A DNA stretch of 55,236 nucleotides from an uncultured Sulfurospirillum sp. (GCA_964651755.1 CAZYZD010000003.1:1-55236), one strand, 5' to 3'; shown: positions 1 through 55,236, numbered from the stretch's first letter. Program-made: numbers and translations. Notes: a model not told the origin generated them from the sequence alone.

Positions 1-19
1 ATATTCCCTTTAAAGAGAG

Positions 20-38
20 TTTTGAGATAATCTCAAAA
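20..38. promoter_or_regulatory. Perfect 9-1-9 inverted repeat (TTTTGAGAT-A-ATCTCAAAA), possible protein-binding site in the CRISPR leader region
   Basis: The palindrome is seen directly in the sequence; its function is inferred. Confidence 0.4.
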
Positions 39-94
39 TATATTAGTTTTGCGATGGCGCAGAACGAGAGACTTAAAACACTTCAGTGTACAAT

Positions 95-190
95 CTCGAA
101 CCGACACATGAGATGTATTGAAATTTTTTAAGATGCTCCAAAAGTAAATCAATCCCAGCTCTCGAACCGGCACATAAAACATATAAAACC
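95..190 (+). CRISPR. Single-spacer CRISPR mini-array: repeat 95-124, spacer 125-160, degenerate terminal repeat 161-190
   Basis: Repeat CTCGAACCGACACATGAGATGTATTGAAAT (30 nt) ends in the ATTGAAA(N) handle typical of class 1 (I-B/III-like) repeats. A second copy 66 nt later, CTCGAACCGGCACATAAAACATATAAAACC, matches 21/30 (14 of the first 15 nt). The spacer is 36 nt. Confidence 0.72.
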
Positions 191-216
191 TACTATCGCA
201 CTTCTTACCTCCCTCC

Positions 217-240
217 TGCTATAATGCTTCCAAAAAGGAG
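217..240 (+). promoter_or_regulatory. Extended -10 promoter (TGCTATAAT 217-225) and SD (AAGGAG 235-240) of the cytochrome gene
   Basis: Matches the Campylobacterota sigma70 TGnTATAAT motif, suitably placed before ATG 247. Confidence 0.65.
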
Positions 241-246
241 GTTTGC

Positions 247-1563
247 ATGAAGCGATGGTGGGGTTGGTTTTTGGTGGCTGGGGTGGTGTTTTTTGGGTAT
301 CTCTACTTTTATACCGATCTGTTTAAACTGCTTCCTTTTTACCGTCAACTGACTAAGCCGCATGTATCGCTTAAAAAAGATCTCCAAGAGCCTACGCAAA
401 AAGGGGCTGATTTTGTCGGCTCGAAGAAGTGTAAAACGTGTCATGAAGAGAAGTTTTCGCAGTGGTCGCACTCAAGGCATCCGAAGATGATTCAAGATAT
501 TCGCAAAGATCCTTCCGTTGTGGTGGCTGACTTTTCGACACTGCCGAAGGATGCGACGTTTACGCTAAAAGATGCTGTCTATACGATCGGTGGGAAGTTC
601 AAGCAGCGTTTTATGATACGCAAAGATTTCAACGGCAGCGAAGATTATGTGCTGGGAAATTATCAGTGGAATGTCGAGACGCAAAAGTGGCAGGGTTTCA
701 AGCCGTGGCACTACTGGTATAAAGATGCTTACCCTCATGATAACGCCGAACTGCCTACCTCCAAAGTGTGTGACGGATGTCACTTTACGGGGTTTATGTC
801 GCGTCAAAAACGTATCGAAACGGGGATAGCATGCGAGTCATGTCACGGACCGGGGTCTAACCATGTTAAAGATCCGGAAAATAGAGTCTACCAAGCCTCT
901 TTACATGATCCTGTCCGTCAAAACGAGGTCTGTTTGCAGTGCCACATGCGAAACCGAGACTATCGCCTCAAAGAGCACAACATTTCAGATATCTACGGCG
1001 ATGCGAGGGATTATCCGCTGGGGTTTGAAGCGGGTAGGGCGCTGGTGGACTATAAGCTGGTCGCACCGTTTACGATGGGTCATGAAACAAAAGAGTTCTA
1101 CGCTAACGGAGCAGCCAAAAAGAACCGCACACAAGGAAATGAGTTTGTTCACTCTGCCAAAGGCAAACACGGCATCACATGCATCAACTGCCACAACCCT
1201 CACACCCTAGCCCCTACCGCGCAAAACAATAGTGGCAATAAGCTCTGCATGAAGTGTCATGCTTTCGGTTCGGTGATCGGACCGCATCAAAAGAGTTTGC
1301 AAGCCCACACCCACCACAAACCCGACTCCAAAGGCTCTCTGTGTGTTGAGTGCCACATGCCCAAAACAGGCAGACACACCAAAAAATCACCCCTTACGGT
1401 ACGGAGCCATCTTTTTGGCTTTACAACACCTAAAGAGACTCTAAAGTACGGCATGCCAAAAGAGACCAACGCATGTTATGCCTGCCATAAAAACGATCGT
1501 GACATGCAGACTCTCCAAAATGACTTAGAGAAGTGGGGTATACTCAGCTGGGAGAAGCAGTAG
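247..1563 (+). CDS. Membrane-anchored octaheme cytochrome c (cytochrome c554-like multiheme family)
   Basis: Eight CxxCH motifs (CKTCH, CDGCH, CESCH, CLQCH, CINCH, CMKCH, CVECH, CYACH); FVGSxxCxxCH..W..S.H and GIACESCHGPGS patterns; hydrophobic N-terminus. Confidence 0.9.
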   Translation: MKRWWGWFLVAGVVFFGYLYFYTDLFKLLPFYRQLTKPHVSLKKDLQEPTQKGADFVGSKKCKTCHEEKFSQWSHSRHPKMIQDIRKDPSVVVADFSTLPKDATFTLKDAVYTIGGKFKQRFMIRKDFNGSEDYVLGNYQWNVETQKWQGFKPWHYWYKDAYPHDNAELPTSKVCDGCHFTGFMSRQKRIETGIACESCHGPGSNHVKDPENRVYQASLHDPVRQNEVCLQCHMRNRDYRLKEHNISDIYGDARDYPLGFEAGRALVDYKLVAPFTMGHETKEFYANGAAKKNRTQGNEFVHSAKGKHGITCINCHNPHTLAPTAQNNSGNKLCMKCHAFGSVIGPHQKSLQAHTHHKPDSKGSLCVECHMPKTGRHTKKSPLTVRSHLFGFTTPKETLKYGMPKETNACYACHKNDRDMQTLQNDLEKWGILSWEKQ

Positions 1564-1595
1564 GGATATTTTGCTTTGCTGCCTCTTGACAAAAT

Positions 1596-1704
1596 CTATG
1601 CTTCTTTGAACTCATCTGTATAGCGTGGTGGCATTACTCTTATTTCTTGTATTATTATGCTCTATCAGCGCATATAAAAGCGTCTAGGTTTTTTGGGCAT
1701 TCCA
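1596..1704 (-). mobile_element. Decayed left end of an IS3-family insertion sequence (terminal-repeat-like end plus truncated orfA start)
   Basis: The minus strand begins TGGAATGCCCAAAAAACCTAGACG (1704-1681), resembling IS3-family TG-ended inverted repeats. It is followed by micro-ORF 1634-1596, MPPRYTDEFKEA*, resembling the RYxxEFK start of IS3 OrfA. Confidence 0.5.
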
Positions 1705-1716
1705 CTACTCCATAAA

Positions 1717-3060
1717 TCACTCCGCAGAACTATTGTTCTCTATCTCCCTGTATCCATCTTCTCTTGTGATCATCGTACCGTTGACGATATGTTTTTCTTT
1801 TGAAAATGTTGTTTTATCATAATAGCCAAGCAAAGAAGTGATGAACTGTGACAGGTGGTAGTGTGAGGCTATCTTCTTTGTCTCTTTGGGTAGTTTACTG
1901 TTTGCGGTGGCGAAAAAGGGGACTTCGTAGATTGTCGGGGCGAAGCTGTTATGTCCCCATCGACCGTTTTCCCCGGTAAATTCGCCGTGATCCGATGTGT
2001 AGAGCAGGATGAATGGTTTTTGGCTTTTTTTCAGGTAGTTGATTATCTTTGCATAGAGTTGAAAACTGTAGTCGAGTGATTTTTGATAATTTTGCTTTGC
2101 AGAAGCAGATTTTTTCCCCGGAAAGTAGCGATAGGGTGAATGTTGACCGATCTGCTGCAATACAATAAAATTTTTCCGGCTGAGGTTTGCCTCTTTGAGT
2201 GCATCAAGGAGGTAAAAGTCATACTTTGGCGAGCGCTCTTTTTTGTCGAAGCTTTGATACTGCTCTATCATCCCGGTTTGCAGATAGGGGTTGATGTACT
2301 GAAGTGCTGCGGGGGTCTGGAGGGAAACAAAAGCGGTGTGGTAACCGTTTTTGCGGGCAAGCCGGAAGAGGTTGGTTTGATTATCTCCAGTAAGATGCAG
2401 AGGGTTGTTTTTTGCATTTATGAGCAGGGGAAGACTTACATCTGTGTTGGTGGCACCGGCATAGATTTTTTTATAGAAAAGATGCAGGTTTTTGAGTTTT
2501 TCTTCGACATAGGTATTGTATTTCATACTTTCGCCTATGATGAGGATGATATTTTGCATGCCTTCGTTTCTGGGATAGAGGGGAGTTTCCTGGGTACAGA
2601 AGCTGTTTGGACTACTTTCATGAAGTATTAACTCTGGCAGGATTCGAAGCTGGGGCAGGGCAAAAAAGCCGAAAACAAGGGCAAAAAAAGCGCCTTTTTT
2701 CCCATAGAGAAGGGGTGCCTTTTTCTTTTTCACAATCAATAAGATAATCACTGAAAAAGAGAGTATAGGTATCCAGAACATTTGCCAGAATGCAAAAAAA
2801 GTTTCAAATGTTTCAGGCATATGTGTCATAAAGTTGTAGATATCACTGCTTTGCCATTCTCGTTGAAAGTAGTGAAAAAAGAGCAGGTTGCATAGTGTCA
2901 GGAGCGCAACAATCACCAGAAGAGTACGGGGTAGGAATAGTGAGAGAAGCACATAAACAATGCTTTCTGAAAATGTTATTTCATGTTTTATACCATAGGT
3001 TGCGGCTATAAAAAAAAGAGCGATGGCAAATGCATACAAAGAGGGATAAAAACGTTTCAT
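1717..3060 (-). CDS. Phosphoethanolamine transferase / sulfatase-like membrane hydrolase (EptA-like)
   Basis: N-terminal TM helices; IILIIGES, ATNTDVSLP, GQHSPY and YTSDHGE motifs of the alkaline phosphatase/sulfatase superfamily. Confidence 0.8.
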   Translation of the reverse strand: MKRFYPSLYAFAIALFFIAATYGIKHEITFSESIVYVLLSLFLPRTLLVIVALLTLCNLLFFHYFQREWQSSDIYNFMTHMPETFETFFAFWQMFWIPILSFSVIILLIVKKKKAPLLYGKKGAFFALVFGFFALPQLRILPELILHESSPNSFCTQETPLYPRNEGMQNIILIIGESMKYNTYVEEKLKNLHLFYKKIYAGATNTDVSLPLLINAKNNPLHLTGDNQTNLFRLARKNGYHTAFVSLQTPAALQYINPYLQTGMIEQYQSFDKKERSPKYDFYLLDALKEANLSRKNFIVLQQIGQHSPYRYFPGKKSASAKQNYQKSLDYSFQLYAKIINYLKKSQKPFILLYTSDHGEFTGENGRWGHNSFAPTIYEVPFFATANSKLPKETKKIASHYHLSQFITSLLGYYDKTTFSKEKHIVNGTMITREDGYREIENNSSAE

Positions 3061-3114
3061 GGGGTTATTTTACTCTTTTTTGCTATAATCGGCAAAATTT
3101 TTTAAGGAGTCAAT

Positions 3115-3273
3115 ATGCCAAAAGTACCGGAAAATGTAGGATGCAACAATGAAGAGTGCATCAAAAAAGATGAATGTAAACGAAATGAAATTGCCAAAAA
3201 CGGGACAGCTGTACAAGTAAAGAGTTTCGGCGGTACCAAAGAGAAAGGGTGCGGTAAGTTTATCCAGAAATAA
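3115..3273 (+). CDS. Small 52-aa four-cysteine protein (below the ORF-track cutoff)
   Basis: TGCTATAAT at 3081-3089, AAGGAG at 3104-3109, ATG 3115. Translation: MPKVPENVGCNNEECIKKDECKRNEIAKNGTAVQVKSFGGTKEKGCGKFIQK. Confidence 0.8.
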   Translation: MPKVPENVGCNNEECIKKDECKRNEIAKNGTAVQVKSFGGTKEKGCGKFIQK

Positions 3274-3374
3274 GGATCTTGCTTTTTGCCGGATTTGATA
3301 AAGAGTGCTTTATAGAGAACATATCTCTTTTTTGTTAAGATATATAAAAGATATTTAAACAAAGGTATGAAGTT

Positions 3375-5111
3375 TTGCATCGATTCGGCAAAGGTCTCTT
3401 TTTACTGTTTCTTTTGGTTTCTGCCACGTTTTGCGAAGCAAAAATCTACAACAAGCTGGAGTTCAAGGGCAGTGGTGTCGACACACTTGTCGGAGAGATG
3501 AGTTCAGACAAGCTTTTCAGTGTTATCGGCAAGCCCTATCCTCCCTTTTATGCTTTCTGGCGTAAAAACCCCACCTTCAGCGATACGGAAATCTCTTCCT
3601 ACATCAAGCGGCTGAAAGCGTACTATGAATCACTCGGATATTATCGTGTAAAGATCACCGATACTGTTACTAAAGATAAAATTGTCATCCAGATAGAGAA
3701 AAATGAACCGATCAAAGTTTCCTCTGTCAAAGTTGCTCCGGATGAAGAGTACCGGAAACTGGTACTTTTTAAAAGGGGTGATATCTTCCGTACGGACAAA
3801 TTTAAAGAGTCCAAAGAGAAGATTGAGCGGTACATGCTTGAAAATGCCCATCCAAAATACAATTTTGACGCCAAGGCTTATGTGCATCTTGACAGTTACA
3901 ATGTCGACCTTGATTATCATATCGAAGACAATATCTCCTGTACTTTCGGAGATACTTCCATCACAGGGCAGGGAGATGTCAAAAAAGAGATTATCGAAGA
4001 TGCAGTGACTTACAAAAAAGGCAAGCCTTTTGATATTCGTGAACTGGAAAAGACTTATGACAATATCTACGAATACGGGATCTATGACTATATCGCCGTG
4101 GAGCCTAAACTTGATCTGAATGGTTCGGTTGTACCTGTAGAGATAGCTCTTAAAACCGGTGAAACAAAATTTTTAAAGACAAATATCGGTTACGATACCG
4201 ATAAAGGTGCCAGAGGCGGTATTCGCTGGACAGATAAAAATTTTTACGGCAATCTGAAAGTTCTGGATGCGGGAATACAGTTAAATGAGCTGGGGTATGA
4301 GACTTTTGTGACCTATTATGATCCGCGTATTATCCTGCCTTATGTTGGAAAGATTACTCTTGAAGATGAAGTTAAATACTCCTATTACAGTTATGAAGCA
4401 TTTTCGGAAAGGGTATGGGAAAACCGTTTTACCCTAGGGAAACGATTTGTGGGGTTGGAGCACTACTTTGGTATTTTGACGGAGAAGAGTACGGTTAAAC
4501 CTAAAATTCCGGACTATTCAGACGAGGCGGGGAACTATTTTATCAACTCTTTTTTCTACCGTGTGTTGATTGACAAGCGTGACTCGATGATCGATGCAAC
4601 CCGTGGATATTACATCAGTCTCTATCTGGAGAAGGCTTCGAGTCTGCTTGGTTCCGATCTGGAGTATCTCAAGGCTTTGCTGGAGATGCGTTATATCAAA
4701 TCTTTTTCTCCCAAAAGTATACTTGGTATCAAGACGCGTATCGGTTCGATCAACGAAGATGTACCGCTTTTTAAACGTTTTTATACGGGAGGATCGGTTA
4801 CCAACAGGGGGTATGCTTACCAGAAAGTAGGGGAACAGGCACCGGGAGGTATTCCTCTGGGTGGTGTGTCGCTGGTGGATTTTCTGCTGGAGTATCGTCA
4901 TCAGCTCTTTTTTGACAAATTTTGGATGAGTCTCTTTTACGATACTTCGATGCTGAGTCTCAAACCGCATGATTACAGCGATACTTTTTATGACAGTGTG
5001 GGGTTTGGTATCCGTTACCTCACACCTATCGGACCGCTGCGGGTGGATTTTGGTTTTCCTCAGAAAGAGAATGGTTTTGAGTTTCATATCAGTATAGGAC
5101 AAGTGTTTTGA
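3375..5111 (+). CDS. tamA: Omp85-family outer membrane protein, TamA-like
   Basis: Signal peptide, POTRA-like segments (YYESLGYY), RFYTGGSVTNRGY loop, GIRYLTPIGPLRVDFG, C-terminal IGQVF; adjacent to tamB. Confidence 0.85.
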   Translation: MHRFGKGLFLLFLLVSATFCEAKIYNKLEFKGSGVDTLVGEMSSDKLFSVIGKPYPPFYAFWRKNPTFSDTEISSYIKRLKAYYESLGYYRVKITDTVTKDKIVIQIEKNEPIKVSSVKVAPDEEYRKLVLFKRGDIFRTDKFKESKEKIERYMLENAHPKYNFDAKAYVHLDSYNVDLDYHIEDNISCTFGDTSITGQGDVKKEIIEDAVTYKKGKPFDIRELEKTYDNIYEYGIYDYIAVEPKLDLNGSVVPVEIALKTGETKFLKTNIGYDTDKGARGGIRWTDKNFYGNLKVLDAGIQLNELGYETFVTYYDPRIILPYVGKITLEDEVKYSYYSYEAFSERVWENRFTLGKRFVGLEHYFGILTEKSTVKPKIPDYSDEAGNYFINSFFYRVLIDKRDSMIDATRGYYISLYLEKASSLLGSDLEYLKALLEMRYIKSFSPKSILGIKTRIGSINEDVPLFKRFYTGGSVTNRGYAYQKVGEQAPGGIPLGGVSLVDFLLEYRHQLFFDKFWMSLFYDTSMLSLKPHDYSDTFYDSVGFGIRYLTPIGPLRVDFGFPQKENGFEFHISIGQVF

Positions 5112-8100
5112 GAGTTTTAAAGTTTTTTGCACTGATACTTTTCGCCCTTTTCTTTGTTCTGGCTATTTTGACCGGTTTGCTTTTGAGCAATGAAAAAGTA
5201 TTTGACAAGACTCTCAGAGTTGTGATAGAACAAATCGGTATTCCTCTTAAGTATGAGAGTTTAAGAGGAGATATACTGGGAGGGATCGCTTTTAAAGGGC
5301 TTAATTATGAAGATAAACTTAAAGCTGATATAGCAGTAAAAGTTGATTATCCTGCATTGGCAGACGGTGTTTTGCATATTCAGAGACTTCATGCAAAAAA
5401 TATCTGGATAGAGGACTCTTTTTTAGCTTCCCTGGTGGATAGCAATACCACTGATGAAAACAAAGAAGAGACGAAATCTGCTGATGCTCTCAAAAAAGTT
5501 CTGGTAGATGATCTGGAAATTTCACTGCTTGATACAAAATATCATGAATATAAAATAAACCGATTAGCACTTCATGTAACAGATTTTGCTTATGATATGG
5601 ATCGCAGTATAGATGGGCAGGTTGATTTATCGGTAGATAGCAATGTGGCTATACTAAAATCCAATATAGTCCTGAAAAAGAGTCATTACCGGGGTAATAT
5701 TTTTCTGGATCCGGATCGTCTCTATCTCGAAAGTTTTTTGAAAGAACAGAATATTACCATTCAAAAAGCGCCTCATATCACGGCGGAGCTGGATGGGGAT
5801 CTCTCCAGGAGCGCATTTGATCTTTCTTTGGAGGGTATGAGACTGCATTATGCAACACTGGCAATTGCACCTGAATCCCTGCATATTCAGGGAGATTATA
5901 CCTTTGAAACATCATTTTTGAATGCGGATGCAACACTCAAAGGAAAATCGGATGCGGCAGATTATGATCTTTGGGCAGATGCCGCTATGGATCTGAATGA
6001 TTTGAACAGTACATTGAAATATCGTTTAAAAGGTGATTTGCTGGGGGCAAAACCGGAGCTTGCTGCATTCCTTCATGATGAAAACCTGACATTTGTCACC
6101 CCTTCTGCATTGCATATAAAAGCGCAAGGATCGCTCAAAGAGGTAGATACAGAAGTGGATTTGAAGAAGGGAGAGATAGCATACGGAGAGTATATTGTCA
6201 AGCCTCATGATCTTCATGTAAAAGCGTTGTATGACATCCAAAATGCCAAAATTGATGCTTCGGGCAGAGGAGATATCTTTTCCAATGCTGCCGATCTGAA
6301 TTTTACATTTGAGAGTAAAGCGGGTCTTGAAAATTTATCTGAAAATCTTTTACTCAATCTCAAAAGTGATCTGCTTCCCAAAAAGCCGTTTCTCTCCAAA
6401 ATGCTTACCGATCAAAATATATCGCTTACAAAAGTACCGGCGTTGCATATCAAGGCAGTTACCAAAGGGGAGGAGATCGATGCAGATATCGTACTCGAAC
6501 CGCTGGGTGTAACAGCACATGAGTTGGAGATAGAGACAAGAAAGCTGCAATCGCATCTGCTTTTTAACAGAGTGACAAAAGCGCTGAAAAGTACCCTACA
6601 GGGTGATATTTTGTCCAATGCAGGGAATCTTTTGCTGGATGCCAATGCCTCCTTAAATGCGGCGGATATTAATAAAACACTCCGTTACCATCTCAAAAGC
6701 AGTTTGAAAGCTAAAGAGGATTATCTCAAAAAACATTTAGATACCAAGCGGGTAGATTTTAGTAAACTTTCACCGCTTCTGGTAACACTCAGCGGCGATG
6801 CCAAAGCGCTTGATGCTGATCTTTCACTAAGTGGAACTGCACGGGTGGATCGTTACCGTTTCAAGTCCCGGATTCAAAATACCAAAGTTCACTATGACTT
6901 TCATGAACATCAGGCAGAGAGTGATATTGACCTTTTGGTCGCTTCAACTTATGGAGATTTGAAGGTAAAAGGGGCAGTTTCCCTGGATACGGATGATTTG
7001 AACAATACCCTCAGGTACGACACCGTTCTGAATCTGCGGCAAAAAGAGCCGCTGGGCGATATCAATCTCACACAGCTGGGCAATATCGGACTTGTCATGA
7101 AAGGGAGTTTGAAAAAAGTCGATGCAAAATTACACTCCAAAAAACTCAAAATGCTGGTACAGAGTGATGATTTTGACCGTTTCAATCTTTCTCTGATGAC
7201 ACAAAAACTTTATCTGGACAAACTCTATCTTGCCTTACCGCCGGAGTTTAAAAAGAGTTATGCGATTCTGAATGCAAAAGGATACTATATGTTGAAAGAG
7301 AGAAAAGCAGATCTCTCTTTACAGGTAAAAAAGGTGAGATTTGCCGGTCGTAACATCAGTACCAACAGATTTCGTTTTCAGATGGATGGTGATGACTTTG
7401 AACTGACTCCGCTGGAATTGAGAGCGAAAGGTTTTCTGCTTTCACTGGATGCAAAATCAAAAAATGGCAAAATCAAAGCCCATTTGAAAAACAAAGCACT
7501 CAATGCGGATATCGTTTTCGCACAAAAGCCTCTTTTCGCCGATGCGAAAGTATCTATCCCTTCTGTCAAAAAACTTTTGCAGGAGATTGACAAACTCTAT
7601 CCGATTGCACCACTGCCGAAAATTGACGGCGCACTCTATGCAAAAGCGAAGATGGCTGGCAAAGAGCGTGTTAAAATCGAGATCAATGCTCCAAAACTCC
7701 TCTTCCCGGAAGGTCGGATCGAAGCGCTTACGCTTCTGGCATACTACCAGCCGCAGCGTATTGATATTCCGACTTTTGATTTTCAGCTGAAAGGTTTCAA
7801 ACCCAAAAAGATGAATCGTGCTGTACATCTGGCGCATCCTGCTTATATTGTGCTGGAAGAGGGAAAGAGAGAGATCGATTTTGTGTTGAAAGATTTTCTC
7901 TCTCTCAAAGCAAAAGAGAATGGTGGTGTACTCTCCGGAAACTTTAAAACGAAAAAACTCTATCTGGGTATGGAGGGGTATGGTGAGACAAGACTCACGA
8001 CAGATATAGCCTTTTTCAAAAGTGGTCCGCAACTGGCGATTTCGGGAGATGTTCTGCTTGCCGATACGGTAGTTACCTATGAGTCTCGTGTATTGGACGT

Positions 8101-8863
8101 TTCGCAGGATCCTGATATAATCATCATCAAAAAGAAGAAGAAAAAAGCTGCTGCAGACAATAGTTTCATCAAAAATACTTTTCTGGATTTGCATATCAGA
8201 AGCAAAGATGAGATCGAATATAAAGTGGAAGCGGGAACGATTGTCGTCAAGCCCGATATTGAGATACGCAAAGATTTCGGTGAAAAACTGAAACTTTTGG
8301 GGAAAGTCAATATTTTAGAGGGTGAGTACGATTTTGGAGATAAACGTTTTCAGATCAAAGAGGGGGCAATCGCTTTCAGAGGACTTGAAGAGATCAATCC
8401 GCATCTGGATATTCATGTAGAGTATCCCATCGATGAAGTAGTGATCTATATCGATATTCTGGGAGACAAGCGCAAGCCGAAACTACAGTTTAAATCCAAA
8501 CCTATGATGAGTAAAAAAGATATCTTTTCTTATCTTCTTTTTGGTTTTGCGGTCAGTGAGAGTGACGGTGCGCAAAGTTCGGCTGCCAACGCGGCAGAAA
8601 AGATTTTCGGACGTGCTCTTGCAAAAGATCTGGCGCGCGAATTGAAACTGGATCGTCTTGATCTAACGCGTAATCAACTCGGCGGTATCGATATCAAAGC
8701 AGGTAAAAAAGTGAACAAAAAGACAATTATCTACTACCAGAACAAATCACTGGAGAGTAGTGTGATTGTAGAACGTAAACTTGGGAAACATTTTGAACTG
8801 GATGTAGAAGCGGGACAAGAGTCACAGGCAGTCGATCTTTTCTATAAAAAAGGGTTTAAGTAG
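5108..8863 (+). CDS. tamB: Translocation/assembly module TamB-like protein
   Basis: N-terminal anchor, long beta-rich body, DUF490-type C-terminus (INPHLDI...SKPMMSKKDIFSYLLFG); overlaps tamA by 4 nt. Confidence 0.85.
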   Translation: MRVLKFFALILFALFFVLAILTGLLLSNEKVFDKTLRVVIEQIGIPLKYESLRGDILGGIAFKGLNYEDKLKADIAVKVDYPALADGVLHIQRLHAKNIWIEDSFLASLVDSNTTDENKEETKSADALKKVLVDDLEISLLDTKYHEYKINRLALHVTDFAYDMDRSIDGQVDLSVDSNVAILKSNIVLKKSHYRGNIFLDPDRLYLESFLKEQNITIQKAPHITAELDGDLSRSAFDLSLEGMRLHYATLAIAPESLHIQGDYTFETSFLNADATLKGKSDAADYDLWADAAMDLNDLNSTLKYRLKGDLLGAKPELAAFLHDENLTFVTPSALHIKAQGSLKEVDTEVDLKKGEIAYGEYIVKPHDLHVKALYDIQNAKIDASGRGDIFSNAADLNFTFESKAGLENLSENLLLNLKSDLLPKKPFLSKMLTDQNISLTKVPALHIKAVTKGEEIDADIVLEPLGVTAHELEIETRKLQSHLLFNRVTKALKSTLQGDILSNAGNLLLDANASLNAADINKTLRYHLKSSLKAKEDYLKKHLDTKRVDFSKLSPLLVTLSGDAKALDADLSLSGTARVDRYRFKSRIQNTKVHYDFHEHQAESDIDLLVASTYGDLKVKGAVSLDTDDLNNTLRYDTVLNLRQKEPLGDINLTQLGNIGLVMKGSLKKVDAKLHSKKLKMLVQSDDFDRFNLSLMTQKLYLDKLYLALPPEFKKSYAILNAKGYYMLKERKADLSLQVKKVRFAGRNISTNRFRFQMDGDDFELTPLELRAKGFLLSLDAKSKNGKIKAHLKNKALNADIVFAQKPLFADAKVSIPSVKKLLQEIDKLYPIAPLPKIDGALYAKAKMAGKERVKIEINAPKLLFPEGRIEALTLLAYYQPQRIDIPTFDFQLKGFKPKKMNRAVHLAHPAYIVLEEGKREIDFVLKDFLSLKAKENGGVLSGNFKTKKLYLGMEGYGETRLTTDIAFFKSGPQLAISGDVLLADTVVTYESRVLDVSQDPDIIIIKKKKKKAAADNSFIKNTFLDLHIRSKDEIEYKVEAGTIVVKPDIEIRKDFGEKLKLLGKVNILEGEYDFGDKRFQIKEGAIAFRGLEEINPHLDIHVEYPIDEVVIYIDILGDKRKPKLQFKSKPMMSKKDIFSYLLFGFAVSESDGAQSSAANAAEKIFGRALAKDLARELKLDRLDLTRNQLGGIDIKAGKKVNKKTIIYYQNKSLESSVIVERKLGKHFELDVEAGQESQAVDLFYKKGFK

Positions 8864-9419
8864 CGTTTATCTCTTTAAAGTGTGCAAGATTTTGTCCGAT
8901 AAGCTTTTCAACAAAAGTGCCGGAGGGAATAGTCGCATCCAGATGATCGGAGACAATTTTATATAAAGATATTTTTTCAGAGGAAAGAAACTTTCCTGCG
9001 GCACTGAAAAAACCGCTGCTTTCCATATCTACAAGATGGTATTTCTCAATTTTTTTTCTCTGGGGTTGAGAATATGAAGCAATAGTCGTATAAGTTAAAG
9101 AAGTGTGCTTTACCGGAAGATGATAAACTTTGTCGGTTTGTGTATCGATAATTTTGCGAATAGCGTAGCAATTTCCCGGCTGGTCTTTCTCTTTGGTTGA
9201 ACCGCAGATGCCGATATTGACAATCTGGTCTGTTTGCGGATTTTTTGAAAGTATATACGTTGTTGCTATTGCACTGGCAACAGGAGTCATTCCACTGATA
9301 ATCAGCAGCATATCCTGACCGGCATAGAGGGGGAAAAGTGCATCCTCTTTTTTTCGGAGTCGATATTTTTCTATGATTGGTTTTGCCTCGGCATAGAGGG
9401 CAGTTACGATAATTGTCAT
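8856..9419 (-). CDS. Nucleoside phosphorylase-like protein (PNP/UDP/MTAN fold)
   Basis: TALYAEA, NIGICGS, VDMESSGF and KIVSD motifs. Confidence 0.75.
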   Translation of the reverse strand: MTIIVTALYAEAKPIIEKYRLRKKEDALFPLYAGQDMLLIISGMTPVASAIATTYILSKNPQTDQIVNIGICGSTKEKDQPGNCYAIRKIIDTQTDKVYHLPVKHTSLTYTTIASYSQPQRKKIEKYHLVDMESSGFFSAAGKFLSSEKISLYKIVSDHLDATIPSGTFVEKLIGQNLAHFKEINAT

Positions 9420-9464
9420 AAAAAGATTGTAGTAAAAAAAGGTTTAGAGGGAGAAAAAATGGAG

Positions 9465-9490
9465 TTCTCTTCCCCTTGACGGGAAGAGAA
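9465..9490 (-). terminator. Probable intrinsic terminator downstream of tpx
   Basis: 10-bp stem TTCTCTTCCC/GGGAAGAGAA with a 6-nt loop, 7 nt past the tpx stop; a T-run follows shortly on the minus strand. Confidence 0.6.
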
Positions 9491-9497
9491 AAGTAAT

Positions 9498-10016
9498 TTA
9501 TGCTGCTGTTTTTTTAGCCGCTTCGATAGCTTCTGCGTATTCTGGTTCTTCTGTAATTTCCGGTACGATTTGTTTATATGTAACAGTACCGTCTTTGTCG
9601 ATTACAAAGATTGCTCTGCATGTTACACCTGCAAGTGGTCCCTCCTGGATAAGAACACCATATGTGTTTGCAAAATCTTTGTTTCTGAAGTCTGATGCTA
9701 CTGTAAGGTTTTCAATCCCCTCTGCTGAACAGAATCTTCCTGCTGCAAATGGTAAGTCCATAGAGATAACTGTAGTGTCAACACCTTCGATTTTTGCTGC
9801 TTCTTCGTTGAATTTTCTTGTCTCAGCCGCACATACAGGTGTATCGAGTGATGGAACAACTACTAACAATTGTACTTTATCCTGTGCACCACCTACAGTC
9901 TTGTCTGCAAGACCTTCCGAGTTTGTTACTACAACTTCCGGTGCTTTATCTCCAACGTTTACTTCTCCGGTACCGCCAATTTTTACGTCATTACCTTTTA
10001 ACTTTACAGTTGCCAT
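9498..10016 (-). CDS. tpx: Thiol peroxidase (atypical 2-Cys peroxiredoxin)
   Basis: VPSLDTPVC, SMDLPFAAGRFC and VPEITEEPEY motifs. Confidence 0.95.
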   Translation of the reverse strand: MATVKLKGNDVKIGGTGEVNVGDKAPEVVVTNSEGLADKTVGGAQDKVQLLVVVPSLDTPVCAAETRKFNEEAAKIEGVDTTVISMDLPFAAGRFCSAEGIENLTVASDFRNKDFANTYGVLIQEGPLAGVTCRAIFVIDKDGTVTYKQIVPEITEEPEYAEAIEAAKKTAA

Positions 10017-10198
10017 GTTTATCCTTTTAATTATAATTTTTTTTAATTGAACCAGAATTATAACCTATTAAGATAAAAATAGTCTTAATTGATCTGGATC
10101 AATTCTAAAATTATAGCAGAATCTAAACGTTTTATAGAAAAAAAGACAATATTTTTGCTATTATTCATAAAAAATAGTGTTATTCAGGATTTTGTATT

Positions 10199-10561
10199 AT
10201 GCGTAATCAGCCAAGATATTCTATTTTCAAAAATGCAAAGTACGCTATTGACGGTGTTGTGGCGGCATTTAAAATGGAAACCTCTTTTAAACTTGAACTC
10301 TTTTTCGGTATTTTTCTTATTGTTGCCATTGTATGGCTCCCCTTTACTTTCTATGGCAAAATGGTCTTGATGGTGACACTTGTACTGATACCTATAGTAG
10401 AACTTTTGAACTCTGCGATTGAAAATGTTGTCGATCTTGCTACCAAAGAGATTCATCCTCTGGCAAAAAATGCCAAAGATATGGGAGCGGCAGCTGTACT
10501 TTTTTCACTCCTGTTGCATCTTGGATGTTGGATAACTATTATTTATGAAGAGTTGTTGTAG
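10199..10561 (+). CDS. dgkA: Diacylglycerol kinase
   Basis: ELLNSAIENVVDL and AKDMGAAAV motifs; three TM helices. Confidence 0.93.
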   Translation: MRNQPRYSIFKNAKYAIDGVVAAFKMETSFKLELFFGIFLIVAIVWLPFTFYGKMVLMVTLVLIPIVELLNSAIENVVDLATKEIHPLAKNAKDMGAAAVLFSLLLHLGCWITIIYEELL

Positions 10562-11365
10562 ATGAAAGTACCTTATATAAGTATTGCTGTTTTATGTTTG
10601 ATTGTAGTTGTCTCATTTTTCGGAGGGGATTTTTATACACACTCTCCCTACCTTTTGAACAAGGAGGCTATTCTTGTGCCGCCTTCTGCGGAACACCCTT
10701 TCGGTACGGATCGTCTGGGAAGAGATTTGCTTGCAAGAGTGATTGAAGGAGGGAAAGTCTCTTTGAGTATCGGTGTCGGCTCCGCTATACTCTCAAGTCT
10801 TCTGGGATTGATTATCGGTGTCAGCAGCGGTTTTTTCAAAGGCAAAACAGATAAACTCATTGTCATCATGATCGATCTTTTTCTGACATTTCCTACATTT
10901 TTCCTTTTGCTGGCGTTGATCAGTTATATGAGTGCTTCTGTATGGGTGTTGATTTTTATTATCTCTGTAACAGGCTGGATGGGTATGGCGAGGTTGATTC
11001 GGAGTGAGAGTTTTGCTATTTCAAGCAAGCCCTATATTAAAGTACTGAAAGCTTCCGGCGTCAGCCGTCTGAAAATTATTCTCAAATATTTCACCCCATT
11101 GCTGGCACCGATCTTTTTTATCTCTTTTACCTTTGGAGTAGGGGGTGCGATACTGGCAGAGAGTGGATTGAGTTTTCTGGGAATCGGGATTATGCCGCCG
11201 CAGATTAGCTGGGGAAGTGTTTTGAGCGAAGGGAAAGGGGTTGTTGATATTGCGTGGTGGCTCAGTTTCTTCCCCGGATTGATGATTTTTCTGGTGATTT
11301 ACGCACTGGTGAATATTTCCGACTATCTGCAAAGTAAAACCAATCAGAAAGAGAGTGTTGTTTAA
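10562..11365 (+). CDS. Peptide/nickel ABC transporter permease (DppC/OppC-like)
   Basis: HPFGTDRLGRD and ESGLSFLGIG..P..SWG motifs. Confidence 0.9.
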   Translation: MKVPYISIAVLCLIVVVSFFGGDFYTHSPYLLNKEAILVPPSAEHPFGTDRLGRDLLARVIEGGKVSLSIGVGSAILSSLLGLIIGVSSGFFKGKTDKLIVIMIDLFLTFPTFFLLLALISYMSASVWVLIFIISVTGWMGMARLIRSESFAISSKPYIKVLKASGVSRLKIILKYFTPLLAPIFFISFTFGVGGAILAESGLSFLGIGIMPPQISWGSVLSEGKGVVDIAWWLSFFPGLMIFLVIYALVNISDYLQSKTNQKESVV

Positions 11366-12131
11366 AGGGGTGGAGAAAAGCCAACTTTTTGCACTTCTTG
11401 AAGAGGAGGTCTCTAAAAGAGATAGTGCAACGGAATTGACACCGGATAAACCTGATCCGCTCCTGGTTGCGAAAAAATTTGAAGATACATATATCGCTTT
11501 GATATGTGCACTTTTTGGTTATGGTAATGCCGCACAAATTGTCAAATTTCTCAACTCTCTTGATTTTTCTCTGCTGGATGAAGAGGAAAATAAGATTCGT
11601 CAAGCACTGCGGTATCATTACTATCGTTTTCAAAAAAGCGAAGATGTAACAGCACTCTTTATTGCGCTGCGCCGGCTGAAGCAGGACTCTGCAATGGAAG
11701 AGATTTTTTTGGAAGGGTATAAAAAAGAGGGATCCGTACTGGAAGGCATCAGTGCTGTGATCTTGAAAATGAAAAGCCTTTATCCTTATGAAAGCAGAGG
11801 ATACCACTTTTTACTGGGTGCGCCTTACCATAAAGGGGTAAAATCACCCTATAAACGATGGAATATGTTTCTGCGCTGGATGGTACGTAGAGATTCTCTC
11901 GATATGGGACTCTGGAAGCATGTTTTGCGTGCTGATCTTTTGATACCTCTGGATACGCATACCTTTCATGTTTCTCGTAAACTTGGGCTTTTGAAACGAA
12001 AAACATATGATCTCAAAGCTGTTCTTGAGTTGACAGAAAGACTCAAAGAGTTCGATAGAAACGATCCTGTCAAGTATGATTTTGCACTCTACCGGCTGGG
12101 ACAGGAAAGGGTTTTAGCTCATCTTAAATGA
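11355..12131 (+). CDS. TIGR02757 family protein (HhH-GPD-like)
   Basis: KRWNMFLRWMVR, IPLDTH and DPVKYDFAL motifs. Confidence 0.88.
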   Translation: MLFKGVEKSQLFALLEEEVSKRDSATELTPDKPDPLLVAKKFEDTYIALICALFGYGNAAQIVKFLNSLDFSLLDEEENKIRQALRYHYYRFQKSEDVTALFIALRRLKQDSAMEEIFLEGYKKEGSVLEGISAVILKMKSLYPYESRGYHFLLGAPYHKGVKSPYKRWNMFLRWMVRRDSLDMGLWKHVLRADLLIPLDTHTFHVSRKLGLLKRKTYDLKAVLELTERLKEFDRNDPVKYDFALYRLGQERVLAHLK

Positions 12132-12179
12132 AATTTGTGTAAAATCTCGCAAATTATCTTCTGTATAAAAGGACTTTTC

Positions 12180-12860
12180 GTGAATGAAGTTTTTACTTTT
12201 CTAGGTTTACTCTCCCATAATCATACTTTTATCATCGTTGCACATACGCTTTTGGTAGCTGGACTTGTGCTTTGGTTTGCTAAATCGGCAAGTACCGGTT
12301 TACAGGTTGTTCCCAAAGGTGCGCAAAACGTTGCTGAGGCATATCTCGGCGGTGTTGTTGCAATGGGTAAAGATGTTATCGGTGAAAAAAATGCAAGAAA
12401 ATATCTTCCGCTTGTAGCGACAATCGGTTTGGTTGTACTGGTAGGAAACCTGATCGGTATTATTCCCGGTTTTGAATCTCCGACAAGCAATATCAACTTT
12501 ACACTTGCTCTGGCATTGATTGTTTTTATCTACTATAACTATGAAGGTATCCGCAAAAATGGTGTAATTGATTACTTCAAACACTTTATGGGACCTGAGC
12601 CGCTTCTTGCGCCGTTGATGTTCCCGATTGAAATTGTTTCGCATCTATCACGTATTATCTCCCTCTCTTTCCGTCTTTTCGGTAATATCAAAGGTGATGA
12701 TCTTTTCCTCGCGGTTATCCTGATGCTTGCACCGTTTGTGGCACCGCTTGCGCCGTTTGCACTTCTGACATTTTCCGCATTGCTTCAGGCGTTTATCTTC
12801 ATGATCCTGACATATGTATATCTTGCAGGTGCAGTAAGCTTGCACGAAGAATCTCTGTAG
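12180..12860 (+). CDS. atpB: F0F1 ATP synthase subunit a
   Basis: [10 protein letters not shown] and [13 protein letters not shown] motifs. GTG 12180 after AAGGA is preferred over the upstream TTG. Confidence 0.96.
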
Positions 12861-12872
12861 ATTTTTCTTCAG

Positions 12873-13175
12873 ATGCACAAAAATTACGAAAAGATACTCA
12901 GTTTTATGCAGGGCGCCTCATGGGGCGCCGTGATAATAGGTGCGTATCTTCTCTTTACACTTTTTTATCCGTTTGGTTTGATAATTGCACTGATTGGAGG
13001 ATTTTTCGGTGCGAGCATCGGTCTTTTCATGGTAATCTTTTTCGAGATGGCAAATTTGAAACTCGAAATTTACAAAGAGAAAAAAGAGCATACCAAACTT
13101 TTAAAACGCATGGTCTATCTTCTGGAAAGGTTAAATGCGAACCAGGCATCGGATGAAAAGTTATCTGATCACTGA
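12873..13175 (+). CDS. Hypothetical two-TM membrane protein
   Basis: Two hydrophobic helices plus a charged tail; sits between atpB and the thiE-like gene. Confidence 0.7.
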   Translation: MHKNYEKILSFMQGASWGAVIIGAYLLFTLFYPFGLIIALIGGFFGASIGLFMVIFFEMANLKLEIYKEKKEHTKLLKRMVYLLERLNANQASDEKLSDH

Positions 13176-13704
13176 TCCTGCCTATTATCATACACTTCCC
13201 GATTTTCAAATTTATCTTCAAAACATCTACCGTAAACATCAGCCGGATATCGCCTGTTTCAGAGATAAAGTCAATAACGATATTGTTTCGTATGCAAAAC
13301 ATTTTTTAACTATTTCAAAAGAACAGAATATACCGCTTATTTTGATTAACCATTCTGTTTCACTTGCATTGTCACTTGGTTTTGACGGTGTTCATCTTAC
13401 GTCTTCCCAATTTGGAGAGATAGCCTATGCCAAAGAGCAGGGACTTTATGTTTTTATCAGTACCCACTCTCTTTTTGAAGCGACAGAAGCGCAAAGGCTT
13501 GGTGCAGATGCAGTTACATACAGTCCAGTTTTTAAAAGCCCGGGGAAGGGAGAACCAAAAGGGATAGCATCCTTAAATGATGTTGTTGGGGCATTAGATA
13601 AAGTTGCGGTTTTTGCACTGGGAGGTATTATTTCTGAGAAAGAAATCAAGGCTCTGGAGCATACAAATGTTGATGGATTCGCCTCAATACGATATTTTAT
13701 TTAA
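13153..13704 (+). CDS. Thiamine phosphate synthase / TenI family protein
   Basis: YLITD, DGVHL, STHS, SPVFKSPGK and FALGGI motifs; start taken at MKSYLITD. Confidence 0.85.
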   Translation: MKSYLITDPAYYHTLPDFQIYLQNIYRKHQPDIACFRDKVNNDIVSYAKHFLTISKEQNIPLILINHSVSLALSLGFDGVHLTSSQFGEIAYAKEQGLYVFISTHSLFEATEAQRLGADAVTYSPVFKSPGKGEPKGIASLNDVVGALDKVAVFALGGIISEKEIKALEHTNVDGFASIRYFI

Positions 13705-13772
13705 TTGGTATTAATTAAATAAATTAAACTTTTGTTATAATATATTAAATAATTTAACTATATGAGTTTACT

Positions 13773-15035
13773 ATGAAAAAAAGAGCAAGAACACTTTCCG
13801 GTACAGTCCTGATTGGTATTGCCATCATGATTGTGCTTTTCATCGTTTTTACTGGTATAATTTGGCTGTTACAAACATTAGATGCTTTTGCCGTTCAAAA
13901 TGACGGATTTAAATATGATACATTTTACGATTATGTTAAATATATACCTGCCCCGCAAATGTTTATTATTGTTTTCTTTGGTCTGGGATTGATTGGCGTT
14001 TCTGCAAAATTGATATCGATGCAGTTAAAGAAAAATTTTAAACGTTTTCAAAATGAATTTTTTTATGCTCTGGAAAATAAAGAATTGATGAAACCGGAAC
14101 ATTTCCGATTTGAAGAGTTTACCTATCTGTGTAATTTAATCAATCCGCTTATTGAAAAAATTATTTTTAATGAGACCCAGCTTCAGACTATTATCGATGC
14201 CCAGAAAAGTTTGATAATTACCCGCACACATGACAGAATCATCAATGTAAACCGTGCATTTCTGGAATTTTTCAACATAGATTCACTTGAACAGTTTACA
14301 CAGTCACATGAATGTATATCGGAATTTTTCTCGCAGGAGGATGAAGAGTATACCTATCCGAAAATGGATGGTACGCACTGGGTAAATTATATTTTGCGAA
14401 ATCCGCTCAAAGAACACAAAGTAATGATATATAAAAATAATGAACCGCACATTTTCAGCGTTGATGCAAAAATGAGCAGTAAATATGAGATGTATCGTGT
14501 GGTGATTACATTGACAGATATCAGCAGTATCGAATTTGAAAGAAGAAATCTTATTATAGATGCTACAACCGATCCGTTGACAAAAGCAGCCAACCGCCTC
14601 AAGTTTGATACAATTCTCAAACAGCAGATAGAACTCTCAAAACGATATAATAACAGTTTTTGCATGATTTTACTTGATGTAGACAATTTTAAAAAAATCA
14701 ACGACACCTACGGACATCCGATTGGAGATCAGGTACTTTTTACACTTGCGGAGACATTACGGAACAATGTCCGTAAAAGTGATACTGTAGCGCGCTGGGG
14801 AGGAGAAGAGTTTGCAATTATCTTACCGCATACCAAACTTGTAACGGGAGAAAGAATCGCCGAAAAACTGAGGAACAAGGTGGCATCAATACGCAAAAAA
14901 GGGTTGCCGGCATTTACATGCAGTTTTGGTGTTTCCGAGTACAATAAAGAGCAGACAATAGAAACATTTTTACATGATGTCGATACCAAACTCTATCAGG
15001 CAAAAAACAGCGGTAAAAATTGTGTCATCAGTTAA
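13773..15035 (+). CDS. Membrane diguanylate cyclase with PAS-like domain
   Basis: Two TM helices, DPLT..ANR, DVDNFKKINDTYGH, RKSD I-site and an intact GGEEF. Confidence 0.92.
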   Translation: MKKRARTLSGTVLIGIAIMIVLFIVFTGIIWLLQTLDAFAVQNDGFKYDTFYDYVKYIPAPQMFIIVFFGLGLIGVSAKLISMQLKKNFKRFQNEFFYALENKELMKPEHFRFEEFTYLCNLINPLIEKIIFNETQLQTIIDAQKSLIITRTHDRIINVNRAFLEFFNIDSLEQFTQSHECISEFFSQEDEEYTYPKMDGTHWVNYILRNPLKEHKVMIYKNNEPHIFSVDAKMSSKYEMYRVVITLTDISSIEFERRNLIIDATTDPLTKAANRLKFDTILKQQIELSKRYNNSFCMILLDVDNFKKINDTYGHPIGDQVLFTLAETLRNNVRKSDTVARWGGEEFAIILPHTKLVTGERIAEKLRNKVASIRKKGLPAFTCSFGVSEYNKEQTIETFLHDVDTKLYQAKNSGKNCVIS

Positions 15036-15111
15036 CAGCTTTTTATACGATCACATTTAAAGCCAAATCATAGTAAAATAGATATAATTTTACACTAAAG
15101 GTTACGCAACA

Positions 15112-16542
15112 ATGTTTGAAATGGTGATTGGCTTAGAAGTACATATTCAACTTAATACAAAAACAAAAATTTTCTGTTCATGTGCTACCTCTTTCGGAGA
15201 AGCACCCAATACCAATGTCTGTCCTGTCTGTCTGGCGCTGCCGGGCGCTTTGCCTGTTTTAAATATCGAAGCAGTTAAGAAAGCGATCAGTTTCGGGCAT
15301 GCAGTCAATGCAACAGTACATAAAAAGTCGATTTTCAATCGTAAAAACTACTTCTATCCTGATCTTCCAAAAGGATACCAGATAAGTCAGTTCGAAATTC
15401 CCATCGTTGAAAACGGTGAACTCTATATAGATTTTGAAGATGGTAGTTCCAAACGTATTGGAATCACAAGAGCACACCTGGAAGAGGATGCCGGGAAAAA
15501 TATCCATCATGGGGAGGAGAGTCATGTCGATCTGAACCGTGCGGGAACGCCGCTGCTGGAAATTGTCAGCGAACCTGATATCCGCAGTGCGGAAGAGGCG
15601 ATACTCTACCTGAAAAAACTTCATGCAATTGTACGTTATCTGGATATCAGTGATGCAAATATGCAGGAAGGATCATTCCGATGCGATGTCAATATCTCAA
15701 TCCGCCCAAAAGGAGATGAAAAACTTTATACCAGAGTAGAAGTCAAAAACATGAACTCATTCCGTTTTATTCAAAAAGCAATCGAGTATGAGTTTGAGAG
15801 ACAGTGCGATGCCTGGGAAGATGGTGTTTATGATGATGAAGTTTATCAGGAAACGAGACTTTTCAATACAACAACCGGCGAAACCAGAAGTATGCGTGGT
15901 AAAGAAGATAGTGCAGAGTACCGCTACTTCCCGGATCCTGATCTATTGCCTGTAATTTTGACAGATGAGATGATAGAAGAAGGGAAAAAGATTCCGGAAC
16001 TTCCTGATGAAAAGAAAAACAGATTGATCAAAGAGCATGGTATCAAAGCGTATGATGCCGTGATTATTACCTCTTCAGTAGATATGGCACACTATTTTGA
16101 AGCGATGATTGCCGAAGGTGCAAGTGCCAAAAATGCTGTAACCTGGCTTACTGTAGAATTGCAGGGACGTTTGAAAGGTGGTATGACAATTACGGAATCT
16201 CCTGTCAGCGCTCAGAAACTGGCAACTATTGTGAAGCGTATTGAAGATAGTACTATCAGCGGTAAAGCTGCAAAAGAGGTTCTTGATCATCTGATGGAAC
16301 ACCACGACAAAGAGGTCGATAGCGTGATTGATGAACTTGGACTTAAGCAGGTAAGCGATGAAGGTGCTCTTGGCGCTATGATCGATGATATTCTTCAAAA
16401 TAATGAAGATAAAGTCAGCGAATATAAAAATGGTAAAGAGAAACTTTTCGGTTTCTTTGTAGGTCAGGTGATGAAAGCAAGTAAAGGAACTGCGAATCCG
16501 GGGCTTGTCAATAAACTGCTTAAAGAGAAACTCTCCAGTTAA
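15112..16542 (+). CDS. gatB: Asp-tRNA(Asn)/Glu-tRNA(Gln) amidotransferase subunit B
   Basis: [26 protein letters not shown] and YRYFPDPDL motifs. Confidence 0.98.
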
Positions 16543-18098
16543 TGTCGTTCAAAGAGCGTATACTCACGCTTTCGTATCTTATGGCAGCGTCCAAAAGATA
16601 CAGAGCGGTTAAGAAACGTGCTGAGGGAGTTTTAAATGATTCCAGTACAGTGGAGAAACGCTACTTTGACTATTTCATGATCTTTCTGGTCTTAACGACC
16701 ATTATGATCCTGATTCTTGAAATCAAAAATGAACTTCCCGTATGGGTATATTATTACGAAGCTATTGCAGTTTTTGTTTTTATTATTGAATGGCTGGGAC
16801 GGTTATGGGTTGCAAGTGATGCCCATCTTGATATCATTCAGACACAGGAGAATGCAGAATATCAGAAAGTGACACTTTCAACCTGGCAATTGATCAAGCC
16901 GGCATTGCTCAATAAGGTAAAATTTATCATCTCTCCGATGTCCATTGTGGATTTGCTTGCTATTTTGCCTTCCTACAGAGCATTACGTTTTTTGCGTTTT
17001 TTGCTTCTTTTCAGACTCTTTAAAGTTTTTCGTTATACCGAAAATATCAATAGTCTGCTGCGTGTTTTTCTGGAAAAGAAGTTTGAATTTCTGAGCTTGA
17101 TTATCCTTTTTGGATTTATGGTCTTTTTTGCTTCGACTGTTATCTATATTTTTGAAGGGACAGGCGAAAACCCTAACATTCATAATTTTTACGATGCAAT
17201 ATACTGGGCGGTTGTAACGATTACGACAGTAGGTTTCGGAGATATTTCACCTATTACGCCCCAGGGCAGATTTGTAACGATTTTTTTGATCATTGGCGGT
17301 ATTACTGCGATCTCATTCATGACCTCTATTATTACGACTGCAATGGCAGAAAAGCTGGAATTGATGAAAACCAATCAAGTCTTTTATGAGATTGGCAAAC
17401 TGAAATATTTTATTGTAATTTGCGGATATGGCAAAATGGGAAAAGTACTTGCCGATGAACTGCGTCTGGCAGGTGAGAAAGTGGTAGTGATCGATCCTCT
17501 TGCCGAAGAGATTTTACAGGCACAAAAGGATGGTTTTTATGCACTTCATGCTGATGCAAGCGATATCGATCTTTTAAAACAGTTAAGACTTGAAAACCGG
17601 GTGAAATATTTTGTTGCATTGACGAATGATGATGCAACCAATCTTTCGATCATACTTTCCGTAAAAACGATCAATAAGGATATCGTACTCTTCTCCAGGG
17701 CTGTTGAAAAAAATGCGCGTAGTAAACTTTTACTTGCCGGAGCCCAGGAAGTGGTTTTTCCTTATGAATCTGCAGCGATAGCAGCATATGAACATCTTGG
17801 TCAGCCGGTTGCCTTTTCTGCAATTGATGAAATTTTACATGAATATATTGAACCTGTTATTGATGAAATTGAGATTACAAAAGAGATGCCTGTTGTAGGT
17901 AAAGATCTGCGCCGTATCGGTATCAAAAAATACCGCTTGAAACTACTTGGTGTTGTACGTCAGAAAGAGAATAACAAATTCTATTTCCATCCAAAAAAAG
18001 AGGCATTTAAAGTAGAAATAGATGATATTTTGATTGTTATCGGTGCTTCGGAAGATATTGTTGCTTTCAAACTCCATCTTCATGAGGAGCGCTTATGA
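16542..18098 (+). CDS. Voltage-gated-type potassium channel with RCK (TrkA-N/C) domains
   Basis: Six-TM architecture, Arg-rich S4 (RALRFLRFLLLFRLFKVFR), TTVGFGD filter, GYGKMG Rossmann motif. Confidence 0.92.
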   Translation: MSFKERILTLSYLMAASKRYRAVKKRAEGVLNDSSTVEKRYFDYFMIFLVLTTIMILILEIKNELPVWVYYYEAIAVFVFIIEWLGRLWVASDAHLDIIQTQENAEYQKVTLSTWQLIKPALLNKVKFIISPMSIVDLLAILPSYRALRFLRFLLLFRLFKVFRYTENINSLLRVFLEKKFEFLSLIILFGFMVFFASTVIYIFEGTGENPNIHNFYDAIYWAVVTITTVGFGDISPITPQGRFVTIFLIIGGITAISFMTSIITTAMAEKLELMKTNQVFYEIGKLKYFIVICGYGKMGKVLADELRLAGEKVVVIDPLAEEILQAQKDGFYALHADASDIDLLKQLRLENRVKYFVALTNDDATNLSIILSVKTINKDIVLFSRAVEKNARSKLLLAGAQEVVFPYESAAIAAYEHLGQPVAFSAIDEILHEYIEPVIDEIEITKEMPVVGKDLRRIGIKKYRLKLLGVVRQKENNKFYFHPKKEAFKVEIDDILIVIGASEDIVAFKLHLHEERL

Positions 18099-18787
18099 TT
18101 GATACTATTATATTCGGATACTCTAAAAGTGCGATGGAAATTGCACGCATTCTCACGGAAAAAGAGCACGAATTTGTAATATTGACTACCGATGAAGATC
18201 GTACAAAGATTGCCATTGAAGATGGCTACGATGCACACTGGATTAACTATAATGATGATGAAGAGTTAATTAAATTTGGTATTGGCAAATGGGTAAAAAC
18301 ACTTTTTTGTGTCAGTGCAAACTATAATAAGAATCTATTTATTACGCTTAGTGCCAGAAATCTCGATCCCAAGTTGTATATTCTCTCTCTGAGTGCAGAT
18401 GAAGCAGAAGAGAAAAAGATGATTCTTGCAGGTGCGAATAAAAATATTAATCCTTATACAGTTGGTGCAAATAGAATCTACAGATTGATCAAAAAACCTG
18501 TTGTCTATCATATACTGGATGAGATTTTATATCATAAATCTGATATTAAAATTGCGGAACTTACAGTGCCTGAAAATTCCTATTTGATTGGTTTACCGCT
18601 GCATGGTGCCAATATTGAGGCAGATTATGATTTGATGGTACTGGGGATTCAGGGTGCTAAAGAACGCCAAAGGTTTATATTTCATACCTATAAAATCAGA
18701 AAGAAGATACAGCAGGGAGATATTATTGTGGTGATTGGAAAAGAGAAAGATATCAAGAAATTCAAAAAAGCGATGGTACCGTCATGA
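18095..18787 (+). CDS. Stand-alone TrkA/RCK regulatory protein
   Basis: IIFGYS Rossmann-like start, LSARNLDP..ILAGA, C-terminal TrkA-C (GDIIVVIG). Confidence 0.85.
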   Translation: MIDTIIFGYSKSAMEIARILTEKEHEFVILTTDEDRTKIAIEDGYDAHWINYNDDEELIKFGIGKWVKTLFCVSANYNKNLFITLSARNLDPKLYILSLSADEAEEKKMILAGANKNINPYTVGANRIYRLIKKPVVYHILDEILYHKSDIKIAELTVPENSYLIGLPLHGANIEADYDLMVLGIQGAKERQRFIFHTYKIRKKIQQGDIIVVIGKEKDIKKFKKAMVPS

Positions 18788-19686
18788 AAATAGGAATTAT
18801 AGGTGCGGGAAAGTGGGGGCAGGCACTCGGTTTTGCCTTCTCAAAGAATCATGAAGTCTATTATAGTTCCAGACATAAAAAAGAGCTTCCAAACTTTGTT
18901 TCGATGGAGCAGATTCAGGAATTTGAATATCTTGTTTTTGCGATATCGGCGCAAAATGCACGCTCCTGGCTGGAGGAACATCTTGATTTTAAAGGGCAGA
19001 AATTTCTTGTAGCGTCAAAAGGGATTGAAATTACAACCGGAAAATTCCTCAATGAAGTATTTGAAGAGTTTATTCCCCCGGAAAATCTAGCCTTCATATC
19101 GGGACCCTCTTTTGCGGCTGAAGTGATGCAGTCACTGCCTACTGCTATAGTAGTCAGCTCCACTAACCGCATACTTGCACAGAGATACGCTTCATTTTTC
19201 CCGGATTTTATGAAGAGTTATATCTCCGATGATACAATAGGTGCAGAAGTGAGCGGTGCCTATAAAAATATTATTGCCATTGCCAGCGGTATTTGTGACG
19301 GCTTGCAGCTTGGAAACAATGCCAGAGCTTCTCTGATTGCAAGAGGGTTGGTCGAGATGACCCGTTTCGGTGAGTTTTACGGTGCGAAAAAAGATACGTT
19401 TCTTGGACTCAGCGGGGCAGGCGATCTCTTTTTGACAGCTACAAGTGTATTGTCAAGAAATTACCGTGTCGGACTTGGATTGGCCAAGAACAGACCACTT
19501 GCAGAAATACTCGATGCACTTGGTGAAGTTGCCGAGGGTGTTTACACCACTGAAGCAGTCTATAAAATAGTGCAGAAAAAAAATATCTATACACCGATTG
19601 CAAATGAGATATATCATATTTTAGAGGGTAAAGATGTACATGAAAGCCTGAGAGATCTGTTAAACAGCAGCAGCTTTCGCCACTAA
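18784..19686 (+). CDS. gpsA: NAD(P)H-dependent glycerol-3-phosphate dehydrogenase
   Basis: GAGKWG, SKGIE, SGPSFAAEV, GAGDLFLT and SRNYRVG motifs. Confidence 0.97.
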   Translation: MKIGIIGAGKWGQALGFAFSKNHEVYYSSRHKKELPNFVSMEQIQEFEYLVFAISAQNARSWLEEHLDFKGQKFLVASKGIEITTGKFLNEVFEEFIPPENLAFISGPSFAAEVMQSLPTAIVVSSTNRILAQRYASFFPDFMKSYISDDTIGAEVSGAYKNIIAIASGICDGLQLGNNARASLIARGLVEMTRFGEFYGAKKDTFLGLSGAGDLFLTATSVLSRNYRVGLGLAKNRPLAEILDALGEVAEGVYTTEAVYKIVQKKNIYTPIANEIYHILEGKDVHESLRDLLNSSSFRH

Positions 19687-19774
19687 GATTGTGAATGTAG
19701 CAGTGTTATCGGGGCTGTTTTGATTATTTTTATCTTTTTGTCTCTCTTTAGTGTACATTTCATCAAAATTTAGG

Positions 19775-19780
19775 TATAAT
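19775..19780 (+). promoter_or_regulatory. -10 box TATAAT followed by GC-rich discriminator CGCGCAC
   Basis: GGTATAATCGCGCAC lies about 215 nt upstream of the helicase start. Confidence 0.6.
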
Positions 19781-19786
19781 CGCGCA

Positions 19787-19968
19787 CTTCTAAGATACGA
19801 CTTCACTGCCTGGGTACTTTTCACGAAAAAAACTATCTGGGATACTTTGGTATTTTAGAGGAAATAAAACTATTTTATACGCTATTTGGGATAATAGAGA
19901 AAAGCGACATACTGCGCGTCTCGATAACGGAGAACCAGGTAACTTGAAGTTTTGGGCTTAGCCCGAAA
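19787..19968 (+). ncRNA. Candidate structured RNA (6S-like rod or cis-regulatory 5' leader of the DEAD-box helicase)
   Basis: Nested complementary blocks CTAAG/CTTAG, GACTTCA/TGAAGTT, GCCTGG/CCAGGT and CTTTTC/GAAAAG; no convincing ORF. Identity not established. Confidence 0.45.
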
Positions 19969-19996
19969 AAGCATATGAAACATACAAAGAAGATTT

Positions 19997-21454
19997 ATGA
20001 CATTTAAAGATTTTAATTTTAAACCAGAATTGCAGCGTGCTATTGACGATGCCGGATTTAAAGAACCAAGCCCTGTGCAGGAAGAGGCGATTCCTATCAT
20101 ACTTGAAGGAAAAGATATCGTTGGACAAGCCCATACAGGAACAGGAAAAACAGCAGCTTTTGGTCTACCTATTTTAAATATGATGGAGTGTAACGGCAGC
20201 GTTGAAACAGTTGTGATTGTACCTACCAGAGAACTCGCCACACAAGTGAGTGATGAGCTTTACCGTTTTGGAAAATATCTCGGTATCAATACAGCGACTG
20301 TATATGGAGGAAGCTCTTACCAGCGACAAATCAAACATATCAGCAATGCAGGTGTGATTGTTGCAACTCCGGGAAGATTTCTGGACCTTCTCTCCAACGG
20401 ACAAATCAATATTTCACCCAAATTCGTGGTACTCGATGAAGCGGATGAGATGCTTGATATGGGTTTTTTAGATGATATCAAAGAGATTTTTACCTACTTT
20501 GAAGCTCCGAAACAGACATTGATGTTTTCAGCGACAATGCCTCCTGCGATTAAAGAACTGGCAAAGACGATCCTTTACAGACCGGAATTTGTCACCATTA
20601 CCAAAAGCAATGTCACCAATGATAAAATCAAACAAAACTATTATGTAGTCAGAGAGAGCGAGCGTGATGATGCATTGGTGCGTTTACTTGATTTCAAAGA
20701 CCCTGATAAAGCGATTGTTTTTTGCCGTACAAAAAAAGAGGTAGATCGTCTCAGCGGTTTTCTCTCTTCCAAAGGGTATATGGCAAAAGGGCTGCACGGC
20801 GATATGGAACAGCGTCAGAGAGAAGAGGTTATCAAAGCATTCAAACGTGATCATCTTGAGATTTTGATTGCGACCGATGTTGCGGCACGTGGACTTGATG
20901 TGAGCAATGTTACACATGTTTTCAATTATCATATTCCGTTTGATTCTGAAAGTTATGTACATAGAATCGGAAGAACGGGACGTGCAGGTAAAGAGGGGAT
21001 TGCTATTTCAATCGTTACTCCTCATGAATTCAACTCACTGAAGAAAATTCAGAAAAATGTCGGTTCACAGCTGGAGTCGAAAGTGATTCCTACTATTGCA
21101 GATGTTCAGATGCGTCAAAAAGATGCACTTAAAGAGAAAGTTGCTTCCCAGGAGATTTCGGAAGTTGCCAGAGCTTTTGTGGAAGAGTTGCAAAAAGAGT
21201 ATGTGGATGAAGATATTGCATTGAAACTTGCCTCTTTGATGTACAAATCCAACGATATTGAAGGATCTGACAAAATCGGTATGACAACGGGAGAAGTACA
21301 AAAACTTTTTTCACGTTTTGAAAACGATGAACAGCAAAAAAGAGGTTCAAAAAAACGTAACAGGGGTTACAATAACCGTGGTCGCAATAAAAGAAGACGT
21401 GACGAAGAGGGCGGTCGCGGGAACAGAAATAGAAACAACAACAGAAGGAGATAA
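19997..21454 (+). CDS. DEAD-box RNA helicase (CshA/DeaD-like)
   Basis: Q-motif, GTGKT, PTRELA, DEAD, SAT and HRIGRTGRAG; Arg/Asn-rich tail. Confidence 0.96.
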   Translation: MTFKDFNFKPELQRAIDDAGFKEPSPVQEEAIPIILEGKDIVGQAHTGTGKTAAFGLPILNMMECNGSVETVVIVPTRELATQVSDELYRFGKYLGINTATVYGGSSYQRQIKHISNAGVIVATPGRFLDLLSNGQINISPKFVVLDEADEMLDMGFLDDIKEIFTYFEAPKQTLMFSATMPPAIKELAKTILYRPEFVTITKSNVTNDKIKQNYYVVRESERDDALVRLLDFKDPDKAIVFCRTKKEVDRLSGFLSSKGYMAKGLHGDMEQRQREEVIKAFKRDHLEILIATDVAARGLDVSNVTHVFNYHIPFDSESYVHRIGRTGRAGKEGIAISIVTPHEFNSLKKIQKNVGSQLESKVIPTIADVQMRQKDALKEKVASQEISEVARAFVEELQKEYVDEDIALKLASLMYKSNDIEGSDKIGMTTGEVQKLFSRFENDEQQKRGSKKRNRGYNNRGRNKRRRDEEGGRGNRNRNNNRRR

Positions 21455-21457
21455 TAT

Positions 21458-22666
21458 ATGGCAATAGATACAATAGAGTCGTCTGAAGATTTTGTAAAGT
21501 TTGTGGAAGCATTTAAAGAGAGTGACCGTTACAGAGAACCGGTTGCTTTTGGTATTGCAAGAGTGGATCGCGGACAAAAAAACAGTGAAAAGATACTGCA
21601 GGCAACATACCCGACTATCAACTGGAAAGAAAATTACGGTTCTGCGGCTGTTTTTATGGCGGCGCTTGAAGAGAGCGGTGTGGAAGTAGAGAAATCTGAA
21701 AGTGAATTTGTTGCTCCGATTTCCCGTGAATTCATTGAAAACGCAATGGCTCTTTTTACACCATACCTCTCTGAAGCGACAGGTACAGCACATAAAAATG
21801 TTCAGGTGATAAAAGCAATAAATGAGTTGTTCGTATCCAATGTGGTAGATGATACGCATGCTTTTAAAGTTGTCTTTCTTTTTGAAGATGAGGCTCCTAA
21901 GTCTGTAGAGAGTGTTTATCTGAAACTTTATGCACTCTCAACCGGTAAAGCGGAACTTAGAAGTGTAAATCTCAATGGTGCATTTGGTATTTTGGAAAAT
22001 GTTGCGTGGAGCGGTAATATGCCGATAGAGCTTGACTGGCTCAGAGAGAATGAGATCAGTTTGAAAGTGGATGGAATGTATCCCGAAATCACCAGTGTAG
22101 ATAAATTTCCACGTTATTTGCAGCATATTATTCCTGCTGACAATACAAGAATTCTTGACAGTTCAAAAGTTCGGATGGGTGCACAGCTTCACCCCGGTAC
22201 AACTGTAATGCCTGGTGCAAGTTATATCAACTTTAATGCCGGAACAACTGGTCCTGTAATGGTTGAGGGGCGTATAAGCTCTTCTGCTGTAGTGGGAAGC
22301 GGCAGTGATGTCGGAGGTGGTGCAAGTATTCTTGGTGTGCTCAGCGGTACGGATGGTAATCCTATTACTGTTGGTAAAAATACACTGCTTGGAGCAAACT
22401 CTGTAACAGGTATTCCACTTGGAGACGGTTGTATCATTGATGCTGGTGTGGCGATTCTGGCAGGTACAAAAGTATTGATCGATACAGATGAATTCTTAAA
22501 AATCAAAGAAGCAAATCCTGAATGGGATGCTGAAGATACAGATGTATTCAAAGGTGCTAAACTGGCTGGTTTGAATGGTGTACATTTCAGACAGGATAGT
22601 ATCTCAGGTGAGATAAAAGCATTCAGAAGTACAAGAGAGGTAAAACTCAACGAAGAGTTACACTAA
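21458..22666 (+). CDS. dapD: Tetrahydrodipicolinate N-succinyltransferase (epsilon type)
   Basis: VDKFPRYL, INFNAGT, EGRISS and GGGASILGVLSG hexapeptide region. Confidence 0.95.
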   Translation: MAIDTIESSEDFVKFVEAFKESDRYREPVAFGIARVDRGQKNSEKILQATYPTINWKENYGSAAVFMAALEESGVEVEKSESEFVAPISREFIENAMALFTPYLSEATGTAHKNVQVIKAINELFVSNVVDDTHAFKVVFLFEDEAPKSVESVYLKLYALSTGKAELRSVNLNGAFGILENVAWSGNMPIELDWLRENEISLKVDGMYPEITSVDKFPRYLQHIIPADNTRILDSSKVRMGAQLHPGTTVMPGASYINFNAGTTGPVMVEGRISSSAVVGSGSDVGGGASILGVLSGTDGNPITVGKNTLLGANSVTGIPLGDGCIIDAGVAILAGTKVLIDTDEFLKIKEANPEWDAEDTDVFKGAKLAGLNGVHFRQDSISGEIKAFRSTREVKLNEELH

Positions 22667-22691
22667 TAACCGGATTACCGGATGGGTTTAA

Positions 22692-23432
22692 TTACCCGTC
22701 TGCCGGTTTATGTTTTTTGACAGAAACCACAAAAGGTTTCTCATATTTATGCATAGTCTTTCTTTGCATTACTTTTCGCAGGCTGGTACGCATCGATTTG
22801 ATGATGGCACCTGCCTTTGCTTTTGCTACAGGATAACCCCATTTCGATCCATCTACCAGATGAAACATGATTTTATTGTCTTCATAATTGATATACATAA
22901 TATTGTAATAGTATATTTCAAATATATCGGCACAGGTATCTTTTTTGGTTCTGACTTTACGAAATCCCTTTTTTACAACCTTGACGTCATCTTTGACAAG
23001 ATGGTATTTTGCACAATTGCTGTAAAAGGTGATTGAATCGGGACAAAGGTAGATAAAATTGATTTCAAATGCCATAGGCGCTCTGGTTTTGAGATTAAAG
23101 TAATCTCCATACTTTTTATAGAATGGACAATGGTCTTTGGGAGAGGGGAGAGATATGATCTCTACATCCTTACAATCGACTTTCGTCTGTTTGATACCTT
23201 TCTCTTTTAATACCTTGAAAAATTCATCTTTATATTTTTGAGAATATTTCCAGAAAAAAATTGTTGAAACTACGATAAAAAGTATCACCCCGACAGTAAA
23301 AGCGATAATAGACCATGATTGTGCATCAATATAAAGACCGACAGCTAACACAAGCGGTACAAGAGAGAAGAGAGTTTCTACACAGTAACATCCTGTGTAG
23401 AGCATTACTTTTTCAAGAAATGATTTTTCCAC
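22692..23432 (-). CDS. Hypothetical two-TM protein with a Cys-containing soluble domain
   Basis: 246-aa ORF co-oriented with the radA run; two hydrophobic helices; no family recognised. Confidence 0.65.
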   Translation of the reverse strand: MEKSFLEKVMLYTGCYCVETLFSLVPLVLAVGLYIDAQSWSIIAFTVGVILFIVVSTIFFWKYSQKYKDEFFKVLKEKGIKQTKVDCKDVEIISLPSPKDHCPFYKKYGDYFNLKTRAPMAFEINFIYLCPDSITFYSNCAKYHLVKDDVKVVKKGFRKVRTKKDTCADIFEIYYYNIMYINYEDNKIMFHLVDGSKWGYPVAKAKAGAIIKSMRTSLRKVMQRKTMHKYEKPFVVSVKKHKPADG

Positions 23433-23444
23433 GCTTTAAAATAT

Positions 23445-23726
23445 CTATCCAAGTTCACAATGGTCTACACCGAGCACTTTGATCAACTCTTCAAAAAATG
23501 CACCGGAAACCTTGTCGTAATCATCATGAAACTCCAGGCAGAAGTCACCGTTGAAGTCACCTTTGGGCGAAATAATTTTGGTAGGATAAACTTTATATTT
23601 TTTTATTAGTTCATTGGCCGCATTGAAAATCTTCTCTTTTTGTTCGAGCGTATGATACTCAAGCACCAATCGGCTGTAACGCTCTTCCATTTCATGATAG
23701 GCTTTAATACAAGCTGGTTTTGACAT
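23445..23726 (-). CDS. Hypothetical protein (93 aa)
   Basis: AAGGA SD before the ATG; tightly packed downstream of radA. Confidence 0.75.
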   Translation of the reverse strand: MSKPACIKAYHEMEERYSRLVLEYHTLEQKEKIFNAANELIKKYKVYPTKIISPKGDFNGDFCLEFHDDYDKVSGAFFEELIKVLGVDHCELG

Positions 23727-23735
23727 TTTATTCCT

Positions 23736-25085
23736 TTACATCCAGTCAATCAGTTTTGATACCTCTGTAGCTTCAAAACATTTGATATTTTCTATAGTTT
23801 CAAGAGGTAATTTTGGCACAATTGCCCTTTTGAATCCCTGAGTTTTAGCTTCCCTGAGACGAATATCGAGATTGTAAATATCTCGGATATCGCCGATGAG
23901 CGAAACTTCTCCGATAAAGATTGTATCTTTACTGATAGCCCTGTCCCGAAAACTGCTGATAATAGCTGCAATGATGGCAAGATCGGCAGCTGTTTCACCC
24001 ACTTTGATACCTCCGGCGATATTGATAAAGACATCGTACTCATTCAGGGGTAAGTCAAGTTTACGCTCTAAAAGCGCTAGCAGCATAGTCAAACGGTTAA
24101 GTTCATATCCGGTTGCGCTGCGTTTGGGAGTAGGGTAGCCGCTTTGTGCAACGAGTGCTTCTACTTCAAGTACAATAGGACGGCTTCCCTCCATCAAAAC
24201 GGTAATTGCCGATCCGATGCTGGCATCGCCTCGCGTAAAGAACTTTTTCGATATATTTTTGGCGCTGACAAGCCCCTCTTTACTCATCTCAAAAATAGCT
24301 ACTTCACTGGTTGAACCAAAGCGGTTTTTGATACCGCGCAGCATGCGCAGTTCTCTGTTCGCATCACCTTCGAAGTAGAGCACTGTATCGACCATATGTT
24401 CCAAAACCCTCGGACCTGCTATCGATCCCTCTTTGGTGATATGCCCGATAATGAAAATTGCAACATCATGCTCTTTACCGTAACGCATTAATTCAAATGT
24501 AATCTCTCTGACTTGAGAGACACTACCCGGTGCAGAAGTCACTTTTTCCGAATAGAGTGTCTGAATGGAGTCTACAATCAAGACTTCAAAATCCTCTTTA
24601 TAGAGTTCGCCAAAGACATCTTCAAGTTTGATTTCTGAAAGAAGATAAAGTTTCTCTTCGTTTGCATCAAGACGGTTGGCACGTATTTTAATCTGTCCTA
24701 GTGACTCTTCGCCGCTGACATAAAGTACTTTTTTACCGCTTTTGGCAAGATTTCCACCAATTTTCAGCAGCAGTGTAGATTTGCCCACACCGGGACTTCC
24801 GCCAATAAGTGTCAGTGATCCCGGAACAATACCGCCTCCAAGTACAAGATCAAGTTCTGAATCGTTGGAAGAGAAACGGGTATGTTTCTCCTCTTTAATT
24901 TGGGTAATGGGAAGCGCCCTGTTTGTGGAAGTGGATTTGGAAGAGGTGTTTTTAAGTACTTCCTGTTGCTGTGCATTGAGTTCAAGAAACTCATCCCAGG
25001 CACCGCAGTTGGGACATTTGCCAAGCCATTTACCGCTTTGATAGCCGCAAGCCTGACATTCAAAAAGCTGTTTTTTTTTCGCCAA
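23736..25085 (-). CDS. radA: DNA repair protein RadA/Sms
   Basis: C4 zinc finger, GSPGVGKST, KNRFG, Lon-like C-terminus. Confidence 0.98.
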   Translation of the reverse strand: MAKKKQLFECQACGYQSGKWLGKCPNCGAWDEFLELNAQQQEVLKNTSSKSTSTNRALPITQIKEEKHTRFSSNDSELDLVLGGGIVPGSLTLIGGSPGVGKSTLLLKIGGNLAKSGKKVLYVSGEESLGQIKIRANRLDANEEKLYLLSEIKLEDVFGELYKEDFEVLIVDSIQTLYSEKVTSAPGSVSQVREITFELMRYGKEHDVAIFIIGHITKEGSIAGPRVLEHMVDTVLYFEGDANRELRMLRGIKNRFGSTSEVAIFEMSKEGLVSAKNISKKFFTRGDASIGSAITVLMEGSRPIVLEVEALVAQSGYPTPKRSATGYELNRLTMLLALLERKLDLPLNEYDVFINIAGGIKVGETAADLAIIAAIISSFRDRAISKDTIFIGEVSLIGDIRDIYNLDIRLREAKTQGFKRAIVPKLPLETIENIKCFEATEVSKLIDWM

Positions 25086-25095
25086 TTGTTACCTT

Positions 25096-25962
25096 TTACT
25101 CTTCTGTAAAGATTTCATCGAGCAGAGCATCTACAAATTTCTCTTTCTCAAAAGGAACAAGATTGGCTTTTCCCTCTCCCACACCCAGATAGAGAATCGG
25201 TTTTTGAATCTCTTTTGCGATAGAAAAGATAGCGCCCCCTTTTGCCGTGCCGTCAAGTTTGGTGACAATCAGGGCATCGATGCCGATCATGTTGTTAAAG
25301 GCATGTGCCTGGGCAATAGCGGAATTACCCTGTGTTCCGTCAAGAATCAAAGTTTTACGGTCAGGTGCACCACTTTTTGCTTTGTCACAGATACGTACTA
25401 TTTTCTGCAACTCTTTTGCCAGATTGGACTGGGTGTGCAGACGTCCTGCCGTATCGATAATGACATAGTCAATCCCTTTTGCTTTGGCAGAACTGATGGT
25501 ATCAAATGCTACCGCTGAAGGATCATGACCCTGCTTAGTCGCAACGATAGGCACATCAATGCGTTCAGCCCATTTTTTCAGCTGCTCAATTGCAGCAGCC
25601 CTGAAAGTATCTGCTGCACCAAGCATTACACTTTCGCCTGCTGTTTTGTGTAAAAAAGCAAGTTTTCCGATGGTAGTTGTTTTACCCGCACCGTTGACGC
25701 CGAAAATCAATTCAACAAAAGGCTTTTCAATATTTTTCTTCTCCTGCAGTGGTTCTATAAAATAACTCAGCAGTACCTTCCGAAGCGGTTCGCGTTTGAC
25801 TTGATTGGATGGGGGCAGGTAGTAGATAATCTCTTCTACTGTTTCATAAGCCACATCAGCTTCAAGTAAAATCTCTTCAAGTAACTCTTTGGATATGGTG
25901 CTCTCTTTTTTGGGCGCAACACTGCGAATAACTTCGGCTGTTTTTTTAAAAAAACCAAACAT
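25096..25962 (-). CDS. ftsY: SRP receptor FtsY
   Basis: GVNGAGKTTT, DTFRAAA, DTAGR and TKLDGTAKGG motifs. Confidence 0.98.
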   Translation of the reverse strand: MFGFFKKTAEVIRSVAPKKESTISKELLEEILLEADVAYETVEEIIYYLPPSNQVKREPLRKVLLSYFIEPLQEKKNIEKPFVELIFGVNGAGKTTTIGKLAFLHKTAGESVMLGAADTFRAAAIEQLKKWAERIDVPIVATKQGHDPSAVAFDTISSAKAKGIDYVIIDTAGRLHTQSNLAKELQKIVRICDKAKSGAPDRKTLILDGTQGNSAIAQAHAFNNMIGIDALIVTKLDGTAKGGAIFSIAKEIQKPILYLGVGEGKANLVPFEKEKFVDALLDEIFTEE

Positions 25963-25965
25963 TGT

Positions 25966-26559
25966 CTACTTCTTTGTCAACGCCCGCTGGATATCTGCTT
26001 CGATCATCTCCTGCGGCGCTGCACCCACATAATGGGTAAAATAGTCTCCGTTGGTATCGTACATTACCATTGTCGGCAGACTGCGAATACCGCCCAAAGC
26101 ATCGGAGAGGGCGAAATTTTGGGGTGAATTTGCTACCGGGAAATTGATACCGAACTCTTGTTCGAATTTTTGAATTTCCAGGTCATCTTTATTCTCTTCC
26201 ATCAAAATGCCGATAATCTGTACTTTTCCTTTGTAAGCATTTTGAATATCTGCAAGATGCGGTATTTCCGCGCGGCATGGCGGGCACCATGTGGCAAAGA
26301 AGTCCAAAATAACAACCTTTCCTTCGTATCCCTTGAAAATAATCCCTTTTGGTGTTGCAACAAGTAAAATATCTTCTCCCCCTGTGGTATGAAGCGTAAT
26401 AGTACTGGGACCTTCCTCTTTCTCTTTTTCTTTCTGGGAAGTAACCTCTTTTGCCGCCTTTGTCTCTTCTGTCTGTTGGTTACTCTGCTTTTTTCGCTCA
26501 CAACCTGTTAAAAAAAGCAGTGAAGCCAAAAGTGTCAAGATGATAAATTTGTAAAACAT
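25966..26559 (-). CDS. TlpA-family thiol:disulfide oxidoreductase lipoprotein
   Basis: True start MFYKF at 26559 after TAAGGA; lipobox LTGC; FFATWCPPC. Confidence 0.9.
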   Translation of the reverse strand: MFYKFIILTLLASLLFLTGCERKKQSNQQTEETKAAKEVTSQKEKEKEEGPSTITLHTTGGEDILLVATPKGIIFKGYEGKVVILDFFATWCPPCRAEIPHLADIQNAYKGKVQIIGILMEENKDDLEIQKFEQEFGINFPVANSPQNFALSDALGGIRSLPTMVMYDTNGDYFTHYVGAAPQEMIEADIQRALTKK

Positions 26560-26678
26560 GTCGATCCTTAATCTGGTAAGATATATAATGAAAACAAAAC
26601 TTGAAATGCAGTACCGTACTGCAGAAAAGTCAAGTTTTGTGAAATAAAAGCAAATTATAGTAGACTGGGACTTATATT

Positions 26679-27311
26679 TTGGATAAAAAAACTTTTCGTA
26701 AGCGTTGTTTGGAGAAATTGCGGCGCAAACAGAACGCTTCGACACTTGCGCTGGACAAAAAAATAGCCGGCCGCGTCGAGGCAATTATCGAGGAGAAGAA
26801 ACCGTCGTCGGTTCTTTTCTATTTGCCTATGTCAGTTGAAGCTGATTTAAGAAAACTGATGCAGAAAGGGCGAAAAAAATATAAGATATTTGTTCCTTTT
26901 ATAGTGAAAGAAAGTTTCAAGATGGTAAAATATCGTTTGCCTTTGAGACGGAATATTTATCAAATTTATGAACCGCCGCAAAGCCACTTGAAGATAAAAG
27001 ATGTAGATATGATTATCGTACCGGTCGTAGGGGTTGACGGTATGTGTAAAAGAGTGGGTTTTGGCAAAGGTATGTATGACAGATACTTTCAAAAACTAAA
27101 AAAACCACCTGTTGTAATTTTTGTACAACGGGTACAATGCGCCACTAAAGAGATTGTAACAGATAGCTTTGATGTGATGGCGGATTTTTATATTACCCCT
27201 AAAGAGACTTTATACAGAGGTAGAAACTATGATAACAGAGATCGCAATCGCGCTTGCAGGCGTACTCGCAGGTGCGGGCGTTACTGCGCTGGTTACAAAA
27301 AGAGGACATAA
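26679..27311 (+). CDS. 5-formyltetrahydrofolate cyclo-ligase
   Basis: KKTFRK start, IYEP, VPVVGVD..KRVGFGKGMYDR; located upstream of rny. Confidence 0.9.
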   Translation: MDKKTFRKRCLEKLRRKQNASTLALDKKIAGRVEAIIEEKKPSSVLFYLPMSVEADLRKLMQKGRKKYKIFVPFIVKESFKMVKYRLPLRRNIYQIYEPPQSHLKIKDVDMIIVPVVGVDGMCKRVGFGKGMYDRYFQKLKKPPVVIFVQRVQCATKEIVTDSFDVMADFYITPKETLYRGRNYDNRDRNRACRRTRRCGRYCAGYKKRT

Positions 27312-28797
27312 TGCAAAACTGAGCCTTTTCCTGGATCAGGCAAAAGCGAAAGCAAGTACAATCGAATATGAAGCGGAAAAATTGCTTCAGGATGCCAGAA
27401 TCAAGGCAAAAGATCTTGAAATCGAGGCAAAAAACAGTTATGAAGAGAAAAAACAGAAACTTCTTGCCGAGTATGAAAAACGTTTTGCACAGCTGGAGCA
27501 GAAAGAGCAGGATGTCAATACTCTTTTTAAAGATGAACTTAAAAATATTATGTCTGAAAAAGAGGATCTCAAACAGGAGAAACTCTCTTTGCAGGAGTAT
27601 AAAGAGGAGTTGCAGAAAAAAGAGGTTGAACTCAAAACCAAACTTGAAGATGCTGACAAACTGATAGAACGTTCAGCCGGAATGACCGGTGATGAAGCCA
27701 GGGAAATTGTACTTAAACGTGCTGAAGAGAATGCCCGTGCAGAGATTGCACATATTGTCAGAAAATATGAGCAGGAAGCAAAAAACAAAGCGAAAAAACA
27801 TGCTTATTATATTCTGGCACAGGCAACGACACGATTTGCGGGTGAGTTTGCTGCCGAGCGGCTGATCAATACTGTCAACCTGCCAAGTGATGATATCAAA
27901 GGGCGTATTATCGGGAAAGAGGGTAGAAATATCAAAGCACTGGAGATGATTCTGGGCGTAGATGTAATTATCGACGATACCCCGAATGTGATCATTCTCA
28001 GCAGTTTCAATCTTTACCGTCGTGCAATTGCCACACAGGTGATCGAAGAGTTGATTCAGGACGGACGCATACAGCCTGCACGTATTGAAGATATTTACAA
28101 AAAAGTAACCGAAGAGTTTGAGCAGAAGATTTATGAAGAGGGTGAAGATATTTTGCTTGATTTCGGTATTGCAGATATGCATCCTGAAATTATCAAGCTG
28201 ATTGGTAAGCTTCGCTTCAGAGCTTCTTACGGACAAAATGCACTGGGGCACTCTCTTGAGGTTGCCAATCTTGCAGGGATTATTGCTGCGGAGTGCGGCG
28301 GAGATGAAAAACTGGCGCGCAGAGCAGGTATACTGCACGATATCGGTAAAGCATTGACGCATGATTTCTCAGGCAGTCATGTCGATCTGGGTGCCGAGAT
28401 ATGCAAACGATACAACGAACACCCTGTCGTCATCAATGCCATTTACGCGCATCATGGTCATGAAGAAGTAACCAGCATAGAATCAGCTGCTGTCTGTGCG
28501 GCAGATACACTATCTGCTGCGAGACCGGGTGCCAGAAGAGAAGTGCTGGAAGCATTTTTGAAAAGGGTACAGGATATTGAAGATATTGCTACCTCCAAGA
28601 CAGGTGTCCGCTCTGCCTATGCGATCAACGCGGGGCGCGAGATCCGGGTAATTGCCAATGCCAAACTGATCAACGATGACGAAGCGGTACTTCTTTCCAA
28701 AGAGATTGCCAAAGAGATTGAAGAGAAGGTACAGTACCCCGGAGATATCAAAGTCAATGTTATACGGGAACTTCGTGCGGTAGATTACGCCAGATAA
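27229..28797 (+). CDS. rny: Ribonuclease Y
   Basis: TM anchor, coiled coil, KH domain (KGRIIGKEGRNI), HD domain (LHDIGK), SAARPGAR. Confidence 0.98.
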   Translation: MITEIAIALAGVLAGAGVTALVTKRGHNAKLSLFLDQAKAKASTIEYEAEKLLQDARIKAKDLEIEAKNSYEEKKQKLLAEYEKRFAQLEQKEQDVNTLFKDELKNIMSEKEDLKQEKLSLQEYKEELQKKEVELKTKLEDADKLIERSAGMTGDEAREIVLKRAEENARAEIAHIVRKYEQEAKNKAKKHAYYILAQATTRFAGEFAAERLINTVNLPSDDIKGRIIGKEGRNIKALEMILGVDVIIDDTPNVIILSSFNLYRRAIATQVIEELIQDGRIQPARIEDIYKKVTEEFEQKIYEEGEDILLDFGIADMHPEIIKLIGKLRFRASYGQNALGHSLEVANLAGIIAAECGGDEKLARRAGILHDIGKALTHDFSGSHVDLGAEICKRYNEHPVVINAIYAHHGHEEVTSIESAAVCAADTLSAARPGARREVLEAFLKRVQDIEDIATSKTGVRSAYAINAGREIRVIANAKLINDDEAVLLSKEIAKEIEEKVQYPGDIKVNVIRELRAVDYAR

Positions 28798-28801
28798 GAG
28801 G

Positions 28802-30568
28802 ATGCAGACCTATACATTTTCTGAAATATTTGCAGAAATCAGGAAATACAAAAAAGAGCTGATTATTGCAAATATTGTTGCTATTCTGGCAACACTTGCG
28901 GCTGCCCCCGCACCGCTTCTGATGCCTCTGCTGGTAGATGAAGTTTTATTGCATAAACCGGGTTACCTGGTAGGAAAAATAGACTCTCTTTTCGGTTTTT
29001 CTCATGAAGCATGGTTCTATGTTGCAGTTGTTTTGGTTTTTACACTGCTGCTGCGAATGCTCTATTTTATGTTTAGTATTGTGCAAAGCTGGTATTTTAC
29101 TATTATCTCAAAAAATATTACCTATAAAATACGAAAAGATCTTCTGCATCAAATTTCAAGAGTGAGTCTGCGGGAATTTGAAAATTTTGGAAGTGGTAAA
29201 ATCTCATCTCTGGCAATTGTGGATGTTGCTACGATTGACAGTTTTTTATCCTCTTCCATCAGTAAACTGGTAATCTCTCTTTTTATGATTATCGCTGTTT
29301 CTGTCGTACTGCTTTTGATTCACTGGCAGCTTGCACTTTTCATTTTGCTGTTCAATCCATTTGTCGTGGTGCTGACACGTAAAATTGCCAAAAATGTCTC
29401 CAGATACAAGAAAGAGGAGAATGCAATCATTGCAACATTTCAGGAATCTCTTTCCGAGACGATGGAACTTTTCCGACAGGTCAGGGCGGCAAATGCTGAG
29501 AATCATTTTTTCGCTAAACTGAAAAATCTGGCAGGTGAAATCAAAGAGAAGGGGATTGCCTTTGCCTACAAATCCCAGATCTCGATCAATGGTTCACATA
29601 TGCTCTTCCTGGCAGGTTTTGAACTTTTCAGGGGAGCCGGTATTTTGATGGTCGCCTACTCGGATCTGAGTATTGGACAAATGCTGGCATTTTTTGGATA
29701 CCTGTGGGTTATTGTGGCACCTGTCAATCAGATTATCACGATGCAGTATGATTATCACAATGCAAGAGAAGCACTGAAACGTATCAATACTATTTTTGAT
29801 CTGGAGAAAGAGCCTGCGTATCCGCATCTGCAAAATCCTTTCATGAAAAAGAAAGCAAACAGTGTCACCATCAGAAACCTCTCTTTTTCCTATCAAAAAG
29901 AGTTACCGATACTGAAAGATGTTTCACTACAGATCAAAGAAAAACAGAAAGTGGCGCTTGTAGGGGCAAGCGGTAACGGCAAAACAACACTGGCTCAGCT
30001 GATTGTCGGGTTTTATCAGCCCGATAGCGGTGATATCCGTTATGACGGTATCTCCTATAAAGAGATCGGTCTGGATGTGATCCGCGAACATGTCTATCTT
30101 GTATTGCAGATTCCAATGCTCTTTAATGAAACAATCCGTTTCAATCTTACTTTCGGCAAAGATGTAGCCGAATCTAAAATCATAGAAGCATTGGAAATTG
30201 CACAGCTGGATGATTTCTTGAAAACTTTGCCCGATGGTCTTGATACGCTGGTTGGGACAAACGGTGTTAAACTCTCCGGAGGGCAGAGACAACGTATCTC
30301 CATTGCACGGATGATTATCAGCGATCCCAATATCGTTATTTTAGACGAATCTACCTCCGCACTGGATATCCACACAGAAGAGGCGCTTTTTGAGAGGTTG
30401 CAGCCTTTTTTGGCGGAGCGGACGACGATTATTATCGCGCATCGTTTGAGCACAATCAAGCAGGCAGATTATATCTACATGATTGATGAAGGCAAAGTTA
30501 TACAGGAAGGTACACTTGATGATTTATTAAAGCAGCAAAACAGACTGCATACTTTTTTCAACCCTTAA
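28802..30568 (+). CDS. ABC exporter, fused permease/ATPase
   Basis: Six-TM domain, GASGNGKTT, LSGGQRQR, ILDESTSALD, IAHRLST. Confidence 0.93.
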   Translation: MQTYTFSEIFAEIRKYKKELIIANIVAILATLAAAPAPLLMPLLVDEVLLHKPGYLVGKIDSLFGFSHEAWFYVAVVLVFTLLLRMLYFMFSIVQSWYFTIISKNITYKIRKDLLHQISRVSLREFENFGSGKISSLAIVDVATIDSFLSSSISKLVISLFMIIAVSVVLLLIHWQLALFILLFNPFVVVLTRKIAKNVSRYKKEENAIIATFQESLSETMELFRQVRAANAENHFFAKLKNLAGEIKEKGIAFAYKSQISINGSHMLFLAGFELFRGAGILMVAYSDLSIGQMLAFFGYLWVIVAPVNQIITMQYDYHNAREALKRINTIFDLEKEPAYPHLQNPFMKKKANSVTIRNLSFSYQKELPILKDVSLQIKEKQKVALVGASGNGKTTLAQLIVGFYQPDSGDIRYDGISYKEIGLDVIREHVYLVLQIPMLFNETIRFNLTFGKDVAESKIIEALEIAQLDDFLKTLPDGLDTLVGTNGVKLSGGQRQRISIARMIISDPNIVILDESTSALDIHTEEALFERLQPFLAERTTIIIAHRLSTIKQADYIYMIDEGKVIQEGTLDDLLKQQNRLHTFFNP

Positions 30569-30595
30569 TAAATAAAACAATAAATAGAGGATTTT

Positions 30596-31153
30596 ATGGA
30601 AGATATTTTTCAATCACTGACAACTTACGGTTATATTGCACTTTTTTTATATTCGCTTGGCGGAGGATTTTTCGGATTGATTGCAGCGGGAGCGCTTAGC
30701 TATCTGGGCAAAATGGATATTGTTATTTCAATGCTGGTTGTTTTTGTCGCCAATTACCTGGGGGATATGATTCTCTTTTATATGGCACGTTATAACAAAG
30801 AGATAATTGCTCCCTACATGAAATCTCATCGTCGTAAATTTGCACTTTCTCATCTTCTGGTCAAAAAATATGGGGATTTTGCTGTTTTTATTCAAAAATT
30901 TATTTATGGTGTCAAGACACTGGTGCCGATCGCTATGGGATTGTCAAAATATAGTTTTGTCAAATTTGGTATATTAAATATCCCTGCAACTGCAATTTTT
31001 GTCCTCTTTTTCGGTTTACTGAGCTACAAAGGGGGTGAACATATTGTCGCACTCTTTGCCAAACTAAAAGAGACACCATGGATAATGCCGCTGATTCTTT
31101 TCTCTTTGATTGGCGGTTTATGGTTCTATTTTCATAAGGCAACCAAAAAGTAG
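30596..31153 (+). CDS. DedA family membrane protein
   Basis: YGYIALFLYSLGGG, GDMILFY and QKFIYGVKT motifs. Confidence 0.9.
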   Translation: MEDIFQSLTTYGYIALFLYSLGGGFFGLIAAGALSYLGKMDIVISMLVVFVANYLGDMILFYMARYNKEIIAPYMKSHRRKFALSHLLVKKYGDFAVFIQKFIYGVKTLVPIAMGLSKYSFVKFGILNIPATAIFVLFFGLLSYKGGEHIVALFAKLKETPWIMPLILFSLIGGLWFYFHKATKK

Positions 31154-31959
31154 TGCAGGTTAGTGTTGTTATACCCACCTATAACCGTGCCGAAATGGTG
31201 GTACGTGCTGTGGATTCTGTACTTGCACAGAGTGAAGCGGCAGATCAGATTATTGTTGTGGATGACGGATCGTCTGATGCCACACAACAATTTCTGGCAT
31301 CCTATCATGAACAGATAGAGGTGATTTATCAGCCAAACAGAGGTGTCTCGGCGGCAAGGAACAGCGGTATAAAAGCAGCCAGGTATGAGTGGATTGCCTT
31401 TTTGGACTCTGATGACTGCTGGCATAAAGAGAAACTCTATTATCAAAAAGCGTTTCACCGAAAATATCCTGAAATATTATGGTCGCATACGCTGGAAGCA
31501 TGGATTCGCAATGGAAAAACAATCTCTCAGAAAAAACATCATGCAAAACCGGAAGGAGCCTGTTTTTACGAATCACTCTCTTTTTGCAAAATAGCACCTT
31601 CAACAGTGATGCTTCACCGGGATATTTTAGAGGAAATTGGTTATTTTGATGTAGATTTACCGGTTTGTGAAGATTATGATCTCTGGTTGCGTATTTTAAA
31701 AGTATATGATATTGGATTGGTTCATGAAGTATTGACCACCAAATATGCAGGACATACCCAGCTCTCTTTCTCCGACTATATTTTAGATCAATATCGGATT
31801 AAAGCACTCTGTAAACATCTTCCTGAAAAAAAGGTACATGAAGAGATTGAAAAAAAATTGATGATTCTCAAAACTGGCGCACAGAAGCACAAAAATCAAT
31901 CTGTACTTCATTTTTGCGACGAAATCGAAATGTGTATCAGGCGGAAAGAGGCTCTTTAA
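31153..31959 (+). CDS. Glycosyltransferase family 2
   Basis: SVVIPTYNR, VDDGSSD, GVSAARNSG, FLDSDD and EDYDLWLR motifs. Confidence 0.93.
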   Translation: MQVSVVIPTYNRAEMVVRAVDSVLAQSEAADQIIVVDDGSSDATQQFLASYHEQIEVIYQPNRGVSAARNSGIKAARYEWIAFLDSDDCWHKEKLYYQKAFHRKYPEILWSHTLEAWIRNGKTISQKKHHAKPEGACFYESLSFCKIAPSTVMLHRDILEEIGYFDVDLPVCEDYDLWLRILKVYDIGLVHEVLTTKYAGHTQLSFSDYILDQYRIKALCKHLPEKKVHEEIEKKLMILKTGAQKHKNQSVLHFCDEIEMCIRRKEAL

Positions 31960-33592
31960 TCTCCAACGGTTTTTTGGCAAGCTCCAATTCTGCTTTGCCG
32001 ATATAAAATCCCTGAGAGTAGTCAATTCCTATTTCATTGATAATATTGAAAATCTTTTTATCGCTGACATACTCTGCTACAGTTTTTGCACCAATTTTAT
32101 CTGCAAAGATTTTGATTGTCTCTACTGTTTGCCGACATGCGTTGGAGTGGGCGATATCTTTGATAAGTGAACCGTCAAGTTTGATAATATCTGGTTGAAA
32201 TTCGATAATACGGATAAAGTTGGAAAAGCCGCTTCCAAAGTCATCAATGGCAATTTTAACGCCGTAACTTTTTGCCAATTGGATAAAGTTTTTGACAACT
32301 TCATAAGAGTCTGTCTCTTTGTCTTCAAGCAATTCAAATATCAATTTATCGGTAACATCTCTGTTGTTTTCCAAAGCTTCGAGTAAAAATTCACGCATTA
32401 CCGGATCTTCAATATCAAGAGAAGAGAGATTAATAGAAATCTCACATCCGTTTTCTCTGATTTTTTGTATTACTTTATCGATAAGCAGTTTTGTAATATA
32501 TGGATAGAGTTTACCTTTTTTGGCAGCCTCAAGAAAGTAGGGCTGTGGAAATACCACATCATATTTTTCATCATACATCCGTACCAGTGCTTCATAACGT
32601 TTGATTTCGCCTGTTTTGTTATTATAGATGGGCTGAAAAAAGGGAACAATCTTATCATCTTTCAGGGCTTCTTTGATTACTTTGAGAATTTTGAGATTCT
32701 CTTCAATATTCTCTTTGAGTTTATCAATCATTCCATCTGAAAGAAGATACTCTTTTTTCTCCTGAAGCGCAGCTCCAAGAATTGTATGGGCATCTTCATA
32801 AAGTGTTTCAGGCGAAGTATTTGAATAACTCATTGTAACATTGACATAAAATTCATACATATCGAAAGTAAAACGACTCTTTTTGACATACTCGATCAAA
32901 TTGGTACAAAATGCTTCAATTCTGTTACTTTCAAAGTTTTCAACATCGACAAGAATGGCATATTCCCCGTTTGAAATATGGTAAATGGAGTGTCTGGGTA
33001 ACAGTGCGCTGAATTGTTTGAGTGCATTCAGAAATATACTATCAAGTTTTTCAGCGATTTTACTGCCGAAAAAACTTTCGTTGAGTGTATAATTATCCAT
33101 ATATACCAGAAAAAGTCCTGCTTTTTTCATATCGGATTGCTGAATATCTTTCATCAGTGCCAGTTTATTGGGGTAACCGCTTGCTGCATTGATAGATGCA
33201 AGAATATACCGCTTGTTGAGTCTTGCCGTTTCAATATAGGATTTACATCTGGCTTTGAGTTCAAGTTTATCAAAAGATTTGTTGATAAAATCATTAACAC
33301 CGCATTCAAGAGCTTTAATCTTGTCTTCTTTGCTTTCAAGTGAAGTAATCATCAAAATCGGCGTTCTTTGGATCTGATCTATTTTGCGTATCTCCTGTGT
33401 TGCTTCAAAACCGTCCATAACCGGCATCATTGCATCCATCAGTACAATATCCGGTGATTCTGACAATACCTTTTCAATTGCTTCTTTACCGTTTTCTGCT
33501 TCAATAAAGGTATAGCCTTCCTCTTTCAGTGCCAGTTTGATCATCATCCGATTTACGGCGATATCGTCCACTATCAATATTTTTGCACTCAT
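31937..33592 (-). CDS. Response regulator with REC, degenerate GGDEF and EAL domains (c-di-GMP phosphodiesterase)
   Basis: ILIVDD..DAMMPVMDG receiver; ISNGEY in place of GGDEF; YEALVR, IAIDDFGSG, VAEYV and YSQGFY. Confidence 0.92.
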   Translation of the reverse strand: MSAKILIVDDIAVNRMMIKLALKEEGYTFIEAENGKEAIEKVLSESPDIVLMDAMMPVMDGFEATQEIRKIDQIQRTPILMITSLESKEDKIKALECGVNDFINKSFDKLELKARCKSYIETARLNKRYILASINAASGYPNKLALMKDIQQSDMKKAGLFLVYMDNYTLNESFFGSKIAEKLDSIFLNALKQFSALLPRHSIYHISNGEYAILVDVENFESNRIEAFCTNLIEYVKKSRFTFDMYEFYVNVTMSYSNTSPETLYEDAHTILGAALQEKKEYLLSDGMIDKLKENIEENLKILKVIKEALKDDKIVPFFQPIYNNKTGEIKRYEALVRMYDEKYDVVFPQPYFLEAAKKGKLYPYITKLLIDKVIQKIRENGCEISINLSSLDIEDPVMREFLLEALENNRDVTDKLIFELLEDKETDSYEVVKNFIQLAKSYGVKIAIDDFGSGFSNFIRIIEFQPDIIKLDGSLIKDIAHSNACRQTVETIKIFADKIGAKTVAEYVSDKKIFNIINEIGIDYSQGFYIGKAELELAKKPLEIKEPLSA

Positions 33593-35787
33593 TGTGTTAC
33601 TTTCTCCTGTACAAGTTCATAGAGTTTTTGCCCCAGTTTGTTATAAAGTGATTTGTAATCCACTGCTTTTTGAAAAGTCGCTGCAGCTTCGATCTCTTTG
33701 GAAATGGCATATATATCATCAAGTGCAAGATTTGCCGCACTTCCTTTGATAGAGTGTGCTTCATTACGTATGGTTTCATAATCTTCAGAGAGTATTCCCT
33801 GATAGAGTTTATGCATATTCTCATTTGCACTTTGCATAAACATATTCATAAGCATCTGGGCATCTTCTGTATCGATATCCATTTTTGTTGCAAGTTCATT
33901 TATATCTACCATATCATCTCCTTTTTCATTCCCATCATGATTTAAAAATTTTGTAAACATCTCCAGAAGTTGCGCTTTACTGACAGGTTTGGTCATATAC
34001 TCATCCATACCCGCGTCGATAAATCGCTCTCTGTCACCCTTTAGTGCATTAGCTGTCAAAGCAATAATCGGTGTATGTGTCAATTTTTTGTTTTTTTCTA
34101 TATCCAGTATCACTTTGGTAGCCTCAATACCGTTTAGATTAGGCATATTCTCATCCATTAAAATTAAGTCATAACTTTTTTGCTCAAATGCATGAACAGC
34201 CTCCAGTCCATCATTGGCTATATCGTACGTTAGACCAAATTTTTTCAGTAAAAGTGTCATGTACATTTGATTTGCTTTATTATCTTCTACCAGCAGAATA
34301 TGTTTGCCTTTGAGTCTGGATGTATCCAGTTTTGGCATAGTTGTATTGTTTTTATATTCACCTATCTCAACAGGAATAGAGAAATAAAATCTGGTCAATA
34401 CGCCAGGGTTGCTGTAAAGTTTAAGTTCCCCACCCAACATTTCAACCAAGCGGCTGGAGATAGAGAGTCCAAGACCTGTTCCCCCGTATTTACGGGTTGT
34501 AGAACTTTCTGCCTGTGAAAAGGCTTTGAAAATATCCTGCTGTTTCTCTTTTGGGATACCAATTCCATTATCTTCTACTGCAACATTGAGATAACCATTT
34601 TTATATTCGATATAGAGACTGACACGACCATTGTTTTTGGAAAATTTAATAGCATTGGAAAGGAGGTTTGCAATGACTTGTTTGATACGCAATGGATCAC
34701 TGACAAGCGCATTTGGCATATTGTTATGATCCATATGTAGTGTCAGTGAAATATTTTTTTCCGATGCCTTGGCACGAAAGAGGTCTGTCATGGTATTAAA
34801 TTCGTCATAGGTATTGAAATTGATCTTTTCGATAAAGAGATTGCCACTTTCGATTTTGCTGAAATCAAGAATATCGTTAATAACTCCAAGCAGGGCATTG
34901 GAAGAGTTCTGGATGGTATTGATATATTTTAGTTTTTCGGGATCTTCTTCCTTCTCTTTGAGTAAATCTATAAAACCGAGTATCGCATTGAGCGGTGTAC
35001 GTATTTCATGAGACATATTTGCCAGGAAATTCGACTTTGCCTGATTCGCTTCTTTGGCTTTTTCTGCCATATCCTGTGCCTCTTTTTTGGCAGCTTCAAT
35101 ATTTTTATTATATTTTAAAATCTGGTTGCTGATAAGATGACTTACATAGAGGAAAAAGACAATTACTAAAGAGATCGCTATAAATTGATAACCTGCATAA
35201 TAAAGTATCTTTTTATCAAGATCTTTGTTGATTGTCTCTATCTCTTGAAATGTTTTCTCTAAAATATTATTGTTGATTTTCTGCATCTCTTTGATCATAT
35301 AGATCACCTCTGAGATATAGGAATCTTTATCCATCTTCATTTTTTGGTTAAAGTCATTCAATGAAAGTTTGAACAACATAATATATTGTTTCAGGCTCCG
35401 TATCTGTTCCCTTGTATAATTGTAAAATTCTTGATTGTCAACATTGGATTCTGTTTGTGCTATCTTTTCAAGTTCTTTGATATTTTTGGCAAGTTGAATG
35501 ATTTTGTCATTAATCTTTTCTTTAAAATAGAGTTGGTTTTTGCTGTTGGATTTGACAACGGAAATATCAGATATATCTTCTCTGAGGTTGAGTAAGATAG
35601 TCGAAATGGCAACTTCGGTGTTTTTTTTCATTTCGAGAATTTTAGTCTGACTGTAAAGATTCTCTATCATATTGTTGAAAATATAATTCAGACTGATAAC
35701 TATCAGCAATCCCATGAGAAAAAGACGTGTCAGAAGCTGCAGGTTTTTATAAGTCTGGTTCTGATAATTTTTGTCTGTTTTGTTCAT
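33589..35787 (-). CDS. Hybrid sensor histidine kinase (2 TM, HisKA, HATPase, REC, Hpt)
   Basis: [38 protein letters not shown], and [11 protein letters not shown] Hpt motif. Confidence 0.95.
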
Positions 35788-35831
35788 ATAGTTATCCCAA
35801 ATTTACTCTTAATTGTTCTCTCACAGATACT

Positions 35832-35858
35832 ATATCGACAAATACCAACTGTAGTAAA
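35832..35858 (-). promoter_or_regulatory. Possible sigma28 (FliA) promoter for the kinase/EAL operon
   Basis: Minus strand TTTA-N15-GTCGATAT; good -10, imperfect -35. Confidence 0.4.
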
Positions 35859-35898
35859 GTATAAAATAATATTTTACGTTTGTTTAAGTAAAAAATTT

Positions 35899-37242
35899 TT
35901 AATGATGTCGTTCCATTGCATACTCTTTTTCAAAAACCCTTTTATTCCATGAGATGATGACAACCAGCGCCAGGGCATAAAGGAGTGTAGAGAGTAAAAT
36001 AACTCCGACAACAATCGCTTCAAACATCTCTTTGTGTGCAAAATCAGCCGGAAGCATCTGCAGCATTACAATAGAGAGCCCGCCTTTGATACCTGCAAAA
36101 AGCAGAACACTCCACCAACGAAAAGAGATATCTGTCATTTTTGCCGAACGATTGGAAAAGAGGGCAAAAAGAGCCATCATAGCAGCACGAATAAGCGTTG
36201 TCACCAGAAACATCCAGAGAATTTCACTGGCATATTTGAGTAGCAGATTGATATGTACAATACTTGCCATAGAGATAAAAAGAAAAGCATTGGCAAGCAG
36301 AGCAAGTACGCTGATATACTGCATATTGAGCTTATGCTGTTCAATTTCTGTTATATCTGATCCCAGTTTACGGGTAATACCACTCATAAACTGGGTTGAG
36401 AAAATTTTCTTGCTTTTGTTGGTACGGTCAAGAATACGTTTGCTTTTGCGTACCCTTCGGTCAATTTCACGCAGGGATTGCTGGGTGATGGTATTAAGCG
36501 TAATAACTGCAACAATTACTGCAAGTAAACCCGAAACATGAAAATGTTCGGCAATTTCAAAAGCACTGTATGCAGTCAGAAGAATCACGACAAGTTCACT
36601 CATTCCGTTTTCTGTAGTACGCATCAGTTGAATTCCCAGAAAACCTGTTACTAAACCAATAAGAACAGAGAGAGTAAGTACTTTTGCAGAAACAGTTACG
36701 ATATCCACAGGACCGATATCTGTGCCGTTGATCATAGGAAGGGCGATAAAACTGAAAATAATCAAAGCGGTAGCATCATTGAAAAGCGATTCTCCTTCTG
36801 CGAGGATTTTTAGCTTATGGGGTACTTTGAAACTGGAAAAAACAGAAACAACAGAAACAGGGTCGGTCGCAAGAACCATTGCAAAAAGGGCGATAAGCGC
36901 ACCTGCTCCAAGTTCATATTCGCTAAAAAACGTGATTGCTGTCCAGTATCCGGAAAGCAAAGAGAGTATTACTGCGATAACAGCAAGGAAAATAAGACTT
37001 AATGCATTTTTTTTCAAATCTTTCAAATCAAGCTGCAGTGCATCGGATGTAATTAAAATAGGTATCAGGAAAAGTACCAGCTCTGCAAAATTCTCTTCTG
37101 AAAAGATACGCAGATTAGGAAATATATAGAAAGATAAATAACTTAAAATCAGTAATGAAACCGGTGATGGAATTTTAAAATACTTTTGTATCTCAATTGA
37201 GAGGAAAAGAACAGTCAGTAAAAGCAGTAATTCGAGTATCAT
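35899..37242 (-). CDS. CPA1-family Na+(K+)/H+ antiporter
   Basis: ATDPVSV, EGESLFNDA, HVSGLLAV and GIKGGLS motifs; multiple TM helices. ATG 37242 chosen as start. Confidence 0.92.
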   Translation of the reverse strand: MILELLLLLTVLFLSIEIQKYFKIPSPVSLLILSYLSFYIFPNLRIFSEENFAELVLFLIPILITSDALQLDLKDLKKNALSLIFLAVIAVILSLLSGYWTAITFFSEYELGAGALIALFAMVLATDPVSVVSVFSSFKVPHKLKILAEGESLFNDATALIIFSFIALPMINGTDIGPVDIVTVSAKVLTLSVLIGLVTGFLGIQLMRTTENGMSELVVILLTAYSAFEIAEHFHVSGLLAVIVAVITLNTITQQSLREIDRRVRKSKRILDRTNKSKKIFSTQFMSGITRKLGSDITEIEQHKLNMQYISVLALLANAFLFISMASIVHINLLLKYASEILWMFLVTTLIRAAMMALFALFSNRSAKMTDISFRWWSVLLFAGIKGGLSIVMLQMLPADFAHKEMFEAIVVGVILLSTLLYALALVVIISWNKRVFEKEYAMERHH

Positions 37243-37285
37243 AAACACCCCTTTTTAATAAAATGTTATGATACCCGGATTTGAT

Positions 37286-37429
37286 TTAAGGTCTAAGAAT
37301 ACTTCCTACGCCTACACCCACATCAATACCGCCGACATTGACTGTTTTACTAGCTCCAATATTGGCATAGGGCGTAGAAACACAACCGTTCAGAAATAAA
37401 ATACCAACTATGAGGAAAAAGTATTTCAT
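37286..37429 (-). CDS. Small 47-aa lipoprotein
   Basis: AAGGAG SD; MKYFFLIVGILFLNGC lipobox; Gly/Val-rich tail. Confidence 0.75.
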   Translation of the reverse strand: MKYFFLIVGILFLNGCVSTPYANIGASKTVNVGGIDVGVGVGSILRP

Positions 37430-37488
37430 GATATCTCCTTTATCTTTCCAGCATAGCACAAAATCGTGAAACGATTGTGGCATTGTAC

Positions 37489-38253
37489 TTATTGTGTAAT
37501 CAAGCGCGCATTGATCGGTTGTACCGGTCGGTTATTATTTGTTCCTATAATTTTGTGTATCTGTTCAATTTGTCCTTTTGAAGCAGTCACACTTTTTTTG
37601 AAAAGTGCCCAAAGTACCCCTTCACTGCACGGTGGTGTTGTAAGTGAACCGTTGTAGCGGTAATAATCGACATCCATAGGCATCAGGGCAGAGGCATTTG
37701 CAGGTTGTTTGAGTTTGCTGACAGTTCCTTCGACAGGGGAAAGGACTTCAATTATTTTCTGCAATTCCGGATTTTCCGCACCCTCTTCAAACAGGAGTCC
37801 AAGTACGGCAATATTTCCCTCTTTGTCAAGATGCACAAAATGTGCTTCCATCGGGAATGATTTTCCCTCTACAGTATGCTCACTCGGCGTATGAAAATGG
37901 AACTGTTTAAGTTCAAAAGTATGTCCGTCGATTGTAACAAGACTGCCTGGTCTGTAATTTACCTGTACAGCGTGTCCGTTGTATGTTGTATTTTCTCCAC
38001 CGACAAAGTAACGGAACTGGATATGTTTTTTAGCAATATGGCGCGTATCTTTGATATCAACTGGAGATTGGTTTTTTCCCTCTTTGCACATATGGTACTC
38101 AGGTTTCAGATCTCCCCAGTGCTCTGGTCCGTATGCCGTATCATAGCTCCAGTGATGTGTTGCAACAGGATGAACTTCTACTTTTTTCTCTTTGGATGCA
38201 CAGCCGCTTATAAGGATTGCAACTGACAATCCCGCAAATAGAATTTTGAACAT
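37489..38253 (-). CDS. cah: Alpha-class carbonic anhydrase, lipoprotein
   Basis: HWSY, QSPVDI, QFHFHTPSEH, EAHFVH, GSLTTPPCSEGV and NNRPVQP; lipobox ISGC. Confidence 0.95.
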   Translation of the reverse strand: MFKILFAGLSVAILISGCASKEKKVEVHPVATHHWSYDTAYGPEHWGDLKPEYHMCKEGKNQSPVDIKDTRHIAKKHIQFRYFVGGENTTYNGHAVQVNYRPGSLVTIDGHTFELKQFHFHTPSEHTVEGKSFPMEAHFVHLDKEGNIAVLGLLFEEGAENPELQKIIEVLSPVEGTVSKLKQPANASALMPMDVDYYRYNGSLTTPPCSEGVLWALFKKSVTASKGQIEQIHKIIGTNNNRPVQPINARLITQ

Positions 38254-38328
38254 CAAATCCTCCTTTGGATATTTTAATTTTCATACTATCAAAAAGCGAT
38301 TTATAACTTTACATGCTATAATCTGTAA

Positions 38329-39642
38329 ATGCAGAGCTTAATCAAACTTACAGAGTTACTTGAATCGAACAACATTTTTCTTACCGGCGGTGCGGGCGTT
38401 GGTAAAAGTTATCTTACCAAAGAGGTGATTTCCTGGTATCAGAAAGAGTATCAGGGTGTCATTGTTCTGGGGTCTACCGGTATTTCAGCTGTCAATGTCG
38501 GCGGTCAGACAATCCATAGTTTTTTTGTTTTCGGGATTGCAGGCAATCTTGAAGAGTTGAGCAGTGGTGACCGGTACAACAAGAGCCGTATCAAAGAGTT
38601 GTGTAAACTACTCAAAAGTACCGATCTGATTATCATCGATGAAATTTCGATGGTCAGTGCAGATTTGATGGAAATGATTCTTTACCGTTTCAGACAATGC
38701 GGATACACAGGAAAACTGATGGTAGTAGGAGATTTTTACCAGCTTCCTCCGGTACAGAAAGCGGGGCGTAAACCTTCTCAAAATATTTTTGAACAGGATC
38801 AGGGAATCTACGCATTTGAAAGCAGTGCGTGGGAGATTTTCGATTTTATGACGGTATCATTGACAAAAATCAAAAGAACCAGCAATACAGAGTTCATGAA
38901 GATACTTGAAAAGATCAGGATAGGGGAAGCAGATGAAGAGGTATTTCACTATCTGGAACATTTGCGCAGTAATAGTTTCGAAGGTGAAAATGATGCGACG
39001 CTTCTTTTTGGAACCAATGCCCAGGCAGACAGGCTTAATCTTCAGAAAGTAGCTGCTGTTAAACGGCAGGAGATTGATCTTCCCGCTATTGTCAAGGTAA
39101 AAGATCCATCCATTGACAGACGCCGTATCGATGGCTGGAAAAAGAATCTGCCTGTTATTGAAAATCTGAAACTCAAAGAGGGAATTCCTGTCATATTTAC
39201 CACGAACAAATGGGGAAGTTACCATAACGGGGAACGTGCTGTTGTGGAGCATATCGACAAAGATGCGATTGTGGTAGAGAAGAAGGGCAAACTGATAAAG
39301 GTGGATAGATTCTCTTTTGAACTCTCCCGTCCCGCACTCTCTGCTGACGGTATGATTGAAAACGACACCGTTGCCGTACTCGAACAGTTTCCCCTGCGTC
39401 CTGCTTATGCTATTACCATTCACAAATCCCAGGGGATGAGTATCGAAAAGCTGATCTGCAATGTAGATACCATCTTTGCAGACAGTCAATTTTATGTGGC
39501 ACTTTCACGGGCGGTAGACCCCGCTTTTTTAAAGATCAGTTACGCACGAAATGATTTTCAGAGCTATCTACAGCGTGCAGTACGTGTAAGCGAACGTGTG
39601 AGAAAATTTTATGACAAGGCAGAAATGATACCGTTAGAGTAA
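38329..39642 (+). CDS. PIF1-family ATP-dependent DNA helicase
   Basis: FLTGGAGVGKS, IIDEISMV, GDFYQLPPV, QFPLRPAYAITIHKSQG and YVALSR motifs. Confidence 0.92.
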   Translation: MQSLIKLTELLESNNIFLTGGAGVGKSYLTKEVISWYQKEYQGVIVLGSTGISAVNVGGQTIHSFFVFGIAGNLEELSSGDRYNKSRIKELCKLLKSTDLIIIDEISMVSADLMEMILYRFRQCGYTGKLMVVGDFYQLPPVQKAGRKPSQNIFEQDQGIYAFESSAWEIFDFMTVSLTKIKRTSNTEFMKILEKIRIGEADEEVFHYLEHLRSNSFEGENDATLLFGTNAQADRLNLQKVAAVKRQEIDLPAIVKVKDPSIDRRRIDGWKKNLPVIENLKLKEGIPVIFTTNKWGSYHNGERAVVEHIDKDAIVVEKKGKLIKVDRFSFELSRPALSADGMIENDTVAVLEQFPLRPAYAITIHKSQGMSIEKLICNVDTIFADSQFYVALSRAVDPAFLKISYARNDFQSYLQRAVRVSERVRKFYDKAEMIPLE

Positions 39643-40509
39643 TATCTTTTTTGCCAGTGTCATGGCAAACCCTTTTTCATAATAGGCCGCCTCATTGATA
39701 AAAAGAGCATGCAGCGGCTCTTCCTCTTCATAATATACTACACTTCCATCCAGTCTGCGAAAGAGGGGATCTCCTTTTGATACCAGCTCAAAATCTCTAT
39801 CCTGCCTCTCTTCATGAACCATTCCGTCAAGATCACCCCGGGCATCTCTGGGGTAGTCAACCAGTTTAACATGATCATAAACGGTAATCTTTTTTGGCAA
39901 TTCATCCTCAAAAAGTTCACCCCTGTTTCGTTTTTCGAAAAAATCGAGCAGATGGGAGACCAGTTCTTCTGTCTGAAAAAAGAGATCACTGCGTAAAACT
40001 CCCTGCGGAACAGCGCCGACTTCAATAGCAAAACCGTTTGGTGCAATCGAGTCTACAAAAGCATCCTCTTCATCACCTCTCCACCGATAGATACGAAGTT
40101 TCGGCTCTTTGGCACAGAGATAACGTATTGCTTCCCAGGTAAGCGGGGTTTCTGAACTGACTACGAGAGAAAGTCCCATATTGGCAGTGGTTGAATGCAG
40201 ATCGACAATGAAATCGACTGCTGTCTCTTTGGCTCCTTTTGGTCCAAGAAGTGCATTTAACTCTTTTGCCCGTTTTGATTCATATGAAGTACCCTCATTT
40301 TGTAAATCCTCTGTTGCAAATGAGCGGTTTAGATCTTTGTCGATATAACGTCTGCATGCTTTGATCGCTTCGGGATTGGTGTGCAGTGTAAGCGTTTCAA
40401 AACTCTCTCTGTCTATCGTTTTTGGATTTTGCTGCCACTTTTTGATCAGATAAACCCCTGTCAGTTCATTGCCATGGGTTCCGCCGGTAATTGCAACACG
40501 TTTGATCAT
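39634..40509 (-). CDS. Aspartoacylase (AstE/AspA family)
   Basis: GGTHGNE, DLNRSF, DLHSTTANMG and FINEAAYYEK motifs. Confidence 0.92.
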   Translation of the reverse strand: MIKRVAITGGTHGNELTGVYLIKKWQQNPKTIDRESFETLTLHTNPEAIKACRRYIDKDLNRSFATEDLQNEGTSYESKRAKELNALLGPKGAKETAVDFIVDLHSTTANMGLSLVVSSETPLTWEAIRYLCAKEPKLRIYRWRGDEEDAFVDSIAPNGFAIEVGAVPQGVLRSDLFFQTEELVSHLLDFFEKRNRGELFEDELPKKITVYDHVKLVDYPRDARGDLDGMVHEERQDRDFELVSKGDPLFRRLDGSVVYYEEEEPLHALFINEAAYYEKGFAMTLAKKILL

Positions 40510-41021
40510 TTCTTACCTTTTAGCGTTTTGTAAATCTCTGCAGAAATCTCTTCAGGTGATTTATCCTCAACATTGATGATGATATCGGCTACTTTTTTAT
40601 AGTCCGCTTCTCTCTCTTTATAGAGCGCTTTTGCTTTTTTGGGGCTGGAAAAGAGAGGACGTTTTGCCAGTTTGTTGCGTGCATTTGGATGTTCCTGGAT
40701 ACGTTTCAAGATAGCGTCAAAACTACTGTCAAGCAAAACAACAGTACCGATCTCATGTAGTTTCTTCTGTCTGAAAAAACCGCCCCCTGTAGAGATAATG
40801 GCATTTTCTACACTCGTTGCCAGCCACTTTGCAGTCTTCTTCTCCAAATCACGAAAGTAGGGCTCTCCTTCACTTTCAAATATCTTTTTGATTTTACGGT
40901 TTTCCAGACTCTCGATCAGATCATCCGTATCGATGGCATAGTAGTCATAAAGTTTGGCAAAGGCACGTGCGACAGTACCTTTGCCTACGCCCATAAAACC
41001 GATTAAGATAATATTTTTCAT
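40506..41021 (-). CDS. aroK: Shikimate kinase
   Basis: LIGFMGVGKGT, GEPYFR, STGGG and RPL motifs. Confidence 0.95.
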   Translation of the reverse strand: MKNIILIGFMGVGKGTVARAFAKLYDYYAIDTDDLIESLENRKIKKIFESEGEPYFRDLEKKTAKWLATSVENAIISTGGGFFRQKKLHEIGTVVLLDSSFDAILKRIQEHPNARNKLAKRPLFSSPKKAKALYKEREADYKKVADIIINVEDKSPEEISAEIYKTLKGKK

Positions 41022-42418
41022 GATGTAAAATCCTCGTCACTCTTTTTCTTTTTTGCTTCAATGATGATTGGCGTACCGCTGAAATCGAAATATTCGCGCA
41101 ACTGATTGATAAGATAACGCTTGTAGCTGAAATGCAGCGATTTGGGTCTGTTCATGATCAAAGCGATACGCGGCGGCTTGATATCAAACTGTGTACCGAA
41201 ATAGATTTTGGTAATTTTTCCATGATCGGAAGGAAGCTGATGTTTTTTATTGGTACGTTTGAGTATCTCATTGAGCTGGGATGTTGGAATACGGAAAGTA
41301 TAGTGCTGATATACCTCTTTGATCAAATCATGGATCTTATGTACCCGTTTTTTGCTCAGTGCAGAAACGGTGATAACCGGTGCATAGGAGAGAAATTTAA
41401 AACGATCACGTACACGCTGCAGACTCTCTTTGTAATCATACTGTGCTTTGTCCCATTTGTTCAGCACTATGATACATCCAAGTTCAAATTTATCAACCAG
41501 ATTGGCAATACGTTCATCCAGTTCCTTGAAATCTTCACTTGCATCGAGTACCAGCAACGCAATATCTGCATTTTCGAGCATCGCCTGGGTACGATTGAGT
41601 GCAAATTTTTCAATACCTTCAATTTTACCCCGGCGTCTGATACCAGCCGTATCGACAAAAGTAAAGAGTGTATCCTCATAGACAATCTGTTCATCAACAG
41701 GGTCAATCGTAGTGCCTGCCACTTCGCTGACTACGGAACGCTCTTCTCCGACCAAAGCATTTAAAAGAGAACTTTTACCTACATTGACGCGACCGATAAT
41801 GGCAATCTTAATCTCTTTTACCTCTTCCTCAGGACTCTGCGTACGCTGTTCTTCCGCTTCCAGGATAGCTTCCAGTGAAAAATCATCTTCATCTTCCTCT
41901 ATTTCCGCTTCAGGTTTGACACGCTCCTCTTCAGGGATCTGGTTTTCGATCCAGTTAATCAGTTTGCGCGTACCACGGTTATGTGAGACTGAGAGAAAAA
42001 AGAGATCTTTCGAACCAAAAGCGGTAAACTCCCAGCCGATCTCTTCCTGTTGTCTGTCATTGTCGATTTTATTGACTATCAGGGCTATCTTTTTGCCAAG
42101 TTTCTGCAACTCGAAAAAGATCTTTTTATCTTCATCTGAGGGAAGCATTTTCCCATCTACCATATAGAGAATTATATCTGCCTCAGCAGCTGCTTTGAGT
42201 GATTTCTCCTTCACTGTTTTAAAAAGGGTTGACGAATCGTCAAGACCACCTGTATCCACTAAAAGTGCCGGTGTTTCATTGAGCATTACCTCTGCGGTTT
42301 TAACATCTCTGGTTGTTCCACTCACTTCCGAAGTAATCGCATCCCGGCGTTTTGCAATACGGTTGAAAAGGGAACTTTTCCCCACATTTGGTTTGCCTAA
42401 AAGGGCTATTTTTGTCAT
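41018..42418 (-). CDS. der: Ribosome biogenesis GTPase Der/EngA
   Basis: Two G domains (GKPNVGKSS, GRVNVGKSS) with an acidic linker; KH-like C-terminus. Confidence 0.98.
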   Translation of the reverse strand: MTKIALLGKPNVGKSSLFNRIAKRRDAITSEVSGTTRDVKTAEVMLNETPALLVDTGGLDDSSTLFKTVKEKSLKAAAEADIILYMVDGKMLPSDEDKKIFFELQKLGKKIALIVNKIDNDRQQEEIGWEFTAFGSKDLFFLSVSHNRGTRKLINWIENQIPEEERVKPEAEIEEDEDDFSLEAILEAEEQRTQSPEEEVKEIKIAIIGRVNVGKSSLLNALVGEERSVVSEVAGTTIDPVDEQIVYEDTLFTFVDTAGIRRRGKIEGIEKFALNRTQAMLENADIALLVLDASEDFKELDERIANLVDKFELGCIIVLNKWDKAQYDYKESLQRVRDRFKFLSYAPVITVSALSKKRVHKIHDLIKEVYQHYTFRIPTSQLNEILKRTNKKHQLPSDHGKITKIYFGTQFDIKPPRIALIMNRPKSLHFSYKRYLINQLREYFDFSGTPIIIEAKKKKSDEDFTS

Positions 42419-42538
42419 AATTTCTACTCTTTTGTATTTATTATCTAATATAACATATATTTTGTGAAAATTGATTATAGCAAAAAAGATTTGTTCACTG
42501 TCAAGGGAGTTACGCTCTTATTTTGCTACAATTAATAG

Positions 42539-43267
42539 ATGAAAAAAATAGTACTTTTTATTTTATTTACTACATTACTGTTGTTTGGGGCAAAACCACG
42601 TACATTAGAAGCAGAGTATGCTATCTCCTATGCCATTTTTGGGAAAATCGGTCAGGCAGAAGCCAGATTGCAGGTTCAAAATAACAGATACCATATTGAA
42701 ATTAAAGCTGAAGCGACTGGTATTGCAAAGTTTATGAGCAATCAACGTATCGAACGATACAGCAGCAGTGGTATTATAGAAAATGGAAGATTACAGCCGG
42801 AACGCTTCATATTAGAGACACGCAAAGGCAAATATTTCAAAAAAGAGCACCATTTTCTTTTCGATCATCTTCAAAAAAAAGTAAAACATCTTACATATAT
42901 TATAGATAAAGAGGAAAAAAGAGAGAACGAAGAGATACTCTCCTATTATGCCAGAGACGATATATTAACTCTTTTTTTCAATCTGCGCTTCTATCTTCAG
43001 AAAGAGTGTAAAACAGGAAAATGTACCCTTGTTGCAGCAGGGGCAAATGAGAAAGATGGTCGTGTAGATATTATTTCACTGGGCAAAAACAGATTTAAAG
43101 TGATTTTGCACCGCCGTATATTTGCCAGTAAACAGGGTGAAATGGAGATTCATATCAATGAGATGGGTATCTGTGATTTTGCACTTTTGAAAGATGTGGT
43201 ATTTTTTGGAGATGTAAAGGCAAATACAACTAAAATATCTTATCCAAAGAGAGAGGTAGAACAATGA
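42539..43267 (+). CDS. Exported protein, DUF3108-like
   Basis: Signal peptide; [19 protein letters not shown] and DDILTLFFN patterns. Confidence 0.7.
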
Positions 43268-44061
43268 TTTTGATATCTGGACCATGTGTAATAGAAAACA
43301 GAGAAAATTTAATGCGTATTGCAGAGGGACTTCAAAAGTATCATGAAGATACCAATATCGATTTCTATTTTAAAGCCAGCTATGATAAAGCGAACAGAAC
43401 ATCACTTGACAGTTTTCGTGGTCCGGGATTGCATGAAGGATTGAAAATGCTGCAGGAGGTACAAAAAGAGTTTGGATACAAGCTTTTGACAGATGTACAT
43501 GAGACCTGGCAGATCAATGAAGCTTCCGATGTTGTGGATGTTTTGCAAATTCCTGCTTTTTTGTGCCGACAGACCGACCTGCTTGTCGCTGCAGCACAGA
43601 CGGAGTGCATTGTCAATATCAAAAAAGGGCAGTTTATGAATCCCCTGGATATGGAGTATTCCGCACTAAAAGTATTACAAACCAGAGGTGTTGAAAACGC
43701 CACCTATGCCCAGAGTCAAAAACATGGACTCTGGCTCACAGAGAGAGGCAGCAGTTTCGGTTATGGCAATCTGGTAGTGGATATGCGTTCACTGGTGATC
43801 ATGAGACAATTTGCACCGGTGATTTTTGATGCGACACATGCGGTACAGATGCCGGGCGGAGCAGGAGGAAAAAGCAGCGGAAAAAGAGAGTTTGTCGCAC
43901 CGCTTGCACGTGCTGCGGCAGCGGTAGGAGTGGATGGATTTTTCTTTGAAACACATTTTGATCCTTCTATCGCGTTGAGTGACGGTCCCAATATGCTGAC
44001 ACTGGAAGATTTACATACGACAATTACAGATATCCAGAAGATTGGAGCGTGTGTAAACTGA
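43264..44061 (+). CDS. kdsA: KDO 8-phosphate synthase
   Basis: [29 protein letters not shown] and FDATHAVQ motifs. Confidence 0.98.
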
Positions 44062-44078
44062 TTTTTTATAAGAGGAAG

Positions 44079-44105
44079 TAAAGGATTTTTTATAATTGTC
44101 GATAT
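44079..44105 (+). promoter_or_regulatory. Sigma28 (FliA)-type promoter, overlapping a TATAAT box
   Basis: TAAA (44079-82), N15, GTCGATAT (44098-105); TATAAT at 44091-96. Confidence 0.6.
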
Positions 44106-44172
44106 AACTGCAACGAAGCTATATTTTGCCGGTTTTAGTTATATATAGATTAAATTATAAGGAGTCTGTTTT

Positions 44173-47016
44173 ATGGTATTGCAGAAACTATTTGTACCTC
44201 TTGTTTCTGTCATGAACAAACTTCCTTTTAAACTTAAAATTCTTCTTTCTGTTTCAATTCTCTTTATTTTGCTTATTGCTCCTTCCTATGGCGGGTTTAT
44301 GGATTTTATAGAAAAGAAAAGTTTGTATAACAAGCAGTTGGTCGGCTTGGATTATGTAGAGCGTTTGCAGAGTATCATCGAGACTGTTCAGGTTCACAGG
44401 GGACTGAGTAACGGGTATTTTAACGGAAACAGAGCGTATCGTCAAAAGATTATAACGACTGAAAATATGCTCCAGAAAAAGGTTATTGAGTTTATAGATT
44501 TTGATGAAAAGCATTTACAGTTGCTAAAAAGAAGTAAATCTTTTGTCAATGCTTTGAGTCTGCTTGAAGCGGTAAAGTTAAATCATGTCACAAGAGAACA
44601 TTCCACAGATGAAATCTTCAAAACACATAATCAGATCATCCACTTTTTTATCAAAACACTTAAAGAGATAGCTCAAAAGAGTTCCTTTGACTCAAGTGAT
44701 GACATCAGAATCAAATATATTGCACAGATTCTCAGTGAAAAACTTTTACTCTTACAAGAATATACAGGGCAAATCAGGGGATTGGCGACAGGTATTTTTA
44801 CAAAGAAAAAAGTGACTGAAGCACAGATTGAAGAGTTACTTAAACTTTATACACTTATCAATAGTATGAAGATGATTTTACTGGATAACAGTGTTTTACT
44901 AAATACGAACAACTATCTTATGATACAAAAAGAGACAATATTTGCAGACAATAAATTAAAAGAGCTACTCTTTGTAGTCAATAAAAATATTATTGTCAAC
45001 CATAAATTACTGGCATACAACGGCAACCTCTTCTTTAAAAAGGCAAGTGAAGCGATCAATGCACAAACCAGACTCTATCAACTTTATGCTGCTGATTATC
45101 GTCAAATTCTGACAAATACCCAAAAAGAGATGTATTTAAAATATGCCTATTTATTTTCAGGGTTTCTTCTGATCATTTTGCTGGCATTTTATATTTTCGG
45201 TGCTTTTTACCACTCTGTTACAGGAAGTCTGAAAAAATTGCAAATTGCTTCCAAAATGATTGCAGAGGGGAAAACAGATATTCATATAGAAGCAGATACA
45301 AAAGATGAAATATCTGATGCACTGCTTGCTTTTAACCATATGAGTCATAAATTGAATGAAAATATATCGTTCCTGAATGGTTATAAAATGGCTATAGATG
45401 AAACAAGTATCGTTTCCAAAACCAATAAAAAAGGGATTATTACCTATGTAAACAAAATGTTTTGTGAAATTTCCGGATATACAGAAGAGGAGCTTCTGGG
45501 ATTTCCGCACAACATTGTTCGCCATCCTGAAACACCGAAAGCAGCATTTGAAGATTTGTGGAAAACCATCAAATCGGGTAAAATCTGGAAAGGTATTATC
45601 AAGAACAGAAAAAAAGATGGTGAATACTATATCGTTGATGCTACGGTGATTCCCATCCTGGATGAGAAGGGGAAAGTTCTGGAATATGTAGCGGTACGTC
45701 ATGATATTACAGAACTGGAGAGGAGTAAAGAGGAACTCAAAAAACAAAAACTCGATTTTCTAACAGCACTTCCCAACAGAAATCAACTGCTTGAAGATTT
45801 GAAAACAGTTCCTAAACCAATTCTCTTTTATTTCAATATCGATGCATTTGCAGCATTGAATGATTTTTACGGTACTGATGCGGGAGACAAAGTATTGCTC
45901 GATCTTGCTGCACTCTTTAAAGAGATAGCACAAAGCAGCGGTGCACGCATTTATAAGCTGCAGGCAGACGGTTTTATACTGCTGTTTGAAGAGGGAAAAG
46001 TCAATAAAAAGAATTACCAGCAAATATATAGCACAATAGTTGACTATATCGAAGCTAAAACGTTGGATTGTATTTCGGATACCTGTATCAGTATTACTCT
46101 CAGTGGAAGTGTTGTTTTCTACGATGCAGACAAAGATTATGAAAAATTGCTCGCTTTTGTGGATGTTGCACGGAAATTTGCACTAAAAGAGAATAAAAAA
46201 TTTATGTTATATAGACAGGAAATGCGCAAAGAGGAAGATTACGCCAACAATATTACCTGGATAAACAAGATCAAAGAGGCTATTGCGCAGGATCGTATCG
46301 TGCCTTTTTTCCAGCCTATTGTCGACAATAAAATTGGTGCAGTTACAAAATATGAAGCTCTGGTACGTTTTATCGAAAAAGATGGTAAAGTTGTTTCTCC
46401 TTTTTTCTTTCTGGATATCGCAAAAAAAGCCAATCTTTATACACAGATTACGAAAATTGTCATCGACAAAACTTTCAGAAAATTTGAGAACCTGCCACAA
46501 TATGAGTTTTCAATCAATATCTCTGTAGAAGATATCTATAATGAAGAGGTAAGTGCTTATATCTATAAGAAATTGCAAAATTTCCGCAATCCAAAACAGG
46601 TTGTATTTGAGATCACTGAATCTGAAGAGATTAAAGATTATACAAAAGTGAACACCTTTATAGAGCAGATAAAAAGTTATGGCGCAAAAATATCAATTGA
46701 CGATTTTGGAAGCGGATATGCCAACTTTGAACATATTCTCTCTTTAAAAGCGGATTATATCAAGATAGACGGTTCTTTGGTTAAAAATATCGATACCGAC
46801 GAACATTCACGTATCATTATTGAAGCGATTATCGCTTTTTGCAAAAAGCTTGGCAGTAAAACAGTTGTGGAATTTGTCCATAATGAAACAGTGTCCAAAA
46901 AAGTAATCGATCTGGGCGCGGACTATTCGCAGGGCTTTTTTCTTGGAGAACCTTCAGAAGTCGTAGCACATGAACATCTCATCAATACCCAGGAACAAAC
47001 GCAAAATATCCGGTAA
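44173..47016 (+). CDS. Sensor phosphodiesterase: TM, NIT-like, HAMP, PAS, degenerate GGDEF, EAL
   Basis: VQVHRGLS and QEYTGQIRG resemble NIT motifs; HAMP (DEISD..AFN.M); PAS (IVRHP..W..I..G..W); LQADGF degenerate GGDEF; YEALVR, IDDFGSG and SQGF. Confidence 0.9.
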   Translation: MVLQKLFVPLVSVMNKLPFKLKILLSVSILFILLIAPSYGGFMDFIEKKSLYNKQLVGLDYVERLQSIIETVQVHRGLSNGYFNGNRAYRQKIITTENMLQKKVIEFIDFDEKHLQLLKRSKSFVNALSLLEAVKLNHVTREHSTDEIFKTHNQIIHFFIKTLKEIAQKSSFDSSDDIRIKYIAQILSEKLLLLQEYTGQIRGLATGIFTKKKVTEAQIEELLKLYTLINSMKMILLDNSVLLNTNNYLMIQKETIFADNKLKELLFVVNKNIIVNHKLLAYNGNLFFKKASEAINAQTRLYQLYAADYRQILTNTQKEMYLKYAYLFSGFLLIILLAFYIFGAFYHSVTGSLKKLQIASKMIAEGKTDIHIEADTKDEISDALLAFNHMSHKLNENISFLNGYKMAIDETSIVSKTNKKGIITYVNKMFCEISGYTEEELLGFPHNIVRHPETPKAAFEDLWKTIKSGKIWKGIIKNRKKDGEYYIVDATVIPILDEKGKVLEYVAVRHDITELERSKEELKKQKLDFLTALPNRNQLLEDLKTVPKPILFYFNIDAFAALNDFYGTDAGDKVLLDLAALFKEIAQSSGARIYKLQADGFILLFEEGKVNKKNYQQIYSTIVDYIEAKTLDCISDTCISITLSGSVVFYDADKDYEKLLAFVDVARKFALKENKKFMLYRQEMRKEEDYANNITWINKIKEAIAQDRIVPFFQPIVDNKIGAVTKYEALVRFIEKDGKVVSPFFFLDIAKKANLYTQITKIVIDKTFRKFENLPQYEFSINISVEDIYNEEVSAYIYKKLQNFRNPKQVVFEITESEEIKDYTKVNTFIEQIKSYGAKISIDDFGSGYANFEHILSLKADYIKIDGSLVKNIDTDEHSRIIIEAIIAFCKKLGSKTVVEFVHNETVSKKVIDLGADYSQGFFLGEPSEVVAHEHLINTQEQTQNIR

Positions 47017-47022
47017 AACAGA

Positions 47023-47730
47023 TTATTTTATTGCCAGAAATCCTTCAAAATTCATAAATTTCTGTATCGTAATAATATCTACAAAACCGGCACGTTTAAG
47101 CATATCGATATTGCCTTCGGTGGAAAAAGGTTCCAAAACACCCTTCAAACTTCTCGATTTACCAATAATCTCTTCCGGAGTATATCCCTGATCCAGTTTA
47201 TAATCAGTATAAAGTCCTGTCATAATATCCTGAAATCTTGCATCATTTGCACGGACTTTTTCAAACATTATAAACGCACCGCCCCAGTGCAGTTTCCGAT
47301 AAATGGTATCAATCAGGTTTTGACGCAGTTTGGGATGAATAAACTGTACCGTATAGTAGGCGATGATCAAATCTGACATCTCATAGGCGTATGTGTTGAT
47401 ATCTGCCTCCAGAAATGTAAGATTTGGACGCTTATAAAGAGAAACAGCTTTTTGCACCATATCTGCCTCTTTTTCGATACCGATAAACTGCGCATTTCTG
47501 AAATCATGATGCAGTGCAAGTTTGTGACTCAAAAGACCTGTTGAAGCGCCCAGCTCATAACAAATCGAATCTTCTTTCACAAAATAGTCACTCACTTTTA
47601 CAATAAGTTCATGTCCCTCCTCATAAAGAGGAATAGATTTACGCACATGTTTCTCAAACTGTTCGACGACATCGCCTTTAAATTGCCAGTTTGCATTTTG
47701 TGCCTGGATGCCGTCACCTGAATTTTTCAT
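47023..47730 (-). CDS. CmoA-like SAM-dependent methyltransferase / carboxy-SAM synthase homolog
   Basis: W.F...V..F..HVRKSIPLY, YELGASTG and FIMFEKV motifs; AGF..NFEGFLAIK C-terminus. Confidence 0.8.
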   Translation of the reverse strand: MKNSGDGIQAQNANWQFKGDVVEQFEKHVRKSIPLYEEGHELIVKVSDYFVKEDSICYELGASTGLLSHKLALHHDFRNAQFIGIEKEADMVQKAVSLYKRPNLTFLEADINTYAYEMSDLIIAYYTVQFIHPKLRQNLIDTIYRKLHWGGAFIMFEKVRANDARFQDIMTGLYTDYKLDQGYTPEEIIGKSRSLKGVLEPFSTEGNIDMLKRAGFVDIITIQKFMNFEGFLAIK

Positions 47731-47739
47731 ACTTTTTTC

Positions 47740-49017
47740 CTAATGAATCGTGCTACTGATACCCATATTGGCACTATGATAGATTACCGTACCATATTTT
47801 TTGCTGAAATATTCCATCAGCAGTTTCTGAAGTGTCGGTTCAATTGAGGGCGTAAACCAGGCGTTATTGGAGATAGCGATCATCTGTTTGGGATTACCTT
47901 CAAAAAGTTCTTCTCTGGTAGCTTCATAACAGATAGCGTTGCGAAAAGTACCTGTTGAAAGTTTTAAATCAATCGGTTTTTTGGCAGTATGGTAATCTTC
48001 TGCCCCATTATAAAAGATTTTATTGATCCATTTAGCTATGAATTTTGGAAGAGGTATCTCTTCTCCAAAAGGTACCAGAATCACTTTATTGGCAATATAG
48101 ACTTTTCCTTTATCGAAATAGTAGGTGCTGTTATAGGCATTCTTTCCGTCACTGTAAAGCGCTCCTGCAACGATTACAATATCTTTTGAAAGTTCCTGAA
48201 GCTGTTTTGTCAAATTGATGTCAGTGTTGAGAAACATAGGAAATACACTCTCATTAAGAATCACCATCTCATACTTTTCATTGATAGCATCGAGTATGGT
48301 GGCGATATTGTTTTCAATAGTTTCAGGCAGATAGGCTTCATCCCATTTTCGACTCTGATCCACTCTGGAGTCTGTAAGCATGATCTTTGTTTCAGGCAGC
48401 GGAAGTTTTTGATTATATGCAGGATTGATTGTCAGCAGAAGTGGGAGAAGGCTTGTTATTTTGTATTTTCGGGGTAGAGAAACAAATAAAACAATTGATG
48501 CCAAAAAGAGTGCAAACTGCCATTTCTCTATACCAAAAAAAGAGTGAACCAGCGTCAATTCCGGAATAAACCAGTTAAAAGAGACTGGATGTATATAACT
48601 AAACAGCACAAACAGCAGTGCCCGCGGTAAAGGATGCGGGAAAAGCCCAATCAACCAGAAAAGCAGACCATAGATAAAAGATACAAAAAAGACCATAAGC
48701 GGTATCATCCAGGTAATACCATAAAACCGGAAAGAGAAACCTATCCAGTAAAACCAGAAGAGACCAATAAAAAAACCGCTCCAAAAAAGTGTACTTCTGC
48801 TTTGTGTCAGAAGCAGATAAAACGCGCCTAGTGCACTCAGTGAGGTGATAACGGCAACTGCAAGCTGATGATGAAAACCAAAGTAATAGAGATATATAAA
48901 GGCAGAGAAGAGCAGGGCAGTCAGCAATGCAGTTGCAATAATTTTCAACTGAAAAAAGCTTTTTGCTTCTGCTGCTCCAAAATGCGGTTTTTCGATTTTA
49001 AACAGGGATCTATACAT
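47740..49017 (-). CDS. lnt: Apolipoprotein N-acyltransferase
   Basis: NESVFP, KVILVPFGE, ICYE and SNNAWF (E-K-C triad); FYWI TM motif. Confidence 0.95.
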   Translation of the reverse strand: MYRSLFKIEKPHFGAAEAKSFFQLKIIATALLTALLFSAFIYLYYFGFHHQLAVAVITSLSALGAFYLLLTQSRSTLFWSGFFIGLFWFYWIGFSFRFYGITWMIPLMVFFVSFIYGLLFWLIGLFPHPLPRALLFVLFSYIHPVSFNWFIPELTLVHSFFGIEKWQFALFLASIVLFVSLPRKYKITSLLPLLLTINPAYNQKLPLPETKIMLTDSRVDQSRKWDEAYLPETIENNIATILDAINEKYEMVILNESVFPMFLNTDINLTKQLQELSKDIVIVAGALYSDGKNAYNSTYYFDKGKVYIANKVILVPFGEEIPLPKFIAKWINKIFYNGAEDYHTAKKPIDLKLSTGTFRNAICYEATREELFEGNPKQMIAISNNAWFTPSIEPTLQKLLMEYFSKKYGTVIYHSANMGISSTIH

Positions 49018-49161
49018 TCAAACTCTTTATTTAATATTCAAAAACTAAAATATTTTAACAAAGCACCACTTAATCTAAATCTGTTACATATCTGTTGATC
49101 CAAGCCTTTTATCAGAGAAAGAGTGCTAATATACGCGAAATTTTATACTAAAAGGATTCTT

Positions 49162-49440
49162 ATGCAACCACAGGCACAGGGGAGTTTGTTAACTTCGATG
49201 TTACCGTTGATCGTACTTTTCGCAATTTTCTATTTTTTGATTATCCGTCCTCAGCAAAAACAGGCAAAAGAGCATAAAGAGATGCTTGCAGCACTTAAAA
49301 AAGGGGACAAAATAGTAACAAGCGGTGGTTTGATGGCAGAAGTTGTCAAAGCGGAAGAAGATTATGTTAAAGCAAAAATCAATGACGATACTGTTGTAAA
49401 AATCGCCAAAGAGTATGTTGCACGTAAAATAGAAGCGTAA
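49162..49440 (+). CDS. yajC: Preprotein translocase subunit YajC
   Basis: FYFLIIRPQQK and LKKGDKIVTSGG; ATG 49162 after AAGGA. Confidence 0.96.
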   Translation: MQPQAQGSLLTSMLPLIVLFAIFYFLIIRPQQKQAKEHKEMLAALKKGDKIVTSGGLMAEVVKAEEDYVKAKINDDTVVKIAKEYVARKIEA

Positions 49441-49455
49441 AAGGTCGCAAATTAG

Positions 49456-51024
49456 ATGAATTTCAGACTTATTATATTTATAGTTGCCATTATTTTTGGT
49501 ATAGGGCTTTCACTGCCATCGTTTCTGCAGACGGAAAAAGGAGCCAAGATCAACCTTGGACTCGATCTGCAGGGTGGCTTGCATATGCTGCTTGGTGTAC
49601 AGACAGAAGAGGCGATTAAATCGAAAATCAAATCACTCGCTTCTACCATTAAATTCTATACGGATGATGAAGAGATCATTATCGATGATTTGAAAATAGA
49701 TGATGATTCTGTCTCTCTGACACTGCTTGACAAAGATGAAAAACCTGCTCTTGATAAAATGCTTAAAGAGATCAAAGGGCTGGATATCAAAGAGGAAAAT
49801 CTGCATTATACTATCAGACTTACACCCAAAGAGAGCGAAGCAGTGAAAAAGTTTGCAATCCAGCAGGCAGTAGATACTATCCGTAACCGTCTCGATCAAT
49901 TCGGACTTGCCGAACCTACTGTTGCAAAACAGGGAAAAGAGAAGATACTTGTAGAGCTGCCGGGTATTAAAACGCCGGAAGAGGAGAAGCGTGCACGTGA
50001 ACTGATTGCTAAAGCTGCGCATCTACAACTGATGGCAGTAGATGAAAAACGTGCGGATCAGGTTTACAAACTGACTCCGGATGAAGCTTCCGAGTATGGT
50101 GATGTTATTTTGCATGATGTAAAAAACAAACAGCAAAAGTATCTTTTAAAAGCAGTTCCCGTACTTGACGGAAGTATGCTCACAGATGCCAGAGTTGCAT
50201 TTGATCAGTCCAACCAGCCGGTAATCAACTTTACACTTAACAGCGAAGGTGCCAAAATATTCGGGAATTTTTCCGGTGAAAATGTAGGCAAACGTATGGC
50301 AGTTGTTTTGGATAATGTTGTCTACTCCGCACCTGTTATCAGGGAAAGAATCGGCGGAGGAAGCGGGCAGATCAGCGGAGGATTTACAGTACAGGAAGCA
50401 CATGATATCGCGATTGCACTTCGTAGTGGCGCGCTGCTTGCTCCCGTGGTACTGCTTGAAAAACGGAGTGTTGGTCCTTCACTTGGTGCAGACAGCATCA
50501 AAGCAAGTATGATTGCTCTGATCAGCGGTTTTGTACTGGTATTTTTGTTTATGATTGTCTATTACGGTTATTCCGGTCTTATTTCGGATATTGCACTGGT
50601 AGCCAACCTCTTTTTGATTATCGCTGTAATGGCGCTCTTTGGCGCGACACTGACACTGCCGGGTATGGCAGGTATCGTTTTGACGGTGGGTATGGCGGTA
50701 GATGCCAATGTCATTATCAATGAACGTATACGTGAACTTTTAAAAGAGGGAGTCAATGTTAAATCAGCAATTGAAAAAGGGTATGACAATGCGATGAGTG
50801 CTATTCTTGATGCCAATATTACGACATTGATAGCAGCTGTTGTGCTCTATGCCTACGGTACAGGACCTATTAAAGGATTTGCCGTAACGATTGCAATCGG
50901 TATCCTGGCTTCTATGCTGACGGCAATACTCGGTACACACGGTGTCTATACCTATCTGATGCCGCGTATCCAGAAGAGTAAAAATCTCAAAGCGTGGTTT
51001 GGGATTGAAAAAGGAGTGAAATAG
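49456..51024 (+). CDS. secD: Protein translocase subunit SecD
   Basis: [20 protein letters not shown] and [10 protein letters not shown] motifs. Confidence 0.98.
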
Positions 51025-51996
51025 ATGGAAATTTTCAAATCGGACGAAATATATGACTTTATGTCTAAAAGCAAGATTTTTCTGGGTATTTCACTCATAA
51101 TGATGCTGGCTTCTTACGCGTTGCTCTTTACGAAAGGGTTGAATTACGGTATCGACTTTGCCGGCGGTACACTGGTGCAGGTAAAGTATGATCAGCCTGC
51201 TCCGATACAGAAGATCAGAGAACTTCTGAAAAAAGATGAAATGTTTGCATCAGCTTCTGTGACGGAGTTTGGATCACCGGAAGAGGTTATCATCAAAATT
51301 CCAACTTCTTCAAAATCTGTTAGTACGGATATTGGAGACAAAGCAAGAACATTACTCAAAGAGAGTGGAAAATTTGAAGTACGCCGTGTCGATATGGTAG
51401 GACCGAAAGTAGGTAACGAATTGAGAGAGAAAGGTTTGATGGCAATGGCGCTTTCTATCCTGGTCATTCTTATCTATGTCTCCTTCCGTTTTGAGTGGCG
51501 TTTTGCACTTGCGTCAATTTTTGCACTTGTACATGATGTCTCTATAGCGCTAGGTGCGATTTCACTCTTCAATATCGATGTCAATCTGGATATTCTTGCA
51601 GCGATACTGACTATTCTCGGATACTCTTTGAATGATACCATTATCGTTTTTGACAGAATCAGAGAGGGAATTCAACAGAGTAAAATATACGATCTTTTTC
51701 AGATTATCAATGAATCAATTACCAAAACTTTATCCAGAACAACACTTACTTCACTGACAACTTTTTTCGTTGTCCTGACACTCTTTTTGTTTGGCGGTGA
51801 GATTATCCACGGATTCAGTTTTACAATGCTGGTCGGCGTGATTGTCGGTACATACAGTTCTATTTTTATTGCATCTCCGTTTCTCAAGTGGCTTGGATTC
51901 AGTGTGGAAGAGTATAAGAAGCGGCTGGCAGAGAAAGAGAAGATACGCAAAGAGAAAGAGCGTATGCGTAAAGAGTTTGAAGGGGGCGTCGTTTAG
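51025..51996 (+). CDS. secF: Protein translocase subunit SecF
   Basis: GIDFAGG, VGPKVG and GYSLNDTIIVFDRIRE motifs. Confidence 0.98.
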   Translation: MEIFKSDEIYDFMSKSKIFLGISLIMMLASYALLFTKGLNYGIDFAGGTLVQVKYDQPAPIQKIRELLKKDEMFASASVTEFGSPEEVIIKIPTSSKSVSTDIGDKARTLLKESGKFEVRRVDMVGPKVGNELREKGLMAMALSILVILIYVSFRFEWRFALASIFALVHDVSIALGAISLFNIDVNLDILAAILTILGYSLNDTIIVFDRIREGIQQSKIYDLFQIINESITKTLSRTTLTSLTTFFVVLTLFLFGGEIIHGFSFTMLVGVIVGTYSSIFIASPFLKWLGFSVEEYKKRLAEKEKIRKEKERMRKEFEGGVV

Positions 51997-51998
51997 AG

Positions 51999-52337
51999 AT
52001 GGATTGGGGTAAAGTTGTATTTATATTTTTCGCATTGATGAGCCTGACTACTACTGCAGGTTATCTCTATGACCACAATACGATTGCACTTTTTATTGCA
52101 ACCAGTATCAATCTGGTCTCAACACTTCTGAAAATCGGTGTGAAAAATATACTTTCTGCAGAACTTTTTGCATCCTCTCTGGTTGCTGATCTGCACCTTA
52201 TCCCCGCTTTTCTTTATGAAACACTGGCACAGGATGTTCAGGCTGCTATTGCTATGGCGATAGGAGCAGTCCTTGCCAACCTTTTTTCAATGGCGCTTGT
52301 ACTGGTGGAAGCGTCCAAAGTCCAGGAGGAGTTTTAA
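51999..52337 (+). CDS. Small membrane protein, DUF6394-like
   Basis: Four hydrophobic helices with the SLVADLHLIPAF motif; located between secF and leuS. Confidence 0.75.
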   Translation: MDWGKVVFIFFALMSLTTTAGYLYDHNTIALFIATSINLVSTLLKIGVKNILSAELFASSLVADLHLIPAFLYETLAQDVQAAIAMAIGAVLANLFSMALVLVEASKVQEEF

Positions 52338-52426
52338 TAACAACTCTTTTTACCAAAGTCAGAGAGTAGTATCTCTTTGACATATAAATTCTATGTTTAA
52401 ACACTACATGACAGGAGTCCATATCT

Positions 52427-54868
52427 ATGGAATATAAACCATCCCAAATCGAACAAAAATGGCAGAAAAAATGGCAGGAAGAGCGTGCGTTTGAACCTTC
52501 CGAAGATAAATCACTGCCCAAAAAATATATCCTCAGTATGTTTCCCTATCCAAGCGGACGGATACATATGGGACATGTCAGGAACTATACTATTTCCGAT
52601 GCAATTGCAAGACATTACCGTAAACAAGGATTTAATGTATTGCATCCTATAGGTTGGGACAGCTTTGGTATGCCGGCAGAAAATGCTGCAATCAAACATA
52701 AACTGCACCCCAAAAAGTGGACATATGAAAATATAGACTATATGCGCAAAGAGCTTGCAACTTTGGGACTCTCTTTCTCCAAAGAACGGGAATTTGCCAC
52801 ATCCGATCCTCTCTATACAAAATTTGAGCAGGAATTTATTATCAAAATGTTCGAAGAGGGACTTCTTTATGAAAAAAAACAGAATGTCAACTGGTGTCAA
52901 ACTTGTCATACGGTTCTGGCCAATGAACAAGTTATAGAGGGATGCTGCTGGCGCTGTGACAATGAAGTGGAACAAAAGGAGATGCCCGGTTACTATATCA
53001 GGATTACACAATATGCACAGGAGTTGCTGGATGATTTGGAGAAACTGAAAGAGGGGTGGCCAAAGCAGGTGATCACAATGCAGGAGAACTGGATCGGACG
53101 CAGCGAAGGACTCTCTTTTACCCTGCACCTTCATGAAACATCAGTTGAAAAGCTGCAAAACAAATTTGCCTCTTTTGATGTCTTTACCACCAGACCTGAT
53201 ACCATCTATGGTGTAAGTTATACGGCACTTGCGCCGGAGCATCGTATTGTTAAATACTTGATAGAAAACAAACTTCTTTCAGAGGAGAAGATCACCAAAA
53301 TCAACGAAATGCAGATGATGCCGGAAAAAGAGCGTGCTACAGCAGAAAAAGAGGGTGTTGCACTGGAAATAGATGTCATTCATCCACTGACCGGTGCCAA
53401 AATCCCGGTATGGGTTGCAAATTTTGTACTGGCAGGTTATGGCGGCGGTGCGGTAATGGCTGTACCGGCACATGATCAGAGAGATTATGAGTTTGCAGCA
53501 AAATACAATCTTCCGGTAAAAGAGGTCATCAGCTCTCCTGAAAGTAATCTTGAAAAAGAGGCATATACACTTGAAGGTACACTAGTAAATAGTGAAACAT
53601 TTGACGGATTAGCCAATACCAAAGCCAAAAAAGAGATTATCAAACTTTTTGAAGCCAAAGGAATTGGTAAAAAAGAGATCAATTATAAACTCAGAGACTG
53701 GGGTATTAGCCGTCAGCGTTACTGGGGAGCACCAATTCCATTCATTCACTGTTCTTCATGCGGTTTGGTTCCTGAAAAAATCGAAAATCTACCTGTCACT
53801 TTACCCGACGATGTAGAGATTACAGGTGAGGGGAATCCTCTTGAAAAACATCCTACCTGGAAAAAGTGCCATTGTCCCAGATGTGGAGCCGAGGCAACCA
53901 GGGAAACAGATACGATGGATACCTTCGTGCAGAGTTCATGGTATTTTCTGCGTTACTGTACGCCAAATGCAGAAGATCTTCCCTTCAGACGTGAAGATAT
54001 AGACTACTGGATGAGTGTAGATCAGTATGTCGGAGGTATCGAGCATGCTATTTTACATCTGCTGTATGCCAGATTTTTTACCAAAGCACTGCGTGATTTA
54101 GGCTATATCAACGTAGATGAACCTTTCAGCAATCTTCTGACACAGGGAATGGTGCTTAAAGATGGTGCCAAGATGAGTAAATCCAAAGGCAATACCGTTG
54201 ATCCCGATGAGTTGATTGCAAAATATGGTGCCGATACTGCAAGACTTTTTATTTTATTTGCTGCACCGCCGCAAAAAGAGTTGGAGTGGAACGACTCCGC
54301 TGTAGAGGGCGCTTTTAAATTTATACGTCGTCTGGTGGACAGATCGAGTCATATTACTGAGAAAACCCTGCCTCAGATTGATCATAAATCACTCTCGAAA
54401 GAGGAGAAGCTTGCACGTAAAAAAGTGTATGAAGCATTGATCAAATCAAATGAAATCTACACCCAGAGAAGCTTTACTTTCAATACGGTCATCGCAGCAG
54501 CGATGGAAGCGCTCAATGCCCTCAATCAGCAGAAAAATCCAGAGGTTTGGAGTGAGGGGTATTATGTTTTACTGCATATTCTTGAACCGATTATTCCGCA
54601 TATCTGCTGGGAGTTAAGCGCACACTTTTTTAACCTTGAAAACTTTAATACTATTGCCGTACTGCAGGAGGTTCTGGAAGAAGACAGCATCACACTTGCC
54701 GTTACCATCAATGGTAAAAAAAGAGATGAGATAGAAGTTTCCGCCGGTGCATCCAAAGAGGAGATACTCTCTCTGGCAAAAACACAATGCGCCAAATGGC
54801 TTGAAGGAAAACAAATTGTCAAAGAGATCTATGTACCAAACAAACTTGTCAATCTGGTGGTAAAATAA
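52427..54868 (+). CDS. leuS: Leucine--tRNA ligase
   Basis: [20 protein letters not shown] editing domain, KMSKS. Confidence 0.99.
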
Positions 54869-54869
54869 T

Positions 54870-55236
54870 TTGCGTTACTATCTGCTGATTATCTTCTCAC
54901 TTTTGGTTGTTTCATGTGGTTACAAACCGACTATGATCTACTCAAAAGAGATTTTGGGAGATCGTATCTTTGTAGAAGTAAAAACCAGTCTGAAAGATCC
55001 CGAAAATACGGTACTTATCAGAGATGCAGTGAACGAAGCGGTAATTACACGGTTTCGTTCGCGTATTGTACCGCGTCAAAATGCCGACGCTATCCTGCGG
55101 ATGGAGTTAAAGAGAGTCTCGTTTTTGCCGATACAGTATGATAAGAACGGTTATGTTATTGCATACAAAACATATGTGGATCTTGCGACACACTACACAG
55201 ACAAAAACGGGCATCAGGGGACAATCACTTCCAGAG
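54870..55236 (+). CDS. lptE: LPS assembly lipoprotein LptE (partial, runs off the window end)
   Basis: TTG 54870 gives (M)RYYLLIIFSLLVVSCGYKP...DPENTVLIRDAVNEAV, open to the window edge; the usual position after leuS. Confidence 0.8.
   Translation, partial: MRYYLLIIFSLLVVSCGYKPTMIYSKEILGDRIFVEVKTSLKDPENTVLIRDAVNEAVITRFRSRIVPRQNADAILRMELKRVSFLPIQYDKNGYVIAYKTYVDLATHYTDKNGHQGTITSR

Follow-up and report, generated by a model that had tools for sequence, protein, structure and literature searches.

In the passages of PMC4869251 that describe CRISPRDetect, the motif ATTGAAA(N) at the 3′ end of the repeat marks the direction of a CRISPR array, and repeats are said to decay at the leader-distal end. 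Deletions of whole CRISPR-Cas loci have been documented experimentally as well: for the Staphylococcus epidermidis escapers, the relevant part of PMC3784566 describes deletions of 65-306 kb, mostly IS- or homology-mediated, in which cas genes and spacers are lost in one event and after which deleted and undeleted forms are found in one population. A different kind of small unit is the regulatory creA/creR element of type I-B, I-E and V-A systems, which, in the cases set out in the relevant part of 10.1101/2023.03.10.532045, has two degenerate flanking repeats and lies between cas genes, away from the array.

We analysed a stretch of DNA of 55,236 nucleotides from an uncultured Sulfurospirillum sp. 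(hereafter the window; G000:C3:1-55236), which belongs to a 155-contig draft genome (2.2-Mb assembly, 92% complete) and whose base 1 is the first base of contig C3. Close to this end lies a two-repeat unit that a first-pass annotation had presented as a solitary single-spacer CRISPR mini-array. Because base 1 of the window is a contig end, the DNA upstream of the unit is limited to 94 bases, and its solitary status can therefore not be judged from contig C3 alone. A "solitary mini-array" 94 bases from a contig end should be read first as the tail of an array, and contigs from sister strains settle the matter quickly. The features at this end of the window are listed below, where C44 is another contig of the same draft genome and L041 is one metagenome contig containing the same spacer.

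Positions 1-85, plus strand: 5′ fragment of cas6 that begins within codon 15 and ends at the second base of codon 43, matching C44.
Positions 3-131, plus strand: reading frame of 42 aa, open at its 5′ end, which leads out of the cas6 fragment across the junction and R1 and stops at a TAA (129-131).
Positions 86-94, plus strand: nine bases, GTGTACAAT, between the cas6 fragment and R1; identity with C44 ends at 85 and identity with L041 starts at 95.
Positions 95-124, plus strand: R1, an intact CRISPR repeat, CTCGAACCGACACATGAGATGTATTGAAAT, of a type I-B family, with the 3′ end ATTGAAAT.
Positions 125-160, plus strand: spacer of 36 nt, the oldest and trailer-proximal one, at the same position in L041.
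Positions 161-190, plus strand: R2, a decayed terminal repeat with 21/30 matches to R1, identical in L041.
Positions 191-1563, plus strand: downstream flank, a short intergenic stretch and a 438-aa ORF (247-1563) for a multihaem cytochrome c with eight CxxCH haem-binding motifs.

The coordinates and letters that the first-pass annotation gave for R1, the spacer and R2 are exact, and its description of R2 as kept in the 5′ half and decayed in the 3′ half agrees with our count of 14/15 and 7/15 matches to R1, respectively (9 substitutions overall). It was also right that no repeat lies one period upstream within contig C3, where we found one full and one decayed repeat and no series of three or more. 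A repeat search of the window gave a spacing of 66 for the R1/R2 pair, and the exact 30-mer of R1 is expected 0.00 times in shuffled sequence. The search of the genome for the same repeat that had been suggested yielded no further copy of R1, either in the window or in the assembly at ≤3 mismatches; at ≤9 substitutions across the whole assembly the sole extra match, on C69, was at chance level. Folding predicted a weak 4-bp hairpin for R1 (−1.8 kcal/mol, no better than shuffles) and none for R2. Rfam, searched with window 1-400 at E up to 1, returned neither CRISPR-DR nor any other family, a result that carries no weight against a CRISPR repeat because relatives have real arrays. Downstream of the unit, the 438-aa ORF was recognized as a multihaem cytochrome c since it has eight CxxCH motifs in its codons; the protein is 100% identical to translated L041 DNA, and homologues at 67-73% identity are present in 4 of 10 congeners. 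A simple in-house array finder detected no other CRISPR array in the assembly. Elsewhere in the assembly, a tandem repeat with a 65-nt period (G000:C86:9300-9446) runs off its contig end; it was discarded as a CRISPR array, as the stretches between its 20-nt exact cores are also alike.

Repeats within 3 mismatches of R1 occur in 8 of the 31 other genomes of the family. Six of these eight genomes have arrays of 3 to 40 copies with a period of ~66, namely G011, which is of the same genus (14 copies), G002 (10), G003 (22, spread over two contigs), G022 (40), G028 (6) and G025 (3), and the array repeats of these six are 1 to 3 bases apart from R1; G012 and G031 have one match each. On contig C35 of G022, the 40-repeat array directly follows an eight-ORF cas operon on the same strand, in the order cas6, a 585-aa ORF, cas7, cas5, cas3, cas4, cas1 and cas2. 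Seven of the eight ORFs match NCBIfam Cas models at E 1e-10 to 1e-118 (cas6 TIGR01877, E 1.3e-20; cas1b, E 4e-118; and cas7/Cst2, cas5b, cas3, cas4 and cas2), and the 585-aa ORF, in the cas8b position, has no NCBIfam or Pfam match. These observations tie the R1 repeat family to a type I-B cas operon. Both orientation marks used in the CRISPRDetect passages of PMC4869251 are present in the window, as R1 ends in ATTGAAAT and the decayed R2 lies downstream. The proposal that R1 is a Cas6-type class 1 repeat is thus borne out by the operon adjoining its family in G022: the repeat is genuine and lies on the plus strand.

L041 places the unit in its array context. Identity between the two sequences begins exactly at base 95 of the window, and across window 95-2160 L041 is 99.18% identical (17 mismatches in 2066 positions, no gaps), with the same spacer and an identical decayed R2. 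Upstream of R1, L041 continues through a spacer, a repeat, a spacer, a repeat and a partial further repeat to its contig end, and R1 is identical to the three full repeats that can be read in it. Because regular repeat-spacer units precede R1 in L041, the R1-spacer-R2 unit at window 95-190 is an ordinary trailer end, here of a type I-B array. The first-pass annotation had held that the unit was not simply the tail of a longer array and that a long array immediately upstream would make it an ordinary trailer end; in L041 the same unit ends just such a longer array. It had also read the preserved 3′ part of R1 and 5′ part of R2 as the portions needed for a functional crRNA. These preserved halves are the normal look of a trailer end, because the last repeat is likewise decayed in the G022 array, as is the second repeat in G031, and decay at the leader-distal end is the usual state described in PMC4869251. 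Among the three options that had been offered, "just a reduced array" comes nearest to the truth, and the CreA/CreR-type and element-borne options are not sustained (see below).

What sets the window apart from L041 lies upstream of base 95. Aligned to G000:C44:61-145 in reverse complement, window 1-85 agrees at 84 of 85 bases, the sole difference (T at window 44, C in C44) being synonymous in an Ile codon. On C44, this stretch is part of an ORF that starts 75 nt after the uvrA stop and runs off the contig after 62 codons. The 62 residues have matches in 12 of the 31 other genomes at E up to 0.01, all homologues being Cas6 proteins of 236-253 aa, and window 1-85 aligns to Cas6 residues 16-42 of G011 and G022; the G011 homologue matches the Pfam Cas6 family (PF01881, 2.5e-9), and the G022 homologue is the cas6 that heads the operon. 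Judged by these alignments, window 1-85 represents a second copy or allele of the cas6 start found beside uvrA on C44. The open frame at 3-131 departs from Cas6 after residue 42 in the alignment and is a chimeric reading frame, incidental and with no expected function.

No leader is present upstream of R1. As canonical leaders we took the 150 bases that precede the array in each of G011, G003 and G028; these agree with one another at 60-69% and have clear blocks in common, and window 1-94 is 38-49% identical to them. On these values, and with 1-85 being cas6 coding sequence, window 1-94 was rejected as a leader. Window 60-94 was likewise rejected as a self-targeting spacer derived from cas6, as the cas6 identity spans 85 nt and no repeat lies at 30-59. 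The cas6 fragment also includes a near-palindrome at window 20-38 (TTTTGAGATAATCTCAAAA; BLAST self-match 18/19).

The search for other cas genes returned little. With the eight G022 Cas proteins as queries, tblastn against the assembly recovered the C44 stub, the 28-residue piece in the window and a short cas4-like match on C4. Models for cas6, cas1, RAMP and I-B cas7 had no match in the assembly, where, at 92% completeness, absence is unproven, and the only trace of a cognate Cas6 and Cascade in this 92%-complete genome was the 62-codon cas6 stub at the end of C44. The earlier remark that no cas genes lie downstream of the unit stands for the families tested, with the addition that bases 1-85 are themselves part of cas6. 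The match on C4, near the start of that contig (G000:C4:~150-284), corresponds to the N-terminal part of Cas4 (PF01930, E 3.3e-8, profile positions 1-37 of 160), its frame departing from Cas4 after ~40 residues, and constitutes a second broken cas gene in G000. Immediately before it is the end of an ORF that by eye resembles a RelE/ParE-type toxin.

Compared with a type I-B trailer end, the window is therefore both familiar and unusual. It is alike in its 30-nt repeat ending in ATTGAAAT, 36-nt spacer and period of 66, in its decayed last repeat (as in G022, G031 and the arrays described in PMC4869251), in the I-B operon adjoining the repeat family in G022, and in the identical unit that ends the L041 array. 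It differs in having one full repeat, with nine bases and a cas6 fragment in place of the next spacer, in being without a leader, and in belonging to a bin where cas genes beyond the 62-codon cas6 stub were not found. The cas6-repeat junction is the sole point of interest of the locus, and it probably records the loss of the CRISPR-Cas locus in part of a vent population.

To characterize this junction, Logan contigs of four public runs (X1-X4) were aligned to window 1-1200. Six public runs contain the stretch in total, none of them recorded as RNA. In X2, a 69-nt unitig (Logan k=31, depth 38.7) equals window 56-124 with 0 mismatches and is the exact span of the 31-mers containing the nine junction bases; it includes 30 letters to the left of the 85|86 boundary, one short of the 31-letter bridging rule. 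The same run also has a record that matches up to base 85 and then continues for 42 nt as the C44 allele, a continuation of only 42 nt where C44 itself ends 60 nt past the junction point; beyond these points the population may vary further. The join of the truncated cas6, the nine bases and R1 is real DNA in at least one run, beside a continuing cas6, X2 being possibly not independent of the source sample. The dominant X2 contig over window 99-566 (depth 57) has a different last spacer, and the junction unitig stops at R1; this contig has the cytochrome flank in common with the window, and even the trailer end of the array thus varies between strains. At window 131-178, the dominant contig shows a shorter last spacer and terminal repeat, with 28 other letters and 9 gap positions. 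X1, the best holder, is of low depth (5-9) and has no Logan contig over window 1-80; one of its contigs has a canonical leader end (...AAAGCCCGAGATTTTCGTC) directly before a repeat, with a loose end at 95. Coverage in X3 and X4 is confined to the repeat and portions of the cytochrome gene; neither these gaps nor the one in X1 were given any weight. A 45-mer across the junction was not found in genome_contigs (species-representative genomes), and no contig spans a molecule from uvrA to R1, C3 and C44 overlapping by 85 nt with one mismatch. The bases at 86-94 probably derive from the 3′ end of a former spacer or were filled in where a deletion was joined; they correspond to none of the 12 spacers listed for X1 and X2, nor to the penultimate spacer of L041.

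Our preferred interpretation, held with moderate confidence, is that the contig is a deletion variant in which the cas operon, the leader and most of the array have been lost, leaving a scar and not a device. The ancestral order would have been uvrA, cas6, cas8b, cas7, cas5, cas3, cas4, cas1, cas2, leader, array and cytochrome gene, and a single co-linear deletion may have begun at cas6 codon 43 and extended through the penultimate spacer. Such an event would have taken out the remainder of cas6 together with the other seven cas genes, the leader and all spacers but one, amounting by analogy with G022 to ~8.1 kb (cas6 start to cas2 end) plus the array, and would have left uvrA, the cas6 fragment, R1, one spacer, the decayed R2 and the cytochrome gene. 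The cas6 fragment and the repeats share one strand and follow each other as they do in G022, which a simple deletion would demand. We infer that in this variant window base 1 is preceded by uvrA, the arrangement that would make it a deletion. The assembly graph would branch where the deleted and the continuing cas6 forms part, both coexisting in the sampled population, and this branching would explain why C44 and C3 both end there with an overlap of 85 nt. A precedent exists in the genus: contig C66 of G007 carries uvrA (C-terminus 94% identical), an AAA-ATPase-like gene and a cas6 stub (L034:1501-1713), all on one contig, and this stub, of 70 codons, follows Cas6 to about residue 66 and gives way to AT-rich unrelated DNA and a small ORF; no operon accompanies this fixed stub. 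Near the cytochrome homologues of G016, G008, G012 and G013, neither uvrA nor the other neighbours of the window were seen, and this comparison with CRISPR-less congeners was given no weight on whether uvrA and the cytochrome gene adjoin.

The relic left by such a deletion might be transcribed from the cas6 promoter as a cas6 fragment-R1-spacer-R2 RNA. Sigma-70-like sites upstream of the cas6 start on C44 include one 10-of-12 site, the count of 2 being at chance level (shuffle mean 1.7), and no sigma-70-like promoter was found in window 1-400. Even if transcribed, the relic should yield no working crRNA, because no Cas6 or Cascade was found in the genome, and it is presumably inert. The event would resemble the S. 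epidermidis escapers in the loss of cas genes and spacers at once and in the coexistence of deleted and undeleted forms in one population, as described in the relevant part of PMC3784566. Unlike those 65-306 kb deletions, it would begin and end within the locus, at cas6 codon 43 and at the end of a spacer, with neither an IS nor a long stretch of homology in sight, and it is deduced from metagenome contigs, whereas theirs were observed in isolated mutants. The vent population appears to carry both a continuing cas6 allele and a form without cas genes, leader and nearly all spacers, which fits the known picture of frequent, cheap CRISPR-Cas loss and calls for no new mechanism. The feature is genuine, yet of an ordinary and familiar kind.

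Metagenome assemblies commonly break or mis-thread at CRISPR arrays and strain-variable regions. The locus could accordingly be intact, with a longer array, and the cas6-R1 join a rearranged minority molecule or the result of an assembler misled at the repeat, for instance if the true junction lay at another array repeat and the assembler walked into the terminal unit. The position of the contig start inside the shared 85 nt, the other last spacer past the repeat in the dominant X2 contig, the canonical leader end before a repeat in X1 and the longer array in L041 would all suit this explanation. However, the junction k-mers are present at depth 38.7 in the independent Logan k=31 unitigs, and the join itself is therefore real DNA; assemblers with k >40 would moreover need reads that link the nine bases through the 30-nt repeat into the spacer. 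A dominant intact locus should also have given a contig of ~8 kb, yet cas8b, cas7, cas5, cas3, cas1 and cas2 are all missing from the bin. On balance we consider an intact locus unlikely.

The join could also have arisen by duplication, a copy of the cas6 5′ end having been inserted before the last repeat with the full operon, leader and array still upstream. Two copies of the 85 nt with one synonymous difference would fit a pair of paralogous copies, and the left boundary of the inserted copy would be hidden by the contig end. This scenario nonetheless needs two events where one deletion suffices, and it sits poorly with a bin that has no cas genes other than the stub, with the plain array at the same position in L041 and with the fixed, operon-less cas6 stub of the congener G007. 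We regard duplication as distinctly unlikely.

If the preferred deletion is accepted, it is conceivable, but to us quite improbable, that locus loss beside uvrA is a recurrent, standing on/off polymorphism in these hydrothermal-vent bacteria and that the retained unit acts as a landing pad. Were this so, break points would cluster in the first 40-70 cas6 codons, the variants being the window at codon 43, the G007 stub at ~66-70 codons and the continuing cas6 allele of the population sampled here. What is retained, namely the cas6 start, a single repeat, the spacer and the decayed repeat, would remain under the cas promoter and could serve as a homology landing pad through which the full cas-array cassette could be regained by recombination from neighbouring cells.

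A regulatory role had been raised in the first-pass annotation, namely a crRNA-like mini-array of CreA/CreR type that guides Cascade to repress a promoter. The unit has one spacer between two repeat-like elements, a type I-B link and a cas6 piece adjoining it in contig C3, and the parts kept, 3′ in the first repeat and 5′ in the second, resemble the pattern described in the relevant part of 10.1101/2023.03.10.532045. In contrast to that pattern, R1 is not degenerate but a perfect array repeat, and in its intact form the unit does not lie between cas genes but is the last unit of a regular array, as in L041. The spacer shows no partial complementarity to the cas promoter: its longest word shared with the cas6 promoter and stub region (C44:1-600) is 8 nt, equalled in 229/500 shuffles, and its matches to the flanks are no better than chance (162/500 and 69/500 shuffles). 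The suggested comparison of the spacer with the host genome, phages and plasmids produced no target either, with no match at ≤10 substitutions in the own genome outside the locus (only three 14-mers), no exact match in IMG/VR or genome_contigs (species-representative genomes), a best and partial match at E 0.4 among phages and no match among plasmids; an absent target is unremarkable for an old trailer-end spacer. With Cascade, the effector, not found in the assembly either, a CreA/CreR role is highly improbable, and a new class of regulatory crRNA is not supported.

Single-spacer CRISPR arrays without cas genes do occur on mobile elements, but the idea, also put forward earlier, that the unit travels on a phage, a plasmid or another mobile element is barely credible here, with flanks consisting of a cas6 fragment and a chromosomal cytochrome gene, a flank that is 99.2% conserved in the strain with the longer array (L041), and a spacer without a match in IMG/VR, phages or plasmids.

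Two relatives have isolated repeats of the same family. In G031 (contig C38; L009:1-189), a comparable unit of repeat, spacer and decayed repeat is found 93 nt from the contig start. We dropped this locus as an example of the same event, as a dispersed repeat present in 3 copies in the genome makes up its first 53 nt, and similarity of the contig start to cas loci was not found. The two further copies of the dispersed repeat (92-94% identity) are near contig ends on C19 and C26, and the element probably marks a mobile element in or beside the array. In G012 (contig C144; L005, reverse strand, 1501-1530), an orphan repeat with 1 mismatch to R1 stands alone in the interior of the contig, a second repeat not being recognisable. 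Upstream of it lie transposase-like fragments and two small paired ORFs, RelB/YafQ-like by eye, and downstream is the AAA-ATPase-like gene that follows uvrA in G007.
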